A DNA stretch of 64,000 bases from Phyllobates terribilis (taxonomy: Eukaryota), in contig NW_027362761.1 in NCBI RefSeq assembly GCF_046119375.1, forward strand, positions 69,378,001 through 69,442,000, in the 5' to 3' direction. Of this stretch, positions 1 to 64,000 are shown one piece after another. Numbering within the stretch: position 1 is the first letter of the stretch; each line of letters starts with the position of its first letter. The translations under genes and the position numbers were made by a program. Under the pieces are notes generated by a model. That model saw nothing but the letters and a program-made list of their open reading frames with translations. It had not been told where the DNA came from and did not search any database.

Positions 1-1298
1 GTATATAGCTCAGCAGCTTCCTTCTATCCCTGCCTGAGCATAGTGTTTTCCTTCAGTGTGTGCTTGCACTCTGAAGGAGCCAGGTCCCGTCTTTGTTTCC
101 TTGTCTGCCTTTCCTGGAGGCTGTATTTCCAGGCCTGTCTGAACTGAGTCCTGTATTTCTCCTGCTTTGCGGTATTAGTTCCCGTGTCTGAACTAAGTCC
201 TGTATGTCTCCTGCTTTTTGTATCAGTTCCCGTGTCTGAACTGAGTCCTGTATGTCTCCTGCTTTTTGTATCAGTTCCCGTGTCTGAACTGAGTCCTGTA
301 TGTCTCCTGCTTTGCGGTATCAGCTCTCGTGTCTGAACTGTGTCCTGTATGTCTCCTGCTTTGCGGTATTAGTTCCCGTGTCTGAACTAAGTCCTGTATG
401 TCTCCTGCTTTGCGGTATTAGTTCCCGTGTCTGAACTGAGTCCTTTCTGTGTTCTCTTGTCTGTCCTGTCTGAACTCGCTCCTTGCCTGTTCGTTCCGCC
501 TTCTAGTGGCCGATTTCCTAGACCCGCTCCTGTTTCTGGTCTGTCCTGTCTGAACACGCTCCTTGCCTGTTCGTTCCGCCTCTCTGGGGGCCGTATTCCC
601 AGACCCGCTCCTGTATCCCGCTGCAGTGTCGGTCTCCTCCGTACACTCAGTTCCAGTCTGAACACTCTCCTGTCCTTTACCTGTTTTGCCTCTATGTCCG
701 TTCCCTTCCTTTTTCTGCAGAGTCTGAACTCGTACCTAACTCCTGCTTGTTTTCTCTGCAAGTACTGTGTGAGTATCTGGCTCTGTCTTTCCCTTCCTGT
801 CTGTTCCGTGTGAACAGAGCCCTGTCCTCCCTGCTCAGCCTTGTTTGCACTCTAGCAGTGCTTGCCTGTAACCCTCTACCTGTATTGTTCCTGAGTCCTG
901 GTGTGTACTGGGTTCTATCCCGCCTGTGTTCCTACCTGCTAGTGCCTCCCTGTCTGCACTCTAGCTGTGCTTGCCTTTACCCCCCTGCCTGCATACCCGC
1001 CTGCCTGCATACCAGTCGTGCCTGCCTATACCCACCAGTCTGTGTGCCAGCCTACCAGCCTGTTCCTGTATTCCCCTGTGTGGGTCAACAGCCGTGTCCG
1101 GGGTCTGTCCTGGAGTAGCACCTGGTCCCTCTGCTCGGTTCCTCCTTGGTGCACTGGCGTCGTATGCCGTCGTGCGACCCTGGTCGGATCGGGTGAATAC
1201 TTAGTCACGCCCCTCCAGGCATTCACTCTCCGGCACGGTCCAGTGGAATCACTACCAATCACACGCACACGCCGCTTAGCCCGGGCGTGTGCATAACA
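1..1298 (+). mobile_element. 3' part of an LTR (same family as 5980-7548, opposite orientation); left end lies outside the window
   Basis: About 1040-1298 is the reverse complement of 5980-6240. Ends ...GTGTGCATAACA at 1298. Confidence 0.8.
137..445. repeat. 48-49 bp minisatellite, about 6 copies, inside the LTR
   Basis: Unit GTCTGAACTGAGTCCTGTATGTCTCCTGCTTTGCGGTATTAGTTCCCGT starts at 137, 186, 234, 282, 331, 380 and 429. Confidence 0.95.
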
Positions 1299-1870
1299 GC
1301 GGCGCTCCCAGGTGAATGGGCAGACAGACGAGGCAGGTAACAGGTGGGTGCTCCCAGGTGAGCGGCCAGACAGACGAGGCAGGTAACTGGCAGGTAACTG
1401 GTGGGCACTCCCAGGTGAGCGGTCTGACAGACAAGGCAGGCGGATGCTCCCAGGTGAGCGGACAGATAGCCAAGGCAGGTAACCGGCAGGTAACAGGTGA
1501 GAGCTCCAGGTGAGCAGGCTGGCAGGTAACGGGCAGATAATAGGCTGGCAGGCAGGACGAGAAGTCAGGCTAGCAGCGGGACCTGAGGGCTGAAGCACAG
1601 ATCAGACACAGTGCAAACAACTTTGCTCGGGCACCTCCATTTTGGAGGAGGTGCCTTATATATGGGAGGTCCTCCGGCAATTGGCCAGGGACTCCTTAGG
1701 ACGGCGCGCGCGGTCCATTTAAGAGAGGGGGAGCGCGCGCGCGCGCCCTAAGCACACAGCCGGGGAAGGAGCGCGTGCCGGAAGCAGCGGGGAGAGAAGC
1801 GCTAGAGGATGCCACGCCAGGAGCGGGGAGGTTAGAGGGCCCCTTGCTAGGCAGAGACGCCGATGCTACA
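1299..1870 (-). mobile_element. Part of a second, related LTR. It hosts the 1-1298 LTR and is itself inserted in the Gypsy 5' LTR.
   Basis: Ends ...GATGCTACA at 1870, exactly where Gypsy LTR homology resumes. Shares the GCTC(A/G)GGCACCTCC / TATA / CCAAT block with 7285-7350. Internal CAGGTGAGCGG..CAGAC repeats. Confidence 0.65.
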
Positions 1871-2234
1871 TGTGCCTTTGCATTAGAACTGTGATGTCCT
1901 GTATTACTGGGAAGACTGTGAACTGCTGTGCTGCTAAGGAAACTGTACTGTTTGTCACTGGAGCCTGTTGCTCATAAGACTTAGCTTGCACTGGCTGTGC
2001 AGCTTTTTATTAAATGCTACTGTTCTACCATTTATGAGGACTCTTGTCAAGTGTGTTTGGTCAGCAGGTGAAACAACCTAAGTGTCTGTGCCTGAGGGTC
2101 AATACCCCTGTGTGCCTGAGAGAAGCTGCAGCATATGGTCTATGGTCACCCTGAGTAACAGTTCCCTCATGATTGAAAAGAATTGATGTAACCTGTCTCG
2201 CCCCTATCTGAACCTAGCGGCGTGCATGTAACAT

Positions 2235-2252
2235 TGGTGGCCCATACGGGGA
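2235..2252 (+). promoter_or_regulatory. Primer binding site, tRNA-Ile(AAT)
   Basis: TGGTGGCCCATACGGGGA lies 1 nt after the LTR end. One mismatch to the complement of the recalled tRNA-Ile(AAT) 3' end (TGGTGGCCCGTACGGGGA). Confidence 0.8.
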
Positions 2253-2386
2253 ATCCTGATCGGGAATTAGCGTGTAGAGGGAGAAGAGTAAAAGTGTCTG
2301 GAAAAACACACCAGCACAGCACCTCAACTGAACTCTGTTACACAAGATAAAGGGGACCATCCCTAAAGAAAAACTCACTAGCAGCA

Positions 2387-3760
2387 ATGGATATGGAGAT
2401 ACAAATGGACAGAATTAATGAGCTACTTCTTCAGTTAACCTGTGAAGAATTGAGAACAGTAGCAGAACATATAAAGATGTCAGTAGAACAGATTTCAAAA
2501 GCACACCACCGCAGGCAACTGTTAGCTGCCATTAATGCAAAAATGGATGAGCTGGGGAAGAAAGAGACTGAAGACGTCATAGGGACATTCCTCCAGGAAC
2601 TAAGACAGTTTCTAACCAGGTTGAAGTTGGAGGATGGAGGGTCGGCACCAATTACCAAAAGCGGGAATCTCCGTCCACAGACTGAACTACAGGAATTGAA
2701 AGAACAATTCAAAGCCCTAAAAACAGCCCTGCAAGAATCCACCAAAACCTCTGAACGGGTGATAGACTCAGACAGGACCTTTATCCTGCTTGGGTTAGAT
2801 AAATCAGGGAGACCGTCCTCTCTAACACCACAAATCACCACGAGGAAAGAATTCAAGATCCTGGGACAGATTGTAGAGTGTGAACAGAAAGAGAGACTGT
2901 CTTATAGGAACTTGTTGCACCAGATCGATGAAGGCTTACAGAAAGGCTAAAAGCCAGATGAGGTCATTGAGGGGGTGGTGAAAGCGATCAGCCCAGGACT
3001 GAACCTCCGTAGTATGCTAGAAATGAAAAGTCAATTGACCTTGCAACAGCTGAAGATGACTTTAAAAGGCCACTATAAAGAAGAGAGTACTTCAGAATTG
3101 TTCCTCCAACTCATTAACCTCTCACAGAAAAATAATGAATCACCCCAAAATTTCTTGTTCAGAGCAATTGAACTGAAGGATAGACTGTTTGCATCCAGAG
3201 ATGTAGAAGCGGAAGAGGAGTTTGATGGTGGACTAGTCCAGAGGAAGTTCTTGATATCATTGGGAACGGGATTAATCAGCAAAGATATTAAGTTGCAGCT
3301 GAAACAGTACCTAGAAGATCCTGGCATTTTGGACAAAGTCCTAATTGAAAAAATGAATGAGGCCGCTAGTTTGGAGTCAGAGAGCGAATAGAAGTTAAAG
3401 AAAAGCTCTGCTCCTAAAATCACCAAAATGAGTCAGCTGAAGTTGGAGACCCCCGGAGGCCAGTCCGAAGATCATCATAGAGACCCTCCAGTGCCACCTC
3501 CGAGAGGGAACCTTAAATCACCAACAAAAGAGAGGCCTGCCAGTGCTGACTGGGAGTAAGTAATAGGAGAACTGCGAGCCGAATTGATTGAGGTGAAAAA
3601 GTTGATTCGTTCCAGAACCAGTATCCCTCAGACCCAGGAGTGGGTTCCAAAACAGAAGATACCCGGCTTGTGAAGCGTGCCATTCATCAAATCAGAGTAC
3701 GGTGTGTGTCCACTTTCTAAGATGTGGTGAGGAAGGACATTATGCCAAGGAATGCCAATG
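2387..3760 (+). pseudogene. Gypsy gag with in-frame stops and a degenerate CCHC knuckle
   Basis: ORFs 2387-2950 and 2975-3391 are in the same frame. KEFKILGQI motif. Knuckle reads (F)[13 protein letters not shown] near 3715-3755. Confidence 0.8.
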
Positions 3761-5979
3761 GTCACGGTTGTTTGGGTTAAAAGACAGGAGGAGGTTAACA
3801 GTGCGGGGCAACTGGTAACCGCGACACGGAAGAGGCCCCAGAAGCAAATCCAAATCTCACCAAACCCCGAAACGGCACATGAGGTAAAACGGCTGCGTCA
3901 GTACTATCCCCAAGTGTGTTCCCGTCTACAACAGCTGCAAGGGAGACAGAAGCATCAGTTACTTAATGCCCAGTGCAGAGGTCAAACGATGTACTCCTGG
4001 GAGGAGGAGGATTCCTCAGTCAGTAAAGATAGCCTAATCGGTGAAAGGTGCTTTATACAGTGCCAGCTAGATGGACTCCTAGTAAAAGCACTGTGGGACA
4101 CAGGATCCCAAGCGAGCCTTTTAAATGAAGAATGGAGAAGGTGCTACCTGCCACACACTTGCCTTCGGTCACTAAAAGAACTCTTGGGACCAGTGGAACT
4201 CCACGGCAAAGCCGTCAAACAGACCAAAATCCCTTTCATAGGCTGGGTGGAAATGTCTTTCCAACTCAGGGCCACGAAGAACAGCAACACCATTGAGCTT
4301 TTGGTACCTTTTCTCATGACCAGTGATCAGAATATGGCAGAGGATCCTATCCTGGGTTATAATGTAATCAGTGAGGTCATCACAAAACACAAGACAAGGG
4401 CATTGGTGGTGGATGCAATCGCCACATCGCTCGCCATACCCAACGCCATGGCAGAAAACGTGATTCATAGAGTAAAGAAAGCACAGAATACAATGGACCT
4501 AAAAGAAGTCAAAGTAGGCTGGCGCCCAACCATCATCCCTGCAAATCAATTGGTGGGGGTGAGGTGTGGAGTCCGGGTAGAACCGGGAAGAAAAGTCCAG
4601 AAAAGCCTGTTTGTGCCAAAAGACTCCTCAGAACTTCCAGAAGGCCTAGTTCAAGGTGAGACTGTGCTTACGATTCCTACTGGTGGGTTTGCTCGAGTGA
4701 CAGTAGCGGTGATGAATACTACGAAACACAAAATTACACTGGATCCAAAGACTGTGTTAGGTCACATCGAAACCGTTAAAACGGTATTTCCAGCCAATGG
4801 GAGACCAGCCCAGGGGTCTACAGTGAATTCAGTCTCCCCACCAAGGAACAGGAGTTGCCCACGGGAGGAAATTGCGCAACCCACATCGGGGTCCTGGAAT
4901 CCCCCAGAACCCCTGGAACACTTGTGTGCTGAAGATCTAGCAGTAGCAAAACAGATGCTGAAAGAAGAGTGTCATGCGTTCTCCAAAGATGATTCTGATA
5001 TAGGCTGTATCCCATCGTTGCATTTGAAAATCAATTTGAAAGACACGACCCCAGTAACCAGAAGTTACATGTCTATGCCAAAACCATTACATCGTGAAGT
5101 GAAAGAATATTTACAAGATCTCATCAACAGAGGTTGGGTCCAAAAGTCAAAGTCATCTTATTCCTCTCCTATTGTCTGTGTTAGGAAGAAGGATGGTACG
5201 TTGAGACTCTGTTGTGATTACCGGGAACTAAACCGAAAGTCAGTACCTGATCGACACCCGATACGAAAGATCCAAGATATGCTGGATAGCCTATCAGGAA
5301 GCACCTGGTTCTCTGTCCTCAATCAGGGTAAGGTATACCACCAAGGGTTTGTCGAAGAGTCCAGTAGACCCTTGACAGCATTCATCACACCGTGGGGATT
5401 ATATGAGTGGATCCACATACTGTTTGGGCTCAGTTCAGCTCCAGCAGAATTCCAGAGGAGCATGGAGACATGTTTAGAAGGATTGAGGGATGATATCTGC
5501 CAGCCATACTTGGATGACAATGTGGTACACAGCAAAACCTTCTGGGAGCATGTTGAACACGTGAGGACCGTATTACAACGGTATCAGCAACACGGAGTTA
5601 AGTTGACCCCAAAGAAGTGTGAACTGTTCAAAAGACAAATCCGATTTCTAGGGAAAATTGTGTCTGGAGAAGGATATACCATGGACCCAGCAGAAATCAC
5701 TCCGGTACTGGCCTTAAAAGACAAGCGGCCCTCTACTGTCAGGGAGTTGAGGCAGATATTAGGATTCCTCTCCTACTATCGTACTTACATTCGGAACTTC
5801 TCCAGGATTGCCGCCAGACTATACCTCCTCTTTGGGGGGGGGACAAAGACAACAACACCCACGGAGAAAAAGAAGAACGCAGGTAGGACCGGGCTTAAAA
5901 GAAACAACGCCGTTTCGTCCCAACAGCCCATTCTCTGGACAGCAGACCACCAGGAGGTATTGAAAGAACTAGTAGACTA
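3752..5979 (+). pseudogene. Gypsy pol, protease and reverse transcriptase part
   Basis: [10 protein letters not shown] protease motif. RT motifs [23 protein letters not shown] and YLDD. First catalytic Asp reads N (FSVLNQGK). Confidence 0.93.
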
Positions 5980-7548
5980 TATTACGCACACGCCCGGACT
6001 GACTGGCGTGAGCGTGGTTAGTGATCCTACTGGACCATGAACCGAGGAGTGCCTGTAGGGGCGTGACTAAGTATCAACTCGGTCCGACCAAGGTCGCATG
6101 GCGGCTCAGTCGACTCCGTGAACCAGGGAGGAACCGAGCAGAGGGACCAGGTGCTACTCCAGGTCAGACCCCGGTCACAGCTGTTGACCCACACCGGGGA
6201 ATGCAGGAGCGGGCAGGCACAGCTGGTATGCAGACGGGTGGGTACTGGCAGGCACGGCTGGTATGCAGACAGGCAGGTACTGGCAGGCACGGCTGGTATG
6301 CAGACAGGCGGATGCTGACAGGCACGGCTGGTATGCAGACTGGCAGATACTGGCAGGTAGGAACGCAGGCTGGATAGGGACCAGTACAGACTGGGATACA
6401 GGAACAGAGCCGTGGGTGCGGTGGACAAGCAGAGCAGAGCGAAACCGCAGGTGCGGTGGACAAGCAGAGCGAAACCGCAGGTGCGGTGGACAAGCAGAGC
6501 AGAGCGAAACCGCAGGTGCGGTGAACAAGCAGAGCAGAGCGAAACCGCAGATGCGGTGGACAAGCAGAGCAGAGCGAAACCGCAGATGCGGTGGACAAGC
6601 AGAGCAGAGCGAAACCGCAGGTGCGGTGGACAAGCAGAGCAGAGTGAAACCGCAGGTGCGGTGGACAAGCAGAACAGAGCGAAACCGCAGGTACGGTGGA
6701 CAAGCAGAGCAGAGCGAAACCGCAGGTGCGGTGAACAAGCAGAGCAGAACAGAGCAGAAGGTGCAGGCAGACACGACAGGGCTCTGTTCACATGGAACAG
6801 ACTGGAAAATACAGGAATATAGTTAGAACACAGGAGGTAGATACAGAGGCAGGGAAACGGGACAAGCAGAACCAGATACACACAAGGTACTTACAATTAA
6901 GTAGCGAGTGGACACAAAACTCACAAACAGAAGTACAGAGACAATGAGTTGGAGTTAGGTGCAGGTACAGACACTGCAGAAAAAGGGCAGGTACGGACAT
7001 AGAGACAAACAGGTAACGGGCTAGGACACAGTTCAGACAGGAACTGAACCCGGAACAAGATACAGGAAAGAGCCTGGGAACTCAGCCCCCAGGGTGGCGG
7101 AAACAGACTAGAAGTCACAGATACAGATAGCGGGCCTGGGTATACGGCCCCGAGGGTGGCAGAACAGACTAGAAGTCACAGATACAAATAACAGGCCTGG
7201 GTATACAGCCCCCCGGGTGGCGGAAACAGACTAGATACAGGACAGGACCTGGCAACTCGGTTGCACAGAACACACTGAAAGAAAATGTTGCTCAGGCACC
7301 TCCTACTAGGTGGAGGGGGTTTAAGCATCCAGTGACTCACAGCAATAGGCTGCGGACGCATTAGGAGTGCACACACAGTAACTATAAGAATCAGGCAGTA
7401 ACCGCGACGCCGCCCTAAGCAATCAGACAAGAGACATGCACACAGCTGTTACTGGAGCAAAGTGTGCAGCCTGGACTGATAGGTAAGATGGTGGTCTTGC
7501 ATGGTGGGAGGTGGTAAGCCATGCCAGCACACTGCCAGGGATGTTACA
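5980..7548 (-). mobile_element. Solo LTR (1569 bp) inserted in Gypsy pol, 5 bp TSD GACTA
   Basis: GACTA at 5975-5979 and 7549-7553. Termini TA(TG).../...TGTTACA. Excision restores pol ELVDYLVKPPILG. Confidence 0.92.
6415..6750. repeat. 35 bp minisatellite (about 10 copies) inside the solo LTR
   Basis: Unit GCGGTGGACAAGCAGAGCAGAGCGAAACCGCAGGT. Explains the repetitive ORFs at 6027-6881. Confidence 0.93.
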
Positions 7549-9045
7549 GACTACCTGGTAAAACCACCCATCTTGGGATATTCTGATTTCAATTTACCAT
7601 TTGTTCTACATTTTGATGCTTCTCAAGTTGGACTGGGAGCTGCCCTGTATCAGCATCAAGATGGAAAAATGAGAGTCATCGGTTACGGTTCTAGAACGTT
7701 GACAGACGCCGAGAAAAATTACCATCTACATTCCGGAAAATTGGAGTTCCTGGCATTGAAATGGGCTATCTGTGAATGATTTAGAGATTATCTCTACTAC
7801 AGCAAAGAGTTTGAGGTGTACACTGACAACAATGTCCTTACTACAGGCAAACTGAATGCAACGGGTCAGAGATGGGTCGCTGAACTAGCTGACTTCAATT
7901 TCAGCATCAAGTACAGGCCAGGAAAATGCAAAGTGGATGCTGACAGATTGTCAAGAATGCCACTAGAGCCTGAGGAGTTCATGCAAGAATGCTCGGAGGA
8001 AGTCAGTCTGGAAGCAATTGAGAGCAGTACCCAAGCAGTTCAAGCTTATCAGGGGGAAGACACACCATTGTGGTGTCCGTTGACAGTGGAAACCACCATA
8101 AAAGCGAGAGAACAAGATTACCCCTGGTCTATTCAACAACTACCAAAAGGGAAAATCGATAGAGCACAACGGGAAGATCAGATAATTGGTAGAATGCTAC
8201 TTTATGTGGACCAAAATTGGTTTCCAAGTAAACTGGAGAGAGACAATGAGTCACCAGCAGTATCTGTTTTAATTAAAGAATGGACGAAGCTCTACCTGAG
8301 TGAAGACGGTATCCTGTATCGTACAGGAGGACAAAATCGGCAATTGGTACTACCCAGAGTATTCCGTAGGTTGGTCTTCAAAGAACTCCATGAAAACATG
8401 GGACACCTGGGAGCGGAAAGGACAACAAATTTGATCCGTGAATGTTTCTTCCGGCCGTACATGCAGAGAGATATTGAGAGGTACGTGACCTGGGCACCAA
8501 TGGGCAACATCCAAACTACGTATCCGTTTGAGATGGTCTCAATAGACTTTCTACATCTCAAGACGTGCAAGGGTGGTTACGAATACATATTGGTGGTGAT
8601 GGACCATTTCACTCGATTTGCTCAAGCATTGAGGCTTGGGTTCCCTACGATGTTACACCACAACCAAGAGAATTTGAGAACCAGCTGTTTGCCAAGCTAG
8701 GAAAGTACTGTAGAATTCAGAGATCCCATACAACGCCCTATCACCCAGAGGGTAATGGACAAGTGGAACGTTTTAACCGGACATTATTGTCAATGTTGCG
8801 CACTTTAACAGCTGATAAGAATAAAGACTGGAAGAGTTATCTGTAAAAAGTGGTACATGCCTATAACTGTATAAAGAGTGATGTAACGGGTTACTCACCC
8901 TTTTTCCTATTGTATGGACGATCGCCAAGACTGCCAATCGACATCATGTTCAATACTCCGGTGTCAGAGACTTACAGAACATATCCGGAGTAGTCCATCG
9001 GAATTTACTGCTACCCTGTGATTATCTCCCACCACAACAAGACTT
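7549..9045 (+). pseudogene. Gypsy pol, RNase H and deleted integrase
   Basis: LPFVLHFDASQVGLGAALYQ and KLEFLALKWA (RNase H). HENMGHLG zinc finger lacks CxxC. Integrase motifs SIDFLHL and [12 protein letters not shown], then deletions. VHRNLLLPCDYLP near 8990-9030. Confidence 0.9.
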
Positions 9046-9054
9046 CCCAGAAGC

Positions 9055-9822
9055 AAAAAAGAAGCAAGACAAAAATATATCTCATACCCTACCATAATTA
9101 TATATAAATGTAAAGCAAAGTTGCATAATAAATATAGGGTACTTAGTGAACTATTTTTGATCAAAAAAAGTATACAAGCCGTCCCACCAGCGGCAAGGTG
9201 ACCCTAAATTGGGACGGTACCTATACTGCCTATATTAAAAACCTTACTGTATATCAAAGTTGAAGTAATGCATATAAAAGGGTAGACAAATAGGACCGGG
9301 TCCCAACTCCAGACCACCTAGGCCCGTGGTAAGCTACATATATACCAATCAGCTCAACAAAGGGCATGCCACACCCTTAAATTGCACAGAATGCAAACAA
9401 GTCAAAAAACCAGACAATGTGAACTGAGGTCTAAGATGGCAGACATACAAGAAACAGAGGCATGTTCACACTAGCAAAAAAGAAGCAAGACAAAAATATA
9501 TCTCATACCCTACCATAATTATATATAAATATAAAGCAAAATTGCATAATAAATATAGGGTACTTAGTGAACTATTTTTGATCAAAAAAAGTATACAAGC
9601 CGTCCCACCAGCGGCAAGGTGACCCTAAATTGGGACGGTACCTATACTGCCTATATTAAAAACCTTACTGTATATCAAAGTTGAAGTAATGCATATAAAA
9701 GGGTAGACAAATAGGACCGGGTCCCAACTCCAGACCACCTAGGCCCGTGGTAAGCTACATATATACCAATCAGCTCAACAAAGGGCATGCCACACCCTTA
9801 AATTGCACAGAATGCAAACAAG
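9055..9822. mobile_element. Unclassified 768 bp insertion: about 350 bp direct repeat x2 with 69 bp spacer, 9 bp TSD TCCCAGAAG
   Basis: TCCCAGAAG at 9046-9054 and 9823-9831. 9053-9403 recurs at 9473-9824 with only a few differences. Confidence 0.8.
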
Positions 9823-9831
9823 TCCCAGAAG

Positions 9832-10460
9832 TAGACCGACATCGTCCGAGATTGACTAAGGGACCACTACAGACTGAAGCTCCGGTGGTGGATAGTGACC
9901 TTGAAAGTTCTGATGGAGGAGAACACATCGTTGTATTTCTCGGACCGGCAAGGAGAAGGATGTACCATCCTCAGGAGAGTGAACTAAGTCCTGAGGCTTC
10001 AGAGTTCATACCAAGGAGTACAGATGAAGTCCAATTCAGATCTGATGATCGAACACCGGCCCCTGAAGAGACCGATCAACACTCAGGAGGAGCAGAATTA
10101 CCAGACCGAGCGGAAACAAGCGACTCAGGAGAAGTACAGGAACTTACAGAGGCAGTTCCAAGAGCATCTGAGGAAGCACGGGAAATGAGTGCGGCGGAAG
10201 AAACTTCTGGGACCGAAGAACCCGTGGTCTTTGTGGAACAACCCACCAGGAGGATGTCGACTCGAGAAGTGAGGAGGCCCGTGATGCTGACGTATGAGAC
10301 ACTTGGTGAACCAAGTCAAGCGCCAAGGACTGTTGACTGGAAACAGGTATCTCTGTCTGTGGACCAGCTAAGCCCACTTGAGTGGTATTCACCACCGAGA
10401 GGCAGTATGGAAGATGTTGCCTACTGGAAAGACTTGTTTTCATGCTTTGATTTTCATTAA
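9832..10460 (+). pseudogene. Gypsy pol acidic C-terminal tail
   Basis: ORF 9747-10460 contains RRMSTREVRRPVMLTYETLG, a typical terminal motif of this Gypsy clade. Confidence 0.7.
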
Positions 10461-10744
10461 AAGACTTTGTAGAAACAAAGAACTGTTAAAGCATAGAGAG
10501 AGAGAGCTGGTTGAAGACGTACGAAAAGCTCTAGCTGAAGAGATGCTGATTGTTTTACCTGTGTTAATTGTTTTTCTTACAGGCATCCTACAAGAAAAAG
10601 GTCGTACGATTAGGTTGTTATCAATGTTTATGAACATTATACCAATTTCACAATGCCAATTTGTATATAAAGTTATCCAACTTTCACCACTGTCTCAGAA
10701 TTGGTTAGATTGACCAATTAAGACGAATGTTGAGGACAACATTC

Positions 10745-10760
10745 AAAAAGGAGGGAAGAG
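10745..10760 (+). promoter_or_regulatory. Polypurine tract
   Basis: AAAAAGGAGGGAAGAG directly before the LTR start TGTGACA. Confidence 0.9.
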
Positions 10761-11590
10761 TGTGACATGCAGAAATAGTGCTGTTCCAGAGTGTGACATG
10801 CAGAAGTAGTGCTGTTGCTTTAAAAGCATTCAGCAACTATTAGAAGTAGCACAAGCACATAAGACAGGGAGTGTTGTGCTCCAGAAGCATCCAGCAACTA
10901 GAGGGGTTAACATAGTCACAGGAGAAGGGGAGTGTTTTAGCAGAGCCCCAGGGGGATTGTGGGGAAGTTGTTTACTGTCTGGCTGGAGCTGAAGAGAAAG
11001 GTAGTGTGAGTTCTGTATCTCACAGGAGCGCCCCTCTGAGTGAAAAGGATTCAAGTCAGGAGTGAAGCTAAGCACAGGTCAGGTAGAGTTCCTGGACGAG
11101 CAGTGCAGAGTATTGTCAGGCATAAAGATAAGGATTGGAAGAAATGGTGCCACAGGGATCATCTCCCTCAGCAAACCCTCCCCCCTCCTCCATCTCGCTG
11201 TGCTGTAAAGAATGCTGTGTTCATTAATGTGCCTTTGCATTAGAACTGTGCTGTCCTGTACTACTGGGAAGACTGTGAACTGCTGTGCTGCTAAGGAAAC
11301 TGTACTGTTTGTCACTGGAGCCTGTTGCTCATAAGACTTAACTTGCACTGGCTGTGTGGCTTTTTATTAAATGCTACTGTTCTACCATTTATGAGGACTC
11401 TTGTCAAGTGTGTCTGGTCAGCAGGTGAAACAACCTAAGTGTCTGTGCCTGAGGGACAATACCCCTGTGTCCCTGAGAGAAGCTGCAGCATGTGGTCTAT
11501 GGTCGCCCTGAGTAACGGTTCCCCCAGGATTCCAAAGAATTGATGTAACCTGTCTCGCCCCTATCTGAACCTTGCGGCGTGCGTGTAACA
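10761..11590 (+). repeat. Gypsy 3' LTR (830 bp)
   Basis: TGTGACA...TGTAACA termini. Its last ~360 bp match 1871-2233. Confidence 0.93.
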
Positions 11591-12357
11591 CTCTTACTGA
11601 GGGAAGGAGACTGTTGGTCAAAATCTCACGATACATAATCCCTTCCATCCTCCCTTCAATACAGTGCAGTAGTCCTGTTCCCTTTTCATAAAAGCTCCCA
11701 CAAAGTATGATGTTTCCCCCACGTGTTCTTGGGATGGTACTCATCCTTCTTCTTCCTCCAAGCACGATGAGTGGAGTTGATACCAAAAAGTTCTATTTTA
11801 GTCCCATCTGACCAAGTGACCTTCTTCCATGCCTCCTCTGGATCATCCAGCTGGTCATTGGCTAACTTTAAATGGAACTGAACAAGTGCTGGCATGAGCA
11901 GGGGGAACTTGCATGTCCTGCAGGATTTTATTCCATGACAGTGTAATGTGTTACTAACGGTAATGTTTGAGACTGTGGTCCCAGCTCTCTTCAGGTCATT
12001 GACCAGGTCCTCCCATATAGTTCTGGACTGATTCCTTACCTTTCTCAGAATTATCCTTACCCCACGAGGTGAGATCTTGCATGGAGCCCCAGACCGAGGA
12101 AGATTGACAGGCATCTTGTGTTTCTTCCATTTTCTAATAATTGCGCCAACATTTCGGATTTTAAAAACATTTTTCATGCTGTTGTTATAAAGTATTCTAA
12201 TTTACTGAGATAATGACTTTTGTGTTTTCATTGGCTGTAAGCCATAATCATCAACATTAACAGAAATAAACACGTAAAATAGATCACTGTCTGTAATGAC
12301 TCTGAACTGAAATAAATTAATTTTTTGATGATATTCTAATTTAGTGAGAAGCACTTG
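11591..12357 (-). mobile_element. Tc1-like transposon remnant (transposase fragment plus terminal arm), interrupted by the Gypsy
   Basis: ORF 11686-12177 ([10 protein letters not shown]...[11 protein letters not shown]) and [18 protein letters not shown] running up to the LTR. The terminus reads TA-CAAGTGCTTCTCACTAAATTAGAATA on the - strand. Confidence 0.85.
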
Positions 12358-12466
12358 TAGCTTTTGTTCTGCACATTTCATAGATTATGCAACAAAATGT
12401 AATAAAACATGCAAACTGAAATGCATGAAATAAATATAATTATATCATAGCTGTTCTTCTGCTTAG

Positions 12467-12598
12467 GTTTTAATGTCTTCTGGAGTAGATGAGACCGGAT
12501 CATTGATTCATCAGATTGTAAACTACACCCTTACGTCATGTAAGAATGACCCTTACAAGTGGTTAGACAGGTCATGGCTTTCTGTTCTCATTTGTGAG
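12467..12598 (+). CDS. SHOC1: SHOC1 internal coding exon (132 bp, phase 0-0): [44 protein letters not shown]
   Basis: Acceptor ttctgcttAG and donor GAG|GTacat. Open 44 codons matching recalled human SHOC1 [44 protein letters not shown]. Splices in phase to the exon at 42764. Confidence 0.88.
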
Positions 12599-12679
12599 GT
12601 ACATTTTAATTTAATTTGGGCCATTGTACATTAAAGTATTTACTATTAAATATTATTAAGTTGCAAGTTAAATTATATA

Positions 12680-12959
12680 CAATGGGTACGGAAAGTATTC
12701 AGACCTCTTTAAATATTTCACTCTTTGTTTTATTGCAGCCATTTGGTAAATTCTAAAAAGTTCAATTTTTTTCTCCTTAAAGTACACTCTGCACCCCATC
12801 TTGACGGAAAAAAAATAGAAATGTAGAAATTTTTGCAAATTTATTAAAAAAGAAAAAGTGAAATATCACATGGTCATAATTATTCAGATCCTCCTTGAGA
12901 TGGTTCTACTCCTTCATTGGAGTCCAGCTGTGTTTAATTAAACTGATAGGACTTGATTT
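12680..12959 (+). mobile_element. Tc1-like left end only
   Basis: TA followed by CAATGGGTACGGAAAGTATTCAGAC, a Tc1-type TIR with an inner repeat TATTCAGA. Breaks off at about 12960. Confidence 0.7.
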
Positions 12960-13052
12960 TTTAAAATCCAGGCTAACAAGGGAACGCCACCTGTAACAAA
13001 CAACCACACAGTATTCAACAACTAACAAACTAAAACATCTCCCCATCCTTAA

Positions 13053-13920
13053 TTAACGACGAACATACGTCAAATACTGATCAGAACTCCAGCTCCCAAT
13101 TCGTTTTATCACATCGGCACCTAACCCCAAACTGTCAGCCTCTGACGCAGCGCCAGTTCTGAAAGAATGTGAACCATACACTTCCGGACTAAGGCCCAAT
13201 TCCTGTACTCCTTTTTTAAATACCGCTACAAATTGAAAACGCAACAAAAACTCACCATTTCTATGACATAATAGCAGACCAACTCTCCCTGACCATACTT
13301 GCCAATATGCCACCAAACATTTCCTTGGGCAAAACAAAGCCCCATCTACCTTACCCAATACCACACGCCTGCCTCGGCCCGTTTGGTCTGTCTTCGCACG
13401 CCTGATCCAAAAATCAATATCCCCAGTCCAACAGCTCACGTCCTCAGCCAACAAACCCCCAGCTCTGTTCTTACTAGGTGCCACCAACTCACCTACTCTC
13501 AATGCCCCAAAGAAGGCCAAAGAAAACGCTAACTGAAACAGTGTCGCTTAAAAACTGGAACAACAGATCCTATCTGAAACTAAACCCAACCTTTCCAAAA
13601 TACCAAATGACACCGTCTACGTTTATCTAGAATCCTGCCACCTCTCCTAAAACCCTTTAATGCCTGCTTAACCAAAAAGGATTTTGTAATGTCAGTCATA
13701 CCCTGCAACTTAAAACCGAATGCAAGTCCTGCAATGAATTAACTCTGGACACAGACCACCCAATCTCCACTGCCCTAACAACTAGAAACAACACCGCTAA
13801 CATTCCATCTTCATCACTTTCTACTGCGCCCCATTGCAATACCCAACTGTGCCATACTCGCCATGATGCCTCATCCGACGACCAAGTCTGCCTTGTAATA
13901 GATTCTCATCAACCATCATG
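13053..13920 (-). pseudogene. Tyrosine recombinase of the Ngaro-like element
   Basis: AFFGALRVGEL (catalytic R), HSFRTGAAS (HxxR) and GSWSSDQYLTYVR (W/Y). Confidence 0.9.
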
Positions 13921-15474
13921 CTCCTCCAAAACCAGCTGCCACAGATGTGAAGTGCTTTCTGTCCCACGTCCACTGCCTCTGGCGCCAGTGCCCAAAAACG
14001 ATCCCACTGAAAACGAGACAAAACATCCGCAATGGAATTTTGCACACCTGGAACGTGGACTGCTGTAATCCAAGCATTCAGTTCTAGACAACGGAGAACC
14101 AATTCCCTAAACAGCTTAATAACCGGAGGGGACGAGGCCGACAAACTGTTAACTACTGACCCCACACTCATATTATCACAATGAAACCGTACTCTCCTAT
14201 CCGAGGAAAATTCTCCCCAAATTGAGACTGTGACTTCAATAGGAAATAGCTCCAAAAGCGCCAGGTTCTTTGTGAAGCCACTCTCTTTCCAAGATTTTGG
14301 CCATTCTCCAATACTCCACCGGCCCTTACAATAGGCCCCATAACCAACAATACCAGTAGCATCCGTGTAAATCTCACAATCAAAACTGTTCAAAAGCTCA
14401 TGTTGAATTAGAGACCTACCATAATAATTTTCAAGAAACAACTTCCAAACTTGCAAATCCTCCCTGTGCTCCTTGTTTAAACGAATTAAATGATGTGACG
14501 CCCGCACACCTGCAGTCTCCCGTGACAACCTGAGACAAAAAATCCTATCCTTTGGCATAATCCTGCACGCAAAGTTCAGTCTACCTACCAGTGACTGCAA
14601 CTCCTTCAACGTCACCTTATGTAACTTCCTAATTCTGCCCACCTCCTGCCTAAGGAGAATCAATTTATCCTCCGGCAACCTACATTCCATCCTTTTTGAG
14701 TCAATTAATATACCTAAAAAACTTAAAACGCCTACGCCAATGGAACCTCAAACTGCTCTGCTACCCACACCATAGTTGCTAACAAATTCCTACACACAAA
14801 CGAATCCGGAGGGCCAATAAACAGAAAATCATCCAAATAATGAATGACCGACTGCACGGATGCCACATCCCTTACCACCCACTCCAAAAGGGTACTAAAA
14901 GTTTCAAACAAAGAACACGAAATTGCACACCCCATCGGCAAACATCGATCCAGGTAATACTCGCCATTCCAAAAACGTACCTAACAACATAATGCTATCC
15001 GGGTGCACTGGGAGCAGCCTGAACACTAACTTAATATTAGTCTTAGCTAACAATGACCCAGGCCCGTATCTTCGCACCCACTGCACCGCTGCATCTAATG
15101 ATGTATATGCCATCATTAACAGAAAGCCCCTTTTGGTACGACAAATGCTGAATCAGCCGAAACGTGTTCAGCTCCTTCTTAGGTACAACCCCTAATGGAG
15201 AAATAATCACGTCCTCACATGGCAAACTTAGAAAAGGACCCCCCATCCTACCAACTCCACCTCCTTCTTCAACTTTTCACTAACCACCTCCGGAAGCAGT
15301 GACGCCAACCTTAAATTTTTAACTGAAAACAGAATACTATAATTAGGTGGCGGAATCCTGAAACCTTCCGAAAAACCATCCAAAATAACTGCGGACTTCA
15401 ACTGATCCGGATATCTACTTAGAAAGGTGGCCATCTCGCGATGTTTCACAGGAGTCACCCCCTTGACCGGTACC
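13860..15474 (-). pseudogene. RT-RNase H of the Ngaro-like element (frameshifted)
   Basis: SPLGVVPKK, FRLIQHLSY, FRLLPVHP, HYLDDFLFIG, IYTDATG, RFHCDNM and NSIADVLSR are spread over ORFs 13821-15710. Confidence 0.9.
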
Positions 15475-17547
15475 CAGCGGCGTACCGCGGTAGACCACGC
15501 CACTGCTATGGGGCCCGTGACCGCAGGGGGGCCCGTGAGCCGAGGGGCCCCAAGCAGCGGGGGGACCCAAGCAGCGTGGGGAAGAGTTGTATAGGTGAGT
15601 ATTGGTGGATAGTGGTGGGGGGAGGGAGGTTGCGGCAGAGCGGAGCACACACAGTAGTCGCTGAAGCAGCTATCACGTGTGCCCGCTGCTAAAGAGACAT
15701 GAATATTCATTCTCTTTAGTAGCGGGCACGGAGGAGCGCTGAGTCGCAGCTCCTGCTGACAGTGCCTGCTACTAAAGAGAATGCATATTCACGCTTCTCC
15801 ACGCCCATAGTCCTGGCGTGGAGAGGAGTGAATATGCCGGCAGCAGCAGCTCACCTCGGGATCCGAGAATGCGCGTTGCTCAGATGCCGACATGAGCTGC
15901 AGCAGACAGGACGCAGCGCTGGAGGAGAGGTGAGGAAGGAAGGTGAGTATTAGTGTTTATTTTTTTTTGTGTGTGCAGTGATTGGGGGATGAGCGGGCCA
16001 TATATACCAGGATTGTGGGTTTGGGGGGGCCACACATACCAAGATTGGGGAATTGAGGAGGCCACGCATACCAGGATTGGGGGATTGAGGAGGCCACGCA
16101 TACCAGGATTGGGGGATTGAGGAAGCCACACATACCAGAATTAGGTGATTGAGGAGGCCACACATACCAGTATTGGGGGATTGAGGAGGCCACACATACC
16201 AGGATTGGGGGATTGAGGAGGCCACACATACCAGGATTGGGGGATTGAGGAGACCACACATACCAGGATTGGGGGATTGAGGAGACCACACATACCAGGA
16301 TTGGGGGATTGAGGAGGCCACACATACCAGGATTGAGGGATTGAGGAGGCCACACATACCAGGATTGGGGGATTGAGGAGACCACACAGACCAGGATTGG
16401 GGGATTGAGGAGACCACACATACCAGGATTGGGGGATTGAGGAGGCCACACATACCAGGATTGAGGGATTGAGGAGGCCACACATACCAGGATTGGGGGA
16501 TTGAGAAGGCCACACATCCCAGGATTGGGGGATTGAGGAGACCACACATCCCAGGATTGGGGGATTGAGGAGGCCACACATATCAGGATTGGGGGATTGA
16601 AGAGGTCACACATACCAGGATTGGGCGATTGAGGAGGCCACACATACCAGGATTGGGGGATGAAGGGTGCCATACGTACACGTACCAGGATTGGGGGATG
16701 AGGGGTGCCATATGTACCAGGATTGGGAAATTTACTATTAGCTGCTGCATTTCCCACCCTAGGCTTACACTCGAGTCAATACGTTTTCCAGTTTTTTTGT
16801 AGTAAAATTAGGGGCCTCGGCTTATACTCGGGTTGGCTTATTTAAAATATACGGTATTTTAAAAATCAGTGAGTACGTGGTGCCCATAATACTGCAGGAC
16901 TGTGGGGTGCATTATACTATATGGGGGCTGCATTTTACCCTATGGGGTGTGTAATATACTGTATGGAGGACTGTGGGGAGTGAATTATATTCTATGGAGG
17001 ACCATGGGAAGTTCATTATACTATATGGAGGATTATGAGGGGGCGCATTATACTATATGGAGGATTATCAGTGGCGTATTATACTATATGGAAGGCTATG
17101 TGGGGCCTTTATAATATTTTGAGGGCTATGTGGGGGGCCATTATACTGTTTGGAGGGCTAGTGCAGGCCATTATACTGTATGTAAGCCCATTATAGTGTA
17201 TGGAGGGCTCTGCGGGGGTCACAGTTGGGGGATCATACTGTGTTGGTGTCACCATACTTTGCCTTAGGAGTTGAAGTGGGGTACTGTAGGGTCATTATAC
17301 TGTGCATGTGGAGGAATGCACCATGGGGGTATCATACTGTGTTTGGGGGGCACTTTTGTTGGCATCATACTTTATGGGGAAATGAAAGAGGGATCTTGGA
17401 CTTTAGCAGGAGGAAAATTACTATGTAAAGGCTGGAAAGTTGTGAGATCTGCTCTTCTGTGACACAGACAAATATTTCTTTATTTATTTGGGGGGGCCCA
17501 ATTAGAGCTTCTGCTATGGGGCCCCATGATTTCTATGTACGCCCCTG
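15475..17547 (+). mobile_element. Non-autonomous hAT element, 2073 bp, 8 bp TSD CCGGTACC
   Basis: TIRs CAGCGGCGTAC and GTACGCCCCTG (10/11 match). CCGGTACC at 15467-15474 and 17548-17555. Confidence 0.92.
15990..16725. repeat. 32 bp minisatellite, about 23 copies
   Basis: Unit ACCAGGATTGGGGGATTGAGGAGGCCACACAT. Produces the 32-aa periodic ORFs. Confidence 0.95.
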
Positions 17548-17555
17548 CCGGTACC

Positions 17556-19673
17556 CACTGAAGGCTTTCCTTTTCCTTTCCTAAAACATTTAGATGCCGT
17601 GAGTGAGCTTCCGTTACAATGGGAGCACACGTGTTTGAATTTACAACTGTTCCCATACTTACACTGGCCGTCATTAAATTGCCAGCACGTTCCTGTTTTT
17701 TCCTTTGTACCTTGTGTCCCCTGATTCTCCCCCCCCGTGACCTGCTGATTGATTCCCGCTACTTTCGCTCCCGTGAAAGGACTGCCCGTACCTAGCTGGA
17801 GCCATAACCTTTAGCCACAGCCCGATATCCTTCTGATCTCACCTAATCTCAGGCCTCACTGCCTTCCTCTGCCGAAATTGCTCATCATATCTTAACTATG
17901 TCTGTCCCCCATAAATACGATATGCCTCCCCAATAGAATCTTGGTAACAAAATAAACCCAAGCAATTATCCTTTTCCCCAATGACACTAGCCAGTATCGC
18001 AAACGCCTGCAACCAATTCACAAACGTATGCGGAATCAACCTCCACCTCCTCTTCTCTTCCTCCTCTTTTTTACTGTCATCCTTCCTCCCCTTGTCGAAA
18101 TTAAACTTTTCGAGGGGGAGGAGTGAAAAAATTTACACATATTCATCCCGCCAAATTTTTTCCTTTACTTCCTTCTTCAAGTGTGCCCCAATGGCCCCTC
18201 AAAGCACACGTACACCTCACCTTTTACTCTATCGTCGAGCTTCACTGCCTCTGCTTTATCTTTTTCCGTCTGCACGGACAAAAACACACCAGTAGATGCC
18301 CCGTCAACCCCTTCCACCGACCTGAACGATTCACTTCTGCCCCACCGCACAACAGACTGACCTGGTAACCAAGCCCCCACAGGTGATAACCCTGAACCCA
18401 CTCTGTGACTCACTATATAACCTTGACAGGAATTGCAACATGCTTGCTAAAATATCCCTGAGCCCTGGTACCTCTGCCCCACTAGGCCCACCGACATTCC
18501 TCCTGCTAGGCCCTGCCAATTGACTACCCACTACACCTTGTGACCCTAACCCCTCGGGCAACAAACCAAACATAGAGTTTTACTTACCGAGCTGCGCAGG
18601 TGCTGTGTCCCCGCCAGCCGTAAGTCCAAATCCTTAAGATCCCTTTCGCCGTTAGTCTCCGCTGTAGCTCGATCCCTCCGATTCCTATAGCTGCTCAAGG
18701 CCCGCACCCCTCGCCTCCACGTCACCAGGGGGGACCCGAACAGTTACCAATGCTTCCTCTGCGCCATGACCAAAGGATCGCCTTCTACGTGTCCTCCCGC
18801 CGCTCCTTGCTGTAGCCCTTGACCCCGGTCGGCCTCCATACCCAGCCAAATTAGCAAATTAGCCCGGTCCGTATTTGCTCTGAAAAGAACTGCCAGGCTG
18901 CTCCCTATTGCTGCCCGCTGCTCCGCTCACCACAAGCTGATTAGGAAGAACAGGCGGCAGATCTTCAAAGTTCTGCTGCCTGCCCGTAGAAACTCCCTGT
19001 CGCTCCGTCTAGTAGGCACACCGACTGGAGCATCGCTGGGTGTACCTGCCGTGGTGCAGCCTCCCCTGGACATGCTCCTGGACGCCGCTCGCTGCTGCGC
19101 CTGTCCGTTGGGGTCAATTCCTCTGCTGGAAGGCCGCACCAGTGATGAAGCCCGTTCTTCCGGTGTGGCCCTCCTGACTTGCACCGACCCTCGGCCCGAT
19201 GCAGGCCACACTTCCGGTATGGCCCTGGCTCCCGTCCCGGGCCGTGCCCGCAGTGTAGGCCCCACTTCCGGTGCGGCCCTGCCTCCTGGCCCAGACCACA
19301 CGCTCGATGAAGGCCGCAGTTCCGGTGCAGCCCTCACTTCTGGTGCGGGCCGCGACCCACTTGCTGCAGCGCCTGCGGGCCGGCTGGGCAGATTCCTTAC
19401 GGAACGAGCACGGCAGCGGGGGACCACACTGTCTCGCTCACCTCTCGCAGGGTCCCTGGAGGGGCTCCGCAGCCTGTGCCTGCAGTGCGTGGACACCTCA
19501 ACCGACAGTCTCTCCGAGAACCTTGTTCTCCTGGCTCTCCTTCCTGACCCTGATGGCACATCTTCAGTACGGGCACTCCCCAGCAACTCCAATAGCTGGG
19601 ACTCCAGCCACCCGCTACTTCTGGACTGCGCTGCGTCCCCCAACTGGCTGATGAAGGATTCCACCGGATCCAT
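17556..19673 (-). pseudogene. Gag-like ORF1 of the Ngaro-like element (broken)
   Basis: Starts MDPVESFISQLGDAAQSRSSGWLESQL. Conserved block ...NWLQAFAILASVIG...WLRYDEQFRQRKA... near 17800-18150. Confidence 0.75.
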
Positions 19674-20114
19674 GAGGTAATTGCTGTGACTCCTGACTGT
19701 GTGGATGGGTCTTTCCTCTGTTGCTTCCCAGCAGGAATGGCGATTTTCCCGCACTTTTCCTTTTATATCCCACTCCCCTTCTTCCCAGTGCCCCCCCCAT
19801 TAGGAGTTCCTACCCAATCCCAATCCCCCATTTACATTTGAATTTCCACCCTCCTGGCCAATCCCGGTCATGGGGGGCCTCCTTCTAGCTTTGCTTGTCT
19901 CCTGCCCCCTCCTTTAAATGGGGTGTTTGGGATACAATATTTTGTTGACAGGCAGCAACGGTGACGTCATGATCACAATGCACATGATCACTGCCACCAA
20001 TTCTGGGCTCAGTAGCTCTGCAACCCTATGAATAAAAAAATGTATCTCTGACAACCACTTTAGCCCCTCCACTTTTTCCACTTTTAGTATATAGTATAAT
20101 GAACTTTACATTGT

Positions 20115-21701
20115 CATCTATAGAATATAATGCACTCCCCATAGTCCTCCATACAGTATATTACACACCCCATAGGGTAAAATGCAGGCCCCATGTAGTA
20201 TAATGCACCCCACAGTCCTGCAGTATTATGGGACCACGTACTCACTGATTTTAAAATACCGTATATTTTAAATAAACCGACCCGAGTATAAGCCGAGGCC
20301 CCTCATTTTACCACAAAAAAACTGGGAAAACGTATTGACTTGAGTATAAGCCTAGGGTGGGAATTGCAGCAGCTACTGGTAAATTTCCCAATCCTGGTAT
20401 GTGTAGTCTCCCCACATTCCCCAATCCTGGTATGTATGGCCTCCCCACATCCCCAATCCTGGTATATGTGGCCTCACCACATCCCCCAATCCTGGCATGT
20501 GTGGCCTCCCCACATCCCCCAATCCTGGCATCTGTGGCCTCCCTACATCCCCCAATCCTGGCATCTGTGGCCTCCCTACATTCTCTAATCCTGGTATGTG
20601 TGGCCTCCCCACATCGCCCAATCCTGGCATGTGTGGCCTCCCCACATCGCCCAATCCTGGCATGTGTGGCCTCCCCACATCGCCCAATCCTGGCATGTGT
20701 GGCCTCCCCACATCGCCCAATCCTGGTATGTGTGGCCTCCCCACATCCCCCAATCCTGGCATCTGTGGCCTCCCCACATCGCCCAATCCTGGCATGTGTG
20801 GCCTCCCCACATCGCCCAATCCTGGCATGTGTGGCCTCCTCACATCCCCCAATCCTGGCATGTGTGGCCTCCTCACATCCCCCAATCCTGGCATGTGTGG
20901 CCTCCTCACATCCCCCAATCCTGGCATGTGTGGCCTCCCCACAGCCCCCAATCCTGGCATGTGTGGCCTCCCCACATCCCCCAATCCTGGCATGTGTGGC
21001 CTCCCCACATCCCCCAATCCTGGTCTGTGTGGCCTCCTCAATCCCCCAATCCTGGTATGTGTGGCCTCCTCAATCCCCCAATCCTGGTATGTATGGCCTC
21101 CTCATCCCCCAATCCTGGCCTGTGTGGCTTCCTCATCCCCCAATCCTGGTATGTATGGCCTCCTCATCCCCCAATCCTGGTATGTGTGGCCCTCTCACCC
21201 CCCAAACCTAGTATGTATGGTCTCAATCACTGCACACATAAAATAATAAACACTTATATTCACCTTCCTTCCTCACCTCTGCTCCAGCGCTGCTGCGTCC
21301 TGTCTGCAGATGCTGAGGTGAGCTGCTGCTGCTACCGGCACATTCACGCTCCTCCATGCCGGGACTATGGGCGTGGAGAATATACTTTCTCTTTAGCAGC
21401 GGGCACTGACAGCACTCCTCTGTGCCCGGTACTAAAGAGAATGAATATTCCCTCTTCTCCATGACCGTGGGAGTGGAGAAGAGGGAATATTCATGTCCCT
21501 TTAGCAGGCACACGTGGTAGCTGCAGCAGGGGCTACAGTGTGTTCCGGCTCCTCCGCCATCGCCACAACCTCCCTCCCCGCAATACTCACCTATCCTCCT
21601 GGTTCCCACGCTGCTTGGGGCCCTCCCTGCTTATGGGCCCCCCTCCGGTCACGGGCCCCATAGCAGTGGTGTGGCCTGCCGCCATTGGCAGTACGCCACT
21701 G
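20115..21701 (-). mobile_element. Second, inverted copy of the 15475-17547 hAT element; one end missing
   Basis: 20115-20390 is the reverse complement of about 16720-17000. Ends GTACGCCACTG at 21701. No matching left TIR found. Confidence 0.85.
20385..21220. repeat. 33 bp minisatellite (about 25 copies), grading to 32 bp units at the end
   Basis: Unit CCCCCAATCCTGGCATGTGTGGCCTCCCCACAT. Produces the 11-aa periodic ORFs. Confidence 0.95.
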
Positions 21702-23475
21702 TTGGTAGAATATGTTGAAGGTCATTGGCATCCACATTCCTTCTAAGATATTTATCTGTGGTTTCTAGAACTGTAATTTCCTACCAATGGTGTTGCAATC
21801 TGCCACCAGGTTTTTGCTATGGATTCCGAGAAGAGTATGATGTAGGGGTCGAGATTCTGATTCCAGCAATGTGTCACTTGCTGGCCTGCATGCTGTCATT
21901 TTGATACAATCACTATTTTATTAGCTGCAGATCTGGCAGTGCTCAGAATGCCGAGCCCTGTATAACCCCGCCCACACCACTGATTGGCAGATTTCTAATC
22001 AGTGATGAAAGTGGGGTTACACAGAGCAGTTGACTGAATCATGCTGTTCTCAGATTACATATTAAAAACCTGTTGACGGATTCCCTTTAACTGATTGAGT
22101 CTAGGGACACATTGCGCTTGTGGCCATTGTTGGTCACAAATGCTCAAAAGGTATATGCTTAGCAGTGGCCACAATCAGAATGGATGCGTAAACATTTCTC
22201 CAACATAGGAATCCATTGTAAAAAATGTATACCACAAGCTACTGCGCTTTCCTACACAGTTCAACAAATGGTATGTTGAAGCATACCGGCCAAACTGAAG
22301 CAAAAAAAGTACACTTTTGGCCTCCTTCTGGTGGGTGGTAGCCATTATGAAGACCTGGACTGACAATCTGCGGCACTGTGCTGTTCAATTGTATTTGCTG
22401 CAAATGAAAAATGGGTACCATTCGCTCCATTTCCATACCCCTCTGTTGAATGATAAGGAGTAGAGATAAGTAGTTTAATCTGCAGAGGATTGAGTTCAAG
22501 TTTAATTTCATGAAATTCACGGTTTCACAAGTTCAAAAATTGTGAGATTTAATTTGTGGTTCACAAAAAAAAATAAGCTTACTCGGCACTGAGAGAGTGG
22601 GCTAACGTCATTTTGCGTTGCCTCATGGGTCTCCCCATAATGCCCTGCAGCTATGACATCTAATAGATTATCATACCTTATACAGTGGAGGTCAGTACCT
22701 GGGCCAACAGAAATCAATGTTTCCCAGTGACATCTAAGCTGAGTGGGGGTGCTAGCAGGAATTTGTGACTAGTCCTAGCTGCAGCACTGTCTGGATCACT
22801 CAAAGAGGAAGTGTAGTGTGATTTTGTAAGTCAGTTTTTTCTTAATCACTAATAGCGCAGGGGTTTTCTCCAATGGTGGCTAAAAAGTAAGGACAGCCTG
22901 AACATGAGCCCATCTACAGGTAGGAGGCAGGAGGGGGGAGATTGATTCCAGAATGTATGCTGTGCATGACTCCAAATCGCACAGTTGGCAGCCAATGACT
23001 GAACCCTCTGCATCCTTTTCCCTGTGTTCTTGAGTGACAGCTCTGGTGGTCTGCTGGGTGGAAATTACAGCCATTACTCAAGAATAGAAGGAATTGTCTT
23101 GTATAGCCTACAGCAGTGCGATAACCGTGGTGGTATAATTGGCTATGTTGCTGCTTGTATTAATGGTTGCATACACTTTTTCTTCATTTAAAAAGTGTAT
23201 CTTTTTCCCTGACTTTTTACAAGCTATTCTGTACTTTTGATTTCCTTCTTGTGTTGATGGAGAATGTTTGCATACAATATTTCAGGAAGTGGAAAGAGGC
23301 ATGAGCAAATAAAGCAAAATTAGTAGAATTATGCTCTTCACGCCTCTATTTTAAATGGTTTAAGGGAAAGGGCAATATTGTATGTACTATGGTGGGGTTT
23401 GTGTAAGAGGGCTGCTTTTCAGCTCCAGCCCTGCCTTTTCAAACATTAAAGTATACATACTCCTAAACCCCTTGA

Positions 23476-23773
23476 AGGGAACCTGTTGTAAGAAAAACTG
23501 TATTTTCCCAAAGCCATAGCACTAATCTGCAGGTAAATACTGTTCCAGACATATTTGGCTGTCTAATGGGATATTTATCTAAAGGGAGAAAATTAAGTTA
23601 TATCCTTCCTGCAGCTACTCTGTTTCACTCATCTTGGTGGCACCAAAGCAATAGTCACCATTCTACATGGTGCTGTAATCATGCCCACTGATCCTTGAGA
23701 AACATCCTGCTCTGGAATGATAGTTAACTGCTGTTTAGTACTATGAAAGTAGATCAATAGTAACAGGGTCCCT
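23476..23773. mobile_element. TTAA-type (T2/Kolobok-like) MITE, degenerate
   Basis: AGGGAACCTGTT...AACAGGGTCCCT termini with decayed TTAA flanks. Confidence 0.55.
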
Positions 23774-23985
23774 TGAATAAAGGCTTATTGTGTGTGCAGA
23801 AAAACATAGAATTTTATCTAATATAGAGACACAGTGGGATTCAAGTTTCAAAACTTTTTTGCTTTTTTTGCCTATGGTAAAACTTGCCATTAGTGCTTCT
23901 ATAAAATTATTCTATAAAATAGTTTGATGATTAGTAGTAGAAAGTATTCATTACCGGAGAGTACGATTTTTTAAAATCCTGTTAA

Positions 23986-24371
23986 AAGGGTTGTCTGGGG
24001 CCTTAACATTGATGGTCTATCCTTAGGTTAGGTTACCAATGTCTGATTGGTGAGTGTGTGACATCCAGCACCCCCGCTGATCAGCTGTTCCCGGTGTCAG
24101 CAGCGATTGGAACTGCTCAGTTACGGAGCTGCACTGCACAGCTTATTTGACAGAATAGTGGCCGTGGCTGGGTACTGCACATCCACCACCTATTCAAATC
24201 AATAGTGGGTGGATGTACAGTATCCGCCGGCCACTATGCTGTGCAGCTCAGTAACTGAGCAGTTCTAGCCACCTTCGACACCAGGAACAACTGATCGGCA
24301 GGAGTGCCAGGTGCCACACCCTCATCGATCAGACTTTGATCACCTATCCTTAGGATAGGCCATCAACCCAT
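23986..24371. mobile_element. Palindromic TTAA-type MITE
   Basis: TTAA-AAGGGTTGTC...CAACCCAT-TTAA. Fold-back interior centred near ATTCAAATCAAT. Confidence 0.75.
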
Positions 24372-24701
24372 TTAACTATATAAATAATGTGGAATTTTTC
24401 ATGTAATACACTGACACAATCTAAACTGCAAGGAGTAATCTCAAATACAAATATAACTCTACAAAACAAGTTATTTTTCATACAAAACAGTTATCTCACC
24501 CAATTAAGTAAAGCAATTCTTCTGTGAAAATGTTAAAAATTATTATTTCTTACTAGACAAATTTTTGGTGCTCTGCAGATGTTAATGTATTTGACATAAT
24601 GAGGCAGTAGATCATATCTTTCTGTTCTTTCTTTTTTGAATACGTATGCAATACTTCTTTTTATATAAAGCCACAAAGCATCTTTGCCCTAAAATAATAT
24701 A

Positions 24702-24944
24702 CAGGTGCATCTCACTAAATTAGAATATCATCAAAAAGTTAATTTATTTCAGTTCTTCAATGCAAAAAGAGAAACTCATATATTATATAGAGTCATTACA
24801 AACAGAGTGATCTATTTCAAGTGTTTATTTCTGTTAATGTTGATGATTATGGCTTACAGCCAATGAAAACACAAAAGTCATTATCTCAGTAAATTAAAAT
24901 AATTCTATAATAATTCACTATTCTAATTTAGTGAGATGCACCTG
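24702..24944 (+). mobile_element. 243 bp Tc1-derived MITE, perfect 26 bp TIRs, TA TSD
   Basis: TA-CAGGTGCATCTCACTAAATTAGAATA...TATTCTAATTTAGTGAGATGCACCTG-TA. Interior matches 12190-12357 in reverse. Confidence 0.95.
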
Positions 24945-25023
24945 TATAGCCTCATAAGTGTCACATTTTAAATAGCTCATTTTTAGAGGAAATTTGTAAT
25001 GGTATCACCATTTAAACACTTAA

Positions 25024-25960
25024 AGGTATAAAATCTATCTTTTAAGCCCTAGCCAGTTTTGTAATTTGCTTTATTAGAACATTCTCTACCATGTTCCCTA
25101 TACAGCTAATCCCTATAACAGATTTTTTACTTTACTTCCAGTAAAGTTTCATTTGAGGCTGTCATTTGGGATGTCACAGGAGGATGTCCCTGTAGTCACA
25201 TCCCCGCAGCCTCTATCACCTCCCTGAAACAGGAAGCCATCATGGAATGGCACTGCAGTCAGTTAGCACAGCTTCTTTCACCGTCGTCCTTTGATGTTGT
25301 CCAGAATCAATCTCGGTGACGAAGGCAGGAAGAGGTGGCCGCAGCTTCGTTCAGAGATGCCAAGCTTCTTCTGTCACCGTCGCCACTGCATCTTCTGTCC
25401 CTGCCACCTCTTTCACTAAAAAGAGACATTATCAGAGGGCGGTGATAGAAGCAGGGTGAGTGACAGCAGTGCAGCACTACAGCTTCTGTCCTTTTTCACT
25501 AAAACTAATCGCAATCAGGGGGCAGGGCTGCTGTCATTTACCCTGCCTCTATCACCTCCCCTGATGACGATTCCTTTCAGGGCAGTGACAAACGCTGGGA
25601 GGGACACTGCTGTCACTCACCCTGTATCGGTCACTGCTCAGGTTGGCGTCTCATTTAAGTGAAAGACGTGTTGGGTACAGAAAGTGCAAGATGGAGGTGA
25701 CAGAAGAAGTGTGGCAGCAGTGAAAGAAGCTGCAGTCATTTCTTCTTGCTTCCATCACTGCGAATGATTCCAGACATCTTCAGTGGATGACAGTGAAAGA
25801 AGCTATGGTAAGTGATCGCAGCACCACCCCATGATGATGTCCTGTTTCAGGGGGGATGTGATAGAAGTTGTTGGGAAGTGATTACATGGCCATTAGTGAT
25901 TAGCAGGATAAGGAAAATAGTAGAAAAATTTTAGGGTTTTATAGGCAGCAACTGTGAACT
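25024..25960. mobile_element. Large degenerate palindromic MITE; boundaries approximate
   Basis: Inverted arms, for example CCCTGAAACAGGA (about 25223) vs TCCTGTTTCAGGG (about 25840) and AGCTTCTTTCAC vs GTGAAAGAAGCT. Confidence 0.5.
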
Positions 25961-26217
25961 AATCAGTCTTCATTTGAAGACAGATTTTGCAGTGCATTGA
26001 AAGTCAAATCAGTCCAGGAGGAGAAAGAGGCATTTTCTGTAATAAAGATATACTGCAAAATTTCTCATCTTTACTAGTTTATTTTTTATTTTACTCTTCA
26101 GCATACCAGTGTAGTGGCAATTTCTTTTACTCTTTGACTTGTAAATGCCTTCTCAACCCAAAAACGAATGTTCTCTACAATAAGTATATGACAGATTCCT
26201 GTGCACCGCTCATTTAA

Positions 26218-26482
26218 AGAAGTTGTCCACTATTTTTACACTGATGCCCCATCCGTAAGATAGGTCATCAATGTCTGATCGGCCGGGGTCCCGCATCTGG
26301 CACCCCCACTGAACAGCTGTTATCGGTGGCGGCGGCGGCCGCTGGCTATAAGTGCTTACTTGTGGAGCTTGGCTGTCTTGCTGTAGAGGCCGGGGGGTGC
26401 TAGATGCGGGACGCTGACTGATCAGACATTGATGCCCTATCCTAAGGATGGGGCTTCAATGTAAAATTAATGGACAACTTCT
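26218..26482. mobile_element. TTAA-type MITE, same family as 23986
   Basis: TTAA-AGAAGTTGTCCA...TGGACAACTTCT-TTAA, perfect 12 bp TIR. Confidence 0.88.
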
Positions 26483-26512
26483 TTAATTATGTATTAGGTT
26501 TCATTAAATAAG

Positions 26513-29500
26513 TGTAAAGTGGCACAGAGCGGTAGTCATGAGCAAGCTGCTGTCCAGTTTTCGCTCTGGCACTTTGCAGACAAATAGTGTCCCTGTTCCC
26601 GTGTACCATAGGGTGCAGGGTGCATCACACTCACTTGTAGGCCACAGGCCTCCACTACCTCCAGGCTTCCGTCTTCAGGAGCCACCGCACAGAATTCATG
26701 GGACACCAAGTTCTTTTTTAACAGGCAAATGTTTACTAGTTAGTTCAAATTCATCAGGTGGTGACAGGAGGGATAGGGCACAGCAATTCACATTTCCTTC
26801 CTCCTTAGTACAGCTCCTCTTCAGTCCTGCCACCTGTTCGTCCTGGACTATCCCCAAGCCCACAGAATCCATCAACGTCAGGGATTCGTTGTCCACTCCA
26901 GCTGTGCACCCGGGACTGGCCACCTGCCCCCATGGAATTCCACGTCCACCGACCTTGTGATATCAGAAGACCAGGCCCACTCCTTGGTACCTGGCCTGAG
27001 CCCTAGGCTCCAGACATTGCAGGAATGTTCATTAGGGAACTCTGTTCAGCCTCCTACTGCCTCGAACGGTTGGCCCAAGCTGCCCCTAGCAATCCACCGC
27101 ACCTGAACTTGAGCTTCACTATCACTTCTGTCACTACTCCTAAGCTCCACCTACCAGGAAGTGCCCCACTTTTTATTAACCCTAATGCCCACCCACTGGG
27201 CTAGTTCTATTATTAACTCTTTCCTTTCTCATGTGCTAAACCTATTATCCTTATCCTATATCTTACGCTATTGCTAAACCACTTACTATATAAGCAGTAC
27301 TTATGCTATCCTAAGCTTATCCTATACTATACTCTACTCACACTCAGCATTAACACTTCACATGTTGTACATTACCATAATACATTACATAGGACGCACA
27401 TCAGTTTTACATATAAAATCCACGACCGTATTCACATGACGCGTTTATTGTCTTCGGGGCAAGAACAGCGTAAGACAGTCCACATCCCTACATTCCTCCC
27501 CTCATTAAACATGATATTCTGCGACCATTTTTGAACCTGGAAGATAACACGCAGCATATAACATTCACATAAAACATCTAAAACCGTTAGTCTCCTCTTT
27601 CCAGAGTATAGACTGACCATTGCCGGTGAGATCACTGACACCGGGATAGAAGGGTTCAAATTTTTGGGTCCGTAGGCCAACATAACAACCGCCCAACAGT
27701 CTATGGCCGCATACCATGTCCTTCTCCTGCACAAAATTTTAAGTAGGCGGTTCTCTTGGCCAGAACCACAAATTAATGTTCATCCGAGTCCATGTTCCAG
27801 AAAACCAATGGCCCTTAGGTCCACACAACAACAGTACCCCGACAGTCCATGGGCATAGTCCAGTTTCTTCAGGGGTCTGCATAACCTCGATCTCACCAAT
27901 CTGGAGACCCTGAAACAGCGTGTCCAAGTTCCTTGTAATCACAGGCTCGTTGGCCAACACATCAACAGCTCCAGCAGTTTAGGAGCACATTCCATACAGT
28001 CCTGACCCGGCTCGAATCTTTGGGTTGTCCGTTTCCTCTCCTCCTCCTTTTGTGAACAACAGTCCCTTTAAGTTGCTCAGTCCATAAAGGCAGAAAGGGT
28101 TTGAGACCCTTAAGTGGTTCACAGACCCTCAATCTAGCAGGGGGGTACGCAACCGTGTGTAAAACAACTGGGAAGGGGGAAAAAATAAACCTTTGGCCAT
28201 CCTGGCCAACATCTTGGGGCCCCCATCAATTCTGGGCCTCCTGCCCTTTGGAACGCAGAACCATTCATTTCAGTGGCTCTTTTCCAGTGCAACAGGCACA
28301 ACTAAGCCTTCGGGACCACCTTTTTACTTGCGGATGTCATCGTGGATTCAAGCATCCACATTATCTCCTCCTTGTTCAGGGAGGTCTGGGGATTACTTCC
28401 ATTTGCTCCTTGGAGCCTGGTTTCCAGGTACTTGGGCCGCACGTGATCCGGCTTCGGGTAGTGCCTGAGCTCCCAACATATACAAATGGGCTACGGCCCT
28501 CTGCATTACCTGCACCATTGACAGCTCTCGGATGGGATTGAACAGAATGTGATGACGGGTCCCAAACACCTCTATGGACCTCCATCTCCGCTGCGGACCA
28601 TACGTAACGACCTCCCCCGGGACCCCAACTCTCAGTACCTTGCAGCTAGCAGACCCACCAGCAGGTCCCAGGCTCTGGTCCTGGCTCGCCTCTTCCTCTC
28701 TTCTGACCAGTGCAGGCCCCTCAAATCACTCACTAGTTGTTGGATCCTGGCTCTCCCGTACGCAGGAACCCCTGTGGTGAAGGGCTCAGCCTGGATTCGG
28801 GCCTTGGTGGCTCCGTGAAGTCGGCCGGTTATGGGCCGGAAGCTCCTTCCATCTACGCTGCTGCACCAGCTTGCTCTGGTTCTGGCATTCCTCCAGTCGC
28901 CCCCACGGGAGTCTCACAAATCTCTGCCATCATCTCACCTCGCTGTGGCTTTGACGCTTCGTCGCCCATGAATGGCATCATCCCTTCTGGTTTCCGAGGT
29001 CCAACATGGGTCCACCCTTTCCGGGGTGAAACCCCTTCTGGTTCACTTATCCGTTTTCTAGCAGTCTCCCCCTGTTCTCCATTGACCTGCTGCAACGGGT
29101 GTAATTTGTTTTCCTTCCACCGCGTTCACTATGGGCCGGCCTCTCTGGACAAGGTTTTTCCTAGGCTGCACAGGTTTTCGCGTGGTTTCTCTTCTGGTAC
29201 ACCCACGATGGGTGGGTTCCCATCGCCATTTCGCGCCTATCACCGCCATCTTGTCATGAGTGTTCAGCGCCATCTTTGTTTTCACTAAATCCTTCTCCGC
29301 ATCTGTCAAGTTTTCTTGATGCATGGATTGATCCCACTGACTATGCCAAAAGTATAAAGTGGCACAGAGCTGTAGTCATGACCGAGCTGCTGTTCAGTTT
29401 CACTCTGGCACTTTACAGACAAATAGTTTTTCTGTCCTGCTGCGCCGTAGGGTGTGGGTTGCATCATACTCACTTGTAGGCCCCAAGCCTCCACTGCCTC

Positions 29501-30200
29501 CAGACTTCCATCTTCAGGAGCCGCCACGCACAATTCAGGGGACACCAAGTTCTTTACAACAGGCAAATGTTTACTAGTTAGTTCAAGTTTATCAGGTGGT
29601 GACAGGAGGGATAGGGCACAGCAATTCACATTTTCTTCCTCCTTAGTACAACTCCTCTTCAGTCCTGCCACCCGTTCATCCTGGACTACCCCCAAGCCCA
29701 CTGACTCCATCAACATCAGGGAATCTTTGTCCACTCCAGCAGTGCACCCGGGACCGGCCACATGCTCCCCACGTAATTCCACATCCACCGACCTTGTGAT
29801 AGGATAGGGCACAATAATTCACATTTCCTTTCTGCTTAGTACAACTCCTCTTCCGTTATATCACCTTTTTTTCCTGGATTACCCCCAAGCCCACTGACTC
29901 CATCAGCCTCAGGGATTCGTTGTCTACTCTGGCAGTGCACTCGAGACCGGCCACATGATCCCCACGTAATTCCACATCCATTGACCTTGTGATATCAGAA
30001 GACCTGGCCCGCTCCTTGGTATCTGGCCTGAGCCCTAGGCTCCAGATGTTGCAGGAATGTTCATTAGGGAACTCCTATTTGGTCTCCCACTGCCTCAAAC
30101 GATTGGCCCATGCTGCCCCTAGCAACCCACCGCACTTGAACTTGAGCTTCACGATCACTTCTGTCACCTCTCCTAACTACCACCCCTAGCAGGAAGGCCC
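26513..30200 (-). mobile_element. Old, internally deleted Gypsy-like LTR element: 3' LTR 26513-27492, 5' LTR about 29353-30200, 1.9 kb internal region
   Basis: Diverged direct repeats. PPT GAGGGGAGGAA precedes TGTAGGG on the - strand. PBS at 29331-29348. Gag- and protease-like remnants (RNLDTL). Confidence 0.8.
29331..29348 (-). promoter_or_regulatory. Degenerate primer binding site, tRNA-Ser
   Basis: TGGCATAGTCAGTGGGAT vs expected TGGCGTAGTCGGCAGGAT (14/18, all transitions). Confidence 0.65.
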
Positions 30201-30271
30201 CCTTCACACGTCCTTGTCTCCAGTACTTGTGGTGACAGTTTTCACACGTCCCGGAAACCATTACACACATA

Positions 30272-30558
30272 CAGTACAGACCAAAAGTTTGAACACACCT
30301 TCTCATTTAAAGATTTTTCTGTATTTTCATGACTATGAAAATTGTACATTCACACTGAAGGCATCAAAACTATGAATTAACCCATGTGGAATTATATACT
30401 TAACAAAAAAGTGTGAAACAACTGAAAATATGTCTTATATTCTAGGTTCTTCAAAGTAGCCACCTTTTGCTTTGATGACTGCTTTTCACACTCTTGGCAT
30501 TCTCTTGATGAGCTTCAAGAGGTAGTCACCGGAAATGGTTTTCACTTCACAGGTGTGC
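30272..30558 (+). mobile_element. Tc1-like terminal fragment
   Basis: TA-CAGTACAGACCAAAAGTTTGAACACACC is a Tc1-type TIR. Confidence 0.75.
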
Positions 30559-30559
30559 C

Positions 30560-30907
30560 GGGGATAAGGAGACCGGGGGCCATTGGAAGGTGAGTATAAT
30601 GTTTTTGTTTTTTTTTTACCATTTTTATTCTTTTTTTAACTAACTTGGTCACACTATATAAAATCCATGCCGGTTGCATGGATTTATATAGTGTGTCCAA
30701 GTTGTCACGCACTTTTCAAAGTGATGCTGAAATCGCTTGGAAAGCGCTTGACAACCCGCATGCGAAATCGCATGTGCAAAACGCGTGACAAACGCTTGTC
30801 CCTGGCTGAAAAAACGCATGTAAAATCCGCATGCATTTTTTCTGCCAAGGAGATGCAGAAACGCTCAGGAAAAATCCGGAGCATTTCGGAATCGTGGGCA
30901 CATAGCC
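30560..30907. mobile_element. Harbinger-type MITE fragment with internal hairpin
   Basis: Ends ...GGGCACATAGCC-TTA. Hairpin CACACTATATAAAATCCATGC / GCATGGATTTATATAGTGTG at 30650-30695. Confidence 0.5.
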
Positions 30908-31392
30908 TTATAGAGGTAACGGAATGAGCTCACAACAAAAAAGAGGAAAAAAGAGCAGTGAAAGACCCATGAGTAGGGGAAATGTTAATGCAAGATTGGC
31001 CATGTACTGTATAAGAATTTATCACAAAAAGGTTCCGTTTATTAGGTTGCATGGGCTAGACTAGAGCAACTTGGTCAGACATGGTGTCTGACGGCTAAAT
31101 GGTACATGTAACGCATGTCTGACAATTCTCAGGTTGCGCTGCATTTTTATATGCATGGCTGCATTACTACATGGTCTGGTTACTTTTTGGATATTTGGAT
31201 CACATTACATATTACTATCCAAATTAACTGCATATTTCATGATAGTGATTGCAGCCCTGTATATATGCTGACACATTTTGTGATAAATTTTTATATCTGG
31301 CCAGTCTTGCATTAACATTTCCCCTACTCATTGGTCGTTCATTGTTCTTTTTTCCTCTTTTTTGTTGTGAGTTCACTCCGTTACCTCTATAA
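30908..31392. mobile_element. 485 bp element with about 120 bp terminal inverted repeats; superfamily unclear
   Basis: TTATAGAGGTAACGG...ATCACAAAA is mirrored by TTTTGTGAT...CCGTTACCTCTATAA. Confidence 0.8.
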
Positions 31393-32149
31393 CTGATATG
31401 TTGAAAGAACTTTCTTTCTGTGCTGTTGCTAATGAGCATGGCTCTTTTTAACATTTTAATGGATGTCTTTTGTAAAATAATAACTAGTGTTGAGCGAACA
31501 TGCTCGACACTGCTCGGTACTCGCCCGAGCATCACGCTACTCGGGATGTTCGGCGAGCACCGAGCATTTCCGGGTTACTCGGGCGGGAGCTCGGGTCTCC
31601 GCCCTGCATGTTTGGCACTCTTTACAGAGCCAATGAACATGCAGGGATTGCCAGCCAGTCACTGTAATGCTGCAGCCATGTTGGTTGTGGGCATTACAGT
31701 GATTGGCTGGCCGCACAGCGTCACCTCGAGTATTTAAAACCGGGCGCCGCCATCTTGGACACAATCGCTCCGGATTAGACAGTGTAGGGACAGCGCTGCT
31801 GATTTAGAGAGAGATATAAACTGCGAAATAGTTAGTGTAGGGTCTGTAAAGGCTGCCAGAACAAACAAACAGTCCTTTTCAGGACTAATATCCATCCCAG
31901 ATACCAGGCAGGCAGGCTGTATAGGAGACACAGTGGTTATACCAGCAAACGCTGCATTACAGTCCTGTGTGCTCCTGTTGCTGAAATTGCTGGACTTAGC
32001 ACCAGGTGTCGGGGGCCAGGAAAAATCCTTTTTTTTTCATCTAAACCCTCCTTTTTTTTCCTCCTTCACACTGTACAAATACCCGTCTTATTAACCTTTT
32101 GGTGTCCCCCCCCCCCCCCCCCAAAAAAAAAGCGTTTCTCTGATTTTTC

Positions 32150-32660
32150 AGATACAAATATAACTGTTGAAAATAGTCTGGTGTAGGCTAGAGAAACAGA
32201 AGTGGTGTTTTGCACATCCACAGTTCAAACCTCTGTATTATCCATTTTGGGTCATTTGTATCTAAAAAAAAAAAAAGCAGTTTGAGTGTGTCGCTCACTG
32301 TTCAGCCGCAAATATCTCTATTTAAAAAAGTGTGGTATACCCCAGTAAACAATAACTGTGGTTTTGCCATCCCACGGTAAAAAATCTCTATTATTCAGCT
32401 TTTGGTAGTTTTTTCCGTAAAGAAAAACAGTAGTGTCTCCTGACTGTTGTGACACAAAAATATATCTGTTGAAAATAGTCTTGTGTAGGCCCGACATCCC
32501 AGTGTGGTTTCGCAGTTCCACGGGTCAAATCGCTGTACTATCCAGTTTTGGGCCTTTGGTATCTAAAAAAAAAAGCAGTTTGAGTGTGTCGCTCACTGTT
32601 CAGCCGCAAATATCTCTATTTAAAAAAGTGTGGTATACCCCAGTAAACAACAACTGTGGT
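32150..32660. repeat. About 302 bp tandem duplication in the hAT 5' subterminal region
   Basis: TGTTGAAAATAGTC at 32165 and 32467. Near-identical blocks GCAGTTTGAGTGTGTCGCTCAC... Confidence 0.85.
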
Positions 32661-32744
32661 TTTCCTCTTCCACGGTTCTAATCTACTCTTTATTACCCTT
32701 TTTCCATTGATAGTGCAAGTGTAAGCTATTTTACTTCATTTACA

Positions 32745-35700
32745 ATGGGCAAGGCGCGTGGCAAGGGACGTGGAAGTGGACGTTCTGGTGATGGTTCGTG
32801 CAGAGGACGGGGCCGTGGCCAAGGTGAAAATGTGCCACAACCAACAGCCACATCTTCTCGCTCCCACTTCTTGACCGAATTACTAGGGAAGCACAGAACA
32901 ACACCAGTATTGAGAACTGATCAGTGTGAACAGGTTATTAATTGGATAGCAGATAATACTGCCAGTTACCTGGGCACAACCACCTCTGGTCTGTCTTCCA
33001 CACGGTCAACTCTTAGTAGCCGTGAGTCTCGACCACATACTCCTCCTCACCCTGATGCTCCTTCCTCCCACCATGCCGAGTGTCGTCAGACAGCAAGTGA
33101 TCCCACACTTGGACACTCTGAAGAGCTGTTCACTGGTCCATTTCCATATTTGGGCCCCTCGCCTGATACGCTTGAAGTGGTGGAAGAGGAGATCCCATGT
33201 TGCGATGCCCAAATATTTGAACAGTCACGGCCACAGGAAGTCGACGTTGGCAATCTGTCACAAGAGGTGGACGATGACGAGACACAATTGCCAGGAAGTG
33301 AGGAGGAGGATCGTGGTGCGCAAGTGGAAGAGGAGGAGGTGGTGGATGATCTAGTAACTGACCCAACGTGGAAGGAGGACATGCAGAGTGAGGCCAGCAG
33401 CACACAGGGGGAGGGAGGCAGAGTACCCCAACAGGCAGGAAGAAGCAGTGTGGTGGCTGCAGACAGAAGGCAGGCAACCGTTCCCCGTAACACCAACACG
33501 AGGGACGTTGCCAGTACAAGCGGTAGGTCTTCCAGAGTCTGGAATTTTTTTAAAGACTCTGCTGATAACCCCAAAAAGGCCATATGTTCCACCTGCCATG
33601 CCAGCATCAGCAGGGGTGACAAAACTACCAGCCTGACCACCACCAGCATGATCAGGCACATGGCAGCAAAGCACCCGACTTTGTGGGGCAAAACCCAGGG
33701 TCCACGACCAGTGTCAGCGGGTGTCACCACTGCTTCTTCCACTGTTGTGCGTGCAATAGAACCCCCTGTTGTGTGTGCAAGGCAATCCCCTGTCCATACT
33801 GCATGTAAAGATGCCCCCTCCTCTCAGTCTTCACTTGTTATGGCAGTTTCTCAAGAAACAGCATCAACGTCCACGTCCCACCGCAGCGTTCAATTGTCCA
33901 TATCCCAGACCTTTGAACGAAAGCAGAAATTCGCAGCTAACGCCCCACAGGCCACAGTCCTAAATTTGCACATTTCACGACTGCTTGCGTTGGAAATGCT
34001 GCCTTTTAGGCTGGTGGAGACGGAATTCTTCCGCAATCTTATGGCGGTGGCCGTCCCTCGGTACTCGGTCCCCAGCCGACACTATTTTGCCCGGTGTGCC
34101 ATCCCCGCACTACACAAGCACGTGTCCCAAAGCATCTGCCGTGCCCTCAACAACGCAGTTACTGGGAGAGTCCACCTGACAACGGACACGTGGACAAGTG
34201 CTTGTGGCCAGGGACGGTACATCTCTCTGACGGCACACTGGGTAAACATACTGGAAGCCGGGACCCAGTCAGAGTTGCCCTCACAGTGTACAGCTCCTGC
34301 GCATCCTCCTCCTCCTCCTCCTCCTCATGTTCAGCCTCCATCTCAGATATCACCACATCAGTTACAAGCTGGAAGCATTGCAGTACTGCCTCCGCCAAGC
34401 GGCAACAGGCTGTGCTGAAACTCATAAGCTTAGGTGAGAAACGCCGCCTGTCAGCTCATTTTCACAAGTCGGCTACAGCTTCCGCCGCCCTTGCTGTGTT
34501 GCAGCAGCGTTTGCAGCATCCGGCACACCGACTGGTGTGTGATGTCCCCACACGTTGGAACTCTACCCTCCACATGTTGCAAAGGATTTGTGAGCAGAAG
34601 AGAGCAGTTGTGGAGTACCAGCTGCAACAAGGCCGTCGATATTCAGGTCAGACTCCACGCATAAGACCTCAGGAGTGGACCTGGATGTCTGACATATGTA
34701 CCATCCTGACAAACTTTGAGGAGGCCACCAAGATGGTGAGTGGCGATGACGCCATCATTAGTGTCAGCATCCCACTTGTCTGTCTTTTGCAACGCTCTCT
34801 GCAGAGAATTAAAGAGGAGGCATTGCAGAGTATGATGAGATGGATCAAGAAGCCGTAGCGGGCGATTACACACAGCCCAGCCTCATCTCATCCCAACGTG
34901 CATTGGGGGACAATGAGGGAGAGGAGGAGGAGGAGGAGGAAGAACAGGAGCTGCTATCATGCGTTGCAGACGGTAGTACCTGTACAACTGTAATACCGTC
35001 GGTTCAGCGTGGGTGGCCTGAGGACAGGGGGGAGGAGGAGGAGGAGAGCATGGTCAGTCGTCATCTTGGTGAGTACACGGAAATCTTGCCCGTTACCAGT
35101 CTGGCACGCATGGCTGACTTTATGTTACGCTGCCTTAACCGTGACCCTCGCGTTGTCAAAATGTTGGGTGACAGTCATTACTGGTTGGTGACACTTGTAG
35201 ACCCCCGCTACAAGGAGAACTTTCACTCTCTTATTCCTGAGGTGGAGAGGTCTACAAAAATGGGGCAGTACCAGAAGGCCCTTGCTGCAGAACTCTTAAA
35301 AAAATTCCCATCTGAACACGCTAGCGGCAGAGGTCACAGTTTGTTGCCCAACCAAGGTGTACAGGCGAGTGAGATGCAACTCCAATCCAGCAGAGGCAGG
35401 GGAACACTGTCAACGTTCTGGGACAGTTTTCTGACACCCGCCCAGCTTACAGGCCCTGAGGCGCGGGGTACTCTCACAAGGAGTGGAAAGTTTCAAAAGA
35501 TGGTGAGGGAGTACCTTGCCGACCGTACCAGCGTCCTCCGTGATTCCTCTGTGCCTTTTAATTATTGGGTATCCAAGCTGGACACTTGGAATGAACTCGC
35601 TCTGTACGCCTTGGAGGTCCTGGCCTGCCCTGCCGCTAGCGTGTTATCGGAGCGTGTTTTTAGTGCCGCTGGGGGAATTATAACTGATAAGCGCACTCGC

Positions 35701-35802
35701 CTGTCAACTGACAATGCTGACAAGCTGACCCTTATCAAAATGAACAAGGGCTGGATTGGGCCAGACTTCTCATCACCACCAAATGACAGCAGAGTAACAT
35801 AA
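32745..35802 (+). pseudogene. hAT (BED-finger, ZBED-like) transposase with frameshifts and internal deletions
   Basis: BED finger VWNFF..CSTC..MIRHMAAKH. Motifs LTTDTWTS, CDVPTRWNSTLHML and hATC ACPAASVLSERVFSAAG. Spread over three ORFs in different frames. Confidence 0.93.
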
Positions 35803-35924
35803 AGTCAAATCCACTGTGTTATTTCGGGAGGGTATACGCTTACTCGTTTCGGCTGTTTTATCTTCTTCTCCTTATCCTCAGCCTCCACCACCACTATACC
35901 ACCAGGGTGCCAGCATTGCAAGTT

Positions 35925-36690
35925 CCTCCGTCCTTATTTTTGGCAGCTTTTGCTTGCAAGGCATAAGCAAATACTATGGGACACCCACTCCCCAATAATG
36001 AGACTTATGTTTGTAATATGCTGTACTGCATGGGTCTTGTAAGGGGCATTGCAAGTTGCTCCGTCCTAATTTTTGGCAGCTTTTGCTTGGAAAGCATAAG
36101 CAAATACTATGGGACACCCACTCCCCAATAATGGGACTTATGTTTGTAATATGCTGTACTGCATGGCTCTTGTAAGGGGCATTGCAAGTTGCTCCGTCCT
36201 AATTTTTGGCAGCTTTTGCTTGGAAAGCATAAGCAAATACTATGGGACACCCACTCCCCAATAATGGGACTTATGTTTGTAATATGCTGTACTGCATGGC
36301 TCTTGTAAGGGGCATTGCAAGTTGCTCCGTCCTAATTTTTGGCAGCTTTTGCTTGCAAGGCATAATCAAATACTATGGGACACCCACTCCCCAATAATGG
36401 GACTTATGTTTGTAATATGCTGTACTGCATGGCTCTTGTAAGGGGCATTGCAAGTTGCTCCGTCCTAATTTTTGGCAGCTTTTGCTTGCAAGGCATAAGC
36501 AAATACTATGGGACACCCACTCCCCAATAATGGGACTTATGTTTGTAATATGCTGTACTGCATGGCTCTTGTAAGGGGAGTTGCTAGGTCCTAATTTTTG
36601 GCAGCTTTTGCTTGCAAGGCATAAGGAAATACTATGGGACACCCACTCCCCAATAATGGGACTTATGTTTGTAATATGCTGTACTGCATG
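35925..36690. repeat. 133 bp tandem repeat, about 6 copies, in the hAT 3' region
   Basis: TACTATGGGACACCC at 35972, 36105, 36238, 36371, 36504 and 36630. Confidence 0.95.
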
Positions 36691-37705
36691 TGACGCGTCC
36701 CCTGGGCCGTGTGTACACGTGTGTGGGATACCTCTGGGGTCTGTAGTCTCCGTGGCGGTGACCCGGTCCCGTGGCTCAGGCTGGTCAAACCAGTGGCAGT
36801 CTTTCTTAGGTTTTGAGGTTAATTGTCCGACTGCGCCACCCGTGGATTGCAGTCAGGGAGTACCACCGCTGCGAGGCAGACCGCTTAGGCTGGTGTTGTG
36901 TGCGTAGCAGAGAATGGGATAACTCCCCACGGGAGGAGTATAGCCTCAGGGCAGTGAGTGTGGATGATGGGGGTGATGGTGCACGAGCGCAGCAGGAACG
37001 ACTCAGAGTCTTTGCAGTGCAGTTCAGGGTCTTTACTGATGATTATAAGGTAGACCCTCCCGGGAGTACTGGTTAGCATAAGAGGCCTGGTCAGTCTGTG
37101 AGCAAGCAGGAGTTCCCCTGGCCAGGTGGAGTTGTAGGCCTCCCCGTCTGTCTGCACTCTTCCTGGCTACCTTGCTGTAAGCGGGTAGAAGTAGCCCACG
37201 TCCCTGAGTGTACCGTGTAGTGCTCACCCGTATGGCTGGTGACTTGGGGCCTTCTGTTAGCCTCCGCTCCACGACGGCCGTGCTGGTCCCTTGCTTGTGA
37301 CTGAGCCTCCGGGCTTCTATGGCCAGAGGACCTGAAATCCCCTGCCGGCTGGTTTCTGCTGCTGGATATATAAGTCCTCACAGCCTCGGACTCCTGTGTC
37401 CAGTTCCTATTGTCTTCTGCCAGGGCGAGCTCTGCTCAGCTTCCAGCCCCTGGTCTTTAACTCCTAGCTCCTACAGAGCTCCTTGCTGTTACTTTCCCTT
37501 GCTCTCACTCTGACTCTGACTGTTCTCTGTTCTCTGACTCACTCAACCCCGCCCCAGATCCAGTTTATAAGGGCAGAATTCTCCCCTCCCAGGACTGGGG
37601 CAGGAGGATGTTGCATGTTTAAGGGATCCTGACCAGGAAACCTCCCACTTGCTCTCCGACGTAATATCTCTATTACTGTGGTGACCAGACCCCTGGGGTG
37701 CCACA
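36691..37705. mobile_element. Solo LTR (about 1015 bp), 4 bp TSD CATG
   Basis: CATG-TGACGCG...GTGCCACA-CATG. The flanks rejoin as the repeat unit GTACTGCATGGCTCTTG. Confidence 0.85.
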
Positions 37706-37989
37706 CATGGCTCTTGTAAGGGGCATTGCAGTTCCTCATAATTTTTGGAAAGCCTTCCATTCACTGCTTAGGCCAACAGTGCACAGGAGACCCAGTTGCT
37801 ATAAATGGAAAAAAAGGTTTAGTTAACGCCCCTTGACCTCCATGTAATTTCCAAGGGGCATTGGAGTGCCTCGAAATTTTTGGTAGGCATTGCACTCACT
37901 GTATGCCCTATAACTGTGTAGCCGAACCGCTCCTTTTGTTACAGAAACATATCCTACAAGACATATCTGGTTGACTGGCCTGATATTGA

Positions 37990-39600
37990 TGTGAATGGTC
38001 CCTGTTCCTCCTGCTCTTTCTCCTTTGCCACTACCTCATCCATCATTTATCACCTGAAGCTTTGTTTTAACGGGAGTCATAGAACTTGGATAGTAGCAGG
38101 AAAACATCCAGCAATCCTCGGAGGAGGTAGGATATGCGCCAAAACGCTGACCACCTCAGGCCTAGCCGCTACTACATACATGCGCTTGCATTACATCAAA
38201 ACAAAGCAGATGCTAACTTCTATCATCCTCATCATGCTCCTCCCCTTGACACTCTCAACTCCCCTGATGGAGAAGCCAGGGCCCACCGGAGGAGTCTGAT
38301 AGTCCGGTGGGCTCGGCCAATGCTGCCCTAAAGCAGGCCAGGCTAAGAAAAGTGTGGGAAAGGTTACCGGGACAAATAGGGGTGGCTGGGGACCGAGTAT
38401 GGACACCCGGCCACCCCCTGGAGGCTGGGGAGCAAGCGGGGACACCCGGCCACCAGGCGGCTGGGGACTGCGTATGGATACCAGGCCGCCGACACAGCCA
38501 TGGCGTGGTGGCCAGATTCCGCCTCCACATGCCTAAAAGGCCCAATTTAAAGTGCAAGCAAGCAAGCAGTATGGTATTGCAGCCTGGGGGTGGGTGGGTG
38601 GCAGGCTGCATACTTGCGCTTGCATTGCAAGGAATGGGAGAGGTACAATTGAACACTGCCCTGGGACAAGGACTTGAATGGGGATAGTTGCAAGTCTGCA
38701 ACGACAGGTGCAAGGTGGGAGGCATCTTCGCATGTACCATGAACAGGGGTTTGGCATGCACACACTACAGCGGAATAGGCTCTCCTTCCCACTAAATGCA
38801 CTGGGGAGGGCACAGGTAATGTTTTGGTATACGCGCTTAATCTTATGTATAAGGCACACCAGGACAAATAGGGGCAGCTGGGGACTGAGTATGGATACCT
38901 CGCTGCCGAAGCCGCCATGAGGTAGTGGCCAGCTTCGGCCTCCTCCAAATTAAAAGGCCCCATTTCAAGTGCAAGCTAGCAGTATGGAATTGCAGTCTGG
39001 GGGTGGGTGGGTGGCAGGCTGCACACTTACACTTGCATTAAAAGAAAACATAGCAGATGCTAACTTCTGTCATCCTCATCATGCTCCTCACCTTGGCACT
39101 CTCAACTCCACGATGGAGAAGTCAGGGCCCACCGGAGGAGTCTGGTTCTCTGGTGGGCTCGTCCAATGCTGCCTAAAGCGGGCCGGGCTAAGAAAAGTGT
39201 GTGGGGGGATGTTCCAAGGAGAAATAGGGGCGGCTGGGGACCGTTTATGGACACCCGGCTGCCCCCAGGTGGCTGGGGACCGTGTGTGGACACCCGGCCG
39301 CGGGGCGGCTGGGGACCGAGTATGGACACCCGGCCGCCAGGCAGCTGGGGACTGAGTATGGATTCCAGGCCGCCAACACAGCCATGACGTGGTGGCCAGA
39401 TTCCGCCTCCACATGCCTAAAAGGCCCAATTTCAAGTTCAAGCAAGCAAGCAGTATGGTATCGCAGCCTGGGGGTGGGTGGCAGGCTGCATACTTGCGCT
39501 TGCATTGCAAGGAATGGGGGAGGTACAATTGAACACTGCCCTGGGACTAGATCTTGCATGGGGATAGTTGCAAGTCTGCATCTTCTGATGCGGCAAGGAT
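37990..39600 (-). pseudogene. Three degenerate antisense copies of an internal hAT transposase segment
   Basis: The - strand has CCCCTGTTCATGGTACATGCGAAGATGCC vs CCCCTGTCCATACTGCATGTAAAGATGCC at 33787. Peptide SVQLYLSHSLQCKRKY..LLELEIGPFRHVE..YSVPS vs SVQLSISQTFERKQKF..LLALEMLPFRLVE..YSVPS. Confidence 0.85.
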
Positions 39601-40494
39601 CACTTATGATGGGCACACTTTTAGACAGTGACCTGGGAGTCAGAGATGCTTCCAGGGGTCTTCCCCATGCTGTTCCCATGTCTTTTCAGCACTTTATGCA
39701 TGTGTCACACAGCACATGGCCAGATAAGGTTGTAAAATGTTAAAATGACATTTCCCGGTGAATGCATTTGTCATAGTTGAAAGCAATACAAAAGTGCAAA
39801 AACGCATAAAAAATGCTACTTGTGAACATAGCCGAAGGTGTGGAGGAGTATTTTTGTTTTTGGTCATTTATTTTAACTTATACACAAGTCTTTTCCCTGG
39901 AAAGGATGTTCCTTAACATATTTCACAGGAAAAAAGTTTCACTTTCGTTTTTGAACTTTTTATTGTGAACCCGTAAAAGTGGCTTAATACCTCTGACCAC
40001 GTTGTTGACAGCAGTGACCTGGGGGTCAGAAATGCTTCCTGGGGCGATCCCCATGCTGTCCCCATGTCATTTGAGCACTGTCACTATCGTTTTGGGCACT
40101 TGTTAGGCTTTTAAAAGACTGCCGGGGGTGCCACCGCAAAAATGCTCGAATCTCCCATAGACTAACATTGGGCTCGTTGCTCGGGTCGAGCACCCGAGTA
40201 TAACGGCGAGCTCGGCCCGAGCTTCGAGCACCCGAGCATTTTAGTGCTCGCTCAACACTAATAATAACGTTTTGACTATTTTGTAGTATTTTCTGGCGAT
40301 TGTGACTCTTCTGTGGTTTTTGTAGGTATTATTGGTATTGAGTCTTGTGCCAGCTATGCACATGTTAGTTCAGAAATCTTTTTTCTGTTATTGTATCTAT
40401 GTAGTAAGCTCAGTTCTGGTACCATATTTATGCAGTAAACTTGTTTCTGTTCCCATATATATAGTAAGCTTGGTTCTGTTGATGTATCTATGTA

Positions 40495-42052
40495 CAGTCA
40501 AAAGTTTTGAGAATGACACCAAAATTATATTTTCACATGATCTGCAGGCCTCTGGTTTTTATTAGTGTTTGTCTGATGTTTATATCACATACAGAAATAT
40601 AATTGCAATCATATTATGAGTACCAATAGGTTATATTGACAGTTAGAATGAGTTAATGCAGCAAGTCAATATTTGCAGTGTTGCCCCTTCTTCTTCAAGA
40701 CCTCTGTAATTCTCCCTGGCATGCTCTCAATCAACTTTTGGACCAAATCCTGACTGATAGCAGTCCATTCTTGCATAATCAATGCTTGCATTTTGCCAGA
40801 ATTTGTTGGTTTTTGTTTGTCCACCCGTCTCTTGATGATTGACCACAAGTTCTCAATGGGATTAAGATCTGGGGAGTTTCCAGGCCATGGACCCAAAATC
40901 TCTATGTTTTGTTCCATGAGCCATTTAGTTATCACCTTTGCTTTATGGCAAGGTGCTCCATCATGCTGGAAAAGGCATTGTTGGGCGCCAAACTGCTCTT
41001 GGACGGTTGGGAGAAGTTGCTCTTGGAGGACATTCTGGTACCATTCTTTATTCATGGCTGTGTTTTTAGGCAAGACTGTGAGTGAGCCGATTCCCTTGGC
41101 TGAGAAGCAACCCCACACATGAATGGTTTCAGGATGCTTTACAGTTGGCATGAGACAAGACTGGTGGTAGCGCTCACCTCTTCTTCTCCGAATAAGCTGT
41201 TTTCCAGATGTCCCAAACAATCGAAAAGGGGATTCATCAGAGAAAATGCCCCAGTCCTGAGCAGTCCACTCCCTGTACCTTTTTCAGAATATCAGTCGGT
41301 CCCTGATGTTTTTTCTGGAGAGAAGTGGCTTCTTTGCTGCCCTCCTTGAAACCAGCCCTTGCTCAAAGAGTCTCCGCCTCACAGTGCGTGCAGAAGCACT
41401 CACACCAGCCTGCTGCCATTCCTGAGCAAGCTCGGCACTGCTGGTAGTCCGATCCCGCAGCTGAAACAGTTTTAAGATACAGTCCTGGCGCTTGCTGGTC
41501 TTTCTTGGGCGCCCTGGAGCCTTTTTGACAACAATGGAAGCTCTCTCCTTGAAGTTCTTGATGATGCGATAGATTGTTGACTGAGGTGCAATCTTTGTAG
41601 CTGCGATACTCTTCCCTGTTAGGCCATTTTTGTGCAGTGCAATGATGGCTGCACGTGTTTCTTTAGAGATAACCATGGTTAACTGAAGAGAAACAATGAT
41701 ACCAAGAACCAGCCTCCTTTTAAAGTGTCCAGTGATGTCATTCTTACTTAATCATGACTGATTGATCGCCAGCCCTGTCCTCATCAACACCCACGCCTGT
41801 GTTAATGGATCAATCACTAAAACGATGTTAGCTGCTCCTTTTAAGGCCGGACTGCAATGATGTTGAAATGTGTTTTGGGGGTTAAAGTTCATTTTCTGGG
41901 CAAATATTGACTTTGCAAGTACAGTAATTGCTGTTAAGCTGATCACTCTTTGACATTCAGGAGTATATGCAAATTGCCATTACAAAAAATGAAGCAGTAA
42001 ACTTTGGAAAAATTACTATTTGTCTCATTCTCAATACTTTTGGCCATGACTG
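40495..42052 (-). mobile_element. Near-intact Tc1-like transposon, DD35E (Traveler-type), TA TSD
   Basis: TIR CAGTCATGGCCAAAAGTATTGAGAATGA, with 6 bp lost in the copy at 40495. TA on both flanks. Length 1558 bp. Confidence 0.93.
40666..41676 (-). pseudogene. DD35E transposase, 336 codons, one premature TGA
   Basis: ORFs 41284-41676 and 40666-41220 are in the same frame. FSDE, QHD and PIE motifs with 35 residues between D and E. Confidence 0.93.
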
Positions 42053-42234
42053 TAGTAAGAGCGGTTCTGTTTCCTTATTGATGTACTAATCTCAGTTCTG
42101 TTCTCGTATCTGTGTAGTAAGTTTGTTTTTGTTCCCATATCTCTGCAGTATGGCATACTGCAGCAGTGATTTCAGAAAAACGAAACTGGGGTGGTTGACT
42201 ACAAGAATAAAGTATTTTACAATAACAGATTTAA

Positions 42235-42677
42235 AGTGAATCTGTCAGCACGATTTTGTATTATAAACTAAAGACAAGGCTGTAAAGGCGCTGTAATATT
42301 GATTACATTAATACCTTGGCGAAGAAATCCACTTTGTTGTTGTTCTGTAATCAGCATTTGAAGTTTTCTGCTAATTAATCTCCTGTTCTGTGATTCCCCG
42401 GCCCGTCCACCTTCCTCTGGTCTGTGACTGACAGGTCACTGTTGAGATTTCAAACAGAGGAGGCAGCGAGGGGCCGGGGAATCACAGACAGGGAGGAGAA
42501 TACTCAGTATACAGTCCGGCCCCTGTGCACCAAAATCTAGCAGAGAACTTAAAATGCTGATTAAAGAAGAACCATAAAGCAGATTTCTTCACTAAAGGAG
42601 TCAATGTAATCAGCATTATAGCGCCATTACAGCCATGGCTTTACTTTGCATTACAAAATAGGGCTGACAGTTTTTCT
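42235..42677. mobile_element. TTAA-type palindromic MITE
   Basis: TTAA-AGTGAATCTGTCAGC...GCTGACAGTTTTTCT. Inverted interior. Confidence 0.7.
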
Positions 42678-42763
42678 TTATATTGCAAGTTATCCCAATG
42701 TCAATATTTTTTTCATTATTGATGGAGCACAAAACCTAATGCAATATCACCAATATTTTCTAG

Positions 42764-42913
42764 GCAGAGAAAGTTTTGGTTTCATTCCCATGCATTAATC
42801 CCATGGTGGCTCAGCTACTTCTACACAGAGGATCCTCATTACAGTGGTTACTTTCTGCAACCAATGACCAACTTAAACAACTTTTCCCAGAAGTGCCATC
42901 AAAAATTTTAAAG
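42764..42913 (+). CDS. SHOC1: SHOC1 coding exon (150 bp, phase 0-0), HhH-like region: [50 protein letters not shown]
   Basis: Acceptor tattttctAG and donor AAG|GTAAGA. Matches recalled human [50 protein letters not shown]. Confidence 0.93.
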
Positions 42914-43708
42914 GTAAGATAATAAATAATGTGTTGAAAAAAGTCAGTCTACAATTTTGATATTGACTGCAACATTCTTATCATAAGGCACTGTTAGCTT
43001 TTAGTGAGCTTGATTATTGCAATAACTATCATCAGAAAATGACCTTTTGTTTAAATAAGGCTTTTGTGTTAAATGTATTTTTTTTAATAGTTGCTTTTTT
43101 TTTACAGTAAAATCTTTATTTAAAAAAAAATAATAATCTTGCAATTTTCACACTGGTCAATAGGTTTTTTTTTATATGCATCCTGTCCTTTCAGTAAGAC
43201 TTTACAGCAGTTTCCTTATCAGAGGTAGGAAAACAATGACGGGCAAAACCTCTATATATGCTCCTTCTCTTCACAATGTCCTTTGCACACGCTCATTAGA
43301 TGCTTCAATGCAAATGGTAGGGTCACTTCATTGTGGCTAACGTCCACTTGTTTTCTTAAACAGGAAGTTGGAGTGTAATTTTTATTTTTAATACAGATTG
43401 TGATGTGACAAAAAACATCAATACAAATAAAAAAGATTACATTTAACACCAATAACCCGATTTAAACAATAGCCCATTCTCTGACGATACCCTCCCTTTT
43501 CTTAAAATAGTGAAACTTTACAGTTTCGTGCTGCTATCATTCCAATATTTGGCTGAGATAGGGAGTCAGATATTGTCTGTGACCTTCACCAACCTTAATA
43601 TGACCCCGGCTTACCTATTAAGAGTGTTTGCAAGTGAGTGTTAAGTTATCATTATCAGAAATCCATACATGGGCTTTGAATCCATCATGCTTATTAATTT
43701 TTTTTCAG

Positions 43709-44381
43709 CACTTTAGTGATATCACTGCCAATCATCAGCTGAGCTTATCTGTCTCCTCACCAAGACCTTCTCAAAAACCAACCAGGACTGAAAACACAAG
43801 CAGAAGTCAAAGCAAAGATAATATATCTCAACCAGGGCCGGCTTCAGAATTTCACATCGTTAAGAGATTTGCCATATCTGATCCGTCAGTGACGTTTGGC
43901 CAGAGTTGTCACATGGAGACAGATTTTGCTAAGCCTCTAAAACAGTGGACATGGTCAGAAAAAGGACTGGAAAAATATCAATCTGCATACCTACAAGATA
44001 ATACAGTTGAGGGGCCATTCTCCTCTGGACAACACCGTTTATTGCACACAGTTTCCCATCATCCCAACCCTGTTTTGAAAAGTAAAGAACAAGAGCCAAG
44101 CTTTTCCATTAACCGACAAACCTTCTTTGCTGATTTATTAAGTGAACAGAATTCGACAAATCCATTAAACTGTGATGATTTTACAAATGCTGTGTGTATT
44201 AGCCAGCCACAACCTTCAGAGGTGCAGAGGGGCCCATCAACACAAACGCAGAAGACATTTCTCAGCCATCTTTTCACAGCTGGCAGCAATGAAGAGACAG
44301 GTTCTTATTGCTCCCAAAAAATTGCTGTTGGAAAGAGATTAAAAGTGAATAGCATCACGTCAAAAGAAGGAATGTCAGAAG
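43709..44381 (+). CDS. SHOC1: SHOC1 large penultimate coding exon (673 bp, phase 0-1), low-complexity region starting HFSDIT
   Basis: Lies within ORF 43628..44404. Acceptor tttttttcAG and donor AAG|GTacag. Begins HFSDIT (human HFCSIT). Phase is consistent with both neighbouring exons. Confidence 0.88.
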
Positions 44382-45148
44382 GTACAGTGTGTTTCTCGAT
44401 ATAAGGGAAGGTAAAAAGGAAGGATGAACACATGAGGAAAATGCAGTGTGTTGTTAGTGATGCAATGAGCATCACTAACCTGTTATTTAAATTAAAAATG
44501 GCGGAGTAGTGATGTCCAAAAACAACTTTATATAGTTAGATCGTACCTGCTCATTTAGTCATAGGGGTGTGCTTCATTTTCTGTTCAGTCACAGGCGTCA
44601 CCACCCACTCAATTTGATTGATTTCCCTGGTTGCGCCAACGTCACTGGAATCCCAAGCTTGCGCAATGTGGCGCTTGGAGCCACGCTTGCACACTGTCGA
44701 GCGGGCAGCCCCACTTGCACAGTTTGTAGTGTGCAGCCGGCCGCACTCGCGCAGTGTCGAGCAGGGAGCCGCGCATGCGCCATGACGTGGCACGCGCGGC
44801 CGGCTCCATGCTACACACTGCACTGTATATTTCTCAGTTATATTGTGGCCACCCTGACCATGAAAAATACGTACCGCACACAGATGGCATTAGTGTACCA
44901 TCAGTGTGCTGTCTGCGTTCAATATTGCTAAGTATAGGAGACGTTTTGTCATTTCTTTCTTTATCCATTCCAGAAAAATACTGTTTTTATATCTGTGTGT
45001 CTATGTACATCAGTGTGTCATTAGACACACTGATGACACCGGTATCGTTTTCTCACGTGTTTAAACAAAGACGTGTGAAGGGGCCTAAGTAGCACTTGAT
45101 TATTGAATTCAATTCATTTTTTATATTTCTCCTTTTCTTTAAAAACAG

Positions 45149-45246
45149 AAACAATGACTCAGCTGTCCCAACTGAAGAGGAGAAAGTTGACTTATGAGAG
45201 AGTTCCAGGAAGATGCGATGGTCAAACTCGTCTCAAGTTTTTTTAA
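45149..45246 (+). CDS. SHOC1: SHOC1 terminal coding exon: [32 protein letters not shown]
   Basis: Acceptor tttctttaaaaacAG, phase 1, stop TAA at 45244-45246. Matches recalled human C-terminus [29 protein letters not shown]. Confidence 0.93.
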
Positions 45247-45269
45247 TATTTATAATTTCTCTGTAAGTG

Positions 45270-45301
45270 AATAAAAATCTATTTCTTTGTAAGGAAATAA
45301 A
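45270..45301 (+). terminator. Candidate SHOC1 polyadenylation signals (AATAAA at 45270 and 45296)
   Basis: Two AATAAA hexamers 24-55 bp after the stop, in AT-rich sequence. Actual use not shown. Confidence 0.55.
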
Positions 45302-46285
45302 ATACGTCCACCTAACTGGCTATCATGATAACTTATGGAAAATATCAGGTTTTGGGTAGTTTTTCAATATGTTTTCTCCTTTGAAAATGTATTTGTTATC
45401 CCTGAAATCCAGTGACATAGCTATAAAGATCATATTTGCTACTGGTTCCTCTCACAACACTATCACTGTAACTGCATTGGTGGGTCACCGAGACTTAGCA
45501 ATACAGCCTTATAGGTGTGTTGCAGCCCAGCCATAAAATGAGGTTGCAATGACTGGGGGGTTGGTATTAGCATTCGTGTACTTGGTTGGGCCCACAGACC
45601 AGCTGAGGAGTCAGTCTGTACTGTGTACATGGGGGAGAAAGGGCAAGGCCACTGGAGATTAACTCTCTGAACCTCCTCCTCGCATTTGCGCCTTACCAGA
45701 TGCCCGCCATGCCAATTGATAAGAAGAGGAAGAAATGTATTGTTATACACTGCTCAAACAAATTAAGGAACACTTACATCGGATCTCGGTGAACAAAATA
45801 TTCAAGCTGAAAATCTTTACTGATTGAAAATAAACTGGTCAATCAATTTGAGGGCTGGATTCCAATTCGTCTTAACCCACCACAAAAATCAAAGTAGTCA
45901 GATGCACTGATGCATTATATGCCAGAGGTTCTCAATTGGATTAAGGTATGGTGAAGATTTGTGCAACCCTACAAGGATATGCCTCCCAAGCCCATTACTG
46001 ACACACTATCCTGCCAGGCATGCTGTATAGTGTTGCAGGCAGAAAAACATTCACCATTATGTCTCAAGACGCTTTCATTTCATGCTCATTGTAAGCCTCC
46101 CTGTCAAGAGAATGGGGTGCTAATGGCACACAATTCTGGTGTTCTTTTTCCAACTGCCAATCGAACTGCACGCTGCTCAGCGGTCAGCAAAGGTCAAATT
46201 CCAAGATATTGTGCCCTCATGCTAACCTCATGGTGTCTACTATTTGGTCAGGAACGTGTATATCTACTGGAGGTAATATTATAGG

Positions 46286-48303
46286 CAGAGGTGTATCTGG
46301 GGGGGGCAGCCGTGGCAAGTGCGCCGGGCGCAGCCGGCAGTGGGGCGCAGTCGGGCCGCCTAGTGCGGCGGTTTAATGTGTCTCCCCCGGCGGCTGCGTT
46401 CTGCCACCCCCCTGGACTTAGGAGTCAGCAGTTCTCTGAGCAGGGTGTCAGACTGACACCCAGCTCAGAGAAGCTGCAGCGTGCTGGCTCCCAGCATTGA
46501 AGCTCTGACCTCGGGGTCAAAGCGACACCAGCAGAGTGATCAGGTCATGTGATCACGCTGCTGCCGCCACTCACCGGTGCTGCTGCTGCAGAGGCGGTCA
46601 TTGGTGGAAAGTGCTTTGTGCTTCAGAGCTGAAGACACCGAAGATGGAATGGAGGTGAAGATTCATTGTGGGGGGTGATTTACTGTGGGGGTGATTTATG
46701 GTATGGCTGGGGGGTGATTTATGCTATGGTTGGGGGGTGATTTACTATGGAGGGTGATTTATGCTATGGCTGGGGGGTGATTTATGGTATGGCTTGGGGG
46801 TGTGATTTACTATGGGGGTGATTTATTGTATGGCTGGGGGGAGATTTTTGTATGGCTGGGGAAGATTAATTATATTGTTGGTGGGAGATTTATTGTATGG
46901 GTGGGAGAGGGGTGGGGGATATTTTGTGTGTGGGTGATTGGTGCGGACACAGAATGGGAAGGATGGGTGTGTACGCAATATGGGGAGCGAAGGAGGGGAA
47001 TGTATGCGGACACAGTATGGAGAGCGAGGGTGATGTGATGTGTGCAGACACCGTATGGGGAATTGGGAGGATATGTGAGGGTAAATATATGAGGAGACAG
47101 TACAGTTAGCAGAGGGATGTGAGAGAAGACGGTATGAGGAGGAGGAGGAAATAATGTGAGGAGAAAAGTGTGAGTGGGCACAGAATAGAGACTGAGTAGT
47201 GTTGGGGGTGTAGTATGGGAGGACAGTGTAAGGGCACAGCCAGGAAGGGACAGTAAGCCAAGGAAGGGGAGAGTGATGAGGGGGCACAGTATAGAGACTG
47301 GGCCCTATACGGGGAGGGGGGGCAGTATGGTAAGGAGAGGGCAGTGTGGAGGGCATGTACCATAAGAGGGACAGGGAATATAGTGAGGGGCAATTATTTA
47401 TTCAGAGGCTCAGCGTAGGGCAGATATTTTTATTCAGCATTATAATGACACTGCTATCTTTTAGGGCATCGTGTGGGGATGTGCTGCAGAAGACCAGAGA
47501 AGATGTAAGTCTGCAGAGACGAGCTGTGGATGAGAAAAGTCATCATGGCTTCTGGATAAGATGAAGAAAGAAAGCGACTCCAGAGATAGCGTCATCGATC
47601 AGGTACCTGGATGTAAATGTTTTTTGTGATACTAATTCTCAGATTTTTATTTATGTTAGGAGCATTAAAGGGGTTGTGATGAGTCTGCAGTCATTCTATC
47701 ATTCTATGTGACTGCAGACTTCTGAATTCCTGCACGCGGTCAGGATTCTCTCGTGCTAGCGATTTGCATACTTGTGGTCACATGCTGACTAGACATGTGT
47801 GGCCTCACTCAATGGCAATGAATTGAGCGAGGCTGAACACGTCTAGTCGGAATGTGGCCAGAAGTATACAAATCTCATGCTTGTGCAAGGCAGAATCCTA
47901 AAAGTGTGCAGTGCATGTGCTGTGAGAATTCAAAAGCTTGCAGTCACATAGATTGACTGCAGACTTTAATCTCAAACCTGGACAAGCTCTTTAATTATAA
48001 AATGAAGCCCTGTAGCCAATCCTAACAGTGTTGTAATATTCTCACTGTCAGGATTCAGCTCTGCTTGCTGGTTCCAGCAGCCATCACATGGATACCTCAC
48101 TCATATGCGATTTTCATACTTACGTTGACGTGACAACGAGCTTCTCTTTCTGCTTTTCTCAGTTTTTCACTGAACATTGAGAGAATTAGGAAGAACAGCT
48201 CGTCGGCACATGACTAAGTGTGCAAATCACATATGTGCTGGAGAAGGGGGGGCGCCAAACTGAACTCTTGCCCCGGGTGCCAGAAAACCTAGATACACCT
48301 CTG
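46286..48303 (+). mobile_element. Non-autonomous hAT element, 2018 bp, TSD ATTATAGG
   Basis: Perfect 13 bp TIR CAGAGGTGTATCT / AGATACACCTCTG. Identical 8 bp flanks. G-rich short repeats at 46670-46900 and a nested palindromic MITE at about 47670-47995. Confidence 0.94.
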
Positions 48304-48854
48304 ATTATAGGGGTATAGTAAATAGAAACAACATTTTCAAAACATCTCAGTTTATTTAGTATCGAGTATGAGAGCCAGGCACAGAAATCCAAACACTTAC
48401 ATGCTTTGGCATGCTATCAATAAAGTTATTATTGGTTGTCTAAGGAATGTTCTGCCACACTCAATGTACTGGGGAACGCAAATCTTAAAAATTCGCTGCG
48501 GGGAGATCCTCCTTTGTAATTGATGACCAATGACAGCCCAGATGTGCTCAATGGGAGACAAGCCTGGAGTCACTGCAGGCCATGGTAGCACATTTAGGCC
48601 ACACAGGATGCTCACAGTAGTACAAGCAACATGCTGCCTGGCGTTATCTCGTTGAAAAAGTGTTTCTGGCACATTTTAGATAAATGACAACCTCTGGTTC
48701 CTTGACCAAATCAATTTAACACCAAGCTTTTAGTCTACCTGGAATAAAGACTGGAGGGGTCTGGCTACCGTACATTATGCCACCCACACCATAATCCTTG
48801 GAATAGGACTGATATGATATTTCCTCATGAAGGCCTCTTCATAAAGTTGCCCAC

Positions 48855-49490
48855 TGTGACGGTGATGGCTATGGACACACTGCAACACTGGCCGGGCTTA
48901 CCCTGTAGGGGTGTGACTACATGGCTACCAGGTCTTCACTAGAGGATAGGTTTGGGCCGCAGTGTAGCCACCAGGTGCCACTCCAGGGCAGTGCCCGGAC
49001 CTGCAGTAGCTGCTAAACGGGTCAAGGCAGGGACTTGAGGTACAGAGGGCACAGACAAAAACATAGACAGTCCAGGGTCAGGGCAGACAGCACAGGTCCA
49101 GAAGGCAAAGCTGGGGTCAGGCGCAGAGAGATCAGACATAGCAGGTAGACAAGCCAAGTCGGTAAAAAGAGACAAAACAGGAACACACCTAGACTGAAAG
49201 CTAGCAACAAACTACAAACTACAGACTAGAACCAAAGCTCAGGCAAGGAGTGGAGGGAGTAGCTGCCTAATATATCCCCTGATAGTAGCAGATAGGCCAC
49301 TCGGTAGGACACAGCAGTGTAAAATTCTTGCAGAGACGGGCCGCACCTCCCTATAGCCAGGTGGAGACAGCAGGAAGATGCAGCAGTGGTGGGGAGTGCT
49401 GCAAGAGGCAAACTCAGAGAGACCACAGTGAGAGAACAGAGCAGTGATCACAATAAGTAGGACGGCACTGAAAAGGCAGATGAGTTAACA
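48855..49490 (-). mobile_element. Solo-LTR-like element related to the 5980-7548 family
   Basis: TGTGACG...GTTAACA termini. Shares the CTGTAGGGG(T/C)GTGACTA and CCAGGTGC(C/T)ACTCCAGG blocks. No clean TSD. Confidence 0.6.
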
Positions 49491-52089
49491 GCGCGACTCC
49501 TGTGTGATCTCTAAACAAATCTTTGGCTATAATTGCATCCAAGACAAAAGCGAAACATGTCACTTTAGAGGACAGACCTCCAGTGCAGCCTCCATTGCTG
49601 TCTTGCTCTGCATCATACTAGCCTATTAGTGATGTGAGATCAATTGGACACTTGTAGCTGAACATCTGGCTCGAAACCCAGTGTCGTGCAAATGCTTCTG
49701 ACGGTTCATGTAGATACTGTTTGACCCTGTAGGCTTAGTATGGGATGTCTAATTCACCTTCAGTACAGAATAGATCAACCATGGAACCAGTGATACTGCC
49801 ATTTCTCCAATGTGTCCCAGGAGCCATTTTTGAACATAATGCTAGGCTGCATATTGATCATTCTAATGTTAACAGCCTGCACACACATGGACAAAATTGT
49901 TGGTTGCCTTCTATTAAATTAAGAAAAACCTACAATGGTCACTGAAATAACTTGAAGCTGATTGAAAGTTACTTCTATGTAAATTTACTGAATATTAACT
50001 AATGAAACCCAGTCATTGCTTTTCAATATTAACTTCAGTCAATATTTCCACACTGCTGTGCAGTATAATATATCTTCAGTGCTGACTTAGGCTGCACACT
50101 CCAGCTGGGAAGACTTGTGTACTCAGGTCATGTGACCCTGATTACATCACCAGAGGTCCTTCTGCACTCCTGTATTGCTGCCTGCTTATGATTGGTCAGC
50201 ATCATACAGGAGGCAGAAGTATATGCTCCTAGTGAAAACTATCTCCTAATACCCAGTTGGACTGGGTTAACTCTTTACGTGCCAAACATTTGATTGCTAA
50301 AAGGAGAAAAAAAAAATGTATTCCATTCAGGAGCACCTAATCACATCATGTGTCCAGTTCAACATGAAAAATGTGTACTTCTTTTGTATTACTTGTTTTC
50401 AGACTTCCATTACAATGAAGTATGTTAGAAACTACTCTATAACTTTGTGTGCCACTGAATTTGGTGCACTTAGATTCAAACATAATCTATGTATCTAGGT
50501 AAATTACGATTGCAGTGTAAAAACATTCATTTGCACTGCAAGCTTTATGATTACACTTTACAACAAAGGTGCAAAAACAAAGAATGTTTCCCAATGGTCA
50601 CCAGCATACTTTATTGAAAATAAAAGCAGGATATTTAAAGGGAATCTATTAGAATAAAATACTCTTTAAGGGTTCTCCTCTACACAAGCAGGAATGCATT
50701 GTGTCCCAACCTCCCGATTTCACAATTGCTGGGTGGGTGCCCTTTTATAAGGGACAGTTCAGGCAACATTGTCGTACTGCTGACATGAACTGAGTGCACT
50801 CCCGATTCTCCTGCTATACAAGGCTGCCTTGTCTCTGCAACATCGGGATGGATGGTGGTGGGTGAGATTAGGAGCTAAACACGCTCAGCTGTTCTGTCCT
50901 GACTCAATGAAGTGCGTACAAATTCAATGGGAAAGATCTTCTAAGCACTGCACATTATCAGCCACTGCTTCTACAACCCAGTAGTAACTGGTCTCTTTGG
51001 TTACAAGCTGTAAACAATAAATTAGAGATACAGGGAGATTGGCGGCAACTTTTAAAGGATTTGTCCACAACTGGACAACACCTTTTCAATGTTTCTAGAA
51101 AATAAAAAACATTTAACTCCTGGACCAGTTCATACGTTATATAGTAATGTCATCAGAAATAATCTGCTACCTGATTAAACGTTTCCTATGGCACCTACTA
51201 TATATACTAACATGGATTTCTGACACTTAGCCAGGGTACAGTGGTAAAAATAAATAGGTCACCACGTTCATTTCTAGGAACCAAAACATTAAAATCAAAA
51301 CAAAGTGTATACTGCAAGCAACATAGTTTCTCTAGCAGGTTTCTGTCAACCAGCAATAGTGGTGCCACACTCTCCAAATGGATGAGAGTTGGTCTTTCCT
51401 GGTCCATTGAATGGTCCAATTGTCAAGCCTTTTAGGATGAGAATGGAAAAAATTGCAGTATGTATCCTTCTTCAGAGAATGATGAGGATCTTTCAGTATG
51501 TTCACCACAACCATTATTTTCACAAATTATTTTATTGAAGTCATTCAATGAAAATATTACAACCAATGCTGGGGTCAAGTATAGGCACAAAGAGGCTTTG
51601 TGAGGGGGTTTTGTGAGGAACAACATGAGTGGTCATTAAAAGCTGAAGGTATATGTTTTTAGATGTCCTAAGGATGACTTTTGGTTTAGAGATAGGGAGG
51701 ATAATTGGTTTATTTGTTTTGAGCGGTATATGTAGTTTTGGGCTGTTGCAAACTCAAGGGTGAGACAGCACAGATTACCCTAATATTTGTTATTAATTCT
51801 GTTTCATAAGGCAATGGTTAAACTATAAATTGATGTTGTCTGCAACTTGTCCTAAAATCTCAATGGATATTCAACTGTTACTTGTAACAGAAACATTGCA
51901 AGTGACCATGCAGCTATCATTTAATTTCCAACATGGTCGATTACAATTTTTCCTTTCTTAGGAGCAGAGATGACGTTCCATACAATTGCATTTTAATTAT
52001 GAATTGCAAACATCTTCAGGTAATGTGCATGAGTAATTCAATTCACATCATCCCTGAAAGGTTAAGATGTCAGAGAGACAGGTTCTTAA

Positions 52090-52375
52090 AGGGGTTGCCA
52101 CTACTAGGACAACCTCTTCTCATACCACACGCTTGGCCCCGATAAAATGAAAAAGCCAATACTCAACTCCTATGCCGGCGCCGTTCCTGCGGTGTCGACA
52201 CTCACTCTTCCCTGGGGCTCTCAATGCCCAATCAGTGCTGGTGTCCCTGTCCCCGGAGAAAGCAAGTGCCGACACCGCTGGAACAGTGCCAGAACAGGAG
52301 GGGAGTATAAACTTTATTTTATCAGGGCCAAGTGTGGGAGATGAGAAGGGGTTGTCCTAGTAGCCTACAACCCCT
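52090..52375. mobile_element. TTAA-type MITE
   Basis: TTAA-AGGGGTTG...CAACCCCT-TTAA. Subterminal CTACTAGGACAACC / GGTTGTCCTAGTAG. Confidence 0.85.
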
Positions 52376-52389
52376 TTAAGTTGCATATT

Positions 52390-53264
52390 GCCTGGTGTCA
52401 TTTTATTCATATGGATATGAAAGATCGAGCATAGTTAGACAAGTCCAAGTCCAGTCTTTGTTGTAGTTGACATATTCTTAAAAAAATCACTGGGATCTTA
52501 AAAGGAATCAAAACAACAGTGGGGTAGGTGGCATGTGAATAAATGACAGATTAGCTAGGGAACACCAAATAGGGGCGAAACAGGTATCCTTGGAAATTTT
52601 TGACACTGCTTCATCGCGCAGCACCTCTCTTATCCTAAGGCAAATGTTACTGAAAGATCTAAATATGAAAATCACTGTGCTTTTGAGGAAAAAAGAAGAC
52701 AAATATATTGTGAGTGTGATTACATTAGCAATGCGTTTTTATACAAACATTTATACATACAGGCTCTTCAAAACAAATACAGGGAAATATGTTCAATGTG
52801 AAAACTGTAAATTTTGGAGAAAATTACATTTTGAAAATAAAACTGCAATATTTATAAAAAAAAAGTATATTTCAGAGGTCAGAGTATTATGAGATTTCAT
52901 GGATCAGTATCAATGTCTTATCTATAAAACAATTATATCTGCCGGAAAAAAACAATTATTTAAAAGTTAAATAAATGTTAGCAATATTTATTTTAACTTT
53001 CAATCACTGAGAATGAACTTCCCAATAAAATAGGCAAAGGTGTTTTAAAATCTGGAGATTCGGTGACATTGCTAAATTGCTGCATTTACACATCAATATT
53101 TTTATTGTTATTCAGAAGAGAAAATATCCAAAAAGCTGTAAGATAATCTTTGGAAGAGGACTAATAAATATTGGAAAGGTGAAGGTTTTGGCCGCATTTG
53201 GAATGGCACCAGAAAGGAAGGCTGTATCTATACTCCATATCTTCAAGCTTTAAGTGACACATAC
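52390..53264 (-). other. Candidate terminal (3' UTR) exon of a convergent gene, possibly GNG10 by synteny
   Basis: Long pyrimidine tract ending TTCTAG| at 53265 on the - strand. U-rich sequence follows, with AATAAA at 52402-52407 (-). No coding exon found, so this is inference only. Confidence 0.3.
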
Positions 53265-53361
53265 CTAGAATTAAAAACAGTGAAAACTATTAAAGAAAAA
53301 ATGCAAACAGAAATGATTCAAGTATATACAGAAGCATTAGCTCAAATATTTCCAGCTATAG

Positions 53362-53570
53362 CATGGATGTCAAACTCAAACACACAGAGGGTCAAATTGA
53401 AAAACTTGGACAAAGTCGCGGGCCAACCAGTATACAATATAATGGGCCCAACATAGTGCTCCATACAGAATAATGGGCCCCACATAGGGGTGGTGGTTCT
53501 GGTGTCGCGGGCCAAATATAAGCACCCTGCGGGCCAGATTTGGCCCACGGGCCAGAGTTTGACATGTACA
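53362..53570. mobile_element. 209 bp hAT-type MITE
   Basis: CATGGATGTCAAACTC...GAGTTTGACATG. Flanks AGCTATAG / ATCTATAG (7/8). Confidence 0.7.
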
Positions 53571-53689
53571 ATCTATAGTCTTGTGGATATGCACAGTTTA
53601 AATTAATTATATGGTTTTATATTAAATGGATATTATACTTTGTACATTCAGACTGAAGGCAGTAAAACACAGAGGGAACACATATGGAA

Positions 53690-53960
53690 ACAAGGAGTAA
53701 AGAAACATGTGAAACAACCCAGAATATGTGTTAAATATTAGATTCCCCAAAAGTATCCCTCTTTTACTTTAATGACCGTTTTATATACCCTTGTCATTCT
53801 TTCAAGCAGTTTTAATAGGTAGTCCCTTGAAATAGCTTACAATGCACAGGTATGCCTTGCCAAGAGTTCATTTGTGAAATCACTGGCCTTCAGAAAGTAA
53901 AGTTAATGTTGGTAACACAGTTCCAGAGTGCCGAACCCTATTCCACAACTTTTCTATGCC
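53690..53960 (+). mobile_element. Decayed Tc1 fragment similar to 30400-30558
   Basis: GTGAAACAACCCAGAATATGTG...TAGATTC resembles GTGAAACAACTGAAAATATGTC...TAGGTTC. Confidence 0.5.
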
Positions 53961-55081
53961 AGCATATGGCAAAAAAAAACTCAACTAACTAAAGAGAAAC
54001 AACAGTCTTTCATTACTATAAGACACAAAGGTCAGTCCATAAAATTGCTATCACCTTAAAGGTATCCTGAAGTGCAGTCAATAAAACAATCAAACACTAT
54101 GATAAACTGGATTTTGGGAGGACTGTCCCAAGATAGGATGACCAAGAATTACCTCAGCTGCACAGGATACGTTAATCAGTTATCAACCTCAGAAAATGCA
54201 AGCAGACTGCAAAAAAGATAGATCTAGATGGAACACAATTCTATCTTCTAGGATTTTCAGATATGGTTCTGTGATTGATAGAGCCTGTAGTTCACTAACG
54301 CTTCTTGCCGTTGTTATGGCAAGAAGGAAAGCTGCCTTCCAGGAAAGTTTATTTAAATCCACTGAGGCTATTGACTCAAAAGAAGGTAGAGCTAGGTCAA
54401 TATTTAGGAGGTCCCAAGGTGGGAATATTTTGGCCCTTCTTGGGTGTACCCGGGAAGCTGCAGTCAAGAATCTTTTTATCCATCAATGATTTGCTAAATC
54501 CTGGTCGAAAAATAACAAGGCTGACACCTGGACTTTGAGGGTACTAGGTTTTTAGCCTCTTCCCAGACCATTCTGTAGGAAATCAAAGATTCGGGCTATG
54601 TCTGGATGAAACAGATCCAGAGAAACAGCCCCAGACCATGAGATAAAGGTCATCCATATTTTTCCACAGATGGTTCTAGTTATCCATTTTCTGCTCTTCT
54701 GAAGGGTGCCCAAGACCCTGACAGACCCTTTGCCCTTAAGATTTCGGCTTTAGAAACCAAAAGGCCAGACACAGATTTTGGGGGGCTGGATGGAAAAGCC
54801 TTAGTTACTTACCGGTAACGGGATTTTTCGGAGCCCATGACAGCACCACGTGAGAGAGAGAGGATCTGCCCATCAAGGACAGGAAACCTACAGGTTAAAA
54901 AGGGCGGCCCTCTCTTCCCGCCTCAGTTTAGTTAACAGAGCATGAGAGTACCGCCAAGGTTAGTTATAACAAAACATAATCACATTAAGTACATTACTTT
55001 TCATCAATTTCCTGAAAGGGTGCACAAAAAGAAATCAACTCTACGGGAGTGCACAACACCAGTGAAGGGAGGGAATATAAA

Positions 55082-55167
55082 GGTGCTGTCATGGGCTCCG
55101 AAAAATCCCGTTACCGGTAAGTAACTAAGGCTTTATTCGGTCTCCCATGACAGCACCACGTGAGAGA
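55082..55167. other. DIRS internal complementary region (ICR), equal to the circular junction of both termini
   Basis: The first half is the reverse complement of 54795-54849. The second half is the reverse complement of 60064-60099. The halves overlap at TTT. Confidence 0.95.
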
Positions 55168-55186
55168 ATTACAGAGACTAAGGAAA

Positions 55187-56575
55187 TTAGGGAGGGACCA
55201 CAGCTTGAAGCACCCTTCTCCCGAAAGTGAGATCTGCAGAGCCACCCAGATCCAATCTATAGTGCCTATAGAAAGTAGAGGGAGAAGACCAAGTAGCAGC
55301 CTTACAAATTTCCTCAATGGAAAGCCCTGTCTTCTCCGCCCAGGAGGTTGATACCGCTCTGGTAGAATGCGCCCTCAATCCCTCCGGTATCTCTTTATCC
55401 CCTGAGGAGTATGCGAGGGAAATGGCCTCCCTGATCCATCTAGCGATTGTAGCCTTTGAGGCCTTACAACCCTTTCTAGCCCCCTGATAGCATATAAATA
55501 GGAACTTATCCTTTCTAAAGCCACGTGATACCTCTAAGTACTTTAGTACGCATCTCCTAACGTCTAAAGTGTGAAGCCTCTCCTCCTTTTGATTTTTGGG
55601 CGAGAAGCAAAAAGTTGGGAGAACTATCTCCTGGGTTCTATGGAATCGAGTGGCCACTTTAGGAAGAAAGGATTATATTAAAACCTGATCCAGCCTATCA
55701 TCCAGAATTTGCGTAAATGGAGGGCATATTGAAAGGGCCTGTAGGTCACTGACTCTCCTGGCTGAAGTTAGGGCTACTAACAGGACCGTCTTTAGGAAAA
55801 TAATTTTGGGGGAGACTAAATCTAGTGGCTCAAAAGGAGGACTGGTCAAGGCATCTAAGACAAAATTCAAATCCCAGGGAGACATCTTTACTTTGGTAAT
55901 GGGTCTACACATAAAGGAAGCTTTTATAAAACGGGCTATCCAATAGTTATCTGCAATATTGGAAGAAAATAAAGCTCCCAACGCCGACACCTGTACTTTC
56001 AAGGTACTGGTAGTGAGACCCAATTCTAAGCCCCGCTGCAGAAATTCCAAAATTTTCCCAATAGGGGGCCCCTCCTCCACCTTAACTTCTGCAAAGGACA
56101 GAAACTTCCTCCAGGTCCTGGCATAAATACGGGTGGTAACAGGTTTTCTGCTAGCCAGGAGAGTATTCACTACATTTGCGGGGAATCCTTTGTTGGTCAA
56201 TAACACCCTCTCAAATTCCACGCCGTCAAATGTAGACTCGGGGCTGGAGGATGGGAAAGTGGCCCCTGAGTGAGGAGGTCCGGAATCTCCGGAAGAACCC
56301 AGGGATCTGATATGGACATCTTCCGGAGACAAGGGAACCACGGTCTTTTGGGCCAAAAGGGGCATATGAGTATCACTCTGGCCCGGTCTGCCCTGATCTT
56401 TCTTATCACTGCTGGGAGCAGGATTATGGGAGGGAAGGCATATGCCTGAGGAAATCTCCAGGGAACCATGAAGGCGTCCACTGCCAGGGGTTCTTCTCTG
56501 GGGTCTAAGGAACAAAAATTTTCCACTTTCCGATTGGCCCTTGTTGCGAATAAGTCCACAGTCGGAAGGCCCCAC
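55187..56575 (-). pseudogene. DIRS tyrosine recombinase (split by a small deletion/frameshift)
   Basis: LTSARRVSDLQALS, HTLDVRR, AHSTRAVSTSWA and ATWSSPSTFYRHY. Confidence 0.9.
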
Positions 56576-57951
56576 GTTTCTACGATTCTCGAGAATATTT
56601 ACTTATTTAGGGACCACTCTCCCTCTTTTACAGAAGTACGGCTGAGGAAATCCGCTGTGATGTTTTCCTTCCCTTTTAGATGAGTAGCCGAAAGAGAGGG
56701 ACAATGATCTTTGGCTTTCAGCAAAAGTGTGTTCGCTACCCTCATCAAGTTTCTTGAGCGGGTTCCCCCTTGGTGGTTTATGTAAGCTACCGTGACTTGA
56801 TTGTCCGAGAGTATACGGACATGCTGGCCCTGTAAATATATAAGGAACTCGTTGAATGCATGCTGCACCGCCAGAAGCTCCTTAACATTTGATGACAACT
56901 GTCGCTCACTGTTTGACCAGGTTCCCTGCACTAATTTCCCTTCAAAGTGAGCTCCCCAACCTGTAGCACTTGCATCAGTGGACAAGACTGCAGTTGGACT
57001 ACATTCCCAGGGAACCCCTTTAGCAAGATTGTCTTGTCGTAACCACCAACGAAGGGACCGTATGGCACGAGGACCTAGCGTAAACTCACGGTCTAGATGC
57101 CCCTCTAAAGCTGCGTTATTGTACAACACATCCCACTGAAAAGCTCTTGCGGGAAAAGTGGAGGTGAAGGTTCCCAATAGTGACATGGCCTTACGGAGTG
57201 ACATAGAAGGTTTACGTATACACTGTGCTACCAACCCCCGGATTCTATCAATTTTTTCTTCTGGAAGATAACATAGCTGTTTCCTAGAATCTAATATGAC
57301 CCCCAGATATTGTTGTACCTTGAGTGGAGATAGTCTAGACTTTTCTAAATTTAGAAACCACCCCAAGCTCTTTAAGACAGACATGGCCTCCCGCAGGTGG
57401 GTCTCGCACTGAACAAACGAGTTCCCCACTATCAGGAGATCATCCAGGTAAGGGATAATTAGAATGCCCCTTTCTCTTACATGGGCCATAACTTCTGCCA
57501 TTACTTTAGTAAAAACTCGCGGGACTATAGCTAAACCAAAGGGGAGTGCAGTGTATTGAAAGTGTTTAACCACCCCGTCAATTTCAATGGCCAGCCTCAA
57601 GTATTTCTGATAGTCACTATGAATTGGGATATGGTAATACGCATCTTTGAGATCGAGCACTACCATATAGCAGTGGGGAAAAAGTAACTTTATTACGGAT
57701 TTTAAAGACTCCATTTTAAAGGTGTGTATTTTAAGGAAATTATTCAGGGATTTCAGATTTATGATTGTCCTGAAACTTCCATCCGGTTTCGGAACCAAGA
57801 AGAGCGGGGAGTAGAAACCGAGACCCTTTTCCGCCTCCGGAACCTCAATCAGGACGTGCTTTCTTATTAGGGCTTGTATTTCCGAAACGAGGGCAGCCTG
57901 GCGTTCTGGGGAAGAACTGGAGGGAACAACCATGAATCTTTTGTGAGGCAA
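56197..57951 (-). pseudogene. DIRS pol: RT, RNase H and methyltransferase-like domain
   Basis: VLDLKDAYYH, LPFGL, YLDD, STDAS, LSDNQ, ADFLSR and DLFATRAN...YAFPP. A stop separates the RH and MT parts. Confidence 0.92.
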
Positions 57952-58356
57952 TGCTTTAAATTGAAATTTAAGACCATACTTAAATCAGGCTTAAAATCCA
58001 ATTACTATGAGAAATCTGTTCCCAAGCTGGGACAAAAAAATGACAATCTCCCTCCCATCTGGGCTGATTGTGTATCCCCTGGCTTCTGCTCAATTTTTGG
58101 AGACGGACCAAAGAGTAGACCTCTACCTTTTCGACCCCTTTCGTCAGACTTGTCTTGCTCCCTGAAATATCTTTTCCGGAAAAATTTCCTCTTCCGGAAC
58201 GATCTCTTAAAGGAGGGTAGAGGTACTGATGGAAACCCCTTCTTAGGGTCCCCAGCTTTCTCCAATAAGTCATCCATGGTCTGACAAAAGAGGTATTCTC
58301 CTTCGCACGGGAGTGTGCACAGTCTGGATTTAGTCTGTAAATCCCCTGGCCAGCAT

Positions 58357-59400
58357 TTAATCCACAAGGCTCGCATTTGACAGTGCTGCTGATTTTGCTG
58401 CCAACCTTACCGAGTCCACAGATGCATCAGCAAGAAAAGCTGCCGCCCCCTGAACCAGTGGAAGGGAAGAAATAATGTATTTTCTAGAAGTCCCATTCTT
58501 CAACTGACTGTCTAGCTGTTCAAGCCAAACCATCAGGGCTCTGGACGTACAGGTGGCTGCTACTGTTGGCCTCAGTGCGCCCGCAGCTGTCTCCCATGCC
58601 CCTTTCAAGAAAGTATCAGCCAGTCTGTCTAGGGGGTCTCTCAATGCACCCATATCTTTCACCTTTGAATTTACCGGAAAACACCTTCTTTTCTTTAGTC
58701 CCAGACCACCAAACATAACATCCTCAGCTGACTTCTCTGCCCTCGTGTCCACTATCCCCATTGTAGATCGGACAGCTTTTACTAGGGCATCGACCTCCTT
58801 CAGGGGAAAGCACTGTCTATCTGGCTCACTGTCAGAGGAAGAGAAGGCGGAGGAGGAAGCGACCGATAGTTCAGAGTCTGAACCAGGCTGGGTTTCTTGA
58901 GGAATATGCCCAGACTCTGAACCCTGCAAGGCTTTGCCTATTTCTTCCCTTATTAAAGTTCTTAGGCCTAGGGAAAAATCTGGGGTTTCCTCTGACATCA
59001 TCTTGCTAATACAAAGCTGGCATAACTTCTTGGTATATGAATCAGGGAGTGGACCGCTACATAAGGCACATTCTCTGTGTTTGGATTTTGAGGAACATTT
59101 CTTGCTCTAAAAGAAAGTTATAGATAGAAAGAAGGAGGAAATATTAGTGGAACTTTCACGAAGATTCCACTCACCCCACAGAGCCTTCGGTACCGTAGAA
59201 GCAGAAGAATCCAACATGCATGGCGAGGAATCACGCCGCACCGGACCGTCCTTCCTGCTCTTAGTGGCAGCTCTTCTAGCTGAACGACCAGACCCTAGCC
59301 GGGAATGACGCTGCGCCACTAGTTGTGAGTGCTCCCCAGAGGGCTGCTCCTGCAGCAGATGTTGTTGCCTAGGTGACAGCTCTTGTGAATCTTCCATAAC
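58357..59400 (-). pseudogene. DIRS gag-like ORF1 (broken), with Cys-rich N-terminus
   Basis: ORF 58357-59001 (LRDPLDRLADTFLK...DSVRLAAKS). Upstream ECALCSGPL..KLCQLC near 59000-59080. Confidence 0.75.
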
Positions 59401-61029
59401 TTACAGTGTAAGAATGGGCTGGGAAGCACCTCTGTATGTTACCAGACCCTTTATATACTGGCCATACCGGTACCATGTGTGGGTGGGTGTCCTTTTTTTT
59501 TTTTCCAGGAGGGCGTTACCTGCTCCTTGGTCTTCCTCCCCAGGTGGCCAGGTGGGTTCATCGCTCCAGGTGGGCTCCTCGCCGCCAAGTCCTTTAATCA
59601 CCCGGTGTTCAGCTGCTCGCGCGCAAAATTCAAATCCCAGGGCTCCGGCCCCTTCCGGTGACGTCACGTGGACTTCCTGCCCGGCGCACCGGAAGTCACG
59701 TCACTAGGTCGCGCCTGTCACGTGCCCCGCCGATGCGACCTGGATCTCCTGCGATTTGTAGCAGGGGGAGGAAGCCTGCTAGCGGCCCCACACCTGGCGA
59801 ACATCTACCTCCCCGTGAGGCGATGTCGCGCCCGCCGCAACGCTCACGGAGGCGCCCCACTGAGCCCTACCGTGGCGTCTCCAGAGGACCGGGACGAACC
59901 GGCTCCAACCACATGCTGTGGCCCTCTCTGGGACAGGAGTCCAACTTCTGCAGGTAAACCTGCGAGGTCTCCCATCATGGACAGGAAACCTAAACTGAGG
60001 CGGGAAGAGAGGGCCGCCCTTTTTAACCTATAGGTCTCCTGTCCTTCATGGGCGGATCCTCTCTCTCTCACGTGGTGCTGTCATGGGAGACCGAATAAAT
60101 TGGACCTTGTTATAGAAACTCGTGGACCGGAGGGAGGATGAGAGAGTCCTCCGACATCAGGTTGTTTAATGTCCTGAACTGGACATAAGGATTATATATA
60201 ATACCTCCGTCCTGGTTTTTGGTAGTATGAGAATAGGGGGAAAGCGTAGGCCAACTTGAATTCCCAGAGATGAGCGAATGCGTCCACTGCCATTCGTGTC
60301 GTTTGGATCCAGGGAGAAGTATGGACCTACGTTTGTGTTTTGACAGTTCACAAATAAGTCCACCTCTGGATGGCCCTATTTCCTGGTTAGCATCTGAATA
60401 ATCTCGGTCTTCAGACTCCACTTGCCCAGGTGTATGTCTTTCCTGCTCATGAAGTCTGCTTGTATGTTGGCGGAACCTCTTAGATAGAGTGCAGATAGGG
60501 ACAGAAGATGTTGCTCTGCCCAAGAGAAGATTCTTGCTGAGATTGCCCACAGATTTCCATATTTCATACTTCCCTGATGACAAAGGTGAGCCACTGTTGT
60601 CGTGTTGTCAGAATATATCCTGACATGCATCCTCTGGAGTAATGATACTGCAGTTTTGAAATAAGCCATACGTTCCATGGTGGAACGCAACCGGAAGTGA
60701 CGTCAATAGAAGAGGACCGGCATCCTGCGTCACTTTCAGCGCACACTCACTGCACACAGGCATGGAAGGGAAGGAGAGAGGCTGGGGAGCTACGAGAGGA
60801 CCCCAGCCCACCTCTGATCAGCATTTTCCGGAGGCACAGGAGAACTGAGGGGTTATGATCTTCAGGGACACAAAAGTAGATGGAGAGGAGAAAAGCAGCG
60901 CAATCGACCTCACTGCTAGGCAAAATCCAGGTATTTTCTCCATCCCAGCGTCTGTTACCTGCAGATCACCAGGATGATCTCTTCAGGCCCCTAGGGACAG
61001 GAAAAACAGTGAGGATAGGGAGGCAGGGG

Positions 61030-61290
61030 AGGTGCTATTTAACCTCTTTGTGTTTCCTGTCACTACTAGGGTGGGGAGGCAACCTCCTGTTGTGCTGTTG
61101 TGGAGGGTGATGCAAGAAATTAAGATTTTTGTTACAAATGGAGAGGTGATGGGAATGATGGCTTAGGAGTTTGGCGATCTGGTGAAGTCTGGTGAAGCTG
61201 TGAAGTGTGTCTATGTAGTGAGTTATAAATCCAGATTTTAGATTGAGTCCTTTTGTCAATGACCCTCATCAGCTGGAATCCCAAGATTTT
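61030..61290 (-). mobile_element. Possible CR1/L2 LINE endonuclease remnant
   Basis: Weak resemblance to the TLDLVFT...SDHHL region (IDTLHSFTRL..LSHHSHHLS). Heavily decayed. Confidence 0.3.
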
Positions 61291-61329
61291 TCTCTCTCTG
61301 TCATTCTCAAAGGGACCTTTCAATATTAA

Positions 61330-61884
61330 AGGGAATGTGTCACCCCCTGGGAGATATCAGACCTCTACTATGGGCATACAGGGTATAGAAAAGTAAATCT
61401 ATACATACCTGTATGGCCCATAGTAGAAGTTTGATTGCAGAGAAAAGTGTTTTTATAAACTCCGTTTTGCACATGTCTGGCGTCCCCTGGACGCCAAGAA
61501 ATCCCCGCCTAACTGATTATTCCCCTAAATCCCCGCCTATATGCTTAGTTAGCATATCCCCCCCCCCCTCCCCTGCACGTCACATGGCCCTGTGACGTGC
61601 ACTGTGCTCCCTGACTTCCTGGGCATGTGCAAAGAGCCGCTAACATAGAGAGCACTTTGCTTCCTCCCGGCCCGTCTCTCTGTGCACTGCGCCGCAGGAA
61701 TATATTGCGCAGGCGCTGGGAAGTGACAGTGACTTTTGCCTGTGCAAAACAGAGTTTATAAAAACACTTTTCTCTGCAATCAAATCTCTACTATGGACCA
61801 TACAGGTATGTATAGATTTACTTTTCTATAACCTGTATGCCCATAGTAGAGGTCTGATATCTCCCAGGGGGTGACACATTCCCT
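61330..61884. mobile_element. 555 bp TTAA-type MITE with long near-perfect inverted arms
   Basis: TTAA-AGGGAATGTGTCACCCCCTGGGAGATATCAGACC...GGTCTGATATCTCCCAGGGGGTGACACATTCCCT-TTAA. Confidence 0.93.
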
Positions 61885-61958
61885 TTAAGACATTTAAATC
61901 TGTAATACGGTGTCCCAATCCAGAGAAGTGTTTTTCCACAGGCATGTCCAGCTAATTA

Positions 61959-62545
61959 TGTAGCGCTGCGGCCGATGCCTCTGCATGGTGTCCTCGGCAT
62001 GCTTCCTCCTCTCTGCTGTGCACGCCACACTGTGTGCCGGTGGCGCGCCTAGCTAGAGCTCCTCTGCTCTCAAAGGGGCAGGGCGTGCATTTGGTAAATG
62101 CCCCCAGCTAACATCTTGTATAAAACGCACCCTCCCAAATTGGGAGGTGCCTGAGCAACCCCTATAGTTCCTGTTAGTTGGTTTGGTGTGTGCAACTGTA
62201 TGTTGCCAGGTCCCCCGTCCCTACTCTGTTAAAGTTATTCCCATATCCTGTGTCCCATTAGTCCAGTATAGTTTGCCCATGTTCCTGTGACCGCTTCGGC
62301 GGTGTCCTTATACTGAAACCGCATTCTGCTACCCAGGGGCTGAATACCCAGGCCTGAACCCTGACCTGTAACGGCATCCGCGGTATCTGTACCCTGTGGC
62401 CGCATTGGCAGTACAAGAACTGTTACCCGAGACCTGTGTGTACCCGTCCCAGTGGCCGTCCTGTCCGCACAGTCTCAACCCGTCCCAGTGGCCGTCCTGT
62501 CCGCACAGTCTCAACCCGTCCCAGTGGCCGTCCTGTCTCCATGTT
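61959..62545 (+). mobile_element. 5' part of an LTR of the same superfamily as 5980-7548, with a 36 bp repeat x2.5 at 62443-62540
   Basis: Starts TGTAGCG. TATAAAA followed by GGAGGTGCCTGAGCAAC, the reverse complement of 7289-7305. Confidence 0.6.
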
Positions 62546-62716
62546 CCTTCATGGTTTTATGTCCTTCAGACTGAATCTCCAAACTTAATAATCCTAAACT
62601 GCATACAGTAATAACAGACAAAAAAAGAGGGAAATATTGTGTAGATACCAAAAATGGATCTACATATGTCACACAAGCATATAATATAAGTGCGCTAGGA
62701 ATCAATGTAAGAGGAT

Positions 62717-64000
62717 TAGTGATGAGCGAGCACTAAAATGCTCAAGTGCTCGGCACTCGAATCGAGCTGGTCGGACGCTCTGACCCGCTTGACTCGAGTA
62801 CCGAGTATAATGGAAGTCAATGGGAAACCCGAGCCTTTTACAGGCAGACCCTAGAAGGAGGACGGGTGTGGTGGTGGAGGGGGGGGGGGGGCAGAAATCA
62901 ACCGCGTGGCCCAGTTGAACAGATGTAAATTGAAAATAAATATTCACTACTCCCCACGCCCACCTCTCGGCGTCTGTGAAGACTTTTACTATCATTGGCC
63001 CAGCGATGAGAGGTGGACAAGGGGAGCAGTGAATATCGATTTTCAATTTACATCTGATTAACTGGGCAGTGAGCGGCGCTCACTCCTCCGGTGCGAACAG
63101 TAAAAAAAAAAAAAAAAACACACACAACGACATGGGGCCCCCCCATTTTTAATAATCAGCTAAGGGAAAGCAGACAATTCTGGTGCTTAGCCTCGGCTCT
63201 TCCCGATTGCAATGGTGCGTTGGCAATCGAGGTAATATTTTTGGGATTGATGTCAGCAGCTGGCGCTGACATCAAGCCCAGTGGTTAGTAATGGAGAGGC
63301 GTCTGTCAGACACCCCCATTACTTTTTATTTTTAGGCTGGTAAGGGCCCAATAACCAATATTAATATCAGCTCCCAGCTGTCTGCTTTGCCTTTGCTGGT
63401 TATAAAAAATGGGGGACCCTAAAAAAAAATGACATGGAGTCCTCCCCATTTTTGATAACCAGCAAAGGCAAAGCAGACAGCTGTGAGCTGATATTAATAG
63501 GCTGGGAAGGTCCATGGATATCGGGCCCTTCTCAGCCTATTAATATCAGTCCTCAGCTGTCTGCTTTCTCTTAGCTGGTTATTAAATAAAAGGGGGGACC
63601 CCACATCGTTTTATTTATTTATTTCATCTGTCAGCACAGTAGAAGTGAGAGCCGCACGCTGCCCAATTAATCAGATGTAAATTGAAAATGAGTATTCACT
63701 GCTCCCCACGCCCACCGCTCCTTGCCGGGCCAGTGATAGTAAAAATTTTCACAGGCGCCGAGAGGCGGGAGGAAAATGTGGCGAGCATCGCACCACCGGG
63801 TCTTCTATAAGAAGAATCTATTGCAGCCGGCCAATCACAGTAATGCCAGTAGCCAACATGGCTACGGCATTACTGTGTATGGCATGCAAAATGGCATTAC
63901 TGAGTATGGCATGCAAAAACTCACGTTTATTGGCTGTCTAACAGCCGCAAAACATGCAGGACGAGGACTCTAGCATGGAGCTCGAGCACCCTGATGCTCG
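62717..64000 (-). mobile_element. Non-autonomous relative of the 31485-40260 hAT element, running off the window end
   Basis: TAGTGATGAGCGAGCACTAAAATGCTC matches the reverse complement of 40234-40260. 63830-64000 resembles the reverse complement of 31560-31710. Palindromic interior. Confidence 0.88.

What the first reader, a model, noticed from the sequence alone, without database searches (positions are those of the whole stretch)
37990..39600. hAT element carries three antisense degenerate copies of its own transposase segment
Inside the TIR/TSD-bounded element, the - strand holds three tandem diverged copies of the region at about 33787-34270 (post-BED linker, VQLS..LLALEM.PF..YSVPS..YF..WTS). 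DNA-level matches are clear, for example CTATTTGTCCTGGTGTGCC vs CTATTTTGCCCGGTGTGCC, and GTTCAATTGT is shared. No separate TIRs or TSD bound this block, so it does not look like an ordinary nested insertion. A read-through transcript could fold back, or an inward transcript from the right end would be antisense to the transposase. This would be a built-in silencing module, analogous to Mu killer. The 38000-38200 part (HILPPPRIAG) may preserve sequence that was deleted from the sense ORF. Novelty cannot be verified here.
Basis: partly seen in the sequence, partly recalled or inferred. Interest (0 to 1): 0.72.

Follow-up and report, generated by a model that had tools for sequence, protein, structure and literature searches.

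The report
Backwards transposase relic in frog hAT
A very abundant poison-frog "cut-and-paste" (hAT) jumping gene really does carry backwards, tandemly repeated scraps of a transposase gene near its 3' end in essentially all its copies, but they look like an old, neutrally decaying rearrangement and not a working self-silencing device.

Summary
Window 31485-40260 is one hAT element with 13-nt exact TIRs and a perfect 8-bp TSD. The minus strand of 38172-39580 holds three diverged tandem units homologous to sense transposase codons about 340-500 (33763-34270). They are 66-78% identical at DNA level (tblastn E 1e-15, 7e-6, 6e-5). No TIR relics bound the block.

The block is not locus-specific. 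A paralogue, a roughly 20%-diverged sister subfamily, and about 220,000 Logan contigs from a DNA run all carry it at the same place and orientation. So do two related organisms. Unit number varies between copies.

Trees place all antisense units in one clade within the host's broad hAT lineage, arising before the subfamily split. The "HILPPPRIAG" piece (37912-38185) instead comes from a different hAT clade. The sister subfamily's tail also holds a sense-oriented CDS scrap, so the 3' region is a patchwork.

Evidence against a silencing module:
- The longest exact sense/antisense match is 17 nt.
- The units carry stops, frameshifts and CpG decay.
- Sense and antisense show no co-evolution.

RNA and small-RNA evidence could not be obtained. 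The scan found the same family feature in another window of this genome (s1-241531), with the same verdict. My reading is an old rearrangement relic that hitch-hikes with the element.

The parts
31485..40260 (+). Host hAT element (8776 bp). TIRs at 31485-31497 and 40248-40260. TSD ATAATAAC at 31477-31484 and 40261-40268.
   Evidence: TIR/TSD scan, end alignment, exact TIR matches.
32745..35802 (+). Sense transposase gene, defective in this copy. Three overlapping ORF pieces: 32745-34418, 34094-34858, 34840-35802. Carries zf-BED and the hAT dimerisation domain. Relative to paralogue L001 it has deletions of about 50 bp (51-57 bp) and about 230 bp.
   Evidence: ORFs. Pfam PF02892 at 2.3e-9 and PF05699 at 7.3e-11. 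Deletions by comparison with L001 and loose ends at 34442.
33763..34270 (+). Sense segment (post-BED linker to the start of the catalytic core, aa about 340-508) that the antisense units are homologous to.
35780..36725 (+). 133-bp tandem array downstream of the transposase stop. Two further degenerate units lie at 37703-37900.
   Evidence: Also present in L001 and L003.
36691..37717 (.). About 1 kb that interrupts the 133-bp array in this copy only. It is absent at this place in L001. Its first approximately 300 bp recur inside the CDS of another element (L003 428-729).
   Evidence: Loose ends at 36797, 36983 and 37718.
37912..38185 (-). Fragment F: two joined pieces of a transposase gene from a different hAT clade (P0011-like). 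They cover the 'VVAA..HILPPPRIAG' piece and the 'EEQGPFT' piece. Present in subfamily A and not found in subfamily B.
   Evidence: tblastn. Clade-specific insertion. 86% over 71 nt and 74% over 163 nt to the P0011 gene, alignment scores 92 and 111 vs 42 or less for host-clade genes. 95% identical in L001. No match in the L003a tail.
38172..38775 (-). Antisense unit c1 (sense aa about 342 to the 'AHW' region). Includes 36-bp minisatellite units at 38381-38491.
38776..39047 (-). Antisense unit c2 (shorter). Orthologous to L001 unit a1.
   Evidence: c2+a1 support 99/97.
39019..39580 (-). Antisense unit c3, 83% identical to c1. Includes four 36-bp minisatellite units at 39229-39375.
39601..40260 (+). 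Right subterminal region with short [T/G][A/G]CTCGG-type repeats near the TIR and an internal 68-nt direct repeat (39626-39693 / 40012-40079).

Best explanation
The block is a fossil of an old internal rearrangement and does no job today.

How it arose (inferred): in the ancestor of two subfamilies of a very abundant dendrobatid hAT family, a piece of a transposase gene from the host's own broad lineage was placed backwards in the 3' non-coding region. The piece covered roughly codons 340-530. The most likely routes are template switching or abortive gap repair after excision, or a nested copy whose ends were later lost.

What happened next: because the block lies between the TIRs, every later transposition copied it. 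It was then tandemly amplified, separately in each subfamily, and acquired a 36-bp minisatellite. Subfamily A additionally picked up a scrap of a different hAT clade next to it. Since then the block has decayed at the neutral rate.

What is shown: the anatomy, the family-wide presence, the phylogenetic placement and the decay.

What is inferred: the rearrangement mechanism and the absence of function.
For: (1) Family-wide, same place and orientation.
- Paralogue L001 (92-95% identical) and sister subfamily B (L003 1-8188, sense 78-85% identical) both have sense CDS, then the 133-bp repeat, then the antisense units, then the right TIR.
- In DNA run X2, 223,540 contigs were laid. Summed depth over the block is 1.2-1.8M vs 1.6-3.7M over the CDS. 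Organisms B and C also hold it.

(2) One origin before the A/B split.
- Antisense units are monophyletic, 100/99 in the DNA tree and 100/98 in the protein tree.
- An origin after the A/B split is rejected (AU p = 0.013).

(3) Neutral decay.
- Antisense branches are about 1.5-2x longer than sense branches.
- Stops and frameshifts occur in every unit.
- Minisatellite units differ from their consensus by 0-7 of 36 positions, including CpG>TpG changes.
- Unit number is polymorphic, with joints skipping 418, 456 or 869 nt.

(4) Patchwork.
- Fragment F comes from a different clade.
- Subfamily B's tail also has a sense-oriented CDS scrap at L003 5010-5287.

(5) No maintenance of complementarity.
- The longest exact complement is 17 nt and no 20-mers are shared.
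- The A antisense is closer to the B sense (73%) than to the A sense (68%).

(6) Precedent. Filler DNA and rearranged internals are typical of hAT derivatives such as Ds2 and Ds-like elements (PMC3260210).
Against: - Retention through the diversification of two subfamilies, with independent tandem amplification in each, is also what a useful module would show. It is equally expected for any neutral passenger between the TIRs.
- An imperfect sense/antisense RNA duplex is thermodynamically far better than shuffled controls (dG -314 vs -209 kcal/mol, z = -12).
- This copy has no AATAAA on the + strand between the transposase stop and the right end, so a sense transcript may well run into the block.
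- No stranded RNA or small-RNA data could be examined.
- Junction microhomologies that would show gap repair were not analysed.
Confidence: 0.8

Rival explanations
1. Built-in self-silencing or self-limiting module. Read-through sense transcripts fold back on the antisense units, or an inward transcript from the right end is antisense to the transposase mRNA. Either route would feed dsRNA, siRNA, piRNA or ADAR pathways, as with Mu killer, Ac inverted duplications or the Tam3 Stabiliser loci.
For: - The block is carried by the whole family and a sister subfamily at the same place and orientation.
- The predicted imperfect duplex is much more stable than shuffled controls.
- No canonical poly(A) signal lies between the stop codon and the block.
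- Locus-level inverted duplications of hAT and Mutator sequences do silence their families (PMC3440606; bioRxiv 10.1101/2020.01.07.897926; bioRxiv 10.1101/2024.06.24.600476).
Against: - Sense and antisense are 66-78% identical. The longest perfect complement is 17 nt, the longest helix including G-U is 18 bp, and there are no 20-mers.
- There is no sense/antisense co-evolution within subfamilies.
- Decay is neutral-looking and unit number varies.
- Neighbouring scraps come from a foreign clade and, in subfamily B, lie in sense orientation.
- The family is extremely abundant, so it has evidently not been restrained.
- The related elements examined lack any such block. Those are P0001 in Anomaloglossus, the P0011 gene, and P0006 in Leptodactylus.
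Confidence: 0.07
2. Ordinary nested insertion. A second, complete hAT element inserted backwards into the 3' region of the ancestor and later lost both ends and most of its gene. On this view the block is a foreign element's corpse and not a rearranged copy of the host's own gene.
For: - On the minus strand the pieces are in gene order: units (aa about 340-530), then F (aa about 246-268 and 517-560 of P0011).
- F clearly derives from another clade.
- AU tests cannot reject placing the units outside the host A+B+P0001 group (p = 0.078 and 0.16).
- The protein tree puts them weakly with P0001 (81/79).
Against: - No TIR relic with 3 or fewer mismatches lies anywhere inside the element.
- L001 shows that the units and F each carry their own version of the '..LP.PRIAG' region. 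They are therefore two separate fragments and not one collinear gene.
- The ML DNA tree puts the units sister to the host A+B sense genes (80/83).
Confidence: 0.1
3. Cis-acting role at the DNA level. The 36-bp minisatellite contains CCGAGTA, the reverse complement of TACTCGG. TACTCGG is one of the short subterminal repeats near both TIRs that probably bind transposase. The array could then act as extra transposase-binding sites for the right end.
For: - [T/G][A/G]CTCGG-type motifs are the most over-represented 6-7-mers in the terminal 300 bp of both ends.
- The minisatellite carries the motif in the orientation expected for the right end.
- A 35-nt unit is identical between subfamilies A and B.
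Against: - Only 3 of 8 units in this copy keep the motif. The others carry CTGAGTA, CTGCGTA, CCGTTTA, CCGTGTG or GCAAGCG.
- The motif is there because it encodes the conserved 'YSVPS' codons of the source gene.
- The block lies 660-2100 bp from the end, further in than hAT subterminal sites usually extend (general knowledge of Ac/Ds).
- With about 24 unit pairs compared, one identical pair is not surprising.
Confidence: 0.03

Closest known systems
Ds2 / Ds-like rearranged hAT elements with filler DNA (maize Ac/Ds; abortive gap repair)
   Same: A hAT element whose interior holds scrambled or foreign 'filler' pieces, including transposase-gene fragments. The filler is carried passively between intact ends and decays (PMC3260210).
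   Different: - Here the rearranged pieces sit in an otherwise full-length, autonomous-type element and do not replace the gene.
- The arrangement became fixed in a family with an enormous copy number and in its sister subfamily.
- The scraps were then tandemly amplified.
Mu killer (maize) and Ac inverted duplications made by alternative transposition
   Same: An inverted partial copy of a transposase gene lies in cis with sequence that can be transcribed. It can in principle form a hairpin RNA (PMC3440606; bioRxiv 10.1101/2020.01.07.897926).
   Different: - Those are single, recent, near-identical inverted duplications at one locus. They act in trans through siRNAs and were shown genetically to silence.
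- Here the inverted copy is in every element, is 22-34% diverged from the sense gene, has no shared 20-mer, and has no RNA evidence.
Tam3 Stabiliser loci (OSt, NSt) of Antirrhinum
   Same: Rearranged or head-to-head hAT copies that give rise to small RNAs and repress the family (bioRxiv 10.1101/2024.06.24.600476).
   Different: - They are specific host loci involving the 5' terminal region with transposase-binding motifs.
- They are not an internal CDS relic present in all copies.
Double Ds (one Ds inserted backwards into another)
   Same: hAT sequence in inverted orientation inside a hAT element (general knowledge; mentioned in PMC3260210).
   Different: - Double Ds keeps both sets of ends and therefore breaks chromosomes.
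- Here no internal TIRs remain.

Membership tests
hAT superfamily transposon (host element) | 8-bp target-site duplication | tested here: met
   ATAATAAC on both sides, 8/8.
hAT superfamily transposon (host element) | Short terminal inverted repeats | tested here: met
   13 nt exact, 13/14 match, at 31485 and 40260.
hAT superfamily transposon (host element) | Transposase with BED zinc finger, RNase-H-like core and C-terminal hAT dimerisation domain | tested here: met
   - PF02892 and PF05699 in the window ORFs.
- Full-length relatives also carry PF27039.
- This copy's core is broken by deletions.
Mu killer-type hairpin silencer | Inverted duplicate nearly identical to the target transposase sequence, giving small RNAs that match it | tested here: not met
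   66-78% identity, longest exact complement 17 nt, no 20-mers.
Mu killer-type hairpin silencer | Transcription through the inverted repeat producing hairpin RNA and siRNAs | not testable with these tools
   - Only Logan contigs were available, with no strand information.
- The one 'RNA?' run is a guess.
Mu killer-type hairpin silencer | A distinct locus acting in trans on otherwise normal elements | tested here: not met
   The block is part of the element in all copies examined and in most contigs.
Nested hAT / double-Ds structure | Inner element with its own TIRs and TSD | tested here: not met
   No TIR-like match with 3 or fewer mismatches between 31498 and 40247.
Rearranged hAT with filler DNA (Ds2-like, gap-repair products) | Interior made of non-collinear fragments of transposon or other DNA, in either orientation, between intact ends | tested here: met
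   - Antisense units from the host lineage, plus an antisense scrap from another clade.
- A sense scrap in subfamily B.
Rearranged hAT with filler DNA (Ds2-like, gap-repair products) | Microhomology or short filler at the fragment junctions | not tested
   The junctions are old and diverged. Family consensus sequences would be needed.

The most novel reading that the evidence does not exclude
The antisense array is a genuine self-limiting device of an autonomous vertebrate DNA transposon. Sense transcripts lack a poly(A) signal before the block and run into it. They form a long imperfect hairpin with the transposase coding region. That hairpin is processed or edited (Dicer, piRNA entry or ADAR), damping transposase output in every copy. 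Such damping could have let the family reach a huge copy number without killing its host.
Probability: 0.06. Interest if true: 0.75.

Novelty: new member of a known kind. Interest (0 to 1): 0.3.

Why it matters
If the block were functional, it would be the first transposon-encoded, family-wide antisense self-regulator in a vertebrate DNA transposon. As it stands, it is mainly useful in three ways:
- It is a diagnostic structural marker for this very abundant dendrobatid hAT family and its sister subfamily.
- It shows how an internal rearrangement can be fixed in an autonomous-type element and then spread genome-wide.
- It is a caution for annotation, because the backwards CDS scraps can be mis-called as separate hAT fragments or genes.

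Tried and rejected
- **Locus-specific artefact:** rejected. Two other copies, a sister subfamily and about 220,000 contigs carry the block.
- **Nested element with its own ends:** no internal TIR relics were found.
- **One collinear backwards gene (units plus F):** rejected. L001 shows the units and F each have their own '..LP.PRIAG' region, and F is P0011-like.
- **Selection on the 36-bp minisatellite or TACTCGG motif:** the units decay, and only 3 of 8 keep the motif.
- **Recent self-copy:** an origin after the A/B split is rejected (AU p = 0.013).
- **A general trait of related frog hATs:** no antisense pieces lie within 10 kb downstream of the P0001, P0011 or P0006 genes.
- **Pfam on the antisense ORFs:** no hits.
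- **Promoter and terminator scan:** not used, because the tool models bacterial signals.
- **RNA evidence:** all runs offered were Logan contigs, and the single 'RNA?' run is a guess. Nothing can be said about transcription or strand.

Full report
**What is there**

The window holds no N. A scan for TIR plus TSD finds one clear hAT element at 31485-40260. It has 13-nt exact terminal inverted repeats (13/14 match) and a perfect 8-bp duplication, ATAATAAC.

Its sense gene lies at 32745-35802 in three overlapping ORF pieces. It carries a BED finger (PF02892, 2.3e-9) and the hAT dimerisation domain (PF05699, 7.3e-11). Downstream, in order, come:
- a 133-bp tandem array (35780-36725, with two more degenerate units at 37703-37900);
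- a copy-specific interruption of about 1 kb (36691-37717);
- the block in question;
- the right subterminal region.

**The observation**

The minus strand of the block is homologous to the sense segment 33763-34270.
- blastn gives 65.7% over 265 nt (E 1e-12), 69.8% over 106 nt and 77% over 53 nt.
- tblastn of the sense ORF gives three minus-strand hits: 38768->38457 (aa 342-445, E 1e-15), 38975->38850 (E 7e-6) and 39514->39344 (E 6e-5).
- The same-strand control shares no 12-mer.

The units form a tandem array. Unit c1 (38172-38775) and c3 (39019-39580) are 83% alike, and a shorter c2 (38776-39047) lies between them. A 36-bp minisatellite derived from the 'YSVPS' codons sits inside c1 and c3. 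No TIR-like sequence with 3 or fewer mismatches lies inside the element.

**Which organism and family**

The nearest proteins are 'ZBED4/6-like' predictions from dendrobatid poison frogs. A Phyllobates terribilis protein is 94% identical, and there is a full-length 905-aa relative in Anomaloglossus. The window is therefore most likely from a Phyllobates-like dendrobatid. This is inferred from 92-97% identical paralogues in GCA_046119375.1. hAT elements make up 3-5% of such genomes (PMC11152451, PMC12208295).

**Is the block family-wide? Yes.**

- Locus L001 is a paralogue with 92-95% identity. It has the same tail: L001 14168-14646 matches window 37718-38195 at 95%, 14911-16200 matches 38776-40123 at 87%, and the right TIR is at 16859. 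Its antisense unit a1 is the best preserved, with about 140 aa (139-142 in two tblastn runs) in one frame and E 5e-28 to 5e-32.
- L003 1-8188 is a sister subfamily B whose sense gene is 78-85% identical. It has the same architecture, with three antisense units (about 7498->7087, 6595->6219, 6249->6010) and the right end at 8188.
- In DNA run X2, 223,540 Logan contigs lie on 33700-39650 at 88% identity or more. Summed depth over the block is 1.2-1.8 million vs 1.6-3.7 million over the CDS. Runs labelled as two other organisms also cover every bin. Joints that skip 418, 456 or 869 nt show that unit number varies between copies. The tool itself warns that contig depth is only a rough guide.
- More distant relatives show no antisense pieces within 10 kb downstream. 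These are the P0001 gene in Anomaloglossus, the P0011 gene in P. terribilis and P0006 in Leptodactylus.

**Origin of the units**

A DNA ML tree (15 rows, 462 columns) makes all antisense units one clade (100/99). That clade is sister to the host A+B sense genes (80/83) when rooted on P0011. Within it the subfamily-B units and subfamily-A units form separate groups, so the tandem amplification happened, or was homogenised, separately in each subfamily.

AU tests give three results:
- An origin after the A/B split is rejected (p = 0.013).
- Placement outside A+B+P0001 is not rejected (p = 0.078).
- Placement outside clade I is not rejected (p = 0.16).

A 28-row protein tree again gives a monophyletic antisense clade (100/98). 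It sits in the polytomy of the host's clade I, weakly with P0001 (81/79), and not in the P0011 clade. 'Its own transposase' is therefore the best estimate but is not secure. 'A transposase of the host's broad lineage, captured before the subfamilies split' is secure.

**The HILPPPRIAG part**

The minus strand of 37912-38185 (fragment F) encodes two joined pieces, '..VVAA..HILPPPRIAG..' and '..EEQGPFT..'. Both are of the P0011/P0007/P0012 type.
- F is 86% identical over 71 nt and 74% over 163 nt to the P0011 gene. Alignment scores are 92 and 111, vs 42 or less for any host-clade gene.
- F shares an insertion found only in that clade.
- In L001, unit a1 carries its own host-type version of this region and F follows it. 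They are therefore separate fragments.
- F is absent from subfamily B.

The window's sense ORF does lack this motif through a roughly 50-bp (51-57 bp) copy-specific deletion, and L001 keeps it. What lies backwards at 38100-38185 is nevertheless not the host's lost sequence. Subfamily B's tail also holds a sense-oriented CDS scrap (L003 5010-5287, aa 332-413 of P0001). The 3' region is a patchwork of transposase scraps in both orientations.

**Does it look functional?**

Against function:
- The longest exact sense/antisense complement is 17 nt, within the YSVPS codons. No 20-mers are shared with the window's, L001's or L003's sense genes. The longest uninterrupted helix including G-U is 18 bp.
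- Every unit carries stops and frameshifts.
- The minisatellite units differ from their consensus by 0-7 of 36 positions, with CpG>TpG changes.
- Antisense branches are about 1.5-2x longer than sense branches.
- Subfamily A's unit a1 is closer to subfamily B's sense gene (73%) than to A's own (68%). Complementarity is therefore not being maintained.

For function:
- The imperfect duplex is much more stable than shuffled controls (z = -9 to -12).
- There is no AATAAA between the stop codon and the right end on the + strand.
- The block has been retained in two subfamilies.

All three points are also expected for a homologous but neutral passenger lying between the TIRs.

**Mechanism proposed**

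A backwards scrap of a transposase gene entered the 3' non-coding region of the ancestral element. This probably happened through template switching during gap repair after excision, the process thought to generate Ds-type internal rearrangements and filler (PMC3260210; general knowledge of abortive gap repair). A nested copy that later lost its ends is the alternative. Being between the TIRs, the scrap was copied with every transposition. Slippage or unequal exchange amplified it, and it has decayed neutrally since.

**Comparison with known systems**

The block works like, and belongs with, rearranged hAT elements carrying filler. It resembles Mu killer, Ac inverted duplications and the Tam3 Stabiliser loci only in geometry (PMC3440606; bioRxiv 10.1101/2020.01.07.897926; 10.1101/2024.06.24.600476). 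Those are single, recent, near-identical loci with demonstrated small RNAs.

**Earlier scan note**

The same family feature was reported from another window of this genome (s1-241531), with the same conclusion. I reached my reading before seeing it and tested it independently here. New here are the foreign-clade origin of F, the sense scrap in subfamily B, the separate amplification per subfamily, and the co-evolution test.

**Limits**

- All sequencing runs were Logan contigs without strand information, and the single 'RNA?' run is a guess. Transcription and small RNAs remain untested.

Noticed in passing
window 36691-37717: About 1 kb that interrupts the 133-bp array in this copy only. Its first approximately 300 bp are 79% identical to an insertion inside the transposase CDS of another element (L003 428-729), so it is probably a separate mobile repeat. 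It has the highest depth of the laid stretch in the 'RNA?' run X14.
   Followed up: partly
window 62717-64000: A TIR with one mismatch lies at 62717. It is followed by sequence 73% identical to the reversed right end of the hAT element. Sequence resembling the left subterminal region lies at 63822-63889. This is probably a short (about 1.3 kb) non-autonomous relative in reverse orientation that runs off the window end.
   Followed up: partly
window 40666-41220 (-): A Tc1/mariner-type transposase remnant (184-aa ORF, PF13358 DDE_3, E 2.8e-12) lies about 400 bp beyond the hAT right end.
   Followed up: partly
window 30908-31392: A 95-nt inverted repeat (93% complementary, 295 nt apart) lies just upstream of the hAT element, with MITE-like geometry.
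   Followed up: no
window 32145-32680: Tandem repeats of about 150 bp lie in the 5' non-coding region of the hAT element, between the left end and the transposase ATG. Repeat number differs in paralogue L003b.
   Followed up: no
L003 16273-22547: A third copy of the window's family (95-97% identical) keeps a 700-aa open frame through the C-terminal two thirds of the transposase. Its 133-bp array is longer than the window's. The family may be young enough to include near-intact copies.
   Followed up: partly
L003 5010-5287: The sister subfamily's 3' tail holds a sense-oriented duplicate of transposase codons about 332-413, in addition to its antisense units.
   Followed up: partly
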